The notes beneath the pieces were generated by a model. The model saw nothing but the letters and a program-made list of their open reading frames with translations. It searched no databases and was not told the DNA's origin. A stretch of 64,000 nucleotides of DNA from Rebecca billardiae RCC1528 (lineage: Eukaryota > Protista > Haptophyta), in assembly GCA_965240325.2 (NCBI GenBank), contig OZ251226.1, forward strand, positions 2,852,001 to 2,916,000. Reading direction: 5' to 3'. Of this stretch, positions 1-64,000 are shown one piece after another. Numbering within the stretch: position 1 is the first letter of the stretch; each line of letters starts with the position of its first letter. The position numbers and the translations under genes were made by a program.

Positions 1-3000
1 AGATCGCCTCGCAGGCGGCGGAGAAGGAGAAGGCGGTGGGCGACTTCAAGGTGAAGATCGAGCACGACCTCGCCAACGCCGAGCCCGCGCTGCTCAAGGC
101 CGCCGCCGCGCTCGACTCGCTCAACAAGAAGGACCTCGGCGAGCTCAAGTCGCTCGCAAAGCCGCCGGCCGGCATCGACGACGTGACGGGCGCGTGCGTC
201 TACCTGCTGCACGACGGCTCCAAGGGCAAGATCGACGCGTCGTGGAAGGCGTCGCAGCAGCTGATGAAGGATGTGAACAAGTTCCTCGACGAGCTGCTCA
301 CCTTCAAGGAGAAGATCGACACGGGCAAGGTGCCCAAGCAGAACTTCAAGAACATCCGGCCGCTGCTCGAGAAGGAGTGGTTCAACGTGGACACGATGCG
401 CACCAAGTCGAGCGCGGCCGCCGGGCTGTGCGACTGGGTGCTCAACATCACGGTGTACTGGGACATCAACGAGAACGTCGAGCCGATGCGCGAGGCGGCG
501 GCGAACGCGGTGACGCAGCTCGAGCAGGCGATCGAGGCGAAGAACGCCGCGCTCGAGGCGGCGGAGAAGGCGAAGGCGACGGTGGCCGAGCTCACCGCCG
601 CGTACGACGCGGCCGTCGCCGAGAAGGAGGCGACGATGGCGGAGGCGGCGGCGTGCGAGCGCAAGCTCGGGCTGGCGCAGCGGCTGATGGCGGCGCTCGG
701 CTCCGAGGGCGAGCGCTGGAAGCAGGGCATCGCCGCGCTCCAGGGCCAGCTCGGCCTGATCGCGGGCAACGTGCTGCTCGCCGCGGCGTTTGTCTCCTAC
801 TCCGGCTGCTTCAACCGCCACTTCCGCGAGATGCTGCTCAACGAGCGCTTCCTGCCCTTCCTGCAGGGCACGGTGCCCGCGGCGAAGAACATCGCGATCC
901 CGATGTCGCCCTCCGCCGACCCGCTCAAGATCCTCACCACCGACGCGGAGATCGCGCAGTGGAGCAACGAGAACCTGCCGAGCGACCGCGTGTCGGTCGA
1001 GAACGGCGCGATCGTGACCAACTGCGCGCGCTGGCCGCTGATGATCGACCCGCAGCTGCAGGGGATCACGTGGATCAAGACGCGCGAGGAGCGGCGCGGG
1101 CTGCAGGTGGTGCGCCTCGGGCAGAAGCTGCTGATGCGCAAGCTCGAGAAGGCGCTCGAGGCGGGCATGCCCATCGCGATCGAGAACATGCAGATCAACG
1201 TCGACGCGGTGCTCGCGCCCGTGATCGGCCGTCAGGTCACGCGCCGCGGCCGCACCGTCTTCGTCAAGCTCGGCGACAAGGAGGTGGACTACCACGCGGA
1301 CTTCAAGCTGTACCTGCAGACGAAGCTGTCCAACCCGCACTACCCGCCCGAGATCCAGGCGGAGACCACGCTGATCAACTTCATGGTGACGGAGGACGGG
1401 CTGGAGGACCAGCTGCTCGCGCTCACCGTCTCCAAAGAGCGGCCCGACCTCGAGGAGTCCAAGTCCGAGCTGATCGCGCAGATGAACGCGTTCAAGATCA
1501 AGACGAAGGAGCTGGAGGACGGGATCCTCGAGCAGCTCGCGAACGCGGAGGGCGACGTGCTCGAGAACATCACGCTGATCGAGAACCTCGAGGACTCGAA
1601 GCGCGTCTCGCTCGAGATCGCGGAGAAGGTGAAGGTGGCGGAGGTGACGGAGGCGGAGATCAACTCGGCGCGCGAGCTGTACCGCACCGTCGCGACGCGC
1701 GGCTCGATGATGTTCTTCCTGCTCTCCGGGCTGAACAAGGTGCACTCGTTCCACCACTACTCGCTCAACGCGTTCGTCACCGTCTTCGAGCGCTCGATCA
1801 CCGGCCGGCGCGGCAAGCTCGTCTGGAACGAGGAGGCGCTCATGTCGGGGATCGCGCCCGACAAGCTCAAGCGCGCGCTCAAGGGCGAGGCGGCCGAGCA
1901 CAAGAAGGAGGAGCTGCGCACGCACCCCGAGGCGTTCGAGGAGCGGCTGGCGTACCTCGTGGAGAACATCACGTACCAGACCTTCTCGTACGCGCGGCGC
2001 GGCCTCTTCGAGCGGCACAAGCTCATCCTCGCGACGCAGCTGCTGCTGGCCGTGATGAGGCGCGAGGGCGAGCTGCAGCCCGCCGAGGCCGAGTACCTGG
2101 TGCTCGGCCGCAAGGCGCTCTCGCCGCCGCCGATGACGGCGCGCGTGCAGGAGTACCTGTCCGAGGCGCAGTGGGCGGCGGTGTGCGCGCTGCGCGAGGT
2201 CGAAGCCTTCAAGTCGCTCACCGAGGACCTCGAGCTCACGGTGGACGCGTGGCGCGAGTGGGTGGACGCGGAGCGGCCCGAGGAGGCGGCGCTGCCGGGC
2301 GAGTGGGGCAAGCGCGTCACGCCCTTCCAGCAGATCCTGCTGCTGCGCGCGCTGCGCTCGGACCGCGTGACCACGGCGATCGCGAGCTTCATCGAGCACC
2401 GCCTCGGCACGCGGTACATGCAGCAGGAGGCCTTCGCGATGGACGACGCGTTCAACGACTCGTCGCGCGCGATGCCGCTCTTCTTCGTGCTCTTCCCCGG
2501 CGTCGACCCGGGCGAGGCGCTCGAGGGGCTGGGCAGGCGGCTCGGCTTCACGCAGGCGCAGGGGAACTACGTGCCGATCTCGATGGGGCAGGGGCAGGAG
2601 CGCCACGCGGAGAACACGCTCGACCGCTTCACCAAGGAGGGCGGCTGGGTCTTCCTGCAGAACATCCACCTGATGCAGTCGTGGCTGCCGACGCTCGAGC
2701 GCAGGCTGGAGGTGGCGGCGGACGGAGGCCACGAGGACTTCCGCGCCTTCCTCTCGGCCGAGCCGCCGCCGCTGCCGGACATGCAGACGGTGCCGGAGGG
2801 GATCATGCAGGCGGCGATCAAGGTGGCCAACGAGCCGCCCACCGACCTCAAGGCCACGCTCCGCTCCTCGTACGCGCTCTTCGACCAGTCGACGCTCGAC
2901 GCGTCGTCCAAGTCGTGGGCGCACCGGCCGATGCTGTTTGCGCTCTCCTTCTTCCACGCGCTCGTGCTCGGCCGGCGCAAGTTCGGCTTCCAGGGGTTCT

Positions 3001-4788
3001 CGCGGAACTACCCGTTCAACAACGGCGACATCACCGTCTGCGCCTCCGTGCTGCACAACTACCTCGAGGCCTCGGCCGAGGGCGTGCCGTGGGAGGACGT
3101 GCGGTACATCTTTGGCGAGATCATGTACGGTGGGCACATCACAGACGCGTGGGACCGGCGCGTGACCAACACCTACCTCGAGGTGCTGCTCCAGCCGCCG
3201 CTGCTCGACGAGAGGGTGCGCGCCCGCGCCCGCGTGCCCGCGCGCGTCGACGCGCCGGCGCGCGCGCCGCGCCCTCTCCCCTCGCGCGCGCGCGCCCAAG
3301 CTCACCTCTAGCGCCCTGCCCGCCGCGCCGCCCGCGCGCCCGCGCGCCCGCGCGCCCGTGCGCCCGCGCGCCGTGCGCCGTGCGCCGTGCGCCGTGCGCA
3401 GGACGAGTTTGAGCTCACGCGCGGGTACAAGCCTTTGCTCGAGGGCTCGTACGCGGAGTACCGCTCGTACATCGAGAGCGGGCTGCCGGCCGAGTCGCCC
3501 GTGCTCTTCGGGCTGCACCCGAACGCCGAGATCGGCCTGCTGATCAGCATCTGCGACGCGCTCTTCGAGGCCATCTTCACGCTGCAGGGCGGCGGCGGCG
3601 GCGACGGCGGCGGCGGCGACGGCGGCGGCGCGGCCGGCGGCGCGACCAAGGAGTCGACCGTCAAGGAGATGCTGACCGACTACCAGGGCAAGCTGCCCGA
3701 GGACTTTGTGATGATCGACATCAAGGCGCGCGTGCGGGAGAAGACGCCGTACGTCGTGTGCGTCCTCCAGGTGCGGCAGCGCGCGCCACACGGCCCGCCC
3801 TCTCCGCGCGCGTTGCCCGTGCTCACGCGCTGCCGCCGCCGCCCTCGCGCGCGCCATGCCGGGCCCTGCAGGAGCTGGAGCGCATGAACGCCGTGCTCGG
3901 GCTGATGCGGCGCGAGATGAGCGAGCTCGAGCTCGGCCTCGCGGGCGCGCTTAACATCTCCGACATGATGGACACGCTGATCACCTTCCTCTTCACCAAC
4001 AAGGTGCCGCCCGGCTGGCTCAAGGTGTGCGGCCAGATCGGCCCCACCGGCACCTACAACCGCAAGACGCTCAGCGCGTGGTTCATGGACCTGCTCGTGC
4101 GGTACAAGCAGCTCAAGGAGTGGTCGGAGGACCCGCAGACCATGCCGCCGTGCGTGTGGCTTAGCGGGCTCTTCAACCCGATGGGCTACGTCACCGCCTG
4201 CCTGCAGGTGAGCGCGCTTGCGCTCGCGCACGGCGCGTCCCGCCGGCCCCCAGCCGCGCACTGCTCAGCACGCGCCGCCCACGCACACGCCGCGCGCTGT
4301 GCAGGTCACCGCGCGCGCCAAGGAGCTGCCGCTCGACGCGATGGTCGTCTCGACCGACGTGCTGCGCATCACCGCCGACCAGGTGACGGCCCAGCCCGAG
4401 GAGGGTGCGTACATCCACGGCCTCTTCATGGAGGGCGCGCGATGGGACTCGCAGCACGACACGATCGCAGACTCGCTACCGAAGGTGCGCGCGCTGCCGA
4501 TCCCCCATCGCCCGCGCGTGGTGCCACGGCGGGCGGAGCTCACGCATCCCGCGCACGACCCGCCCGCTCCACGCACGCTCGTTGCAGGAATTATTCCCGG
4601 CCATGCCCGTCATGCACGTGCGAGGCATCACGGCCGACGAGGTCCACGACGACGGCGCGTTCCAGTGCCCGGTCTTCACCACCCGGATCCGTGGGCCAAC
4701 GTTCACCTTTGCGGCGCCGCTGCGCACGATGCGCCCGGCGTACACGTGGGTGCTCGCTGGCGTGTGCTTGGTCATGCAAGCAGACTGA
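1..4788 (+). CDS. Axonemal dynein heavy chain, C-terminal part (stalk/MTBD, AAA5, AAA6, C-terminal domain); 5' end lies outside the window. Exons <1-3215, 3402-3770, 3872-4207, 4305-4484, 4588-4788
   Basis: Dynein motifs NENLPSDRVSVENG, RWPLMIDPQLQG, LYLQTKLSNPHYPPEIQAETTLINF, SMGQGQE, GGWVFLQNIHL, YIFGEIMYGGHITD, LFGLHPNAEIG, WLSGLFNP, GAYIHGLFMEGARWD. Four GT-AG introns restore a continuous frame. Confidence 0.97.
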
Positions 4789-4960
4789 TCAGCATCATCA
4801 GTGATCAGACAGATAGAATTAATCAGCAGGCGGGCTCTCAGACGCGACGTAAATATTACGCTATATGATGATGACGACCGCCGCGAGTTCCGCGGTCGTC
4901 CCCTTCCGTCAGAACCAACGTAGTTGGAGGCCCGCGCGGTGCAGCTGATAGTGAATAATT

Positions 4961-6928
4961 TAGGTGGGTCCCTCCCAACTGGGGCGATATTCTGGCGCAC
5001 TCAGAATGACGTCCTAGATTTTGTCTCTCACCCAGAATCGACGCTATATAAATGCGTCCCATCGGGGCGGAGCAAAAGTTTCGACCTCAAAACCTACTCC
5101 GCGTGCCGTCGCGCGGCCGAGCGCGCGCGCGCCGCGCGAGTAGTGTCACATAGAGATTTTGCGAAGCGTTACTTCATGGTTATGGTGGCTAGATGGCGAC
5201 ATGCGATCGGAATTACTTATTGACAACCGTTGACACCCGACCGAACCATTTTATGAAGCAAAGAGTGGGGCTCTATGCTATTGCTGTGCGCTGATACCTC
5301 CAACAAACTACTCAGCAAGATCGAGCATATTACCCACTTCGTATATAGCCACTTACCCGTATATACTATGGGGTTTACCCACTTTAATATTGACCGTGGA
5401 TGCGGTTCATTATATATTCAAATTCGTTCCGACATGTGGGTACGTTTGTTGGGTCATCGAATAGGCGCCGAGCGACGCGAACACAGGCAACCCGGGCCGC
5501 AACCGGACTGCTTGCGAGTGGCAGCAGTGTTTGTGGCGGGCTGCGTGCCGAGGCACACACCATCGCCCGCCACCGAGCATGCCACCGTCGTCACACGGGA
5601 GCCCTCCGCCGTCGAGGCTGGACTATCAGCCAACGCCACCGCCGGAGCTTGCCGCGTTTGGCGGCTTCCGTGCTCGTACTCCGCGTGTCACCGGTCGTCG
5701 TATGCCCACCCGCGTGAGGCCGCCACCAGTCCATGACTACCGCAGCTGCAGCCCATGCCGCCGACGATGCCTCCTACCATCTTCTCGCCAGGCAGCAATA
5801 CGATAGGTTCACCGACGCTGCTGCTAGGCTGAGAGCACTCAGCCAGTTGGCCGGCGAGACGTCAGATGGTTGAGAGCTGCTGGCCTAGCCATCACGTTGC
5901 GGCTTCCGCTCGCTCAAGTACACCCAACGTGACGACGAGAACGTGCCGGGCAATCATCAGACATGCGTCTGAGGGGTCCACTACGCCTAGCCGTAGAGTT
6001 GCTGAGTACGAGTCTTCGCAGACCACAAGCGGAACGAGTGGGACCACCCAATGGCAGGAGCAACAGCGTGGGGTGGCACTCGCGCCTGTCAACGCGACCG
6101 CGTTCTGTCAAAAATGGACCCATATCCTGCGACCACCCTCGAGCACCGCATACTATGCCCACACTCGGCATAGGGAAGGATCGCTGAGCGCCTGCTGCCG
6201 CTGTCAAAGGCCCTGCTGATCTTCCTGGCGCTGGATCGTGCACACGGATGGCAAGTCGGCGTGCTCGCCGCACATCGCGGCGGCTTCTCAGCATCCCAAG
6301 TCCTCAGTGCACCCATCCTAGGCCTGCTGGTCGATGATTGGTACCAACCCCCACCAAACACGCCCTCTCGGAAGTCGCCAATCGCTTACATGGCTCCCCG
6401 AGAGCCCGGGGCTGGCTGTCGTGCGTTCTCACGAGCAGCTTGCGCACAGCCCAAATGTCACCTTCACGGTGCGTTGAGCTGCTCAAGATGGCGGGAGCGT
6501 CAAGAGCATGCCCGTGCACGACACTGACCCATGCCTCCCGTCGCCTGACCCGCATGTGGCAAAAACTGACCCTGCTCGAAGGCACGGGTCGAACACCCGC
6601 CGATCGATTCAAGTTGTCTGTACGCGTCTAGCCGGGCGAGAGTCAAACATGCGGGCACGTGCCAGGCGGGGGATGTGTGACCACGGATCCCATCCGTGAG
6701 CACGCGCAAAGCGCTGGAGCGCGCGATAGGTGTTGGCTGTGGTCTACCCGACACACGGCGGCTCGGTCGCGCTGGAGAGGCGCTCCGACATCGTCGGGAG
6801 CGTTCAGATCGGACCTCGGCCGGCGGCCCGGCGATTTTCCCGAGCCGCGCCCGCGCGAAAAGAAATCAGGCCAGAAAACCCGGCGTAAATGTCAAAAGAC
6901 TGCTGGAAAATCGCCAGGGACCCACCTA
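4961..6928. mobile_element. Putative non-autonomous TIR DNA transposon (~1.97 kb)
   Basis: taggtgggtccct (4961-4973) is the exact reverse complement of agggacccaccta (6916-6928). A ggcgat(a/t)ttc motif continues the match after an indel. TA at both outer ends, lower-GC interior, no recognisable ORF. Confidence 0.55.
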
Positions 6929-7115
6929 TAAGTGATACGTGGCCATATTGATATTCCCATAACGTCCTGCCACCCGCTCCGTCACGGCGCACTGCATGAC
7001 TGCAGCGCTTCGCCGGCTCGCCGCCGCGTCGATGCCGAGTGAGTGAGTGCAACGCTGCAATAATAAGGGACAGACAAGCGCAGGGGCGCGGCCAGTGTAT
7101 AACGATATATATGAT

Positions 7116-9076
7116 TAAACTTTTCTGAGGATAGCGCACCAGCAATTTCCCTTGACCGCCATCCGGGCCGAAGTGGCGCAAAATGGCGGTTGCCCCGTTT
7201 GGGCGCCCTTCCGCGCCTTCGAGCGGCTCGTGCGCGTCGGGAAGTGCGCCGAAGCGTATCCGGAGCATGCTCCATCGACGCGTCGCACTGCCGGGCCCTC
7301 GCATGCCAGCCCACGCCGACGTCTGAGTGCGCCTCGCCGCGCACGGTACAGCTTGACGGTACACGGCACGATTCGGCCGCGAGCAGCCTCGTGCGCGCGA
7401 CCGAGCCAGAGGTGGTCGCCGAGAGTAGCACGAGTGGCGGCACACGCGCGGGCCTGATCGTTGCCGAATATCTGACGCACCAATCGACCTCGCCCAGCGC
7501 CATCTGCTCGTTTGCGCACGTGTCGGAAAGAATGCGCAGCTGCCTGCAAACGCCGAGCGCGCAGATGAGGCGTGGGCGAGCGAAGGGGCGGCGAGGGCCG
7601 GCGCGTGCGCGCGCGTAAATTCGAGCCTCCCCATACGCATCGAAACACACCGCGCTCGCTCGTCGAGCTGCGCACGGGTATCGGTGCGCGCGCGCCAACG
7701 CGGCGCGCCGTGAACGCGCCCGGCGAATGCACACCTGCTCGCGCGCGCACGCGCGCGTGATGGACCGAGGAGGTCGCGCGAGCATGCGCGATGTGTCTGG
7801 ATGGAGCGTGTAGGAGGTGGAGGCTGCGCTCCGCACGCGCTCCGCCACCGTGCACCGCGCTGCCCCTCGTCCACGCGATCGCCGCCGAGCCCAGATTCAA
7901 ACGCGCGCGAGCCCGCGAGCGCGCCTCCGAGCAGCGCTTGCAGCAATCGTGTCGAAGGCTTGGCGAGAGGCAGATGTGCATGGCAAGTAGCGCAATGGGG
8001 GTGCCCATCACGCACACACACCCGCGCACGCTCGCCGCACCACCTCGTCGTGCCCACGTTCAGCGCGCGGGGCGCACTTTGCGCCTCGAGCAGCTGCCGA
8101 GCTGCTCCCGCGCGCGGCGCGCGCGGCGAGTAGAACTCAGCCAATGGTCCGAGGGCGAGCCGGCCGAGCGTCGTGCGTGACGCACATGGACCTGGTGCAA
8201 CGCCGCGTACCACTCGCAGCCACCATCGCGCCCGTACCAGCGAGCTGTGGCCGCCGCCGACACCCCAAAGCAGCCCAGCCGTCAGCGCGCGACAGCCGGC
8301 GAGCGCGCGACGCGCGCGTGCACCACCGTGATGAGCACGGATGAGCGCGCGCGCCCGTGTCGTAGCTCAGGTGGGGTCCCCCGATCGCACGCACCACCGC
8401 GCTGCCACGCCTTCGACCATCTTGTGTCACCACGCGGGCACACGCCGGGCAGGCGGCGGGGGCAGCCCGCTCGGCAAACGGTCAGCGCGCAGCGAGGATG
8501 GAGTCCGGCGAGGGGCGACCGGAGTGTCCGGCGCGACGGAGGTGGTCCACGCCGTGGTCGCCGACGCGATCCTCACCACCTCCGAGGCCGTGGTGGCCGC
8601 CCGGGAGAAGGAATGCTCCCAGTCGCACCCTTTGCAGTGCTCCTTTGCGCGTGCACGCAACGGCGAGGAGCGGAAGCGTTAGAGGGCACTTTTTGTGCAG
8701 TTCAGGCGTTCTTTCCCCAAAATGTAGAATGCGCGGAGAAGTGCCCTCTAACGATTTTCGTGTGCAGCCGTGCCGCGCGCGCGAGGAAGGCCACATGCGG
8801 CTCCTTGCACATCTGCTGCAGATCGGCTCGTGCTCGGCGAGCGCGGCGAGGAGGAAGGTGCGCGCTCGCGAGCTGGCGCACCTGGGAGACCTCGCGGCCT
8901 CCGAGCAGAAAGAGCGCGTCGAGCGCAACGCCGCAGGTCGCACGGTCGCGATCTCGCGAGAGCGGTGGTGCGAGGGCGGGCCTCGCCATCGCGCGTTTCT
9001 GCGTCCAAACGCGGCCTCCGTAAAATCCGGATGGCGGTCAAGGGATTTTGCTGGTGCGCTATCCTCAGAAAAGTTT

Positions 9077-9077
<1 letters not shown>
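7116..9077. mobile_element. TIR DNA transposon derivative (~1.96 kb) with 51-bp TIRs
   Basis: 7116-7166 taaacttttctgaggatagcgcaccagcaatttcccttgaccgccatccgg matches the reverse complement of 9027-9077 with 2 mismatches. TA at both outer ends; the right end abuts a (CA)n(TA)n tract. Confidence 0.85.
8677..8753. repeat. 77-bp mini inverted-repeat element (15-bp perfect IR) nested in the 7116-9077 element
   Basis: cgttagagggcactt (8677-8691) / aagtgccctctaacg (8739-8753), enclosing an AT-richer spacer. Confidence 0.6.

Positions 9078-9121
<44 letters not shown>
9078..9121. repeat. (CA)n(TA)n microsatellite
   Basis: Direct reading. Confidence 0.95.
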
Positions 9122-9298
9122 ACGACGTGGTGTGCAACGGGCAAGCGTCAGGCTCAGAGTGCAGCAGACACATATAGAATGCGTCCGCGCCTTCCGACCA
9201 GGTCAGGCAGTGCGCCACCCGCAGCCCTGCCCCCCTACGGGAGCGGGGGCGGGATGGAGCACCGCCTCGGCCTGGGGCACGCGGCGGCGACGGCAGAA

Positions 9299-9322
9299 TA
9301 TATATATATATATATATATATA
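9299..9322. repeat. (TA)n microsatellite
   Basis: Direct reading. Confidence 0.95.
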
Positions 9323-10104
9323 GTTGTATTTATCCCGAATTTCCTCCGTGCACGATTTCTTTTCCTTTCCAGGCGCTTGGATCCAACCGCCAGGAGAGGT
9401 CGAGTCCCAGGTACTACCGCTGTCGTACCTGCCCTCCCTGAACCGGCGCGAGCGCGCTCGGCCCCTAATCCTATTGCTTTCGCCGCTGCCCGCAGGCGAA
9501 CGGCAACGCAAGCCGCCGGTTACGTATATACGTTTTCCCCCGGCGCTATTGGTCTAACGACCGGCCTGTCAGTTTACTGGTGGCCGCCGTTTGCCCTTGA
9601 CATTGACTTGTGACTCGTGTCACGTGTGGGACGACTCCCGCACCGCCCGCTCGTCCGCACGGACGACGCTGCTGACGACGTCCGCAGGGACACTGTGATA
9701 AGCCCCTGCGTGACCGGGGAACTGGTAAGGCGGAATAAACATCATGAGCTCAAACGTGTGAAACCACGGACCGCCGGGCATGGCCCATCCAGCCGGTCGC
9801 AGCGCCGCGGGTGTCGCGACGAACGCGCGGGCAATGATGCTCGCGTGCAGCGCGCTCTGCATCGAGCAGCCGAGTGAAAGCGCGCTGATGAACCAGATGC
9901 CCACACATAGCGCGGTTCGAGTCCGGTTGCGCAACGCTCTTTCGCCCGAAAGTGCGCTTCTTCTTCACTCCCGCTGAACGGGGTGAAGATCCGTCCCTGA
10001 AAGGCTCATGAGAGCGGGACGGCGGATGGCCCGCGGCCCGTCGGAACGCTGGTGAAGGAACAACACCAGGCTAAAGAACAAACCCGCCGGAAGGAACCGC
10101 GTTA

Positions 10105-10217
10105 TGTTAAGCTTTTGCGCCGAGTCCTTAACCACTCGGACACGCAAAAGCTCCCACGACGCGTCGTGGGAGGTTTTGCGTGTCCGAGTGGTTAAGAACT
10201 CGGCGCAAAGCTTAACA
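10105..10217. repeat. 113-bp spacerless palindrome with nested hairpins
   Basis: Centre at 10161|10162 (ctcccacgacg|cgtcgtgggag); arms match with 2 mismatches and 1 indel. Confidence 0.95.
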
Positions 10218-11043
10218 CACACATATATGTGGCGTTATAGGGAACCTATAACTGAGTGTCTATGAGCGACGCCAAGAATCCGGCTCGCACCGTCGCACGG
10301 CGTCAGGCACGGCATTCCTGCGTTCATCCCGCGCGCACCGCCGCGCGCAGGAGTCCTGGTGCGCTGCCAATCTGGCCCACAGTGGCGCACCTGCAGGACT
10401 CGGTTGGTTACCGCTCACAATCATCGGATCGATCAGGCTTCGCTCTCGGGGGCGCCATGGGGCTGCTCACGACGAAGGCGCCGAGCTGGGCAAGGGAATC
10501 GCCTGCATCGGGCACTGCCGGGTGCACGCTCCGCTGCAGGAGGTGCACCGCAGTCGCCGCAGCCCCTCTGCTCGGTAAGGTCGCTGGCTGTCTGTGTGGC
10601 CCGGCTCCCCGCCTGATCGTTCGGCGGCGCGACGTCATCATCTGTCTTCGCCGCGTCGCCCCTCATGCAATGGTCTCTTGCTCTCGCCGCTGTCGCGTCA
10701 ACCCGCGCACGCTTCATCGTTTGCCCGCCCGCCCACCCTCGGCGGCTCGGCCTCTGGCGAATATGGAAGCACTGCAGTGTCAGCGAGCCATCAGCCTTAA
10801 TCGACCTTGCTCAGTGACTGACGACTCGCGGGCGCCCTCTCGACCTCGGGCAGCAGCTCAACCGCCACGCCGCTGCCAGCGCCCGCTGTCGTTCGTTGCT
10901 CAAATCCCAACATAGCTAACCTGATCGTTCCATGATTGATCATCGTGGTCGTCTACTCCACGACGCCGCGCGCCGCGACCATCCAGCTCTAGAGTCCATT
11001 CGTACCCGACGCCTTGTACGAGCCGGGCATGGCGGAGTGGCTA

Positions 11044-11046
<3 letters not shown>

Positions 11047-11112
<66 letters not shown>
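11047..11112. repeat. (TA)n microsatellite
   Basis: Direct reading. Confidence 0.95.
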
Positions 11113-11147
11113 CGTCTATAATTCCCGCACGGATGATGCGCCGTGAT

Positions 11148-12542
11148 TCACGGCGTTCCTCGCGAGTGGCATGATGACCACCTGTCAGCAGCCGTTGGGA
11201 CAAACGGCGTGCTCGGCCGGTTGCGTCGCAGTTTAGCTGCTGTCCGCACAACCGCTGCGACACTGGGCACCAACTCGAATCCACGCCGGCCTGCAGTGAA
11301 ATTGACATAGCTGCCGCCATCACCGTGTTCAGTGATGTGCACACTGTGCCCCACGGAATCGGCTACATTCTGCGCAGCTGGCAGCAGTTGCAGCGCGAGC
11401 ACGTGCTCGGCCTTCGAGAGCCACCTGGCAGTGTCCAGCGAGCAGAATGCGCCACGAGCAACCGCCTGTTCAAAGGCCTGGCGCAACGCTGCCTCGTCTG
11501 CGTCGCTCCCCAACATGCGCGCCTCGTCGGCAACCGATGCCAGCAGCAGCTGATTCAGCGTGCCGCTGTCAGCACACTCCACTGGCTCTGACGAGAAGGT
11601 GAAGCCGTGGTCCTCGAGCCGCTTGTACAGATTGAGAAGCTGCGTTTTGACCATGCTAGTGGCAAGGACGCCAGCTGGTGCAAAGCCCGTCCTGGAGGCT
11701 TCTAGCAGGACATCGAGCAACGAGAGGAAGTGGAGAGGCTTTGCGCCCCGTGTGTTGGCCCGGGCTCGCAAGAGCGTGGCGCCATCCGAGCTCGACAGGA
11801 ATCTGCAGGTGTGAACAGCGCCGAAGACATCACAGATGAGCCGCTGCACCAGCGGTGTCTGCGTGTCGTGCATGTTGAGGACGCTCGCTTTGATTGCGCG
11901 TGATCCTACGCCCATCCGCAGCCAGTGATTCAATGAGGCGACACCGCCATAGTGTCCCCGAACCTTTCGAAAGTTTGACCACTTGAGCCAGTGCACCTTG
12001 CGCATGTGCTGCGCGAGCTTCCAGCCAAGCGGTTCGCGGTACAAAGCCCCAAGGAAAGCCTGAGCGTACAAGCTGAGTGCCCACTCGAATGTGCGCCGAT
12101 ACACGACGATCACGTGAATGCCAAATCCCGCGCGCACGAGCTCGCGCGGCATGTGCGAGACGTCCACATTCGTGTGCCCAAACTCCTCGCACGTGAAGAA
12201 GATGCCGCTGACCCCGGCACCCGAGTGGGCGTGCACTCGCTCTCTCAACGTCACTGACGCGTTCAGGGCGGCGGTATTGCAGCCAGGCGGATAGGGTGTC
12301 CTTTGTCCGAAGCAGTAGCACCACTCCCTCATGTACGTGCAGTGCCTCTTCGTGCCATGGACGGAGGCAGGGGCGATATTGTCGCCCCATCGCAGCAGGG
12401 TCATTACCTTGTCATCGTGGAGGACTTCCTGCATCGTCGTTGATGCTGTCTTCAGAGGCCCAATGTGCACGTAGGCGGTGCGGATGCTGCTTCCTGCCGC
12501 AACCATCGCCATCGCGACACCCATGGCGAGGAGCCCTACCAT
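11148..12542 (-). CDS. Secreted/Golgi sulfotransferase-like P-loop protein
   Basis: Hydrophobic N-terminus MVGLLAMGVAMAMVAAG; YVHIGPLKTASTTMQ motif; IFFTCEEF and VIVVYRR..EWALSLYAQ motifs typical of this family. Start codon inferred. Confidence 0.7.
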   Translation of the reverse strand: MVGLLAMGVAMAMVAAGSSIRTAYVHIGPLKTASTTMQEVLHDDKVMTLLRWGDNIAPASVHGTKRHCTYMREWCYCFGQRTPYPPGCNTAALNASVTLRERVHAHSGAGVSGIFFTCEEFGHTNVDVSHMPRELVRAGFGIHVIVVYRRTFEWALSLYAQAFLGALYREPLGWKLAQHMRKVHWLKWSNFRKVRGHYGGVASLNHWLRMGVGSRAIKASVLNMHDTQTPLVQRLICDVFGAVHTCRFLSSSDGATLLRARANTRGAKPLHFLSLLDVLLEASRTGFAPAGVLATSMVKTQLLNLYKRLEDHGFTFSSEPVECADSGTLNQLLLASVADEARMLGSDADEAALRQAFEQAVARGAFCSLDTARWLSKAEHVLALQLLPAAQNVADSVGHSVHITEHGDGGSYVNFTAGRRGFELVPSVAAVVRTAAKLRRNRPSTPFVPTAADRWSSCHSRGTP

Positions 12543-12977
12543 CACGGCGTCGGCTCCATGGCGAGGACTGGGCAGCGTCCAGAGAGCGCACGATCGATGG
12601 TGCCTCCGCGCGCCGCGAGACGGACGGCAGCGCAAGTGGGCGGTGCAGACCTCGTCGAGGCTCCGCGCTGGGGATCGAGCCTCATCCGAAGGACCGAAGC
12701 CGCGACCGGATACCATATTGTCAGGGCGGAATACGATGGGACGATCCAAAGCTGACAATACTGATGATTGAAGACAGCTGAGTCTGAGTGACTCAGTGAG
12801 GCGGACTCAATGACCGGAGTCGCGTGCGTCGGCGCGTCGGCGCGTTGGTCACGATCTGCGCCAGACACTCAATAATACGTATGGCAACTCATGTGGCCCG
12901 TGATCGGTGAACGAGGATACATGGATACAACGGCGTGCAGTAGCTCCTAAGACCTAACTCCGTAAATGCCTGACTGA

Positions 12978-13734
12978 CGTATCAGTGATACAGGCAGATA
13001 CAGTGATACAGTGATACAGCGGCAGCGGGTTTCAAAACGGCCGGCGATTCGCGGCCGGGCCCGACGACCCCCACTCTCGCGCGATGGCAAGGCGCGCGTC
13101 TTCGCAGCTCGTGTGGGCGTGAGTGCCGGGCCGCGTCAGGGCGCGCTGGAGCCGTGGCGTGATGGAGACGTGGCGCCCGTGCGCTGTTCTGCGAGCCGCA
13201 CCGCGACAGCCAGGCATCGCTGCAGTTGTCGCCACGCACGCCCGCGGCGGCCGCTGACGGCACGTCGCAGCCGCCGCCGGCTGCCGCGCCAATGACTGAC
13301 TGGCACGCGCCCTGCGGGCCGAGCGCGCAGGCGAGAGCCGGCACCGTGCCTGCTGGCCGCCGCCGTGTCTGATCACCGCCCGTGCCCTCGCCGGCAGCGC
13401 GCGTGCGGCGCTGCGTATGCTGCGGCGCACAACGGCTCGCCAGCCAGCTCGGCCGTCAGGGCCTCGTGCCGTGTCGCCCCCCGCCCCGCCCCCCCCGTCT
13501 TGCTCACCGTTGACTGATCATCCGCGGCACGCAGGCGAGCCAACTTCACCACCGTCGGGGCCGGGAACTCCCTGTTCAGGCCGCCGCAATCGTCCCTGTC
13601 CGCGCCCGGACTGCTCAACTCTGCTGCCGCCGGCACTCGCCGGCACACGCCCAGACTCCAGACTGCCACCACCCGGACTACCAGGCCACCTGCTGTATCA
13701 CTGTATCACTGTATCTGCCTGTATCACTGATACG
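12978..13734. mobile_element. MITE/foldback-like element with 43-bp perfect TIRs built of gtgataca repeats; a third partial TIR copy at 13818-13852
   Basis: 12978-13020 cgtatcagtgatacaggcagatacagtgatacagtgatacagc is the reverse complement of 13692-13734. Confidence 0.85.
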
Positions 13735-14171
13735 GAGGGCCCTCCTTGCCAAGCCGCCGCCGCGCGCGCCGCCGTCCGCTCCCGGACTGTCGCCATCCGG
13801 ACTACAGGCCAGGCCCGTGTATCACTGTATCACTGTATCTGCCTGTATCACTCAAGTGACTCCGTTGCTGCTCGTCGCTGACGTCGGACGGAGCAGTACT
13901 CGCAGTCTCGCTCAGCCTCATCAGCCGGCGGCGGCCCCACCCGTCACCGGCCCCGCGGGCCGCTGAGTACTGTCTACCGACCGGCCAACATTGCCATTTG
14001 TCGCCGTGACTGCCGCGGTCGCCAAATGATGCCAGTCACGGTGTACATGCTGCAAGTGCTGCAGCCTGCAGGCTGTCCCATCCTCTCGGTCCGCATGGCC
14101 TCGAAGCCGCGGCGACGTCAGAATGAGCCAGCCCGCCCCCCTCCCCCCGTCCTGCGGGCCGCGCCGAGCGC

Positions 14172-15536
14172 TCACTCAGCAATCTCGGGGTCGTCTCCTG
14201 CTCCTGCCGCCGCGCTTCGGCTCTGGCGCAGCTCGTCGCGCTTGAGCACGCCGAAGAGCGCGAGCACGGCGAACTGCGCGACGGGCCGGGCGGAGGGCGC
14301 GGCCGCGCGGCGGTGAGACCATCGCGTGTGCGCTGGCCGGCGGGCGCACGGGCGCGCGCACCTTGGAGAGGAAGATCAGGAAGTAGACCGACTCTGCGAA
14401 CGGCTCCTTGCCCTCCATCACGGAGAGGCGCGGCAGCCCCAGGATGCGGATGCAGTCAAACAGGAGAGTCATGAGGACCAAGGTGACGTACACGACGAGG
14501 AAGTTGGTCTTGTCCGTGTCCAGGTAGTACAGCGCGAAGAGCGGGACGAGCGCCTGCCACTCCAGCGCGCCGATTGTGACGAGCAGGAAGAGCAGCTGCG
14601 GCAGGGCGGGGGCAGCGAGCGCGGCGCACGCGACGCTCGGGCTCAGCTGCCGCCGCGGCCCCGCGCGTGCAGCGACGGGAGCGACGGAAGGGGGCAGGTG
14701 GGGGGCGGCCTCGCGCGCGCGCGCGCGCGCACCAGCTGCGCGAAGAGCAGTGCGTACAGGGCGAGCCTCACGCCGCGCGCGTCGTACAGGTCGGTGAGCG
14801 CCTCGACAAGCAGCTCCTCGTGCCACAGCTCGAGCAGCTTCGAGGCGAGCACCGCGGTCGCGGCAGTCACCAGGAGGAAGGTGAGGCGCGCGAGGCCGAA
14901 GGCGGTCTCGTAGCCGACCGGGCCCCAGCCGAGCGACTCTGGCACCGCCGCCGCGTACGCCAACATCCCGAGGAAAATGAACATCCAGCTGACCGCCCAC
15001 GTGCCGATGATCATGAAGTGCCATTTGCGGTTAGCAAAGCCCGCAGCCGCGAGGCGTACCTTGGCGTTCTTCGCAAAGCCCACCGCCTCCGCGAGGCCCT
15101 CGATCACTGACAACGCGAACGCAATCCACAGCGTCAGGAAGGCCAGCCACAGGAACCACGCGGCCGCCGTGCCCGCGCCCTTGGCGGCGCACCACACGGC
15201 CACAGGCGTCGTGTCGATGCCATCCCATGCCTTGGGCATGGGGTCATGCGGGCCGGGCGGGCAGAGCCCCTCATCGCTGAAGCTGTGGATAGTCGCATTC
15301 TCGCCCTTCCCAATCTTCACGTGATTGAGCCCCACGTAAGCCTTGACAGGCTTGCCCTCGCGCATCGCCGTCCCCTCCACCCAGTCGTTCTCTCCGAGCG
15401 CGATGCCCATGAAGATGATGCACAGGAAGGCGACCCCGGCGCACAGGAGCGGGACGAAGTCGAGTGATGCGGTGGCGCTGCGCGCTCCATTGCCCTCGTC
15501 GGACCGAGGCCCGCTGCCAGCCAGCTTGGCCGACAT
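14172..15536 (-). CDS. Multi-pass membrane protein of unknown function; exons 15536-14733, 14595-14362, 14273-14172
   Basis: Several hydrophobic helices; two GT-AG introns join the ORFs in frame to a TGA. Confidence 0.75.
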
Positions 15537-15793
15537 CTGCGCGGAGGAAGAGCGCCGTTGCCCGCGCTTGCTTTCAAGCTCGAAAGCGTCGCTGCGGAAG
15601 ACGGGTGGGCCTGGCCGACGACAACGCGCGCTCCCAGGCCTGCTCGCGAGCTGAGCAGCAGTGCGCAATAATAAACCAACCGAGGCCAAACTGGCCAAAC
15701 GCTCCAAAGTTTGTTATTCAGCGCCCAAACCTGTAGTAGAGCACTGAATAAGGGATATCCCCGGACTCCGACTTGTCGCCGCCCGGACCCACG

Positions 15794-17810
15794 ATGCCGA
15801 TGTCCGCTCAGGCGCCGTGCGCTGTGACGCGCCTCTGCTGGAGCTGCGGCGAGCTCTTCGCCCTGGCGTCGCCAGTCTCGGGCGGCGCTGATATCTCGCG
15901 GTGCTCTGCGCGCTGCGCGCACTGTGGCGCCGTCTCGCGCTCGCTCGTGCCACCGCCGCCTGCGGCTCCATGGCCCGGCGCGTACGAGCGCCCGGCGCCT
16001 GCCAGCCTCACGCTCAGGCGCGTGCACAAGATCGCGAAGCGGCGGCGCGTCGGCGGGCCGGGCAGCGCGATGCGCTATCTCGTCCAGTGGGATGAGCACG
16101 ACGCGCTCCTGCCCGTCGGCGGCCGCTCCGACTCGCCGCTGCCAGGCGGCTTGAGCGGCGTGGCATGCGGCAGCGCGGTGAGCGGCGCGGCCGTGCCATC
16201 GCCGCCCGTGCAGCCCGCGGGCGGGAAGGGCCCCCTCGCCTTGGAGTCGTGGGAGGTGGCGGTACACCTCTCGCTCGACCCGAGCCTCGTCGCCTTCTAC
16301 GACGACATGCTCGCGGCCGAGCTCGAGTCGGCGCAGCTGGCGCGGCAGAGTGCGCCGCCGCGCGTGAGCCTCGTGGACGCTGTGCGGCTGCAGATGGCGT
16401 GGTGCGAGTCCGGCACGCTGGCCGACGGCGGCAGCGCGGGCTCGGCCGCTCCCGAGCGGCGTGAGCCGGTCCGGCGTGGCAACGACGTCGTGTGGAACGC
16501 GGGCGACATGGTGGAGGTGCAGTGGAAAGGGAAGGGCTTCCGAGGCTCGTGGGCGCTCGCCGAGGTGGCGCGCGTGCACAACCGAGACTTGCTGCTCGTG
16601 CGCTTCGTCGACTTTGTCGGTGCGCGCGCCTTCCGCGCGCGCGCGCCACGCGGTGTACGCACGGCGCGCGCGCTCTCGCGGCCGCGCGCGCGCGCGCGCG
16701 CGGCCGTGTGCGCAACAACCCGTCCGCGCCCACCCGCCCTGCGCCACGCGCGCGCTGGCCCCGCGGCGCGCGCGCGCCCCGCTCTGCTCCGCGCAGACGA
16801 CCGCGGCAATCCGCTCGAGGAGGACGTGCCCAGCAGGCGCGTGCGGCTCGTGCCGCCCAAGCACTCCGCGGACTGGCGGCCACAGCTTGGCGAGCACCTG
16901 GAGTCGCGCTCGAACGACCTGTGGTGGGAGGGCCGCGTCGAGCGCTTCGACACCATCAAGGTGCGGCCGCACGCGCGCGCGGCGCGCCGCGCAACGCGCG
17001 CGCGCGCGCTCAGCCCCGTGTGCTGCGCCCTGTGCGCAGGGCTATCTCTTCGCGTACGAGTACCACCCGGTGTGGATCTGGCTGCCCATCGACGGGCTTC
17101 GCCCGCGTCCGAGCTTCAGCGTGTCCTTCCCGCGCAACCGCGTGCGCGCGGCGGGTGACGAGGCCGAGCCCGAGGCGGAGGCGGAGCTGGAGGGCGAGGC
17201 GGACGAGAGCGCGAGCGATGAGGGCGCACCCCCCGTGCGTAAGCAAAGCTGCCCCCACGCTGGCTGCATCCTCACCGAGCGGCACAAGGGGCTCTGCCAG
17301 TTCGGCGACGACACGGTCGCTGGGCGCGACGAAGCCGCGCGCTCGATGCGCCAGAAGGGCCTCACCGAGCGCGCGCGCAAGCTCGAGGTGCTGGAGCAGG
17401 AGGAGATCCTGCGCTCCATCCACCGCAGGCGCGCGTCGCGGCGCGCGCAGGAGGCCGCCCAGCCGACCAAGGTGATCCCCGGCTCGCGCATGGCGCAGTG
17501 GCACCCGCAGCTCTTCGTGACCGAGTTCGAGCACGCGCTCACGCCCGTGCTCGTCTTCGACACCTCGCGCACGCCGGCGGGCTGCTGCGGCCAGCTGATC
17601 CTCACCTCGGCGCAGATCGCCGCAGACGTGCTGCGCATGATCCGGACAGAGCTCAACGTGCAGCTGGACGGCAGGCGGGTGGTCTGCGTGCCGCACGCGT
17701 CCGGGCCGGAAATGGAGCTGCTCGAGCTCACGGGCATCCCGCGCACGACTCCCAACGTCGAGTGGCTGCCGCAAGAGGGCCGCGTCGACCTGCTCGTCAT
17801 CGACAGCTGA
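15794..17810 (+). CDS. Chromatin reader with N-terminal Cys cluster, chromodomain-like region and tandem Agenet/Tudor domains; exons 15794-16619, 16797-16960, 17040-17810
   Basis: VHKIAKRR...RYLVQW...ESWE (chromo-like); GDMVEVQWKGKGFRGSWALAEV and GEHLESRSNDLWWEGRV (Agenet-like); GT-AG introns. Confidence 0.75.
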
Positions 17811-18199
17811 CCACCCGCGCGTTTCTTAAATTCCGTCATGGCAGCACTCGGCAGGCCGGCAGCATCCGAGGTCGCGGAGGTGATACGTGCATCGGATCTT
17901 AGGAGGCTACAGGCGGCCGCCCGACTCCCACTGCTAGTTATCCACTACTCACTAGATGCTAGAGCTACTAGATACTACCCGTAACTATAGTAACTACGTA
18001 CGATGGCACTTATTCGCATCGTCGACTCGCGTCGTCCGCCCACGCCGTTACCGTCGCAGGTCCGTAGGACTAGTGGACTACCCGTATACTCCGACGATCA
18101 CTCAGTGACAGTGTGAGTGACTCAGCGTCTCAGCGCCGCACGTGACTTGGGCCCAGTTGCCCGCCGCAGACCGGGTCCGGATGCAAGACTCGTGACGAG

Positions 18200-19426
18200 T
18201 CACACCATGCGACTCATCGTCTGCTCATGTGCTGGTCGACCGCCATCAGACTGGCGGCGGAACGAGTCGTGATGGAAGTCATCCACAGCGGCGGCGGCGC
18301 GTTCATGATGTTTGCTGTGCTGGCTGGCTGATTTGGATGAGCGCCGGCTGTTTGACTCATCGTCGTCGGCCGGGGTGCCATCGATCCAATTGTCGCCCAC
18401 AGGCAGCACGACGTTCTCAACCGTCTGCAGCGCAACAAAGCCGACGAAGGTCGAGATGCCCGCCTTAACGATGCCGAGGATGGCGGGGTCGTGCTCGCTG
18501 ATCGCGAGCGGGTTGGGGAAGGACGGGTCCGTGGCCACAAAGATGCCAAGCCCGGCGCCGACCGCGGCAGAGAGAAGGCGGTCGTTGTTGAAGTTGTCCG
18601 CGAACGGCTCCTCCATGCCGAAGCGGGCGTACGCGCTGCGGAAAACGCGCAGCCCAGTGAAGAAGGCGAGGCCCGTCAGGAGCGCCGTCCACAGGCACAG
18701 GAGCACAAACGGCTGCTCCGGGTTCAGCGCATTCACGACAGGCTGCCAGGCAGTGCCGCTGAAGACCGCGGCACTGCCGAGCCAAAGCGCCACGAGCGCC
18801 TCCGCGCGGATGTTCACCTCTGCCCTGCGCAACGCATATCGCGAGAAGCCGCGGAAGGCCAGGTGGCCGCAGAAGACGCCCGCCGCGTCGCCGAGGCCCG
18901 TCAGCACGAAGAAGATCGCTGACGTGGGCCCGGCGCCAAGGAGGCCAGCGACCACGGACATGGCTTGCCAGCCAGCGCCGCCGCAGAAGATCTTGCTCAT
19001 TGCCACCTCGAGGGTCGATTCTGTCCGCGCGAAGAGTACGCTGAAACTCATCTGCGAGCAGTGCTCACCGGTGAGCTTGAGGCGCTCGCGTTCGCGCTTG
19101 GAAGTCGTGAGCGGCGACTGGATGACACCAGTCAGGCCGCGCACCAGTGGCGCGGGCTTGGAGACGGGGAGAGCTGGCATCGTCGATGCGCGGCCAGGGC
19201 CACGAAGCGAGCGACGCGGCTTCTCAGCCGCGCTCGGCTTCGGCTTCGGTAGCGAGTCTTCATGAAACGACGCCATCCGCTGTGACTTGCCCGACGATGG
19301 CTGCTCCGTGGAGGCTCCGCGCGACGTGGTGGAGGCGACAAGGGCAGCCCAGGCAGCGTCGTCTGTGAACTGGTCCGCGCTCTCGTGCTCCATGAGCATG
19401 CTGCGCGCACGCGAGGCGTCTGTCAT
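18200..19426 (-). CDS. Hypothetical multi-pass membrane protein
   Basis: Long ORF with coding-like bias, disordered N-terminus and about 6 hydrophobic segments. Confidence 0.75.
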   Translation of the reverse strand: MTDASRARSMLMEHESADQFTDDAAWAALVASTTSRGASTEQPSSGKSQRMASFHEDSLPKPKPSAAEKPRRSLRGPGRASTMPALPVSKPAPLVRGLTGVIQSPLTTSKRERERLKLTGEHCSQMSFSVLFARTESTLEVAMSKIFCGGAGWQAMSVVAGLLGAGPTSAIFFVLTGLGDAAGVFCGHLAFRGFSRYALRRAEVNIRAEALVALWLGSAAVFSGTAWQPVVNALNPEQPFVLLCLWTALLTGLAFFTGLRVFRSAYARFGMEEPFADNFNNDRLLSAAVGAGLGIFVATDPSFPNPLAISEHDPAILGIVKAGISTFVGFVALQTVENVVLPVGDNWIDGTPADDDESNSRRSSKSASQHSKHHERAAAAVDDFHHDSFRRQSDGGRPAHEQTMSRMV

Positions 19427-19631
19427 TGGCGACGTTGACGGCCTGCTCGGGGGATTGGCCGTCGTGCGTGGGCGTGGCCGGGACCGACGACAAGATGCAA
19501 GCAGCACTCTACCGGTAGGTACGGCCGATTGTATTCATCACTACTGCGGCCCGCCCGGGCCGGACTCGGAAGACGACTGTCCTGCACAGCTGCACTGCTG
19601 CCAGCTGCACCGGAACGGCGGCGGGGATCCC

Positions 19632-20714
19632 ATGGCGTTCACGGTGCTTCGTGGCATCATCAGGCTACGCCCGCTGTGCCGGCTCGCCGCGGCGACAGCA
19701 GCCGGTGCACTGGCATTTGGCACGCCTCTGGCTGCCATGCAAGCCCCTGAGCCCGCACGCGCCGTGGGAGCCGCTGGTCGACCGTCAAACGTTGCGTTGG
19801 GCGCGGCCGTGCGCACAAACGATGCGGGCGAGTCGATGCTGCTCGTGGGCAAGCCCGACACCTACAAGGGCATGATCATCGATACGGACTCCGTCCCACG
19901 CTCGGCTGACGACTTCGTCAGCGTGCTCCGCGCATCGCTCGACGCCTGGCGCGCGGGAGGCGTGCGCGGCGTGTGGCTGCACTTGCCGCTCGACCTGTCG
20001 CACCTCGTGCCCCTCGCGGTCGCGCACGGCTTCAAGTACCACCACGCGAACGAGCGGATCCTGACGCTGACGAACTGGCTGCCCGAGTCCCCGAGCACGC
20101 TGCCACACGGGCCGACGCATCAGGTCGGGGTGGGTGGCTTCGTCCTCAACGACAAGTGCGAGGTGCTCATGGTGAAGGAGCGCACAGGGCCTGCGGCCAA
20201 GCTCGGCATCTGGAAGCTGCCGACCGGAATCATCGAGCGCGGGGAGGACTTGGTGGACGCCGCGAGGCGCGAGGTGCTGGAGGAGACGGGCGTGCGTACG
20301 CACGCAGAGGAGTCCTCCGTGGTCTCGTTCAGGTGCACTGCGCTGCGCGCGCGCGCACGCCGCGCCAAGCTGGCAGCCTCTTGACGCATGCGCGCTGCGC
20401 GCGCGCGCGCCCGATGCAGGCATGCACACCCGCGGAGCGCAGACGGGGTGTCGGACCTCTTCTTCGTCGTCTCTCTCAGAGCCGATTCCGAGAGCTCGGC
20501 CGACGCGGCCCTCCGCATCCAGGAGTCCGAGATCCTCGAGGCCAAGTGGATGCCCCTCGCCGAGGTGGTCGAGCTCGAGTACTACAAGCAGGGCGGTGTG
20601 CTGTACGAGATGGTGCTCGGCACGATGGTGGAGGAGCGGCCCAAGTTCGAGCCGAAGCGCATGACGAACGGCAGCCGGCCTGGCTCCTCGCTCGTCTACC
20701 GCTCGCGCATGTAG
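19632..20714 (+). CDS. Nudix hydrolase, NUDT6/plant NUDX2-8 type; exons 19632-20332, 20420-20714
   Basis: pre-Nudix region (GVRGVWLHLP..GFKYHHA), THQVGVGGFV, Nudix box GIIERGEDLVDAARREVLEETG. Confidence 0.92.
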
Positions 20715-21207
20715 CGCGGTCGGAGCCGGCTCGCTCGACCCCGAGATCCGCATCCCGCTGCCAAGTATGGTGGCACCAAGGTCTGCGACACGCTCAGTAG
20801 TCAGTAGCCGCTCGTAACGCCGCCGCACGAGACCGCCAACGGTACTGTGAAGTTCAAGTAGACTCCAATCGGCTGACACGGTAGCGTCGCAGTAGCTACT
20901 GCATGTAGTTAAATTTTTCTGAAAGTTGAATGGCCTTACCGTTCGACGTTCCGGGCCTGACGAGGGACGCCGGCGGCCGCAGGTCCGCGCCTGACCCTGC
21001 CACCCTGGCAAGATGGCAAGAGCCTGGCATTGAGCATTTGAGCCTAGTTAGCCCTCTCTTTCATTCCTTTGGTTAGCCATTCATCTCAATCTCATCTAAA
21101 ACTCATGCGGCTGTGCGCCACCGCCATGCTGACGACCGGCGACTTTTGCGTCCGATCGATCATTTGCATTTTACGCGAACATCGCCGGCGGCGGAAACTC
21201 CGCGCGC

Positions 21208-23026
21208 ATGGTCCGCCGCAAGGCCGCCGCCCACGCGGTCGCGCCGCACGCCGTGGGAGCGCGGCTGCAGTGTACGCGGTCCGACGGGCAGCCGCCTTGT
21301 GCGCGCGCGCCCATTTGCACCCGCCGCGCGCATGCGCGCAGCCCGGCACCGATCGCGCCGCAGCTGAGGCGCCTGCTGCTGCGGCGGCGCGTGCACGCCT
21401 CCCGCCGGTGCCGCACAGGGGTGTGCGAGGTGCTCGAGCGGCGCGAGGATTCGGGCGGCAACGGCGGGTACGAGTACTACGTGCACTACACTGATCTCAA
21501 CCGCCGACTCGACGAGTGGGTCTCGCACGGCCGCCTCGCACCCGTCGAGCGCTCGGCGAATGCGGCGCGCAAGCGGCTCCGGCATGAGCTGCAGGCGCTG
21601 CAGCCAGCTCGCGTGCTGCCCGTCGGGGAGCCCGACGGCCCGGACGGGCTCGACCACGTGACGCTGAAGGAGCACGAGGCGGCTACCAAGGTGAAGAACG
21701 TCGGTGCCGTGGTCCTGGGCCGCTGGCGCATGGAGGCGTGGTACTACTCGCCGCTGATCTGCCTGGGCAACGTGCGCGCGGCCGCGCGCCGCGCCACGCG
21801 CGAGCGCTGCGCGCGCGCGGCGTCGCCTGAGCTCCCGCGCGACGCGCTGCCCACGTCGCGCGCAGTCGATCGCCGAGTGCGCCGAGCTGCACATGTGCGA
21901 GTTCTGCCTGCACGGCGAGAGCGACGCGAGCGCGCTCGCAGCGCACTCGGCGTGCTGCAGCGCGCGGCACCCGCCGGGCGATGAGATCTACCGCGACGGA
22001 GCGCTCTCGGTGTTCGAGGTGGACGGGCGCGAGGAGGGGGCGTACTGCTCGCGGCTGTGCGTGCTCGCCAAGCTGTTCCTCGACCACAAGGTCTCGGTCG
22101 GCGCGGAGGCCGTCGCGCCCTTCCGCTTCTACGTGCTGACGGCGGCGGACGCGCGCGGCTGCCGGCTGCTCGGCTACTTCTCAAAGGAGAAGCTGAGCGT
22201 GCTGCGCTTCAACCTGGCGTGCATCCTCGTGCTGCCGCCGCACCAGCGCAAGGGGTACGGCACGCTGCTCATCTCGCTCTCGTACGAGCTGTCGCGCCGC
22301 GAGGGCGAGCGCGGCACGCCGGAGCGCCCGCTGTCCGACCTCGGCCTGCGCTCGTACCGGCGCTTCTGGGCGGAGGTGCTGCTGCGCGCGCTGCACGTGC
22401 ACGCGCGCGAGGGGCGGTGCGCGAGCGTCGAGGAGCTGGCTGAGGCGACGGCGATCCGCGAGGCCGACGTCGTCTCGACGCTGCAGGCGATGGGCGTGCT
22501 CGTGTACACGCGCGGGCAGCACTTCTTCCGCCTCACGCCCGCGCTGCTCGCGGAGTACGTGGACGGCGTTGGCGGCGCGGCCAAGCCTCCCAACGCCAGC
22601 CTGCTCGTCGATCCGGCCAAGCTCGAGTGGCAGCCCCCGACGCCGGCAGTGCCGACGTCCGCGCCGCCCAAGGCCGGGGGTGGACCGGTCGCGGAGAGCG
22701 CCGCCGCCGCCGGAACCGACGTCGTGGGCGGCCCGCGCAGGCGCGCACATGGCGACGACTCCTTCGCCGCGGGCCCCGCCAGGGCAGCCGTCGCCGACAC
22801 AGCCTCGGGCCGAGCCCCTGCGACGGCGGCAAAGCATCGGCCCGCTGCGAGGGACGGCAAGCGGCTCGCGGTCGCCAAGGCGCACGAGGGGACGCGACTT
22901 GCCGTGCGTACCGGCGGCGATGGGAGCCGCCTCGCAGTCCGCAGTGCGAGAGCAGTCCCGCCGCGGGAAGGCGAGGGGATGTCGCGCCTCGCCGTGCGCA
23001 CGCGCCGCACGAGCAGCTCGAGCTGA
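21208..23026 (+). CDS. MYST-family histone acetyltransferase (Esa1/Tip60/MOF-like) with chromo-barrel; exons 21208-21298, 21419-21771, 21866-23026
   Basis: YYVHYTDLNRRLDEWV, WYYSP, CEFCL, HPPGDEIY, LAKLFLDHK, GYFSKEK, NLACILVLPPHQRKGYG, PERPLSDLG. Confidence 0.95.
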
Positions 23027-24193
23027 CTCACAGTGACTCTGCGAGTGCGAACGTGCGAAGTGACTCTGCTGCCACTTGGGACCGTTGGTCAGAGTCGCCG
23101 TCTCGCCGACTCGGACTCCGCCGTGACTCGTGAAGTCGTGAGTCTCGAGACTCGGGGAGACAATATTGTGTCTGAGCACACGGTCCGAGGCCCGTCGGAC
23201 CGTCAGCGGCCCGCGGCGCGGGGCAGCGGCCGGCAGACAGCGCCAGCCGCCCCCAGCGGAGTGAGCGCCGGGCTGACGCGCGGCCGCGCCGCTGATGAGT
23301 GATGAGTCCGCGCTGGCGGCGGTTCGGCACTCGGCAGGCCGATGACATCCGCGGGGGCGATGACTACCGAGTCGCGAGTGACCGATACGAGACACTCGAG
23401 ACAGTCGAGTCACTGAGTGGCGCCGCTGTTCGGTCTTCGTAACTCTTCGAGTTCGGAGTTCGGTCAACTACGACTGTCCGGCCGTAGTCACGAGTCCCGC
23501 CTCCCGGAGCCGCCGGCGCCGCGGCCGACGTGCGGCGTGACGCCGGAGGCCGCGGCCGGGCCGGCGACAGCCGCCCGAGCCGGCGCGGCCGCCGGCGCCG
23601 CGGATTCGGACGGACGGACGGGCGCCGACTCACGGGCGCCGCGGCGGCGGCGGGGCGCGTCAGCGCGCGGCCCGAACCGCCAACCAGGCCACCGGGCCCG
23701 GCCCGCCGCGGCGGGTCCGGTCTCCGGACCGCGCCGCCGGGCGCCCCCGGGCCCGCGCGGGGCGCCGGGCCCGGGGCCGCCGGGCTACCCGCCGGGCCCG
23801 GCGGGTGCTGCTAGTGCTAGTTAACAACGTTCTCCTATCGCGGATGAGTCGTCTCAATGAGCGTCACTAATTTCTTATTAGACTCCGCGCTCGAGTACAA
23901 GCGTATTGCGCGGTGTCGCATCCGGGACTCGGCGAATCAGGCCGGAGCCTTGAACGAGTTTGGCGGCCGGAGCCGAGGCCGCGACTGCTGGGCGCTGCGC
24001 AGCTGAGCGCTCAGGGGTGTCAGCGCCCTGCGGCTGATCGATAATCCCAGGTCGATGCATCCCAGGTCGAAGCACGCGGAGCACTTCAGAACGTTCGGTG
24101 TGGCGAGATGCGCAGAGCACTGGCGGCGGGGCAAGCGCCACCATCTGGCTCTCACGCAGAGGAAGTTGCAGCGCGCAGCGGCGCAGCGATAGG

Positions 24194-24496
24194 TCAGAAG
24201 AAGAAGAATGTGGGACTGCTTGGCTTCTGCTGCGCCGCCTGCAGAGCCATCTCATCGCGGAGCTTTCTTCGCCGCCGCGTGGCCTGCTGGATGGCGATGT
24301 GGCGCATGAGGGCCTGGTGCTGGTGCTCTCGCTCAGCGAGGTGGTCGCGCTCCAGCTCGCTCGCGCGCGACGAGGATGGTGTGGAGATGCGCTCAAAGTA
24401 CAATTGTTCGTCACTCGCCTCCGACGGTGTGGTCGAGACGAGGAGCTGCGGTGTCACGGGTTGGGCATGCAGCCACGCCGCGGCGAACTGCGCCAT
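24194..24496 (-). CDS. Possible small hypothetical protein (~100 aa)
   Basis: Protein-like composition with a helical basic segment (ELERDHLAEREHQHQALMRHIAIQQATRRRRKLRDE); no recognisable domain. Confidence 0.35.
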   Translation of the reverse strand: MAQFAAAWLHAQPVTPQLLVSTTPSEASDEQLYFERISTPSSSRASELERDHLAEREHQHQALMRHIAIQQATRRRRKLRDEMALQAAQQKPSSPTFFFF

Positions 24497-25921
24497 GTGT
24501 CGATCGATGTGTGTCGTGAGCACGGGAGGGTTTCGGGAGGGGTTCCGCAAGGGTCCACTCAGGTCCAGGTTGTCTCTTCGAGCACTCGAGGGGGTATCGG
24601 TCGCTCGGTACCTAGCCGGCCCGAGTAAGGTGGTTCCGAGGGGTTGCACTCAACTCGAGGTACCCAACTCTCCCATACTCAATCAATCATCCATGAGCGC
24701 CATACATTCATGTGGTGTGAGATGCAAGCGCGGGAGGCGGCGGGACTGAACCACGTATATACGGTTATGTCTCCCTTAACTATCTCCTAATCTCCCTAGA
24801 CTCAACATGTTTCCCGTGGGTTCGAACCGTTGTAATCGAAGGGGATGGCGGGACCAATCACATGTAATACTCCAGACCGAGCTAATTACAACTGGGAGAT
24901 GAGCCTGATAAAAGTGAAGAAGTACCCATATCACCATATGCACTCAAACGACGATATGACGTTACAGCATTTGATTGCTTATGGCCTGAAGTGAGTGAAA
25001 GCGCAGAATCTAGCTGAATCAACAAGCAATGACAGTACAAACTCGGTTAAAAATCGGACGGCTACACTGACGGCCAACCAAGTAAGTCAAGTACCGCTCG
25101 GCTACCCAAGGCCAACCAAGTAAGGCAAGTATGGGTAGCATTTAACCCAAGACGATTGCAGCGAACCGGCCGGTGGCCGGGCGCCGATGTACTCGGTAGG
25201 ATGGCTGGTGGGGATGCACCCTTGCAACCGCGGCACGATGACCGCCCTTTCGCACACGACCTGCGCGATTATGCCGGTGTGCCCTGCGTTCCAATCCATC
25301 CTCTTCAGCTCACCGGCGACAGCGACTCTGCTTTACTATGTTCATGACCGCTGACGCCGTGACGGTGCCACAGGCGCCGCACTGGACTGTACCCCGTAGG
25401 CACCGCGCGATTTCGGCTCCTGTTATGCAATGCAGTCGTGATTCGCAGCATCAGCAGTGGCCGCGGCATCTGCCAATCAGTAGGCACTCCGGTGCTGCAG
25501 CCGCGACCGCGCGGACCCGCAGTGCGCGCGGTCCGCGCCGTCAGACGGACTCTTGAGTCTTGACTCGGAAGTGCGCACTTTCTCGGGTCATTGAGGTCTG
25601 GGTGGTCGCGCTGGTGTGACCTGGGCCGGCGCGGGCACTCGTCTGCCATGGCTCGGCATTAGATGCCAATTGAAAGTGGCGTGCCGCAGCAGTGTCCAGG
25701 CCGCGCTGCAGCAATGATGCTCGACGGCATCATTCGGCCGGCGAGTCCGATCAAGTGTCAGGCACCGGCCGCGTGTCACTTCGGACTCGTCGTCGTCGCG
25801 CGCTGCGGCAGGATGATGCATCATCCGATTTTTGGTCGTCCATCACGTACCAGACAGTAGACACTTGTCGTAACACTTGTCGTCCATCACGTATCAGACA
25901 GTAGACACGCTGCTACAGCTA

Positions 25922-25987
25922 ACAGTTTACTCAGATATTGAATCAAAGACGCACACAGCTCAGGCAGGCGAGATTGACGCCCGCCAA
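25922..25987 (+). repeat. Dispersed short repeat, copy 1 (others at 35906-35978 and 53548-53597)
   Basis: acagtttact...agacgcacacagctca..gcaggcgagattgacgcccgccaa shared among three loci. Confidence 0.85.
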
Positions 25988-26999
25988 AGCGCGACCGTCG
26001 GCCGCCAATCTGCCTGATATTATCAGGGTTCAGCAGCAGTCACTGCAAATGGTGACCGCATTCGGCCATGCATCCCCCGACGGATGAAGTCTAGCCTATA
26101 GGCGGATGTCGCCTCGGCCTCGGGGTCGATCACGTCTGATTTAACCATCATGGCATCGCGCCATTATGATGCCTGATGTATCGTCGTTCCGACTTAGCAC
26201 TGCTGCACCGAATAACGAGTCACACAGTCCGCCGCGAGGCCCGGCACTGTGCGAGAGTGTAGTTTAGGGGCCTTAGGCGCTATACCGCCGGCACGGTCGG
26301 ACCAGTCCCGCCAGATTATAGGACCAGGCACCTGGGCTTAGTAGTGTCATTGCCATTGGTTAGCACTAGCAGCCACAAGTTTAAAAGTGAGCAGTCGTCG
26401 GCACTCTGAAGTTCGTGCAACGGTGGCACCGCGACATGCAATGCGGTACATGCACACGGATCGGGTACTGGGCCGGCACGGGGCGCACGCGGCCCGCGGG
26501 CACGACTGGGCCGGCCCGCGGGATCGTCGCGGCTAACTCGGTGACGGTGTATCTCTCGCGCGGCGCGGTCCCGGAGTGCGGTCCCCGCCTCCTACTACGT
26601 GACTGGCACTTAGTCAGTCACTTTAAACTTCAAGTCACTTAGAGCAGTCTTAGTCCGACTCATACGGGACATGCCGAGTCGGTCCGACGGGCCGCGCCGG
26701 TCCGCGCCGAGTCGCAGCATGATGCTCCGGCCGGCAAGTGTGGCATTAATTCAGCGCTGTGAAGCCTATATAATACGCTCACTCACTCACGGACTTCGGG
26801 GGCGCCGCGGCGCCGCGAACTCAGTACGCCTCCGCCTCAGGCGGAGGGCAACTGCCCACGGTGGTGCCCGGTCATGGCTGCCACGGGCCGCCGTGGCCGC
26901 GGACACCTCGGCCACAGGCCAACAGACGGGGTCGCCAGAGCCCGGCCGGCGCTGCAGGGATGCTTGACACGGTACTACCTCTTCGCGCTGGAATCACGT

Positions 27000-27436
27000 T
27001 CACCAACGACCGTGTACTTGAGCAGAAGAGCGAATCCAGCCGCGCCGAAGAACGCTGGCGTTACCCCCACGCGCAGAGGGGAGTGGGTGACGCGCGTCAG
27101 CATGAGACAACGCAGTTGCCGTGGCGGCGCAACGCGCTGAGGAGAGCATGCGTCGCATACCTGCCCATCCGTAGCCCATCAAGCGCGAATACGCTCTCAA
27201 GTTGAAGTTCACCATCCCCTGTCGGCGCACGTAGGCCGGGTCCCCATGACGATGATCATCCGCATGGGCGTTCGCAGGGGCACACGCACATGGCTGCGCA
27301 CAGCACGCGCACCTTCACGTCGTGCTCGTCGGCGACCTTCTTCGCGGCCTGGTATGCCCGTCGCAGGTCCTCCTCGTTGAGCTGCGTTCGCAGTTTGGAC
27401 TGCCCTTTCGACTTCGGTGGCTCCGCGGCTGCCATC
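27000..27436 (-). other. Possible small spliced gene or gene fragment
   Basis: MAAAEPPKSKGQSKLRTQLNEEDLRRAYQAAKKVADEHDVK followed by a GTGCGC donor; candidate acceptor near 27219. Confidence 0.3.
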
Positions 27437-28556
27437 GCGCACACCGTGCCGGTGCCGAGTCAGCCCGGACCGGCAGCGCCGGATTCGTGATAACTGTAGT
27501 CATCCTGTCTCACCTCGGCCAGTACTAAGACCACTCAGTCCATCCTGGTGTGATAGTACACACAGCACACATTGCGCGGCGCATCTCTGTAGTCATCAAT
27601 CTGTATACCGTATTGTCTAAGCGGACGTTCTGAAGTACTACGACGAAGTAACTACGTCTGCTACTTGCCAGTTACGAATACGATTGTAACGCCAATACGG
27701 TGCGCTCTCGACCGTCGTACTGACGTACGTGTCCGTTACTGTAGCGCGACCTGCCGCCGCCGGACGACGTCGACTGACGTCAGGAAAGTCACCGGGCCGA
27801 TAGTGGCCTGCCGAGTAGACAGTAGTACGCCGTGCGGCAGTGGATCTTTTTGCGGATGTCGCAGCCGCCTGAGAGTAGAATGAGTCTGATCTAGTGCGGA
27901 GACTCAGTGTCACACCACGGCCGCCGCCACGGGCGTCGGCGGGCGTGATCGGTCAAGTGGTCTGCAGCTGCGATGAATGCAGGATGCGACCCGCGTCAGT
28001 AATCAGTGGCAGCCGCGTGATCGGCGTGATCGGCGTGATCCCGCCGCAATCCTAGATAGTAGATTAAGAGCTCACATCGATCATACTTCGACGGTCCGCA
28101 GGGACCGGCGTATTATGACGACTGCCAGCGCCGCCGCGGCGGATGGCGGGCGACACGCGTCGTTCACCGTCCCGTGTAAGCTATCGATCTACTGAGACTG
28201 ATGAGAATATCGATCCAATATCCGATTCTGCACCGGATCGATCAAATCATCACGGACTCGTACTCGTCTGTCAGCCTGGGATCAGTCTGAGCCCCTGATC
28301 CCAGGACAACAATAATAACAAGTGCGTGACGAAGTGCCTTATATATCGATGATCAGTTGCTGCCCGCGGCGGCCTAACTGCAGCTGAAGACTGAGTGACA
28401 GGCTGCTAATGAACTACTACCGACGGCGACTATACTTTATTTGCAGATATTAATTATATAACGTACAGTGCTGAATTCGTGCACTGGCGCCGCACTCCGC
28501 TCCGATCCGGGCGGTAGCTCCGCGAGGCAAAGCTAGGATGAGGCGGTCGCCACGGC

Positions 28557-30125
28557 TCATGAGGCCGATACCATCGGGGCCGTCGACGCCAGGCCGATGC
28601 CGCTGACGGATGTGGTCGCCACCAGCCTGAGCGGCGTGAGCGGCGCGATCGTTGATGTGCCGTGACCCAGATCGACAACGGCGATCGCCCACCGCTCGAT
28701 CAGCGGCAGGGCCGTGCGCTCGCTCACGAGTGCAGCGTATGTGCCCCTCGTGCGCGCGCGTCTGACCCCGCCCACCTGTCCGCCTGACGGGCGCACGTCG
28801 TCGACGAGGTAGCCGAGGCTCCCCAGCAGGGGCAGCGAGGGTGCGCCCGTGCCGCTGCCGAGCCGCGCGACGACTTCTGGATCGAGCTCCTCCGCCTCGG
28901 GGGCGGCAGCGCCCCAGCGCACAAGCTCAAGGCCGCGTTTGCCTGGCACGAGCGAGAGAAGGGCGTGTGCGCCCGCCACGCCTGAAGTGCGCAGCGGCTG
29001 GAGCGTGAGCGGAGCGCGCGCAGAGGCCCAACGCAGCGGCGACCAGCTCGCCTTGGCGTGTCCAGCGCGCGGGAGGATGGTCACAGTACCCAGCCCGACG
29101 TCAGCCGCCCCGAGCTTGGCCGCGCCGAAGGTGCGCCGGGCGGCGCGCAGAGTGCGCACGCCCGCCGTGCCACCCGCATCGTCCGCGCACGCGTAGAAGT
29201 AGGCCGCGTAGTGCGAGGGATCGTCCTCGCTCGCAGCGCGGCTGAGCGCGCCAAGCTCGATGACGCGCGCGCCGTCGCGCACGTCCACGCGGTAGAAGCG
29301 CACCTTGGCCTCCGCGCCGGACCCATCTTCAACGCCCACCACGATGGCCGTGCCCTCCGACGATACGCAGTAGCCGCGCGGCGCTCCGCGCACGGCCGGC
29401 AGCGGCGTGCGCTCGCACTGGGCCGTGCTCGGGTCGACACGATGCAGCCACACTTCTGGCGGTGCGCCCAAAGGGGGCGGCGCCACCGTCCAGTTCGCCT
29501 CCACCGTGACGAAGCTGCCGACTGGGCCCGCCCCCCGCAGCCACGCCCATGGTCGCGTCTCGCCGCCGTAGCTCGTGTACCCGCTCACCGCGCGGTCGCT
29601 GCTCGTGCGTCCCGTGCCCGAGTCGACGCTGAGCGTGCGCAGCCGATGTCCATCGGTCAGCAGGACGTAAACGGCCTCGGAGGGCTCGCGTGCACCGCCT
29701 GCGCGAGCGTCAGCCACCTCCGCGAGGTCGATGTCGGCCGGCTCGGCCATGGAGCGCTGCGCCTCCACGCCGAGCTGCCACGGCCGAGCCGGGTCGCAGC
29801 AGCCCACGGAGCCGAGCGCGCAGCACACCGTCCAGCGGCCGCAGCACCGGGCGGGGTACTTGCCCATCGCCGGGCACGGCCGCGTCGGCTGATCCGCGCA
29901 GCATGTTCCGTCGTCACTCCCTGGTGGGCCTTGCGCGCACGTCGTGAGTATGCCGCAGCAGCCACCCCCGCAGCACGTGGCGTTGCGCTCGTCGGCAGCT
30001 GACTGCCACGGGTGCGAGTGAGGGCAGCAAATCGAGCCGCACCCCAGCTCGCCGGTCGGGCACGCGCCTAAGATCGCATGGGCGTAGAAGGTGAGCATAA
30101 GCGCGGGTGCAACGGATCCAGGCAT
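28557..30125 (-). CDS. Secreted protein with Cys-rich (CC-repeat) N-terminus and probable beta-propeller C-terminus
   Basis: Signal-peptide-like MPGSVAPALMLTFYAHAILG; repeated CC doublets; beta-strand-rich repeats. Confidence 0.75.
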   Translation of the reverse strand: MPGSVAPALMLTFYAHAILGACPTGELGCGSICCPHSHPWQSAADERNATCCGGGCCGILTTCAQGPPGSDDGTCCADQPTRPCPAMGKYPARCCGRWTVCCALGSVGCCDPARPWQLGVEAQRSMAEPADIDLAEVADARAGGAREPSEAVYVLLTDGHRLRTLSVDSGTGRTSSDRAVSGYTSYGGETRPWAWLRGAGPVGSFVTVEANWTVAPPPLGAPPEVWLHRVDPSTAQCERTPLPAVRGAPRGYCVSSEGTAIVVGVEDGSGAEAKVRFYRVDVRDGARVIELGALSRAASEDDPSHYAAYFYACADDAGGTAGVRTLRAARRTFGAAKLGAADVGLGTVTILPRAGHAKASWSPLRWASARAPLTLQPLRTSGVAGAHALLSLVPGKRGLELVRWGAAAPEAEELDPEVVARLGSGTGAPSLPLLGSLGYLVDDVRPSGGQVGGVRRARTRGTYAALVSERTALPLIERWAIAVVDLGHGTSTIAPLTPLRLVATTSVSGIGLASTAPMVSAS

Positions 30126-30350
30126 GGCCGCACACTCGTCTGTCCGCCTTTGCAACGTGCACGTGCACCCCGGCCAAGGGCGGTACCGCCCTTGCCCCGG
30201 CCGTCCAGTTCGCTTCCCACGGCGGCGGAGCGGCCGGCCGGGGGGGGGTGAGTGTCCGCGTCAGGGTAGTTGCTGAAAGTCCGGGCTTCGGCCACCGGAC
30301 GCACGCGTTTGCTGGTGGCGGACGCGCATCCCCAAAGCAACCGCAACGCG

Positions 30351-33300
30351 ATGACGCTGGCGCACGCCCTCGCGGCGCTGGCCGAGGCGGGACCGGAGGC
30401 ACGCGCCAAGTGCGTGGAGACTGTGCACACTCTTCTCGCCAACGTCCTCCAGCACCCGTCCGAGCCCAAGTACCGCCGAGTGCGCATGGGCAATGCGCGG
30501 TGCGTGCGCCGCCGCGCACCGCGCGATGCATGCTGCGCGACGGTGCAGGCTGACGAGCCCGAACCGCCGTCGCGCGCGCGGCGCGCTCGGCGCGCAGGTT
30601 CCACGCGGCTGTTCTCTCCGTCAGCGGCGGGCGTGACCTCATGCTCGTCGCGGGCTTTGCGCCCGATGGCGATGCTCTTGTCCTCGCGGAGGGCGCTGAC
30701 CTCGCGCCCGCGCGCGCCGTCCTCGACGCGCTGGCGGCGGGCTCCGCCAACGGCGCGACTACGGCGCCTGATGGCGCCACACACGCCGCCACCGCCAGCA
30801 CGCCCGCAGCGCATCCGACGCCCGCCGCGCCCACCGCTGCCAGCGCCACGGACGCGGCGGCGGCTGGCGCGGACGACGGCGCCGACTCGGACTCTGAGGA
30901 GCTCGCCCTCGCCCTCTCGCTCTCGGTCGCGGGCGCGGCGCCGGGCCCGAGCGCCACGCCGGCGGCGGCGGCACCAGCCGCGCCCACGCCCGCCGCGGAT
31001 CCGCCGGCGGCGGGCGACGCCTCGCTCGCCGAGGCCATCCGCCGCCACTTTGAGCGGCTGACGGCGGACGGCGTGGCGCCGACCGAAGCGGCCGTGCAGG
31101 CGCTCGACGCGGCGCGCAACGAGGCGGCGGAGGCGGGCACGCTGGAGGGCGCGATCCGCCGGCACTTCGCGCGGCTGAGCGCGGAGGGCCTTCCGCCCAA
31201 CGAGGCGGCCGCGCGCGCGCTCGAGGCCGCGCGGGAGGAGATGGCGGCCAGGGCCGCCGCCGGCGGCGACGCGCGCGCCGGCAGCAAGCGCGCGCGCGAG
31301 CACGCGCCGGCGGCAGCCGGGCAGGCGGCCGCGGCCGCGGAGGCGCCCGCCGCGGTGGAGTTCGTGCGCTTCGACGCGGAGAACGTCGCGACGGCGGCCG
31401 ACCAGGTCCACGAGATCAACGCCTTCTTCGCCGCGACGGGCATCGCCTTCGTCGACCCGTCCTTCCCGCCGCAGCCGCGCTCGCTCTTCTTCTCAGAGAG
31501 CAGCGCGTCGCAGTGGAAGTGCGCAGACTGCGGCCGGCGCAACCCGGTGCCGCCGGACCTGCCGCCGGCGGTGGAGATGGTCGGGCCGCAGGGCGCGGCG
31601 GCGCGCGCGCGCTTCCGCATGCGCTGCTCCTTCTGCCAGGCCGACGCCTCGGTCGAGCAGTCCCTCTCGCGCCCGACCAAGTGGCTGTCGGCGCGCGCCG
31701 ACCCGATCCGGGATCCGATCACGCTGCAGTACTTTGCGAGCGTGCCGTGGGCGATCATCCGCGACGAGCCGCGGCCGGACGACGCGCGGCAGGGCGCGCT
31801 CGGCGACTGCTGGTTCATCTGCGCGCTCTCCGTCCTCGCCGAGACGCCCGACCGCGTGCGCGCCCTCTTCTCGCCGACGGGCGAGCCGTCGCGCGCGCGC
31901 ACTGACTTCAATGACGCGGGCGCGTACACGCTGCGGCTGTGCCGCGCGGGCGAGTGGCACACCGTCGTGGTGGACGACCACTTCCCGGCGAACGAGCTGG
32001 ACATGCTGGCGTACGCGAATCCGGCGCGGAAGCAGCTGTGGGTCGCGCTCGTCGAGAAGGCCGCCGCCAAGCTGCACGGCTGCTACGAGGCGCTCGAGGC
32101 GGGCACGATGGCGGAGGCGCTCACGATGCTCACCGGGTACGCGACCGAGCGGCTGCTGACGCACCGGTACCGCCCCGTCGACGAGCTGCTCGCGGGCGCG
32201 CAGGAGCGGCGCGCGGCGGCGGGCGGCGGCGCGCCGGACGCGGAGGCGCTCAAGCTGCAGCGCAAGGCGATCGAGGCCGACCTCGCCACGCGCGAGTACG
32301 CCGACGTCGAGGAGCTGTTCTACGGGCTCGCGTCGAGGCGCGCGAGCGGCTTTGTGATCGCGGCCGCGTGCGTCGACCGCAAGGCGCGCGAGCTGGGGCT
32401 GCAGGTGCCGCACGCGTACGGCATTCTCGAGCTGCAGGAGATCGAGGTGGAGGCGCAGGACGAGCCGGTCCGGCTGGTCAAGCTGCGCAACCCGAGCGGC
32501 TTCAGCAGCTGGGCGGGCGACTGGGGCCCCAAGTCGAAGCAGTGGACGCACGACGTGAGGCAGGCGCTCGGCGCCGACCGCGAGGACGGTGCGGTCTTCT
32601 GGATGGCCTTCGACGACTTCATGCGCTTCTTCGCGAGCGTGGAGGTGTGCCGCGTGCGGCCGAGCCTGACGGAGACGCGCGCGCGCGGCTGGCTCCCGTC
32701 CGCGTTCGGCGCGGGCGAGGGCATGCGCCTCTCCGCCTTCGCGCGCACCGAGCTCGACCTCTGCCTGTATCAGGAGGGCCACAGCGAGCGCGGCACGGGC
32801 GCGCGCACGCTGCTCGACCTCGGCATGCTGCTGCTGCGCCGCGGCGGCGGGCCGCCCGTCGAGGAGGAGGGGCAGCAGGAGGGTAGCAGCAGGCGGCTCA
32901 CCGTCGTCGCGCACGTCGCGCGCGGGCCCGTCGAGCAGGTGCGCTGCGCGCGCCAGCACGCGCGCGCCCGCGCACGGCCCGCGCTTCTGCGCGCGCCGCT
33001 GCGATGCTGACGGGCGCAGCGCACGCCCCGCTCTGCGCGCGGCCCGCGCCCGGCCCGCGCCCGCCGCGCCGCGCAGGCGTTCGCCAACGTCACGCTCGAG
33101 ATGGACGACGTCGAGGCGGAGTACGTGGCCCTGCCGCTGTCCTTCACGCAGCTCGCCTCGACTGAGCCGCGCCGCTACGTCGCGGCCGTGCACTCGACGC
33201 AGCCCGTGCTGCTGCAGCCCACGCCCGTGGACATGCACGAGCTGGCGTGCGCACTCGCAGACGTGACGGCCGCGCAGGGCGAGCGCAAGCGGCTCAACGC

Positions 33301-33952
33301 CGCGCTGTGCCTGACCAACTGGAGGGACGACTCGGGGACAATCATCGTCGCCGAGAACATCTCGCCCGTCCACCACTTCCAGGTCGACCTAGACATCGCG
33401 CAGGCGGTCAACATCTTGTGCTCGAGAGGTGTGCGCGCGCCAAGCAAGCGCGCACGTGCGGGCGGGCGTCTCGCGCTCGGCGGCCGAGCGCGCGGACCGG
33501 GCTCATGCACTCTGCGTGCCCCTCGCCGCGCGCGCCCTCCAGGCGCGCTCTTCTCGCAGGACGTCTTGCCGCCACTCTCGCGGCAGGTGCTCATGGTCAT
33601 CTCGCACAAGCCCGGCGGCAACGAGCCCAATTACGGCGTGAGCATGGCCGTGCAGCCGGCATCGGCGGCCGCGGAGGCGCACATGCCGCCGATTGGCGGC
33701 GAGCAGCCGATCAGCAGGCTGCACATGCCCACGGCGCTGCCAGCCGCGCGGCGCGCGCTTCTGGAGCGTGAAATGAGCGCACAGCCTGCCGCCGGCGCGA
33801 GCAACATCGACATCCAGAACCTGTCAGCCGCCCTCGCCGCCACGTTCCAGCAGCAGCTGGCAAACAACCAGGGCGGCGACGGGCCTGGCGGCGGCGGGAG
33901 CGGCGCACCACCTGGGCCTGGCGGCGGGGGGCAGGGTGGCAACCCTGCCTGA
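30351..33952 (+). CDS. Calpain-like cysteine protease with PUB domain, UIM and Zn finger (calpain-15/SOL-like); exons 30351-30499, 30598-32938, 33077-33428, 33543-33952
   Basis: PUB-like NVLQHPSEPKYRRVRMGN; UIM-like SEELALALSLS; FVDPSFPP; QGALGDCWF (Cys), LWVALVEKAAAKLHGCYEAL, HAYGIL (His), LRNPSG (Asn). Confidence 0.93.
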
Positions 33953-34392
33953 GATCGGCACCCTGGACGCCGCCCGACGAGACGCCATCGGCCTGAGGCT
34001 TGGGCGCCAACTGCAGCAGTCGGTCTGTCTGCTGGCAACTCGCACCCAGACCCGGCTGCACCGGCACCGGCGGCCCCCGCGTTCGCGGCCGCGGGCACCT
34101 GCCACCTGGTCCTCGAGACTCACCGCGGCCGGGCCCCGCGGGCCCGCCGGCGGGGCCGGGGGCTGTAAAGTTTAAGTGTACGTAGACCCCTCGCCCGCCG
34201 TCGCGGACTGACCGCGCGGCGGGGGTGGCCGGGGGCTCGCGCGGAACCGACCTATCATCAGGCTATCACTCGTAGTAGCTACGCGTGGGTACTGCTGGGT
34301 AGACGCCAAGCTCGCGTACTACCGGCACCGCGCCCGCGGGCAGCGCGTAGCCGTACTGACGTCCGCCGACTGAGTACAGAGTCAGAGTACAG

Positions 34393-34547
34393 TTTATTTG
34401 TTTTTAACGTGCGTAAGGCTCACGGTGGCAGGTTGCCGCGCCATCCTTCATCGCACGCTCTCCGAAGAGAGACCTGGAAACTGGGGGTTTGAACCCATGA
34501 CCTCAGACGCAAGAGCACGCCAGTACTCCCACTCGGCCACAGACCGG
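34393..34547 (-). mobile_element. tRNA-derived SINE-like element
   Basis: A box TGGCCGAGTGG (34539-34529), B box GGTTCAAACC (34495-34486), no valid cloverleaf, structured body, A-rich tail CACGTTAAAAACAAATAAA. Confidence 0.7.
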
Positions 34548-34659
34548 TAGTGAGTACTGACTCCGTGGGCGTCAGACTTCCGGGTGACGCCGTTGGCTGT
34601 TTGCTCCGCCTGATATGCGATCGTAGACCCGAGGCCTGCCACGGCCGTCAGCCACCCAC

Positions 34660-35659
34660 TCAGCTGCCGTTGCCCGTCTTTTGCTTCTTCTTGTTCCTGC
34701 TAGCGCGATCGCGACGGGCGAGGGCGTGTGAGTGCGCAGCGGCGGTAGGGTGCGCGTGGATTGGACGCGCCGGCGCCCGTGTGCGAGGCGCACCTGTTTG
34801 GCTCGAAGACGTACTTGATGAGCGACTCCTTGATGCCGAGGAGCTCAGGAAATTCCTTCTTGAGCTTGGCGCAGTCGAGCTCGTTGTTCGAGCGCGGCGC
34901 GGCGAGGATCTTCGCCTGCTCCTCCAGCGTGAAATTCTTCCACGTGAAGCTGGGGTCGTAGTACTCCTTGTACAGCTCGAGGATCTCGTTGTGGGAGACC
35001 ACGCCCGGGTTGGTGAAGTTGTAGATGCCGGTGAGCTTGCGGCGCGCCATCTCGATGGAGATGGGCATCAGCTCCGGCAGCACCGTCATCGAGTTGGGGA
35101 TGTTCACCACGCGGTCGTACTTGGAGATCTTGTAGATGAAGTTGCGCGGGAACTCGAGGTCGTCGCCGATCGGCATCCGCACGCGCAGGGTGCACGTGTT
35201 TGGGTAGATCTTGAGGAGGTCCTCGACATACGCCTTGGTGTGCGAGTAGAACGAGCCGTGGAAATTGGGCGAGTCCTCCTCCGTGAAGCCAACGCCGCTG
35301 TTCATCTTGTGCTTGCCATTGTCGTACTCGAAGATGCAGCCAGTCGCAAAGATGGTCAGGTGGATATCGCGCTCGTTTGTGAGATCGGCGAGGTTGAGCG
35401 TGCCGACAACGTTCACGCGCACGGTCTCGGACTTGTGCGACTCACACCAGTCCACGTTCGGCCGGCCCGTCAGCCCAGCAGCGTTGAGCACGTGTGTCGG
35501 CTTCACAGTGTCGAGCTCCTTTGCCAAGCTCTCGCGGTTCTCCAGCCGCGTTGTCGCGTACGAGTACTCGATCCCCTTCTCCTCGCAGAGGCCGCCGAGC
35601 ATGCCACCAAGCCATCCGGTCTTGCCGAAGATGAGCACCTTCATCTTGTCGCCGCCCAT
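34660..35659 (-). CDS. NRS/ER: NRS/ER bifunctional NDP-4-keto-6-deoxyglucose 3,5-epimerase/4-reductase (rhamnose synthesis); exons 35659-34794, 34696-34660
   Basis: LIFGKTGWLGG, KPTHVLNAAGLTGRPNVDWCESHK, ATGCIFEYD, GSFYSHTK, LRVRMPI, APRSNNELD. Confidence 0.95.
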
Positions 35660-35905
35660 CCTGTGCGTGCTCTGGCCTCGGGCGTCCCGCGGTCTCGGCC
35701 ACTGGAGGCGTTGGCTGCTCGCGAGACGCGCTCCACCGCGAACTACCGGCGATCGAACGCGCTTTTACGCTGTGGCCGATCGAGATCGGTATCTCGAGCT
35801 CTGCGCTCGTCGGAGTCGTCGCTTTTGATCGATCAGACCGACTGTATCCATACTGAATACGTACGTAAAACAGCACAGAGTCTCTGAGAACTAACTACGT
35901 CATCT

Positions 35906-35978
35906 ACAGTTTACTAAGAATATTATAAGAGACGCACACAGCTCAAGCAGGCGAGATAACGAGATTGACGCCCGCCAA
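35906..35978 (+). repeat. Dispersed short repeat, copy 2
   Basis: Same core as 25922-25987. Confidence 0.85.
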
Positions 35979-36839
35979 CTGTCACCGCCCATGAAGCCGT
36001 CGCCGATGGTAGCGCCGCCGGAAGATTCGTTCAGCCGTCCGCCTGCGAGGCCTGGATGAGGGCCGTGCGGCCGCCTCGCGGCGCGGCCAGCCGCCCCGCC
36101 GGGCCCGCGGAGTAGCGCCACGGCGGCTGAGTACGCGGCTCTCCCAGTAGCGCCCGTCGTCCTGGCCGTGAGAATCCGCGATGGTGCCCGTTCCCCCTTG
36201 GCTGCTTAGACTGCATTCGTCACTGCTTGAATATCACTCCAGATAGGCGCATCAGTGCTGAATGCAAGACCGTACTACCAGGACTCGGGTGTGCCATGCA
36301 GGGTTCAGCCGCTCACACGCCGTGAACCGTGCCGACGCGTCTTCCAATCTGATGACTCTCTTGCCAAAGAGGACCGACTCGGGTCAGAAGACGTCCGAGT
36401 TCTGTGACTCAGACTCTTCCCGGGTCAGGATCGGAGGACGTAGTCCGTGACGGCGGCCACGCCCACGTCGTGACTCGTTGTCGTACTCGTACTTCGTAGT
36501 CGTGTCCGTGCCGCGTCGTCGTCACGCGGTTCACAGTGTCAGTTGCGTCTGCTAGTAGTGGACTAGTGCGGCGTCGTCGGACGTCCGTGCAGGCGCCATG
36601 TCCACCATCACGGACCGTCGTCGAAGCCGTCATCTCGCAAGCTCGTCGTGGGGCGTGCACCTTGCACGGGCAAATGTGGCAATGTGCGCTCGCCAACGAC
36701 GCGGTGTCCGCCGGTCGTGACAGCCGCAAAGGCGGCTGCCGACCACGCTCAGCTCGCCGCGGCGCCACATATGCCACAGGCCAGCCCGGCTCCAGCTGGT
36801 GCGGCCAGCGCGCGCGGCGCGCCACCGCGCGGCCGACGC

Positions 36840-38501
36840 TCAGTTCGCAGGCGCTACCGCATCGACGGCTCCCCCATCCGGCTCATCGCCCGAGCTCGCC
36901 TTCCGCCCCGACGCCATCTTGCCCCGCAGCCAGACGCTCGCCTCGAGCGCGCGCACGACGTAGAGCAGCAGCAGGCCGCGCCAGACGGCCTGCACGCCAT
37001 GGCCGCTCACCGTGATCGCGAGCCAGAGGTACGTGGCGACGAGGCCGATGTTGAAGCACGAGCAGCGCACGAGGTAGCCGATCTCGTTCATCGCCAGGTA
37101 AGCGCCGTCCACCACCTGCACCGCCCCTGCGAGCAGCAGCGAGAGGAAGGTGGGCAGCGCAAACGAGCGCATGATGGGCCAGAGCGCCACGTCGCGCGTG
37201 AACATGGCGGGCGCTGCGTGCGGCAGCGTGAAGCCGATCAGGCCGAGGCCGCTGCCGGCGAGCATGCCCGTGACGACGAGGACGATGAGCAGCCGATTCG
37301 CGAGCGGCATCCCCAGATTCGGCACCGGGTCCTTGGGCCGCTGGCGCATGATCTCGTGCTGCTGCTCGCGCAGGCGCGTGTCTCGCGCCATCTCTGTCGG
37401 CAGGAACACCTGCGTTGCCTGCTGCAGCGGCAGCGTCGCACACATGAGGAGGTTGAACATGGACCACATGGCCTGGTGCGCGGCGGCCGACTCCGTGGAG
37501 AACGTCGTCGCGCGAGAGCACAGCAGCAGGAAGGACGTGTTGAGCGAGATGAAGATGACGGAGATCGCAGCCGACTTGGACCAGAAGCGGTGCAGCTCCT
37601 TCTTGGTCGGGAGCGCCAGTCGCAGCTTCACGCGGCTCGTCTTTCGGTAGCCGATGAAGAGGAAGAGGGGGATCGCGAGCCACTGCGCGCCCGACGTGGC
37701 GATGGCCGCGCCGGCGAGCCCCATCTTGGCCCCCAGGATCAGCCCGAGATCGCCCACGATGTTGACCACCGACGTGAGCGCGATCACGAACAGCGGCGTC
37801 ATTGAGTCGCGCTGCGCGAGCAGCGCGGCCTGCAGCACCATGCCAATGAGCACGGCTGGGCACGAGAGCGCTCGGATGCGTAGGTAGACAGCCGCCTTGG
37901 CCACCACATCCGGGTGCGCGCCGGTGGCGGCGATCACCGAGTTCGTGCCGCTCAGGAGCAGCAGGCCCGTCGTCGTGCCGATGACGGCGGCGAGCAGGAC
38001 AGCGCAGGTGAGGATGCGCTGCGCGGCGCCGACGTCGTTCTCCGCGAGGTAGGTGGAGACCTCGAGGGTTGTCGCCGCCGAGAGGAAGCAGAACGTCCAC
38101 AGGATCGTGTTGAACACCACGACATTGGGACCAAGCGACGCGAGGTCGATTGTCGAGCCAGCGATGCCGACGCACACCGTGTCGATGAAGGACATGAGGG
38201 GATCGGCGAGCGAGACGCTCGCCGCCGGCACGCAGAAGACGAGGATCTTCCAGATCTCGTCGCGCAGTCGCCACCTCGGGACCTCCACCTCCATCGCCGC
38301 TCGTCTGCGCCCCATGAGCGGCAGGCGAAGCAAGCCGTGCCTCGGCGCGACAGAGGCCAGCACGCGCGCGCGCGGCCGCGCAAAGGCCGGGCGCAGCCGC
38401 TTGCGCTCAAAGGGCTTGGCGGGATCGACCGCGCCCTCGGCGACGATAGTGACCGCCATCAACACCGCCAGCAAAGCGTGCCGCGCGATGCGTGTTCGCA
38501 T
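36840..38501 (-). CDS. MATE/DTX family transporter with N-terminal targeting peptide
   Basis: FCVPAASVSLADPLMSFIDTVCVG, YLRIRALSCPA, DSMTPL..VNIVGDLGLI..MGLAGAAIAT; many TM helices. Confidence 0.92.
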   Translation of the reverse strand: MRTRIARHALLAVLMAVTIVAEGAVDPAKPFERKRLRPAFARPRARVLASVAPRHGLLRLPLMGRRRAAMEVEVPRWRLRDEIWKILVFCVPAASVSLADPLMSFIDTVCVGIAGSTIDLASLGPNVVVFNTILWTFCFLSAATTLEVSTYLAENDVGAAQRILTCAVLLAAVIGTTTGLLLLSGTNSVIAATGAHPDVVAKAAVYLRIRALSCPAVLIGMVLQAALLAQRDSMTPLFVIALTSVVNIVGDLGLILGAKMGLAGAAIATSGAQWLAIPLFLFIGYRKTSRVKLRLALPTKKELHRFWSKSAAISVIFISLNTSFLLLCSRATTFSTESAAAHQAMWSMFNLLMCATLPLQQATQVFLPTEMARDTRLREQQHEIMRQRPKDPVPNLGMPLANRLLIVLVVTGMLAGSGLGLIGFTLPHAAPAMFTRDVALWPIMRSFALPTFLSLLLAGAVQVVDGAYLAMNEIGYLVRCSCFNIGLVATYLWLAITVSGHGVQAVWRGLLLLYVVRALEASVWLRGKMASGRKASSGDEPDGGAVDAVAPAN

Positions 38502-39568
38502 CGCGCCCGTGTGTCGACGACCGCTGATGATTGCCGCCAGCAAACCTGGAGCTGCTGACGAGCGCGCTCGCGCGTCGTCTTTGACGGAAGCTCGGCGCCG
38601 CCGGCCGCGCGTCGAGCCAGCCGGGGCGAGCCATCCGCCGCCTGCCCGCAACCGATGAGGCAACGTCCACGAACGCCCAACGCTCGGCATCGGTCCGGAC
38701 GTTCGGAGGCTCCCCAGGACTTCCGAATTCGCAGCGGGTGACGTCACTTTTAGAAAAAAATGCTGTCAGCTGAGTGTCAGCAGCATCGCGTAGCCCGTAA
38801 CTTCGGCCGCTGTCCCAGACTCACTGTCCCTCGCGCCTCGGGCCAGCGAGCAGGCCATTAGGCATTACTCGGGCGGCTAAGCATCACGCACCATTTTAGA
38901 TTTTAGAACTGAATTCTAGTCTGATCGATCTCAGACGATCCGATCTGTCGTAGACGTAAGACGTAGTAGTTTTAAAATCACTCATTAATCATTACGCTGT
39001 CACGTATCAGACGTATTACTAAATATTGCTGGTCAGCACTCTAACACAGCAAGACAGCATTTATTGATTTAAAGTTTAGATCCCACTACTGATTGAGACG
39101 ATGGCGATACCGTTAAGCTACCATAATTTAATAATCATTAGGCTACATAAGGCTGCATTTACTTATTTAATCGTCTTTTGACGAATAATTAGTAGACGAC
39201 TCAGCTGCAGCGTAAACCATAAGCGTTACCGTGACTACAGTACCGCGGCCGAGTCACCGCGTCGGGCGGCGTCGGCGGCGGGCGCCGCCCGGGCACTCGG
39301 GCCGACTCAGACTGTACTCTGAGTCTGACTCTGTAGACAGTGTAGTCCGCTGAGCGGCGGGGCGATATGTCAAACGGCCGACGACATCAGGAGCAGCCCA
39401 AGCAGGCGATCGACTTCACTGGTGTTGCGACTTCGCTCTTCAGACTTTTACGGCGTCACCTGACTGTAGCCATTGCCCGGCGGTGCCCGCCGCTGCCACC
39501 GCCGCCGCCAGCGGCGTCGATCACGTTGACGATTCGCTCCGGGGGAGGGGAAGGGGGGCTGATCCTCG

Positions 39569-40459
39569 TCACACGTCGGACTCCTCGTCACTACTCGCCT
39601 CCCCCGATCGGTCGCCGTCCTCGCTGGAGCCGGAAGCCTCGTCGGAGCCCGAAGAGTCGCTCTCGCTCTGGATGACGCGCTTGCGCTTCGCGCCGGCGCT
39701 GCCCTTCTTTGCCTCTTGGGCGCTGGAAGGCGCCGCCGGTGAGCCGCCATCCACGTTCCCGTCGGTTGGGCTGCCGCATGCGTCGGCAGCACGGACGAGC
39801 TCTGGCGGCAGCGCCCACGGATCCGCACACGAGCGGCGCCTGGGCCGTCCCCCGGACGCTTCTCCGCCTGTCGAGGGCAGGATGTTGGAGGTGTCGATGC
39901 CATCCAGCTCGCGCTCGAGCGCCTTCTTGGCAGCGAACTGCGCGAGCTCCGCGCGCGACGGACGCTCGCTGAGGCCGGCCGAGGTCAGGATGCCCTTGAG
40001 CCGCTCGAGAACCTCCTTGCCCTCCATCGTCGCGATGCCTCTGATCGACGCGAGGCGGGCCTGCAGGCCGGCCTTCTTGATGGCTGCGCGCGCAGCCTCG
40101 ATCTGCTTGACCACACGCGGCGAAGAGCGCTCCCACGCGTGGCCAGCCGACGTGGTGGCCGACGGCTTCTTCGCTTGCTGCGTCGAGGGCTTCGTCGAGC
40201 CCTTCTTCGACGACTTTGAAGGCTTCTGCGCCACGTCGTCCTCGTCCGTGGGCATCTCTTCGTGCTCCGCCTCGGCTGCAGATGCCGCTGCGTCGGCGCA
40301 CGCCTGCATGCACTTGAGAATGTGCCCCTTCTTCTCGATGAGGGATGTGCCCAGCTCTTGCTCGAGCTGCAGGCGCACTGCCTTCGTCGTCATCGGCTGG
40401 TCGCCGTCGGCCACGCCGAACAGCTCGCGCACGCGCTCCTCGATCCACTTGTGCGACAT
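39569..40459 (-). CDS. DEK-C plus CHZ-domain histone chaperone (HIRIP3-like)
   Basis: N-terminal TTKAVRLQLEQELGTSLIEKKGHI (DEK-C-like); ERELDGIDTSNILPS..GRPRRR (CHZ-like); acidic tail. Confidence 0.8.
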   Translation of the reverse strand: MSHKWIEERVRELFGVADGDQPMTTKAVRLQLEQELGTSLIEKKGHILKCMQACADAAASAAEAEHEEMPTDEDDVAQKPSKSSKKGSTKPSTQQAKKPSATTSAGHAWERSSPRVVKQIEAARAAIKKAGLQARLASIRGIATMEGKEVLERLKGILTSAGLSERPSRAELAQFAAKKALERELDGIDTSNILPSTGGEASGGRPRRRSCADPWALPPELVRAADACGSPTDGNVDGGSPAAPSSAQEAKKGSAGAKRKRVIQSESDSSGSDEASGSSEDGDRSGEASSDEESDV

Positions 40460-40630
40460 AAGATCTCCGTGTGTCGTGTGACGAGAGTGACCGTTAGACG
40501 GGTGCGCACCAGCCACCAACCGCACCGGACACAGGCACCAAAGTCCAAACGCCAAAGGATTCCGGGAGTGAGCGCCTGCGATGAGTTCTGCGAACCGTGG
40601 GCCGAAAGCCCGAAACAGAAAAAAGGCAGC

Positions 40631-42451
40631 ATGGGGGCAGCCTGCGCAAGCCGCGGGGTGTCCGCCGAGGAGTCTCCTCGCGGTGTGGTGACAGTGAGTG
40701 AGGGCGTGATCTCCGCAGACGCGGCGCGACAGCTGCGAGGAGAGGCTGAGAGTCGTCTCGACTCGAGGCTCCAGGCTAATCGGATCAACATGTCTCGCTT
40801 TGTCAACGCTGAGCCTCCACCCGCAAGCGACCCTGACTCGCGCATGCTGCGCGCCGTCGCCGCCGCGAGCGTCTACTCGGCGACGGAGGAGCATTTCCAG
40901 TACCTGACCACAGCGCCAGATGCATCCGTGCGCCTGAACGAGCTCGGCTTCGAGCTCTCGCCAGCGTCGATGAACTTTGGGTGCACCGGCCTCTCGATCA
41001 TCATTGAGCTGTCGCGTGAGATCAGGGACGCCGGCGAGGGCGTGCACAACGAGCCGATCACCATCGCGCAGCTCGGTCGCGTGTACGAGCTCAGGGCTAT
41101 GTGGGTCAAGATGCTCGATGCACACTCCATCCGCTCAATCCAGCACCCGCGGCTGGGCGTCGTCCCCATCGTGCAGCCGCTCCTGCACACGCTCATCCAG
41201 GCGCGCGGCCACAGCCAGGGCAACGGCATTCACGGCTCTCCCGACCCGATCTTCGCCGAGGTGATCGCAGCGGGCGCGCGGACGGACATCCCCAGCTCGC
41301 TGGGCTTCACGCCGATGCACGCCGTCATCGACGTGCACGCGCGCTCGGCCGAGTACACAGACGAGGACGACGAGTACGGTGCAGAGGGCGTGCGGCGGAA
41401 CCTCGCCCTCGCACGGATGCTGCTCAAGCACGGCGCGTCCGTGCTCGAGCCGACGGTGCCACACGGCGCCCGGAGCGTGGAGGGGCTGCGCCGAGAATCG
41501 GGGCTCAAGCCCATACTCGCGGAGCCGCGCGGCTACTCCGCGCTGGAGGCTTGCCGCTGGCAGCTCGCTCGGCACCACAGCAAGGGGCTCGAGCAGCTCG
41601 CGGGCGTTCTCGAAGAAGCTGCAGCCGCCGAGCAGCGCAGTCGCGCGCGAGACGATGCCGCAGAGCTGATCAAGGGCCCGGGCTCCGATGGCTGGCGCGA
41701 CCGCGCCAACCATCCGCTGGCGCGCGCAGATCTGCCCACGCCCAGCTGGGTGCAGGCCATCTTCAACATCGCCTGGCTCACGAGCCAGCTCACGGTGCTC
41801 GAGACGGCTGCAGAGCGGCGGCGGCTGCTCACCGAGATCTCGCCCCGGGCGCCTTTCCAGGTGCCGCTCATGACCGTGGTGCCATGGTCCACGCTCAAGC
41901 GGCTCGGCCGCCTGCCCAAGCGCGACACGTCGCGCGCGCACGTGGAGGACGGCTGGGATGGGCCCGTGCCCGTCGCGCTGCTCCCCGCGAACGCGACCGT
42001 GGTGTTCCTCAGTCATCGATGGCTGAGGCCCGGCCACCCCGACGACGCCGACACGGGCGGCACCAAGTTCAGCCAGATCACGTCCGTGATGGAGCTGCTC
42101 GCCGCCGAGCTGGGCGGTCGTGCGGAGGAGCTCTATCTCTGGGCCGACTACAGCTGCATCGACCAGTCGAACCCGTTCCCGGGCGTGCAGATGCTGCCGG
42201 CCATCATGGCGTGCTGCGAAGAGTTCGTGTACGTCAGCCACGAGCAATATCCCAGCAGAGCTTGGTGCCGCACAGAGCAGTTCTTCAACTGGCGCCTCAA
42301 GTGTCACGACCGCAAGTGGCGACTCGACGGCACCTCCATCACACAGGAGCGCCCCGAGGGCAGTGCCGAGCCCGCCACCGGACAGCTGTACTCCGAGGCG
42401 GACCGAGTGGCTCTCGTGAACATGACCGCTCTGTTCTCGTCGCCGCAGTGA
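40631..42451 (+). CDS. Ankyrin-repeat protein with C-terminal HET-like domain
   Basis: GFTPMHAVI...LARMLLKHGASV and GYSALEAC (ankyrin-like); VVFLSHRWLRPGHPD, LWADYSCIDQ, YPSRAWCRTE (HET-like). Confidence 0.75.
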   Translation: MGAACASRGVSAEESPRGVVTVSEGVISADAARQLRGEAESRLDSRLQANRINMSRFVNAEPPPASDPDSRMLRAVAAASVYSATEEHFQYLTTAPDASVRLNELGFELSPASMNFGCTGLSIIIELSREIRDAGEGVHNEPITIAQLGRVYELRAMWVKMLDAHSIRSIQHPRLGVVPIVQPLLHTLIQARGHSQGNGIHGSPDPIFAEVIAAGARTDIPSSLGFTPMHAVIDVHARSAEYTDEDDEYGAEGVRRNLALARMLLKHGASVLEPTVPHGARSVEGLRRESGLKPILAEPRGYSALEACRWQLARHHSKGLEQLAGVLEEAAAAEQRSRARDDAAELIKGPGSDGWRDRANHPLARADLPTPSWVQAIFNIAWLTSQLTVLETAAERRRLLTEISPRAPFQVPLMTVVPWSTLKRLGRLPKRDTSRAHVEDGWDGPVPVALLPANATVVFLSHRWLRPGHPDDADTGGTKFSQITSVMELLAAELGGRAEELYLWADYSCIDQSNPFPGVQMLPAIMACCEEFVYVSHEQYPSRAWCRTEQFFNWRLKCHDRKWRLDGTSITQERPEGSAEPATGQLYSEADRVALVNMTALFSSPQ

Positions 42452-42633
42452 CCGCAGCCTACCTTAGGCTTAGCACGGGGCCGCTGCCTCACTCAATACT
42501 CACCCATCACCGCATTATTGATTGCCACGTCGGCCGACTTCAGACTAACTAATATAGTTGTAATTATTTTCAAGATGACCGACATGACCGTCGACCACTC
42601 GACGGGCGCGTCGTCAGCATGTTTAAAAATATT

Positions 42634-42635
<2 letters not shown>

Positions 42636-42721
<86 letters not shown>

Positions 42722-42750
42722 AGATCTCTCTCTCTCTCTCTCTCTCGAGA

Positions 42751-42782
<32 letters not shown>

Positions 42783-42820
42783 ACTCTCTTACTCTCTCTC
42801 TCTCTCTAGGGGGGGGGGGG
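42636..42820. repeat. (CT)n microsatellite followed by a poly-G run
   Basis: Direct reading. Confidence 0.95.
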
Positions 42821-43346
42821 GGTATTGGCGGCACAACAACTGATTGTCTAAGAGGACGGTGGCAGAGCGCAATGCGCCGTATTGTCAACACCTGCCTGCC
42901 GCCATTCAGCCCGAGCCAGGCGGCTGAGCTCAAGAGTCAAGTCCGGCTGCCATCTATCTATCTTGCCCTTGGCCACCCTCTTCTGCTCGTGCCACGAGGG
43001 ACTTTCGAGCCTGCTCTGTGCGCACGCACGACGGCCTAGATACTCACTGCGCTGCTGGGGCATAGGCTAATAGGCAAGGTTGGCATGGCGGTCAGGACGG
43101 CCAATTCCTGAACTGGGTTTTTCATCAGGCGCCGAGCCAACCGTTACCGTCGCTGCTGCGTGCCTCCCGCTCACTCGCAGCGAGCGCCCTTCGGAAGCGC
43201 CCACTGTCCTGATGGGCTGATGGATGCAGCTATTTCCGGCGGCCCGCAGCTTCGAGGCGCCCTGTGCACGATCCGATGGTCCTTCGTGCCTCGCTGCGGC
43301 TGTCGTGCGGCTTGGCGGCTCTCGAGCTGCGTCTTCCTTGAAGCTG

Positions 43347-43471
<125 letters not shown>

Positions 43472-43739
43472 TCTGCCCGCGGCATTCACGAGCCGGAGAC
43501 GACGAAGAAGATCGAACAGAAACCGGACGTAAGGGCTCACCGCCGACAGAAGACGAGCACGGTTCCACGAGAAGCGCAGCCCCCGGGTACAGTCACCCCC
43601 GGGTCAATCAACAACGATGACACAACGAGCCTCAAGAAGCCACAGCCGCAGAAGGGCTCGCCGCCCACACACACACAGAAGCCGGAGCCTCTACGAAGCC
43701 ACATCGCGCAGACGTGAGCACGCAAGGGCGGGACACCCG

Positions 43740-44311
43740 GGACAGACCGGGCGGGGAAGGAACAACCTCGTCAACAAATCCGTAGTCGGTAGACTGGGAC
43801 GGACTACAGCCCCTCGCGCGGGGTGTCCCCAGGTGACTTACGGTTGCGAGCCGATTTAGCTCAGTCGGCAAACGGGTTTTCAACCGGTTTATCATCTGGC
43901 TATCATCAGACATTTTTCGGTAGGCGGCGGCCGCCAGGCTATCATCGAGACAGATAATATATTGAAATTATTTGCAGAGGCTAGCTAGTAGTTAGTAAGA
44001 TAGTATTGTTAAATCCAAGTGTGCCAGTGACAGAAGTTAGTGCAGCCAATCAGCAGTACTGAGTTACTGAGTAATTCACGCCACCTACGACTACTGAGTA
44101 AGCGACGGTAGCTTAAGCGACGCTACTCGTCTAGCTAGTCACTATATAAGTCAGAGGACAGACCGGGCGGGGAAGGAACAACCACGTCAACAAATCCGTA
44201 GTCGGTAGACTGGGACGGACTACAGCCCCTCGCGGGGTGTCCCCAGGTGACTTACGGTTATGATAAACCGGTTTAGAAAACCCGTTTGCCGACTGAGCTA
44301 AATCGGCTCGC
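43740..44311. repeat. Duplicated ~105-bp segment (43740-43845, 44156-44259), each copy followed by the same ~50-bp segment in opposite orientation (43846-43895 vs 44260-44311)
   Basis: Direct sequence comparison. Confidence 0.92.
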
Positions 44312-44513
44312 GCGATTTAATTCGCTCCGGGAGCTAGTCCGGGGCCTGCCGACTCCGGCAGCACTGACCACGTCCAGTCGTCCACGGCAGACCACTCGCG
44401 GCGTGTAGGCTACATTTAAAATATTAGCGTAGCCGCGGGCACGGATTAATTTCTCACAGCGGCGCGGCAGACTCACTGATCACTAAACGCGGAGTGTAGC
44501 TGACCATGGGCTA

Positions 44514-44822
44514 CTAGTGCGATGGAGGGCGAAGCCAATTCTCAACAAACGGCACTGGCAGATGCATCGCCCATGCTGTCAGGGTGGCGACGTTGGTGAG
44601 CAGGAGAAAGCATGCGAGCCAGCTCGACACCGACCAACGATTGTCCTCATCGTCCTCCTCCTCAGCATTTTCCAGCTGCTGCGTGCGATCGGTACTTCTC
44701 GGCGGGGCCGGTGCTGATGCCGTCAGCAAAGGGCTTGCAAACTGCGCGAGCGATCCGGAGCCGTCGACGGTGCCACGACTCCGGGCCACGTGCAGCCGCA
44801 GCCGGTCGAGCGCAGTAGCCAT
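44514..44822 (-). CDS. Small hypothetical protein with C-terminal transmembrane segment
   Basis: Acidic patch (EEEDDED) followed by WSVSSWLACFLLLTNVATLTAWAM. Confidence 0.5.
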   Translation of the reverse strand: MATALDRLRLHVARSRGTVDGSGSLAQFASPLLTASAPAPPRSTDRTQQLENAEEEDDEDNRWSVSSWLACFLLLTNVATLTAWAMHLPVPFVENWLRPPSH

Positions 44823-45920
44823 TACCGAAGGACGCACCCGGCCGAGCCGGTGGGCGTGGCTTGCACGTACAGGCTGGTCTCACCAAGAACTTCCCGAGCG
44901 CTGCCGACGTGTCCGCGCTCGCGGCGGGCGAGCACGGGGAATCGGCTGAGTACGATCGCTCGCATCGTGGGTCTAGTCCCCAACAAAATTGTCCGCGGAG
45001 CCGCGCGCGTCGCTCACCTCGTGCCCGGCGCTCCGCCGCGGAGGCGCCGTCACAGTGGTTTTCACAGTGGGCCGAGCAGTCTGAAGTGGCGCTGAACTGA
45101 GGTTTCGTCGGGGTTTCCGCAGTCCGGCGGGCTTCTGCCACTTCGGACGCCCAGGCGGCATCCATCACCACGAGGTCGGCCACGCGCGGACCTGGCCCGC
45201 GCGGAGGCGGAGCATGGCGCACTGCTTGATGACTGCGCCCGCGCGAGCCGTTCCATGATCGCTGTGGTTACAGCCAAAGCCCCTGCCTCTGTTGGTGGGA
45301 CCTCGCCAGATGCACTTGTCACTTGCGCGCCGCTCGAACGGCTCCGAACGAACACGACGAGCACATTGCACTTCGTCGCAGTTGGCTCACTCGCAGCAGG
45401 TATTCGAATCTGTCGCAGTGGAAGCGGGGGGTGCGAGAGCCTACGTACGTCTGTCAAGGGCAGCCGCACGCTTCAACATTGCGAAGGAGTTCCGCCCTGA
45501 ACAGTGCGGCGGCAAGGCGGGTTGAGTGTGCTCCAAGCAACATCGTCAGGCACTGATACAGGTGGGGAGGCGCAGGAAGGACGTTGCAACGAGCGCGATG
45601 AGGCCCACATACCTCGACAGCATGGGAGAGACGCGCTGTGGGACATGAAGACACCTGTCACTCATGCCAGGTCCCACGTTGACCCGCAACGCTCGGCGGC
45701 TTCTGCGGGCGAGAACAACGACGCAATGTTTCAGTGCTACAGCGAGGGTGGGGATGAGGAGAGGGGCTTGGGGTACGGGCAACCGTGTGAACAACACCAC
45801 TAGGGGTCGCACGGACCGAGATCGCGCGCCGTTCATTTTTTGCAGGGGGGTGGGGGTTTGAATCTCGACAACGGCGGGGCGGACAGAGGCGTGCGACCCC
45901 TCGTCGGAGAGCTCTCGATG

Positions 45921-47832
45921 TGCTATGTTACGGGTAACGTGGGTTTGCGAGTACGCGGCGAGCTCATGGTCCGGACCCGTCGATCGGGTCCCTCCCGCCT
46001 GTGCTCGTTTTGGGTGGCGTCACGACGCCACCCTAAACGAGCGCTCCGCGCCGCCTCGGCGGCGCGTGGGCAGCTACCACCGGCCAGTCCAATCGGACGA
46101 CAGGGCCGAGGACCCAAACGGATCGGCATGGGCTCCTCACGCCGCCGGCGCGGCACACGAGGAGCACCAGCCACCCCAATCGGGGGAGCGGAGGGCGAAT
46201 CCGGCCTCCACTCTCTCACGCCTGGCGACGACGGTGGGTCGCCCGGCGCCGATGGTGCCGTTACCGGCAGCGAGCCCTCGGTGGGGGCTCCTGGTGACGA
46301 AGACGCTGAACCGGACGACGCTGGCCCTACCGGTGCTGGCGGTCGCCTTCAGCGTGGTGCTGAGAACCGGCTACCCGGTGAACACACGCTACCGCCGCGA
46401 GCGCACAACGCAAACGCACGTGGGCTCGCAGTGGACGAGGCGGTACTGGAGGATCGCCTGGGGCGAATGGAATCGCGACTACGGGAGTTGGAGTCGACGA
46501 ACGAGGAGCTGCGACAGGCGAACGAGCGGCTCTCGGCGGCGGCTACCAGGCACGACGAGGACGCGCGGCGTCTGGATCCTTCGACGAATCGGCGTTTTTG
46601 TCGCTTCGTTGATGGGAATCCGGGCCGCGTGGACGCCGGAGTGGACCCTCGCGACCGGACTGTCCCACGGCTGATGGTGCCAGATACCGACGCAGCTCGG
46701 AACCTATGGGTGATGGGACGCGACTACTCGCGCCAATCGGCGCTTTTCAAGGGGTACATTTACTCCAACGCGGTGGAATACTACCTGTACAACGTGGCCG
46801 GTACGATCCAATATCTGCTGGACAGCTTCGGTCGCAACGACCTCGATTCTGAGGAGCTCGAAATCGAGCTCGAAGCTTGCTGGAATACCATCGATAAGCT
46901 TCTGGAAATCACTGGCTCCGTCAAAGCGGTACCTATCCTTCGCTCGCGATTCGCTGCAAACATGCAGCCTGGCGACGAGCAGCACGCTGCGTATGCGCTA
47001 CGCGCCAAGCAGATCGAGGATCTGCACCGCCCGGCTCTCCCGGAGATCTCTCCGCAAGTGGACGAGATCCTGCGCGCCGCCGATCGGGCGGTCGACGCTG
47101 CCGTGGCTAAGCAGCAGGCTGCTGCGGCCGCCCTCGCGCGCACGGTGAAGCCGACCAAGCTTCCGGTGCAACCGCTGGGGCGGCAGCCGCCTGGTCCCCC
47201 GGGGACCACCCCCGATGTCCACAAGGACCGACCCGTCGGCAGAGACCGACCTGCAGGGGCGACTGCCCCACGTGCGGGCACCGCCCGCCCCGCGCCGCCG
47301 CGCGACCACGCGCGAGCCGCTCACGCCGAACTGGACGAGGACAACCACACGTCCGACGAGTAACGATGCCGACGTCGACGTCGACATCGCCCGGATGGCG
47401 ATCAACGCCAGTCCGCTCCCCACAGCCGCACGCTCGGCTGGTACGGCATCCTGCATGCCCCGCCGCTGTTGGCCATCCTCGGCGCGCACCCGTGCTCTTT
47501 GGTGGCAAATCATCGAGCCGTGACTCTTAGCAAATGCTATGTTACGGGTAACGTGGGTTTGCGAGTACGCGGCGAGCTCATGGTCCGGACCCGTCGATCG
47601 GGTCCCTCCCGCCTGTGCTCGTTTTGGGTGGCGTCACGACGCCACCCTAACCCACCACGCCCCCCCCTGATGCTCGTTTTGGAGTGGGGGCCCGCAGCGA
47701 CCGCACCCACTGGGCGTGGATCAGCCGCGGACCGACGCTGAGGGCCAGCCGGCCCCATCTGGGACTGCTGCCCCTCTGTCTGATGATTAACGTAGCTGCC
47801 TGGCAAATCATCGAGCCGTGACTCTTAGCAAA
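45921..47832 (+). mobile_element. Split-direct-repeat element (PAT/Ngaro/TOC1-like tyrosine-recombinase retrotransposon derivative), non-autonomous
   Basis: A1 45921-46036 = A2 47535-47650 (116 bp); B1 47503-47534 = B2 47801-47832 (32 bp); B1 directly abuts A2; single internal ORF. Confidence 0.82.
46128..47363 (+). CDS. Gag-like ORF of the split-direct-repeat element (411 aa)
   Basis: Intronless, lower GC3 than host genes; disordered N-terminus, coiled coil (LEDRLGRMESRLRELESTNEELRQANERL), helical core, Pro/Arg-rich tail. The gag call rests on position, not homology. Confidence 0.65.
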   Translation: MGSSRRRRGTRGAPATPIGGAEGESGLHSLTPGDDGGSPGADGAVTGSEPSVGAPGDEDAEPDDAGPTGAGGRLQRGAENRLPGEHTLPPRAHNANARGLAVDEAVLEDRLGRMESRLRELESTNEELRQANERLSAAATRHDEDARRLDPSTNRRFCRFVDGNPGRVDAGVDPRDRTVPRLMVPDTDAARNLWVMGRDYSRQSALFKGYIYSNAVEYYLYNVAGTIQYLLDSFGRNDLDSEELEIELEACWNTIDKLLEITGSVKAVPILRSRFAANMQPGDEQHAAYALRAKQIEDLHRPALPEISPQVDEILRAADRAVDAAVAKQQAAAAALARTVKPTKLPVQPLGRQPPGPPGTTPDVHKDRPVGRDRPAGATAPRAGTARPAPPRDHARAAHAELDEDNHTSDE

Positions 47833-48109
47833 CGGCCGATTTAATGGCGCCATCGAGAATTTTCCGCAGACGCAGTGGGACTGAAAAAACAAATCCAAAG
47901 CCTCGGGAAGTTTTTGTTGAGACCAGCCTGTACTGATGCGAAGCGGCACCGCTTCAGCGGGTTGGCGCGCGCCCGCCATCTCATGAGAACGACTGACGAA
48001 ATCGAATATGTTTTCGCGCCCGATTCGCCTGCCCACGAGGCTGCTGACCACGTCGTGGGCAGCCGTCCTCGTCAGCCGGCGCACCGGTCCTACGCGCGCG
48101 TCAGTCGTC

Positions 48110-49553
48110 ATGGGGAAGGAGAGCAAGAACAAGCGCACCAAGGACGAGGCGGACGAGGAGGCAGGGCTGAAGAAGGAGAAGAAGGAGAAGAAGGAGAAGA
48201 AGGAGAAGAAGGAGAAGAAGCAGAAGCTGGAGGACGCCTCCGCGGTCCCGACATCGGACCCGGCGTCGGAGCCGGGCACGCCGGGTGACTCCAAGGCGGA
48301 TAAGAAGGCGGATAAGGCGGCGAAGAAGGCGGCGAAGAAGGCGTCGAAGACGGGTGGCGATGATGGCTCGGCCGCGGGCGACGAAGCACCGGCTACGCCC
48401 GGTGCTGGTGCGGCGGCCGCGGGTGCGGATGCGGGCGGCAGCACGACTGTGTTTGTCGCCAACCTGAGCTGGAGCATTGACGACGATGCCATCAAGAAGG
48501 CCTTCGAGTCGTGCGGCGAGATCGTGAACATCAAGTGGCTCTCGGATAAGTCCACTGGCCGCTTCAAGGTCCGAAGCACGCCCCGCGTCCCGTGCGCCGT
48601 GTGCTGCTATGCCACCCGCTCACACGCCGCCCACGCCGCGCCTGCCATTGTCGCTCCGCCTACAGGGCTGCGGCTTCCTCGAGTTCGCGTCCGCCGGTGC
48701 CGCGGCCGCTGCGGTCGAGAAGAACGGCGAGGACCTGATGGAGCGGCCGATGAAGGTGACGCCGGCCGAGACCAAGCCGGCGCGCGGCGCGGGCGGCGCC
48801 GGCGGCGCGGCGTTTGGCGGGGCCGAGCACAACCCGGGCGAGCCGAACTCGGAGGTGTACGTGGGCAACCTGTCGTACGACGTCGACGACGACTCGATCA
48901 AGTCGGCGCTCGCTGACTGCGGCACGATCACCAACATCCGTTGGATCACCGACCGCGAGAGCGGCGAGTTCAAGGGCGCGGGCTTCATCCAGTTTGGCTC
49001 GCTGGAGGAGTCGGCAAAGGCGGTGGCGATGCACGGCACCGACGTCCTCGGCCGCCCCATCCGCGTGGCGTACGCGAAGGGCAAGCCCGAGCGCGCGGGC
49101 GGGAACGACAGGGGCGGCGCTGGCGGCAAGAAGTTCGAGAACAAGCTCTCGGAGAAGCCCGAAGGCTGCACCAAGGTGTTCTGCGGCAACCTCTCGTACG
49201 AGATTGACGACGACTCGATGAAGAAGTTCTTCGGCGACTGCGGCGACGTCGTCGCGATCCGGTGGCTCACGGACAGGTGCGCGCAGCCAAGCGCCGCCGG
49301 ATGGCCTGCCGCGCGGTCGCGCGCGCAGCCACACTCGCGAGCGGGCACCATGCGCGCCGGGGCGGATGCGGTCGCAACTCATCCGCCATCCCCGTGGCAC
49401 GCGCGCGCGCCCCCCCTCCTCCGCAGGAACACGGGCGACTTCAAGGGAGTCGGCTTCGTCGACTTTGGCACCGAGGCGGCCGTGGACAAGGCGATCAAGA
49501 AGGCGGGTGAGCGCCTGCTCGGTCGGCCCATCCGCATCGACTATGCCAGCTAG
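48110..49553 (+). CDS. Nucleolin-like protein with three RRMs; exons 48110-48568, 48666-49276, 49427-49553
   Basis: KKE repeats; RNP2 VFVANL/VYVGNL/VFCGNL; RNP1 KGCGFLEF/KGAGFIQF/KGVGFVDF. Confidence 0.92.
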
Positions 49554-50040
49554 GCTGCGAATGGCGTCCAGCAGCTTCGCAGCACAGTCGTGCCGGGCTT
49601 TGTGTCACACCGGAGACGCGCCTCGGTAGGCCGCCACCAACATCCGTCATGATACGACATACATCGCCAGGCCGCAACTCGCACCCAGCGGAACGCACGG
49701 ACCGACGTCGTTCCACGGTCCAGTATGTACTCGGATCAGCATGATCCTGACAATGCTAAACTACTCCGACGTCGAGAATGTCATTCGCTTCACCCTGGCA
49801 CCGCCTGGTGGCTGGTGAGCAGCATGTGCTTGACACTGGTGTGACCCGGGCTTAGGCTGGCAGATGATACGTATGCTGAGCATCGCGGATGAATCGTACC
49901 GCAGGCGCAGCGATGACAGTCAGGATTGTACCCATACTGTATGTATGAGGGTAGTCTCTACTACTTTTTTGTACGTTTGAGGGTCCCGGACCGTCGCGGT
50001 CCTGGACGCTCGCCGCGCCGTGCGGGTGGGGGCCGAGGCC

Positions 50041-51858
50041 ATGCCGGCGTCGGCGGCAGTCGACGCCACCACCCGCGACATACTCGAGGCATCCGCGCGC
50101 GTGGCGGACCGTGCCATCAACGACGAAGCTGTCCTCCGCCTGACCCGCCTGCGGCTCGTCAACAGGGACCGGCGGAAGCACGTGCAATTCTGGACGCTCG
50201 TGGACGCCGAGGGCACGGCGGTGTGCGCGGTGCTGATTAAGGAGACTCTGGCCAAGGCATCGACGCTGGACGAGTACGTGCGCCAGGCGGTGGGGACTGC
50301 CACGGTGGGAGATGTGTTCACCGTCAGCGGCTACCCCACCCGGCGTGACGGCTGGGGAGCGCGGCTGACGGTGACGGCGCTTGAACGCACGGAGGCGTTC
50401 GAAGAGGCCCACCCCGGCTGGGAGTTCCAGCCGGACTTCCCCGCGGTGCGCGGCAATGTGGTCCTGCAGTGCCCGGGATCGCACGCGCAGCGCGTGCTCG
50501 AGCACTGCCGCTCCGGTGCGCTCGCGCCGCCGCTCGCCTGCGAGGCGCGCGGCATCGCGTACGTGCCCGCGCGCAAGGCGGGCTCGCAGGACCGCGGCGT
50601 GGTCGTGTCCTGCCCTCGCCCTGCCGAGCTCGCGGCGGCGTGCGCGGAGGACCCAGTCCTCGCGGGCGTGGGCGTGCGCGCGCTCGTCGTGCCCGAGTGC
50701 ACCACCACCCTCGACGACGCGCTCCAGCGCCTCACCCACGCCTGCAAGGCGGCGTCCCGCGGCGTGCGCGTGGTCGCATTCCCGCGCGTGTTCGTGCGCG
50801 CGGCTGTCGACGCGCTCGAGGCGGCGGGGCTGCACGCCGTGGCGAGGGTGGGCGAGTTCGACATGGTGGCGTGCCTCGCGTGGAGCAATGGGCTCGTGCT
50901 GTGGGGCGTCAGCCCCGCGGACGGCGGCGGCTTCGCCGCGCAGCCCGCGCGCGCCTCCTCGGCCGCCACCTGCCGCGCGTACCACAAGCTGCACGAGCTG
51001 TGCGCGGCCAACGCGGCGCTGCTGCGGCCGCACGCGAGTGTCGGGCCGATGGAGCGCGCGCAAGGCATGGCGGCCGGCGAGGGCGCGGCGGGCGGCACCA
51101 GGCCCCTTGCGGGCATGCACGCGCTCGACGTCGGCGCGGCCCCGGGCGGCTGGAGCTCGTGCCTCGTCGAGCTCGGCTGCGCGCGCGTGTGCGCGGTCGA
51201 CCCGGCCGAGCTCGATCCGACGGTGTGCGCGCTGCCGGCGGTCGAGCACCTGCGCATGCATGCGGAGGTGGCGGCGGAGGTCCTCGACGGGCGGCGGCGC
51301 GGCGCGACGTACCGCGCGTTCGACCTGCTCGCGTGCGACATGAACTGCACGCCGCAGACCGCCGCAGCCACCGTCGCGCAGCTCGCCGCCCACGTGCGGC
51401 CGGGCGGTCGTCTGGTGCTGACGCTCAAGCTCGGCCGGAAGACGGCGGTGGGCGCGCGCGAGGACATCGGCGAGGCGCTGCGCGCGCTCCTGCCGGTGTG
51501 GCGCCAGCTCGACGTCCTGCACCTCTGCGCCAACACGCGGCACGAGCGGACGGTCACCGGCGTGCGCCGCGAGTGCCTGCTGCCGGCGCGGCTCGTCCGC
51601 GCCGTGCTGCCCGCGCTGGACGCGTGCGCACGCGCGCGGGCGGCTGGCGGCGGTTGGCGCACGGCGGCCGCGCGGGCAGCCTTCCTGCTGGCCGCGACGT
51701 CTGCGGCTGGAACGGCCGCAGCGTGCGCTGCTGCGCTCGCAGCCGGGAGCCTGACTCGCGGCGCATCGCCCACGGGCGCCGAGGTGCTCGGCGAGCTGAC
51801 GACGCAGATGCCGTGGGACGAGATTGTCGCCGAGGTGGCAAGCTACACGTACTACTGA
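50041..51858 (+). CDS. FtsJ/RlmM-like SAM-dependent RNA 2'-O-methyltransferase
   Basis: CRAYHKLHE, ALDVGAAPGGWS, VCAVDPAEL, DLLACDMN, LVLTLKL. Confidence 0.88.
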   Translation: MPASAAVDATTRDILEASARVADRAINDEAVLRLTRLRLVNRDRRKHVQFWTLVDAEGTAVCAVLIKETLAKASTLDEYVRQAVGTATVGDVFTVSGYPTRRDGWGARLTVTALERTEAFEEAHPGWEFQPDFPAVRGNVVLQCPGSHAQRVLEHCRSGALAPPLACEARGIAYVPARKAGSQDRGVVVSCPRPAELAAACAEDPVLAGVGVRALVVPECTTTLDDALQRLTHACKAASRGVRVVAFPRVFVRAAVDALEAAGLHAVARVGEFDMVACLAWSNGLVLWGVSPADGGGFAAQPARASSAATCRAYHKLHELCAANAALLRPHASVGPMERAQGMAAGEGAAGGTRPLAGMHALDVGAAPGGWSSCLVELGCARVCAVDPAELDPTVCALPAVEHLRMHAEVAAEVLDGRRRGATYRAFDLLACDMNCTPQTAAATVAQLAAHVRPGGRLVLTLKLGRKTAVGAREDIGEALRALLPVWRQLDVLHLCANTRHERTVTGVRRECLLPARLVRAVLPALDACARARAAGGGWRTAAARAAFLLAATSAAGTAAACAAALAAGSLTRGASPTGAEVLGELTTQMPWDEIVAEVASYTYY

Positions 51859-52388
51859 GCGGTACCAGGAGTCCCATCGTTGCTACAAGTACCGTTGGAA
51901 TCAGGCTTCAACAGCACGCTCGGCTTCTGTCCCCGGCTCCGGCTCCGGAGCCGGAGTCAGAGTGGGCTCCGGAGCGGGAGGCTCTGCTGGACTGGCGCAC
52001 GGGGCGAACAGTGCCTGGGACTGGGAATAACTTAGTTCCCGGGATTTATATATATATAATGATATACTCAGTGCCCGACAGTGAATAGTGATGGAGCCCG
52101 CTGTCGAGCGCATATAATTTTGGCTCAGATAAGTATATATATAAATGAATAGATTAATATATGTAGAGTAGTTATGTCTATCTAGTATCAGTCGTCGGTC
52201 ACTCGGTCAGCCAGTCAGTCAGTATGGCCTAGAATCTAGTGAGTAGGTACCGTGCGAACCGCGCCGGCCGCCGGTGAATCGGGGCCGGGCCGTCAACTCG
52301 GGCGAGCCACCCGCTGTCGGGCTCGGCACCGGAGGTCCCGCGGCCGCCGGGGTGAATGAAGTCAGGGTGAGTGTCAGCCACGGCAGCT

Positions 52389-53435
52389 CTAGCATGTCAG
52401 CACGCGTGCATTGCCTGCCACCTGGCCCGGTGAAAGAATGCTGTGTGGCAGGTGCTTGAGAACGAAGCCCAAAACTGCGCTGTACGCGCGCTCAAAGTGA
52501 CCGTGCACAGCAGCGCGCACATCTGGGCTCACGTCAGTGCACCATGTCTGAAACCAGGTGCCCCGGGTCATGTCCTTGGCTTTTCCGACGGGGTCTGGCT
52601 GCTCTGCAAGGGAGCGCACATCCTTGAGGCCGAGCCACCTCGTCAGCTTCAGCCATGTGCCAACCTGGTCGTGCTCGTTGGCCTCGAGACTGACCACGAT
52701 CAAAGGCCCGGGAATTCCACTCATTTGGCGCGGCAGCCTATCGTAGTTCTTTCTGTGCACCCAGTTCCACCTGCAGCCAAGCGCAACGTCCACGAGCGAG
52801 GGTGGCATTGAAGGCGTATGGTTGGCTGGACAGCCCGCCAGTGTCCGCCACAGCGGACCCAGATTCATGTGGTTTCCGTTGGACGCCCTGAGCATGTGGT
52901 TGCGGGCAGACACCAGCCAGGCAATCGGCTCGCGGATGCACGCGATGGCGCGGATGGAGGGGATCTGCACCAGACTGTCAGGTATCCGAGGCCCAGATAG
53001 AAGCGACGGTTCGCTGATCACCACGCGCCTCGTTGGTCCATTGCCAGGGCCCGTGGCTGTTGTGCACATGCGGCGCACAAACTCGACCGGAGGGCTGGGT
53101 TTCCATAACGGTGCTCCATTCGTCTCCTCCCAGCATTGGTCGTGCTCACCAAGCGCCATGCTCGGGCATTCAAGCTCTGGGTGCATTGCCAAGAGATTGC
53201 GAAGGTATGTGGTGCCGCTTTTGGGCATGCCGACGATGACGACATCAATCTGCACCTCGCGCCATTCCGTCGCGCTCGTGTTGCAGCCGCCGGCGTGAGA
53301 TGTGGCTGACGCAGAGGCAGGCGAGGGTGAATTGAGGACGACGAGCACTATGCTGACCAGGCTAATCGCCGTCGAATCGAGGCGCTTTGCTGCGCGACTC
53401 CGCGTTTCTGCCACCGCATCCGTCGTGATCATCAC
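52389..53435 (-). CDS. Golgi type II sulfotransferase-family protein
   Basis: N-terminal TM anchor (AISLVSIVLVVL); 5'-PSB-like loop IVGMPKSGTTYL..HP; IACIREPIAWLVSA. Confidence 0.8.
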   Translation of the reverse strand: MMITTDAVAETRSRAAKRLDSTAISLVSIVLVVLNSPSPASASATSHAGGCNTSATEWREVQIDVVIVGMPKSGTTYLRNLLAMHPELECPSMALGEHDQCWEETNGAPLWKPSPPVEFVRRMCTTATGPGNGPTRRVVISEPSLLSGPRIPDSLVQIPSIRAIACIREPIAWLVSARNHMLRASNGNHMNLGPLWRTLAGCPANHTPSMPPSLVDVALGCRWNWVHRKNYDRLPRQMSGIPGPLIVVSLEANEHDQVGTWLKLTRWLGLKDVRSLAEQPDPVGKAKDMTRGTWFQTWCTDVSPDVRAAVHGHFERAYSAVLGFVLKHLPHSILSPGQVAGNARVLTC

Positions 53436-53547
53436 GTACGCGGAAGGGGAGGGCCACCTCGCGGTTGAGCCGGCTGTCCAGGCCGAGGCCGAGGGGGCCC
53501 GGTGCGCCTGCGCTGAAGTTGATGAAGAGACGCTCGGTCAACCGTCA

Positions 53548-53597
53548 ACAGTTTACTAAGAATAAGAGACGCACACAGCTCAGCTTGCAGGCGAGAT
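53548..53597 (+). repeat. Dispersed short repeat, copy 3 (truncated)
   Basis: acagtttactaagaataagagacgcacacagctcag..gcaggcgagat. Confidence 0.85.
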
Positions 53598-53738
53598 CAC
53601 AGTAGCTCCGTGGGGATGAGTCAGAGACGCGCGTCAACCTCAAACACGGCCCTTGCTCAAACCGACGTAACAACACCGGAATGAGGACCGTACCATACGG
53701 GAAGCGGTCGCAGATCGCCGTCCAAGACCGGCGTTTTC

Positions 53739-55538
53739 ATGGGCACTCCAACGCCGATCGCGGCGGAGCGCCGCTTGCCGCGGCAGCGGCCCAAGACCTC
53801 TCCAGCGGCCCGCGCCGTAGGCCGGCCGCCGAAGCTAGCGCCGACCGCCTCGCCCCAGAAGCATACGCCGACCGCCTCGCCGCAGCCAGCGCCGCCGCCG
53901 TCGCCAGCCGATGCGCTCGTCGCTGACCTCCGCGTGCTTCTGGAGGAGAAAGAGCGCGAGCTCCAGCTGGCCTCGCAGATTGGGCAGGCTTTGATGCGCA
54001 AGACGGAGCGAGACGAGCTCAGGCACCGCGCTGAGCTCGGGATCATGCAAGAGCAGCTTCGGAGCGCTGCGACCATGCTGTCGCACTCGGAGCCGTGCAC
54101 GCCGTGCTCGCCGCTTGGGCCCAAGCCTCCAGCATCGCAGCTTGCGGACGGTGGTGAGCGAAACGGCCTCTTCGAACGATGCCATGCCGCCGAGGGGCGC
54201 GCCCAGCTTGCGGAGGAGCGCGCCGCCGCGCTGGCCGAAGAGCTGCGCGCCGCGCACGACCAGCTCGACCGCGCGGCCGGGCAGCAAGCCGCCACGCAGG
54301 CCGGCGAGGTGACACCAACGCGCACGCCTGCGGGCGGCGCAGACGTGCCCGCGGTCCTCGAGCCCGAGCGCTGTGTCGCGAACGGGGAGGAGGACAGCTC
54401 CAGCTCGGAGCTTCTGGCCTGCGAGGGCAGCGACGACGGGCTGCCTGCGCCCCCGTGCACGCGCGCTCTGGGCCTGGACGCGAGCCAGCGGGCGGCAGAT
54501 GTGGAGGCGTCGCGCGCTGCCGCAGCGCGCGTGTCCGCCCAGCTGCACCTCCTCGCGGACGCGTCCGGCCAGCTGAAGGCGGAGCGTGATCTGCTGGTGG
54601 ATCGCACCAACGAGCTCAGGCTCGAGCTGACGCAGGCGCACGCGGAGGCGGCCGAGCTGAGGCAGGGCGCGGCGCTGCGCGAGGCGGCCGCGGCCGAGAC
54701 GGCACGACAGCTCGAGCTCGAGCTGAGCGCGGCGCGGAAGGCCCTCGACCAGTCCGAGGCGTCGCTTGCCGACGCGCGCGCGGATGCGTCCGCTCTGCGC
54801 GAGCGGCTGGATGACGCGCTGGCCGCGCTGCATGAAGCACGGCTCGCACTCGCCGCGCGAGACCTCGAGGCTGAGGCGGTTGCCACAGCGCGCTCGAGCT
54901 CGGACACGCCCACAGCGAGCGCAGCCGAGTGCACACCACAGCAGCCGCCGGCGACGCCCACGCCAGAGCAGCCCAGTGCGCGTGTGGAGCGCGCGCTGGG
55001 CCCCGCAGATGCCGAGGGCGACGGCGGCAGGTGCGCAGATGACGCCCAGCGCATCGACAGCGAGCTGGCCTCGGTGCACACGCGTGAGGAAGGGGCCGCG
55101 GCGTTGCAGGCGGCCAACGATGCGCGCGATGTGCCCGAGGCGCAGCCACCGACCGCACATGGAGCACGGCACGAGAGTGACGTGCACGCGGCTGCACCCC
55201 CCCGCGGTGCTCGATTACCCATCTTGGCGCCATCCTCCACCATTGCCCGTGCGAGCAGCCCCTGGAGCTGGTCGTACGCCGCTCGTGCTGCCATGCTTGC
55301 TGCGGCCGGGAACAGCACAAAGCTCCGCGAGGTCTCGAGGCAGCTCCTGGGGCCTCGGGCGAAGGGTCCGCTCATCGAGTTGCGCGCTGCGCGCGATGCC
55401 GATCTGCAGGCAAGTCGCAGCGGTGGTCTCGCGGGCCGGGACGGCGGAGGAACTCTGCCGGGTCCCAGCAAGCAGGGTGATCAGCGGCCGTCGGCGTTGT
55501 TTGGCGGCGTTCTCCAGCGCGGACGAGAATCGTCATAG
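53739..55538 (+). CDS. Long coiled-coil protein with HAP1/BICDR-type CC1-box motif
   Basis: LEEKERELQLASQIGQALM followed by extended heptad-rich segments. Confidence 0.7.
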   Translation: MGTPTPIAAERRLPRQRPKTSPAARAVGRPPKLAPTASPQKHTPTASPQPAPPPSPADALVADLRVLLEEKERELQLASQIGQALMRKTERDELRHRAELGIMQEQLRSAATMLSHSEPCTPCSPLGPKPPASQLADGGERNGLFERCHAAEGRAQLAEERAAALAEELRAAHDQLDRAAGQQAATQAGEVTPTRTPAGGADVPAVLEPERCVANGEEDSSSSELLACEGSDDGLPAPPCTRALGLDASQRAADVEASRAAAARVSAQLHLLADASGQLKAERDLLVDRTNELRLELTQAHAEAAELRQGAALREAAAAETARQLELELSAARKALDQSEASLADARADASALRERLDDALAALHEARLALAARDLEAEAVATARSSSDTPTASAAECTPQQPPATPTPEQPSARVERALGPADAEGDGGRCADDAQRIDSELASVHTREEGAAALQAANDARDVPEAQPPTAHGARHESDVHAAAPPRGARLPILAPSSTIARASSPWSWSYAARAAMLAAAGNSTKLREVSRQLLGPRAKGPLIELRAARDADLQASRSGGLAGRDGGGTLPGPSKQGDQRPSALFGGVLQRGRESS

Positions 55539-55680
55539 TTGTGGTGCCAGGCCTCCGTCCGCCCCTCCGACTCCGAGGGCTGGCAACTGGCAGCAGCAGT
55601 GGCAGCTATAGTCTCCAACGTGACTAGCTACTAGGGGCGGACGTGATATTCATTCGACTCGGGCCTTTTATGATGCATGC

Positions 55681-55682
<2 letters not shown>

Positions 55683-55731
<49 letters not shown>
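55683..55731. repeat. (TA)n microsatellite
   Basis: Direct reading. Confidence 0.95.
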
Positions 55732-55734
<3 letters not shown>

Positions 55735-55759
55735 GATTATTCGATCGACGTGCTCATGA

Positions 55760-56068
55760 CTCTGAGTGATCTCTGAAGATTAGATGATGCCATGATGGCA
55801 ATATTAATAATTCCTCTGAGTGATCTCTGAAGATTAGATGATGGCAATATTAATAATTCGCGATCATCTGACACTGCTGATGAATGCCTGACGTCAATAT
55901 GTCATCATGACAGATCATCATCAGACTCAGCGATGACGATACTGATCCGGACTGCCACTAGTGGCCGGACCGTGCATCACTCGCATGGCTACTGTCGTCG
56001 CATCATCTCATGATCAGTACTATGAAACACTGTCGGCGTCGCCATCATCTCATGATCAGTAATGAAAC
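55760..56068. repeat. Two imperfect tandem duplications (~50 bp at 55760-55859; ~39 bp at 55991-56068)
   Basis: ctctgagtgatctctgaagattagatgatg..gcaatattaataattc x2; actgtcg..catcatctcatgatcagta..atgaaac x2. Confidence 0.85.
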
Positions 56069-56804
56069 TTGATATCATATCAGATCATCACAGCAGTGCC
56101 GCAGACCGCCCGGCGCAGATTGAGATGACTGATGAGTGATGAGCCACTGCTGACTACGTCTAAGGCATGCGCTGATGCCAGCCGTGAGCCGAGTCTGAGT
56201 GAATCAAGTGACTCGTCTAAAGTTCTCCGAGTCACAGTGACGACGACAAGTCAGAACGAATAACCGTACTACAGTACGTAATTTCTAAAGACGACGACGT
56301 AGTTGCAGCGCACTATGTACACAGAGTCTGCGCGCACTCATGCCGATAATGGCGGGCGATATCATCATGATGATCAGCATGCACTGTGCGCGCAGTGCAT
56401 CATGCCAGCAGCCAGCAGAGCGACACTCATAATATGCGCCTGCAGACGACGACGTCGGCGACGCGCCGTCGACTACGTCGGACCCCGTCAGACCCGCCGG
56501 ACGATCGACCGCACCATGGGAGGCACGGTCCGCAGCCTAGTATGTATGTGGGGACCGTATACTATACTTGAACTTGTCCAATGCGGGCGCCCTACACGTC
56601 GGCCTCGCGGACGCCCAGTGCCTGCCGAGTGTGCCGACCGCGCAGCGAGCCCCTGGGACGCGGCCCGCCTAATTCGCCAACCGTGAACTACCGCCTCTAT
56701 AAGTATAGACAGTCAACTAAGCTACATCAGAGTGATGATGATGTCCGTCGATCGATCCTCGCGTCATCAAATCGCGGCGGTGCGACGAGGCGCATCATCG
56801 GACA

Positions 56805-58670
56805 TCACTGCGATTCATCCGCGCTCATCCGTGGCCGCTGTAGTAAGGCCTCTGACAGATTCGAATACCGCCGCTGCCAATGCCGCCGCCCGCCGCCCGC
56901 CAATGTTGTAATAAAGTCATTGCTCGTGTGCGGGCGCGGTCCGTCGGCATCCGCGTGGCGGACAGCGCCCAACGCATCGCCCGCGAAGGCCTCAGGCGCC
57001 TCAGCCGGCGGCCCACCGCACAGCAGCACGGGCTCTCCTGACGCGAGCTCAAGATTGCGTCGCAGGTACGCGACCGAGGCAGCGGGCGCGCACGATGAGT
57101 GCGCTCGCACCCAGTCGAAGATCTGCTCGCACCACGCTTGCGCGAGGTGCGTGCAGTCGGCTGGGAGCACCCCGGGGACGGCGGGCGCGAGTGGCTCGCA
57201 GCTTCCGCGACACGAGCTGTCCGCCGGACCGCCAGCCGGACAGCGCTGCCTCAGCACAGCCGTCGGCGGGTCGGCCGAGTACCTGAGTGTGCACGCGGCC
57301 GTGTCCATGGCGAGCTGGGGTGCGACGGGGGCGCGCCACACCATCGGCCACGGCGTCCGCGTCCACACGTCGGTGCAGTACGCGAGCGGCCACAGCCGCT
57401 GCGCCTTTGAGAAGAAGTGGACGGTGAAGGTGTTGACGGCATGCCTCAGCGGGGGCACTGCTGGCGTCCCCGCGGACGAGCGCGCCATGCGGCCCGGCGG
57501 TGGCGCGGGCTGTTGCACGCGCACGCGCAGCGCCTCGAGCGGCCCCATGGGCAGGCCCAGCACCGCGCCGGGGAGGCCGATGAGCAGGGACATGCGCATG
57601 TTCGGGTCGATGAGGAGTGTGCGCCCAGAGCTCCGCTCGATCCGAAAGTCGAGCTGCGCGACGCCGGTGAAGCCGAGGGCGCGCATCAGCGTGCCAAACA
57701 CGCGCGCCGCCTCGGGCAGGTTGGCTGTGCGCGACATCATGCCAGCGCCCGTCTCGCCTGCGTATGCGAGAGGGACGTAGCCGAAGCCAGCGACTACCTC
57801 GCCGTCGACCACCGCGCCCACCCATTCCACCGACACGCCGTCCACCCACGCCTCCAGCAGCAGACTCTCCTTCCCCTTGGCCGCCAGCTGCACAGCCTCG
57901 CGCAGCTGCGCGGCCGTGCGGCAGATGCGCACGCCGTGGCCGCTGCTGTCGAGCGCAGTCTTGGCGACGAGCGGCAGGCGCTGCGCGAGGTGGTCGAGCT
58001 TGGCTGCGCTCACGCGGGCCAAGGACGACGGCTTGAGCGTCGTCTGCCACGCCAACGGTAGCCCGAGCATCGCCGCCACCCGGAGTGTGCGCAGCTTGTC
58101 CGTGTGGCGCAACCAGTGCTTGCGTACGCGCGGAAGCGAGCAGACAAGCGTGGCGAGCGCGCGCTCCTGCGCCTGCGTGCGCGTGCTCAGGGCCTCGAGC
58201 TTGTGGGCTGATCGGATCATCAGCTGCGTCGACGTGCGATAGTCCGCCAGCACGATGGCCGGCGCCCACTCCACGATGGCCGCCTCGAGCGCGCTCGCAA
58301 GACCGTGCTGTGGCGCGTGACGCGCGTAGCGGATGGTGTTAGTCGATGACGAGCTGTTCCACAGGCCGTTCCAACGGTCGTGCGGGCTCGCCTGGTGCTG
58401 TGAGAGTAGTACACCCACCTCCCATCCCGCGCCATGCAGGTCGGTCGCGTACTGCGGCACCAGGCCCGGCCCGTTCGTTGTCGTCGCCACGGCGATCAAG
58501 AGCACGCGCGAGCCCCCGCCCAGCCGCGCGGCGCGGCACGCGTCGGCGCCGCCGTCGGGCGCGGTGCTGCCGGGCGTCGGTGAGGACGAAAAAGCGCGTG
58601 CGCCCGCGCTGGCACCGCCGTGCGCCGCGCCGAGGATGAGGAGGGCCGCGAGCGCAAGGCGGCGACTCAT
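56805..58670 (-). CDS. Secreted ATP-grasp domain protein
   Basis: Signal peptide MSRRLALAALLILGAAHGG; TDKLRT, LPLVAKTALDSSGHGVRIC, LLLEAWVDG, GFTGVAQLDF, LIDPNMR. Confidence 0.82.
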   Translation of the reverse strand: MSRRLALAALLILGAAHGGASAGARAFSSSPTPGSTAPDGGADACRAARLGGGSRVLLIAVATTTNGPGLVPQYATDLHGAGWEVGVLLSQHQASPHDRWNGLWNSSSSTNTIRYARHAPQHGLASALEAAIVEWAPAIVLADYRTSTQLMIRSAHKLEALSTRTQAQERALATLVCSLPRVRKHWLRHTDKLRTLRVAAMLGLPLAWQTTLKPSSLARVSAAKLDHLAQRLPLVAKTALDSSGHGVRICRTAAQLREAVQLAAKGKESLLLEAWVDGVSVEWVGAVVDGEVVAGFGYVPLAYAGETGAGMMSRTANLPEAARVFGTLMRALGFTGVAQLDFRIERSSGRTLLIDPNMRMSLLIGLPGAVLGLPMGPLEALRVRVQQPAPPPGRMARSSAGTPAVPPLRHAVNTFTVHFFSKAQRLWPLAYCTDVWTRTPWPMVWRAPVAPQLAMDTAACTLRYSADPPTAVLRQRCPAGGPADSSCRGSCEPLAPAVPGVLPADCTHLAQAWCEQIFDWVRAHSSCAPAASVAYLRRNLELASGEPVLLCGGPPAEAPEAFAGDALGAVRHADADGPRPHTSNDFITTLAGGGRRHWQRRYSNLSEALLQRPRMSADESQ

Positions 58671-58787
58671 GATGCAATCGGCGTGATGATTCCGATGACG
58701 AACCAACCGCCGCCCTTGGACCGACGTTGATTTGCTGCTGACGGACGGTTCGGTTCAGCCAAGGGGGTTCGTTCGGCGCCTACTGTA

Positions 58788-61203
58788 CCCGTAGGCTCCG
58801 TGGAAATCGTTGGTCGTTTTTCGGGCGGAGGGCGGGAACGAGCATCATGGCGCACCTTGTTCGCACGTGTCGGCCAATGGCTGGGTGGCGGCGGTCACGC
58901 GGCGGCGGGTGAGCTGAGTCCGTCATCGGCTGGCGGCGGCGGGATTGACGACGACGAGTCCGACGTGCTCGATCGTTCCGGGGAGCCCGAGGCGGAGAAC
59001 ACGTACGTGTCCGGCTACATGGATGCGGACGAGCATCATGATGATCCCGTCGCTCCGCCTTGCGGCTCGCATGACGAACATGCGGCGTCGAGGAGGCGAA
59101 CATGGCGCGCGCTCAGGGCGATGCGCCAGATAGTGGCGAGCACATGTTCGTCGACGCTGCCGAGCCTATGGTCGTTGCCGAGGACGCAGAGGAGGACGCC
59201 GATGGTGGCCTGACTCTGCCGGCTGCAGCACTCGCGGCCGAGCAGCACTCGCGGCCGAGCCGGCGCGCGTCCCTGTGTCGCGCGAGGGCGGGACGGTGAA
59301 GCCGGACGCGAAGCAGGAGTGTGTGTACTTCTCTCTCCGCGCGATCGGCACCACGGCGCGTGCGGGAGCGCCGGTGCAGCCAGGCATCGGCTGGTCGAGC
59401 TCCATATCGTCGCCAGCATCAACACACTTCTTCCGGGGCCAGATGAAGATGCTGAGGCCGAGCTGGAGCCGATCAAGGTGGGTGCGTGGGCGGGCAAGTT
59501 CAACACGGCGGGAGTGTCCATCGCACCTGACCCGGAGTGGCATGCGCTCACGGCCGAGGCCGTGGCGACCAAGCCGGACTTCGCATCGGAGGTGGACGGT
59601 CTGCTGGATTGGATGAAGGAGATCATCACGGACACCGGGTTTGATGGCATTCTGTGTGCGCACGGCGGCGACTCGTACGACTTCCGCCTTCTCGCGCTCG
59701 AGCTGGCCGCCGCAGAGCGGCTGCTGCCAGCGAGGGTGCAGATGTGCGCTGACCCCGCGGCGATGGCCCGTCGCTTCAAGGAGGAGGACTGGCAGGAGTG
59801 GACCAAGGGCAAGCCGGTGATGAGCCCGAGATCCATGGTCACGTTCGAGACTCAGAGCCGCTGCGAGGCAGGCGGTGATGTGTCGGATTGGGCCGACGCA
59901 ACGGCGCTTGTCATGCACGGGCCCGCAGTCGCTGCTGCCCTGCACAAGGGCAAGGTCGGTGCGCGCTGGCTTGACGAGCCGAGCCGAGCGCGCAGCCGAC
60001 GGCGGCGGCCGCCGCCGCTGCGGCAGGGCAGCAGGTGGCAGCGCAGCGAGCGCCCACCGGCGTGATGCTCTGGGCGCGGCGGAGCCTGGCAACCTCGGCG
60101 CAGCGCGGGCACGAGCCAGTGACAGGTGCCTGGGTCGAGCTCGACATGGGTGAGATGCAGGACGAGCTGCAGCGCGTCGGCGCTGCGAGTGGCGAGCCCG
60201 TGCAGCCAGCGGCTCTCCGCGCGCACGATCTGAGGCGGCAGGACAAGATTGCAGCGGTGAAGAAGAAGGGGGCGTGACAGCGCGAGGACGGGGGCTGGCA
60301 CGCGAGCGAGGCGGCCCCATGGCCGAGCCGCGAGCTGTGCGCGCACCTAGCCGGACACGGCTTCGTCACGCGCCGGGGCAAGCTCGTGGGCGTGGCGCTG
60401 GACGGAGTCGGCGCTCTCGGCGTTGCGCTGCTCCGCTTCATACTCACGTTGCCCATTCTGTCGACGGTGGTGGCGGCGACGAACTGGCGGGCGACGCAGA
60501 AGGTGGTCGAGGTGCGGCGCGCGCGCGCGCGCGGCGTGCGACCACCGGCGAGGCGAGGCGTTGTTTTGACAACGCCACCTGTCTCCCGCGGCGCGATCGC
60601 GGCTGCGCGCGACTGCTGTCTCATCAGGAGAAGCAGGACGGCAAGACGGTCGTCCGCCCGGGTGATCGACGACCGGTCGCATCAATATCAGTGCAATGCG
60701 TGTCAGTGCGCTGCATCAGAAGTAGTCACCGGCCGCTTCGTGCGCGTGGCAGCCGCCCGTCAATGCGGCATCGTCCGCTGCTCCGCCACCGCCACTGTTA
60801 CACGCTGCGGTGAGTGACGGTCTGATCGCCGACGCATTCATGACAGTGAGCAGCAGCAGCACGCAAACAATATACGGCCAAAACGCGTAAAAAGCCCCAA
60901 AATACAACTGCTCCGACGGAATTCTCCCCTGCTTGCTTTTTCACCGGGAGCACCGCCCGGAAAAAAAAGAATCGGTCCAAAACGATGGCGTCAATGTACC
61001 AGGCGCCCCCCCCTCGACCCGCCCCTCGCGCGACGGCTCTCACTCGCCGCGATGGACGAGTCGAGCGACGCCCGGCTGGGGCTAGGCGGTCCGCTCGGGG
61101 GCACGATGTGCACCGCCGCGCATCTCGCCTCCGGCCCTCCGCAGCGTCCGCGGCGAGGCCGCAAAGTGCCTGGAACCACATGGAACCACAGGGGGCGTAC
61201 GGG
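58788..61203 (+). mobile_element. Decayed DNA transposon candidate encoding frameshifted DEDD/DnaQ exonuclease-like and piggyBac-like transposase fragments
   Basis: Coding segments switch frame near 59090, 59260 and 59370. DnaQ-like HRLVELHIVA, HALTAEAVATKPDF, LCAHGGDSYDFRLL. piggyBac-N-like LLRFILTLPILSTVVAATNWRA. Cys-rich tail YQCNACQC. Imperfect terminal IR gtacccgta / tacgggtac. Confidence 0.5.
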
Positions 61204-62582
61204 TACCAGGCCGAGTAACTAGGCGCGGCGGCTCGGCGCGGCTGCAGTCTGAGCGGGCAGCTCGCTTCCATCTGCAGGAACATGTGGCACCCCAGGCTGC
61301 ACGGACAGCCGCTGGTGGCAGCACGCCGGCTGATGGCTGCGGCTGCTCGCGCAGCTGACGATGCCGGCGGTGCGTCGTCAAACGACGCGGCGGCCTCCGA
61401 CAACGGCCTGCCTCCGCTGCCTGCTCGCGGATGCGCCCGCGGTGACGCTGCGAGCTCTGGCGGCGGATGCACGCAGTCTCCGCCCGCTGATCGCCTCGCG
61501 CCTGCAGAGCCGTTCAGCCCGAGCTGCGCCCCGGGCGCCACGATGGTCGTGCCGTGCACGTAAGCCAGGCACATCTCCTCGTGGAAGTGATTCTCCCCGA
61601 CAAAGGTGGGCTGCGTGCGGCCGGTGGTGTTGAACGTGCACGTGACCCGCATGCCATCGCCGTGGCGCACCAGCACAGGCGGCTTGTACGTTTTCCGCCA
61701 GAACTCCCGTGACAGCGCGACGGGCTTGCCACTCGGCGGCACGATCTCGGTGAGCGCGGCGACGCCGCGCGCGTGCACGTGATGGCTCATCGCAATGATG
61801 GCGAACGCGTCCGCGCGCAGGCTGCGGAGCACACACGTGATGCACGACGCCGGGCAGTCGAAGCGCAGGTCGAAGCGCGGCTCGCCAGGCGGGATCTTCA
61901 TCCGCGGATGGCCCGGGGTCGCGGAGTGGAGGATGGCGGTCGTGCCGATAGCCACGTGCGAGAGGATGAGGGGCGGTGTCCGTTGTGGGCGCGCCCCTGC
62001 CTGCGCGGTGCGCTTCCTGCCTGCTGTGTGGGCAGGCGCGAGCACGAGCTCCACGCCTGACTGATCGGTGAATTGCCTGGGGAGCCCATCGGCGGTGAAC
62101 TGCCTGGGGACCCCATCGGCGGGCTTGAAGTGCACCTCAAGCATCACGGTGCGCGGGAGCGCGTCCGCAAACCCGGCGGGATAACGAACTGGGTAGCCGT
62201 CAAACCAGTGCTCCGGGCAGTGCTCCGGCTTGCGTCGGTCGGCCTTGCAGGGGAAGGGTTCGCCAATTGCGCCGTGCGCGCGCTCGTCGTCGTCGCATGA
62301 ACGGATGAGGATGTGGTGGATGTTCTTTGCGTTCCCGGGCGACGCGATGAGCCGAAATCGCCGCACGACGGGTGCTGGCTCGCCTGCGGGCACGACCATT
62401 CTGAGGATGGTACACATGTACACGTCCTGCCCAGGTACCACCGTCATCTCGAACGGGCGAGGGGGCACGACACGAAGCATGGTGGTACCGCGCGTCGCCG
62501 ATGCAACCAGCTCGCCCGGCGAGGCCATGACGGCCGCCAGCCAGCACGAGATCGTCGCGCCACCACCGATGCTCGCCGCCAT
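60798..62582 (-). CDS. Copper type II ascorbate-dependent monooxygenase (PHM/DBH-like); true 3' end uncertain
   Basis: DVYMC, NIHHILI (CuH), MLEVHF, DQSGV, HHVHARG and EEMC (CuM), GDGMRVTCTFNT. Confidence 0.85.
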   Translation of the reverse strand: MAASIGGGATISCWLAAVMASPGELVASATRGTTMLRVVPPRPFEMTVVPGQDVYMCTILRMVVPAGEPAPVVRRFRLIASPGNAKNIHHILIRSCDDDERAHGAIGEPFPCKADRRKPEHCPEHWFDGYPVRYPAGFADALPRTVMLEVHFKPADGVPRQFTADGLPRQFTDQSGVELVLAPAHTAGRKRTAQAGARPQRTPPLILSHVAIGTTAILHSATPGHPRMKIPPGEPRFDLRFDCPASCITCVLRSLRADAFAIIAMSHHVHARGVAALTEIVPPSGKPVALSREFWRKTYKPPVLVRHGDGMRVTCTFNTTGRTQPTFVGENHFHEEMCLAYVHGTTIVAPGAQLGLNGSAGARRSAGGDCVHPPPELAASPRAHPRAGSGGRPLSEAAASFDDAPPASSAARAAAAISRRAATSGCPCSLGCHMFLQMEASCPLRLQPRRAAAPSYSAWYPYAPCGSMWFQALCGLAADAAEGRRRDARRCTSCPRADRLAPAGRRSTRPSRRVRAVARGAGRGGGAWYIDAIVLDRFFFFRAVLPVKKQAGENSVGAVVFWGFLRVLAVYCLRAAAAHCHECVGDQTVTHRSV

Positions 62583-62623
62583 GCTTCGGCTCGGGCGGCG
62601 GCTGAAGGGCGGGCGGAAAAAGC

Positions 62624-64000
62624 ATGACTGCGCCACGCCAGAGCTCACGCCTGCTCTTGCCGGCGCTAAGTGCCGTCGCAATGCTGGGCAGCGCTGGTCT
62701 CGAGCTCGCCGTGCCATGCCTACCGTCCATGAGACGCGCCTTTCACGCGTCGATCGCTGACGTGCAGCTGACCGTCGCCTCCTACGCCGCCAGCTTTTCG
62801 CTCGGAACGCTGCTGGGCGGTTTCCTCGCAGACGGCTTGGGCGCGCGTCTCGTGCTGCTCTTTGGCGTCGGCAGCTTCTGTGTCGCGAGCGTCGCCCTCA
62901 TCAGTGCGGAGCAACTTGGACACGTGATCGCCGTGCGCGCCGCTCAGGGCGGCGCGATCGGCATGGCGAGCGTCTGCACGCAGGTGCTCGCTGCCGCCTC
63001 GTACGTTGAGCCGACCGCGTTTGCGAGAGCCTCCGGTCGGTTGCAGGTGGCGCGGCAGGTGTCAAGCACGCTGTCTCCCGCGGTGGGCGCCTACCTTGAA
63101 GATTTCTTCGGCTGGCGTAGCACGAGCATCGGCATGCTGGCCGCAGGTCTAGCCGGGCTCGTGCTCTCCCTGCTCGCACCGCTTGGGAGCCCCGGCAGCG
63201 CGGATCGAGCAGACGACCGAGGCTGTGCGCAGCAGGAGACGGCGGAGGCGACCGCCATCGCTCCTCCTGAGCTGCTCGCATCGCTGGCACGGCGTGCGTT
63301 TGCAGGCTGTGCGCACGCGCGTCTGCTGCTCGCCAGCTCCCGCCTCACAGGCCTTGTTGGCGCAGAGGCTGCCTCCTTCAGTGCGCAGAACCTGATCTTT
63401 GTGACGGCGCCACACTTCCTGCGCGGGACTGCAGCGGGGCTCTCGACGGGCGAGTTCGCGCTGGCTTACGCTTTGATTGTCTTCGCCTCCGTGTCCGCGT
63501 CTGAGGCCTTCCACCGGCTGATGCGTGCAGGCTCGTCGCCGGTCGACAATGCGCTCCGGGGCGCGGCTGCACAGCTCTGCGGCGCGGCCGCGCTTCTAGC
63601 AGCGTCTTTTGCGCCAGCGGACGCCTCGCCGTGGCTCGCCATCATTGCGCCTGCGGCTCTGCTCTCTGCGGGCCGTGGTCTCGTGGCCGTGCACACTGCG
63701 ACTGCCGTGACCAACGCCGCCCCAGGCCTCACGGGCGCCGCCGTCGGCCTCATGTTCTGCATGCGAAACCTGACTTTGAGCGCAGTCATCGCGCTCACAG
63801 GTGCCACGTACACGCATGCGCCGCCCGATCGTGTGGCGACAGCGATGTCGGATGCGGCAGGGGCGGTCTCCAGGGCCGAGCGTCCCCCATTGTGGCCGCT
63901 GGCGTGCATTGTCGCCGCACTGGAGCTTTGCAGCCTGGCCGGCCTCGTTCGAGCTGCAGCTGGTCCGCCTGCAGCCACTGCTGCCGTTGGAACGGCGGAT
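62624..64000 (+). CDS. MFS transporter (DHA1/Bcr-CflA-like); runs off the window end and is absent from the ORF track
   Basis: AVPCLPSMRRAFHASIADVQLTVASY, GFLADGLGARLVLLFG (motif A), VRAAQG, SPAVGAYLEDFFGWRS. Confidence 0.88.
   Translation, partial: MTAPRQSSRLLLPALSAVAMLGSAGLELAVPCLPSMRRAFHASIADVQLTVASYAASFSLGTLLGGFLADGLGARLVLLFGVGSFCVASVALISAEQLGHVIAVRAAQGGAIGMASVCTQVLAAASYVEPTAFARASGRLQVARQVSSTLSPAVGAYLEDFFGWRSTSIGMLAAGLAGLVLSLLAPLGSPGSADRADDRGCAQQETAEATAIAPPELLASLARRAFAGCAHARLLLASSRLTGLVGAEAASFSAQNLIFVTAPHFLRGTAAGLSTGEFALAYALIVFASVSASEAFHRLMRAGSSPVDNALRGAAAQLCGAAALLAASFAPADASPWLAIIAPAALLSAGRGLVAVHTATAVTNAAPGLTGAAVGLMFCMRNLTLSAVIALTGATYTHAPPDRVATAMSDAAGAVSRAERPPLWPLACIVAALELCSLAGLVRAAAGPPAATAAVGTAD

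Follow-up and report, generated by a model that had tools for sequence, protein, structure and literature searches.

From the combined analyses it was concluded that a 1912-bp unit at positions 45921-47832 of the window (the whole stretch of 64,000 nt that was analysed, C8:2852001-2916000) was probably a non-autonomous tyrosine-recombinase (YR) retroelement of the DIRS order with the Ngaro/PAT layout, for which RT/RNase H and the recombinase would be supplied in trans. As the unit encoded no enzymes, only one orphan helical protein, it was a rather commonplace parasite of other elements. Less ordinary were the orphan ORF that it had retained and the absence of a master with shared ends.

Architecture of the element

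The order of the unit was A1-ORF-B1A2-spacer-B2. Repeat A1 (45921-46036, forward strand), which formed the left end and started with TGCTATGTTACGGGTAAC, was a 100% match to the 116-nt repeat A2 (47535-47650, forward strand) in both the repeat search and blastn. Repeat B1 (47503-47534, forward strand; 32 nt, ending in CTCTTAGCAAA) was likewise a 100% match to B2 (47801-47832, forward strand; 32 nt), which formed the right end. B1 adjoined A2 directly, and the B1-A2 fusion represented a stored junction of the 3' end of the element to its 5' end. A unique spacer of 150 bp (47651-47800, forward strand) lay between A2 and B2, and an ORF of 411 aa occupied positions 46128-47363 of the forward strand. 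The first-pass annotation had described the repeat copies as identical by eye and B1 as fused to A2 with 150 bp before B2; the former was confirmed for both pairs by the repeat search and blastn, and the latter by the coordinates (47503-47650 and 47651-47800).

The element termini were TGCT...GCAAA. The start, TGCTATG, and the end, TTAGCAAA, were sharp in all three genomic copies described below, and both the 5' boundary of A1 and the 3' boundary of B2 were equally sharp when compared with the empty site. The split direct repeats followed the A1-internal-B1A2-B2 arrangement of the Ngaro/PAT-like members of the DIRS order, with a 150-bp spacer preceding B2. The absence of a TSD together with this pattern is diagnostic of SDR-type DIRS elements, and further split-repeat configurations exist (PMC8969392). 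The same SDR features are found in VIPER, Ngaro and PAT-like elements, SIRE being an example of a derivative that lacks pol (PMC6681497).

Insertion site and empty-site comparison

The window copy interrupted a host TIR element, which was not part of it. The left part of the host (44867-45920) and its right part (47833-47933), the latter matching uninterrupted copies, belonged to a TA-flanked element with the ends CAGGCTGG...CCAGCCTG, terminal inverted repeats of 32 bp and a length of ~1155 bp when uninterrupted. At least 13 near-identical uninterrupted copies were present elsewhere in the genome and represented empty sites. Three of these were aligned to both junctions of the window copy. The empty site read GAGCTCTCGATG directly followed by CGGCCGATTTAATGG, and in the occupied site the same two sequences bordered an insert running from TGCTATGTT to CTCTTAGCAAA. 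At the level of single bases, CTCGATG was joined to CGGCCGATT in the empty site, and in the window CTCGATG was followed by TGCTATG...TTAGCAAA and then by CGGCCGATT. The insertion therefore comprised exactly positions 45921-47832 (1912 bp), with no TSD and no target bases lost.

The remaining two targets, CACTTT^CCCGGT and TTGAAC^CTCCAT, also lacked a TSD, as judged by flank comparison. Insertion without a TSD, as in the DIRS order, was hence observed from the empty site and from the flanks of all three copies, and the earlier claim that no TSD was present held for the window copy against its empty site as well as for the C36 and C11 copies. The three target junctions were G^C, T^C and C^C, and none of them was a microsatellite. 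No common target motif was obvious across the three sites except a C on the 3' side, which was not significant at n = 3.

Copies in the genome

The assembly was eukaryotic and consisted of 72 Mb in 41 contigs with a GC content of ~65%. Contig C40 was mitochondrial, and the cox1 gene on it carried group II introns. For a conserved MOZ/SAS acetyltransferase the search yielded only distant relatives, the best identities being ~50%.

The 1912-bp unit was found by blastn three times in the 72-Mb genome, on three different contigs and with unrelated flanks. Besides the window copy on C8, a second copy was located at C36:176152-178064 and a third on the reverse strand at C11:883381-885226, with its B2 at C11:881065-881146. 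Apart from a 2234-bp foreign insertion that split the spacer of the C11 copy and an 11-bp expansion of its B2, the three copies differed by one 1-bp indel and one dinucleotide. The indel was a T insertion in the C36 copy, which frameshifted the ORF near codon 107; the dinucleotide (AG/GT at 46504-46505) distinguished the C8 copy from the C36 and C11 copies. Aside from the expanded B2, the A and B pairs were identical within each copy. The ORF was therefore uninterrupted in the C8 and C11 copies, two of the three. The element was recently mobile, as near-identical copies resided at unrelated sites.

The first 26 nt of A, searched as a pattern with up to 3 mismatches, had exactly seven occurrences in the genome: each copy accounted for two, and the seventh was a relic at C15:1916985-1917010. 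The relic was a decayed, isolated A-like fragment of 90 nt (81%) that adjoined another repeat family.

Single-copy status, which the first-pass annotation had named, together with the lack of a YR/RT-bearing relative, as a reason to abandon its reading, was not observed. Its proposal of a young non-autonomous family agreed with the three near-identical copies and with their lack of RT, RNase H and YR. The uninterrupted ORF1 that it had reported was true of two copies; in the C36 copy the frame was broken by the 1-bp insertion.

The 411-aa ORF product

The ORF product had a basic, low-complexity N-terminus and a Pro/Arg-rich tail. A coiled coil was located at aa 104-148 (nt 46437-46571), where the structural model showed a confident long helix, and a conserved helical domain at aa 183-394 (nt 46674-47309), the helical part of which spanned ~aa 187-339 in AlphaFold2. 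Overall, the protein was predicted to be all-helical with disordered basic or Pro-rich ends, although the AlphaFold2 models were poor (pLDDT of 49 over the full length and 62 over the domain alone).

When 1.84 billion representative proteins were searched in full with HMMER, the ORF had just two relatives among them, P0001 (224 aa) and P0002 (128 aa); each was a transcript from MMETSP, a collection of marine-protist transcriptomes. A look-up of encoding contigs gave no record for the ORF or for these relatives. P0001 shared 47% identity with the ORF over aa 183-394 (E 3e-36), began at a Met aligned with M183 of the ORF and had a 19-residue identical stretch, EILRAADRAVDAAVAKQQA, in common with it. 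Because of these transcript relatives the ORF was judged, on sequence grounds, to be a real, partly conserved gene. The GC distribution by codon position was coding-like, with a GC3 of 0.71; for two other genes of the window, calpain and MOZ/SAS, the values were 0.92-0.95. No paralogue was found in its own genome beyond the three copies.

The other searches with the ORF gave little. Neither a PDB profile search nor a word-based search, which covered 5.8 billion protein clusters, returned a match; an ESM Atlas search by features returned nothing informative, and PHROGs returned one sub-threshold match only. The Pfam matches were confined to coiled coils, all of them sub-threshold, and the alternative frames gave none. 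Thus, no RT, RNase H, integrase or recombinase was detected by Pfam in the ORF or in alternative frames, nor was RVT_1 found at any of the three copies among the genome matches listed. The element was accordingly found to encode neither RT/RNase H nor a tyrosine recombinase, as had been supposed from the first reading of the sequence.

The description of the ORF as gag-like was not supported. No Gag, capsid or CCHC zinc-knuckle family was recognised by sequence (Pfam, PDB profile search), and a Foldseek comparison of the weak domain model (pLDDT 62) with the PDB, together with an atlas shape search, returned generic helical bundles only. The profile and structure searches that had been suggested for the ORF hence provided a predicted helical coiled coil but no informative family or fold match. 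The ORF is an orphan that owes the gag-like label solely to its position.

Hairpins and RNA structure of repeat A

Two hairpins had been noticed in repeat A, and both were present. Hairpin 1 (45973-45991, forward strand; ggacccg-tcgat-cgggtcc) was read from the sequence and also appeared in the MFE fold. Hairpin 2 in A1 (46003-46042, forward strand), detected by the repeat search and by folding, had its core at 46012-46033 (gggtggcgtc-ac-gacgccaccc), and its stem in A1 ran 6 nt beyond the repeat boundary. The hairpin 1 stem was kept, in a lengthened form, in the C15 relic (n = 2 only).

The RNA fold of the A1 region had an energy of -68.4 kcal/mol (z = -5.3), and none of 200 shuffles was equally good. 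The 3' block B1A2-spacer-B2 was unusually structured as well (z = -4.5). A search of positions 44800-48100 against Rfam gave no match.

A resident RT-RNaseH-recombinase family and the search for a partner

The Phage_integrase matches in the genome all belonged to one family with five copies, on C33, C18, C23, C12 and C38, which were ~99% alike. In L047 an element of this autonomous family occupied positions 3889-9269 (5381 bp). Its A1 (3889-4169, 281 nt) was a 100% match to A2 (8467-8747), which was adjoined by B1 (8203-8466, 264 nt); B1 in turn was a 100% match to B2 (9006-9269), preceded by a spacer of 258 bp. The family was very young. It inserted in (TA)n/(TG)n microsatellites.

The resident pol contained a nearly invariant Y141 followed by the invariant T142-D143-D144, which was read as an RT motif-C-like YTDD, as well as invariant RNase-H-like columns D...E...D...D and a C-terminal tyrosine-recombinase (Phage_integrase) domain. 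Its metagenomic homologues (28-39% identity) carried PF00589; three of them also carried PF00145, a cytosine methylase domain typical of DIRS/PAT-like elements, and one homologue reached RVT_1 at E 0.003. A PDB profile search of the pol gave weak matches to XerD and to the Ty3 RT/RNase H. The 5' part of pol was missing from the L046 and L047 copies, and the C33 copy had an open frame of 1317 codons. In the Logan contig L072, a relative at 96% was represented by its 5' part, together with an 849-aa upstream gene. Overall, 55 RVT_1 matches were recorded in the genome, including an RT + RT_RNaseH family of four copies (the one in L022).

The architecture of the window element was identical to that of the resident family, including a spacer before B2 (150 and 258 bp, respectively), and both were very young. 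Further, a few bases into repeat A each carried a short palindrome, GTTACGGGTAAC in the window element and GTTATAAC..GTTATAAC in the resident family. In contrast, blastn revealed no similarity between the two in A, B or the body. The ORF was similar neither to the ORFs of the resident family nor to the 849-aa gene of L072 (BLASTP, tblastn), and hhalign against the resident pol gave nothing. Unlike the A repeat of the window element, the resident A was not unusually structured.

No RT- or YR-bearing element with shared A or B repeats was found by the 26-mer pattern in the genome or by blastn, most RT loci being covered with 1.5-kb flanks only. Consequently, no resident autonomous master was seen to have termini in common with the window element, as VIPER has with SIRE. 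The BLASTN search recommended in the first-pass annotation thus succeeded for further copies but not for an RT-RH-YR partner with common repeats, and the YR/RT-bearing relative on which its reading depended was represented by a resident RT-RH-YR family of the same layout, with no sequence in common. Since the resident family targets microsatellites and the window element at its three sites did not, the recombinase may be supplied by another family, and the one recombinase family detected may not be the helper of the window element.

Proposed mechanism and alternative explanations

It was proposed that the element would be transcribed from A1 through B2 and that the RNA would be copied by RT/RNase H supplied in trans. 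The internal B1A2 junction would then template the joining of the ends to give a closed circle, and a trans-supplied tyrosine recombinase would join the B-A closure to the chromosome, leaving no TSD. The ORF product might be an element-specific ORF1-type protein that multimerises via its coiled coil and binds the RNA or DNA of its own element, by which a cis-preference would arise. The strongly structured A repeat with its hairpins would be a likely recognition or priming signal.

A bolder version was also considered, in which an ORF-bearing element was recently amplified although no master in the genome has its ends. Either an unrelated YR retroelement would cross-mobilise it, recognising structural signals (the hairpins of A) and not a common sequence, or the orphan protein would be a new, element-specific mobility factor of YR retroelements. 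Such an outcome was regarded as rather unlikely.

It was judged unlikely, too, that the element moves as a DNA-only circle, excised and re-integrated as dsDNA by a host- or TE-encoded tyrosine recombinase in a Crypton-like manner and with no reverse transcription. The split repeats would then be a by-product of recombination between two B-A junctions. The precise, TSD-less insertion and the lack of RT in the element are what such a process would produce; however, the three near-identical copies would rather suit copy-and-paste, and the only other elements here shown to have the exact layout encode RT, RNase H and recombinase. To our knowledge, Cryptons have not been described with split direct repeats. 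A Crypton has its own tyrosine recombinase and no terminal repeats, and the window element carried split direct repeats and no YR.

The element could also be self-sufficient, the 411-aa orphan being a new mobility enzyme or an essential integration factor that needs no related master. We considered this very unlikely. While the absence of a master with shared termini, an ORF still open in two of the three copies and the 47% conservation of part of it in a distant organism, with the identical 19-residue stretch, speak in its favour, the predicted structure of the protein was helical throughout, comprising a coiled coil and a bundle, with no match to a catalytic family, motif or fold, and one of the three equally young copies was frameshifted.

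An origin as a Helitron-like or as an LTR-derived (TRIM/LARD-type) non-autonomous element was extremely improbable. Helitrons are also TSD-less and have hairpins, but the ends TGCT...GCAAA were not of the TC...CTRR type, and the targets were G^C, T^C and C^C rather than A^T. The absence of pol would agree with a LARD or TRIM element, but no TSD of 4-6 bp and no terminal LTR pair were seen, the repeats being split. As for a local tandem duplication or an assembly artefact, raised at the outset as a possible refutation, the order A-X-B-A-Y-B could formally arise by partial tandem duplication, but the identical unit on three contigs with unrelated flanks and the empty TIR copies reduced its chances to next to nil.

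Comparison with known elements

The preferred reading, a pol-less YR retroelement mobilised in trans, was compared with known systems. In the usual drawing of Ngaro and PAT elements A2 adjoins B2, instead of which the window element has its 150-bp spacer. Split repeats, an internal B-A junction, the absence of a TSD and within-copy identity are common to the window element and the Ngaro/PAT-like elements (PMC8969392, PMC6681497). The window element differs from them in having no RT, RNase H or recombinase and in its very short repeats (116 and 32 nt).

Chlamydomonas TOC1 is pol-less and carries the terminal repeats of a YR retroelement, and the window element was likened to it. The same two features are seen in SIRE of Trypanosoma cruzi (PMC6681497). 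SIRE is built from the end sequences of VIPER (PMC6681497), whereas the ends of the window element were found in no master. Moreover, SIRE is short and non-coding, and the window element retains an ORF of 411 aa.

A parallel for the retained ORF is BARE-2, a gag-only non-autonomous LTR retrotransposon that has kept its first ORF and uses the pol of another element, as would the window element. BARE-2 is nevertheless of a different class, with LTRs, integrase and TSDs, and the ORF of the window element had no demonstrable Gag homology.

Implications

Since both the occupied site and the empty-site family were carried by the window, it offered a clean natural example of base-precise insertion without a TSD. 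With its repeats of 116 and 32 nt, two hairpins and one ORF, the element would offer a minimal substrate, 1.9 kb in length, for work on the recognition of YR retroelements and their mobilisation in trans. Its orphan ORF, part of which is conserved in the transcriptome of a distant marine protist, is a candidate for the ORF1 function of these retroelements, which is poorly understood.

Insertions associated with the copies of the element

The window copy of the split-direct-repeat element was found to interrupt a TA-flanked host element of ~1155 bp (window 44867-45920 and 47833-47933), bounded by 32-bp terminal inverted repeats that began with CAGGCTGGTCTCACCAAGAAC. At least 13 near-identical copies of this host element were spread over the genome, and it looked like a young MITE-like family of the Tc1/mariner type. 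No long ORF was noted within it. An RRM/nucleolin-like gene started at ~48112, ~180 bp downstream of the host element.

In the C11 copy, the spacer was itself interrupted by an unclassified 2234-bp insertion (L049 3148-5381, G000:C11:881147-883380), which was flanked by a duplicated GGACT and contained 24-bp tandem repeats, LTRs and TIRs being absent from it. Further members of the repeat family of this insertion were recognized in two other genomic stretches, L045 (3439-4169) and L048 (2437-2750).

Apart from the copies of the element, the only A-like sequence in the genome was an isolated relic of ~90 nt with 81% identity, located on the minus strand of contig C15 (L048 4925-5011, G000:C15:1916924-1917010) in repeat-rich surroundings. 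Hairpin 1 was kept and lengthened in the relic, and the adjacent 170 nt belonged to a different family of at least 40 copies.

Reverse transcriptase-bearing loci

The resident RT-RNaseH-tyrosine-recombinase family is young, and its copies were located in stretches L047 (3889-9269), L046 (2421-8945) and L045 (contig C33), at (TA)n/(TG)n microsatellites. Its split direct repeats comprised an A of 281 nt, a B of 264 nt and a spacer of 258 bp. The 5' part of pol was missing in the L046 and L047 copies, and the reverse transcriptase of the family was too divergent to be matched by the Pfam RVT_1 model. A repeat block, L045 1-1107, adjoined the family copies in both L045 and L046. Fragments matching this block with 91-99% identity were present at window 10229-11046, beside a (TA)n tract (11042-11120). 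The region probably represents a related element that is small or truncated.

A four-copy family (L022-L024 and L028, at C23:375967, C3:2454762, C17:946790 and C17:442416) carried a 969-aa ORF with RVT_1 and RT_RNaseH domains. Judged from the 1.5-kb flanks, it may be an LTR element of the Gypsy type or a split-repeat element lacking a recombinase. RT/maturase proteins were also encoded on G000:C40 (L021, L034), a small mitochondrial contig, by the group II introns splitting cox1.

A 96% relative of the resident tyrosine-recombinase family was found in a public sequencing run (Logan contig ERR14847148_3660, L072), together with an upstream 849-aa gene for which no Pfam match was obtained. This relative suggests that a close relative of R. 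billardiae RCC1528 has already been sequenced.
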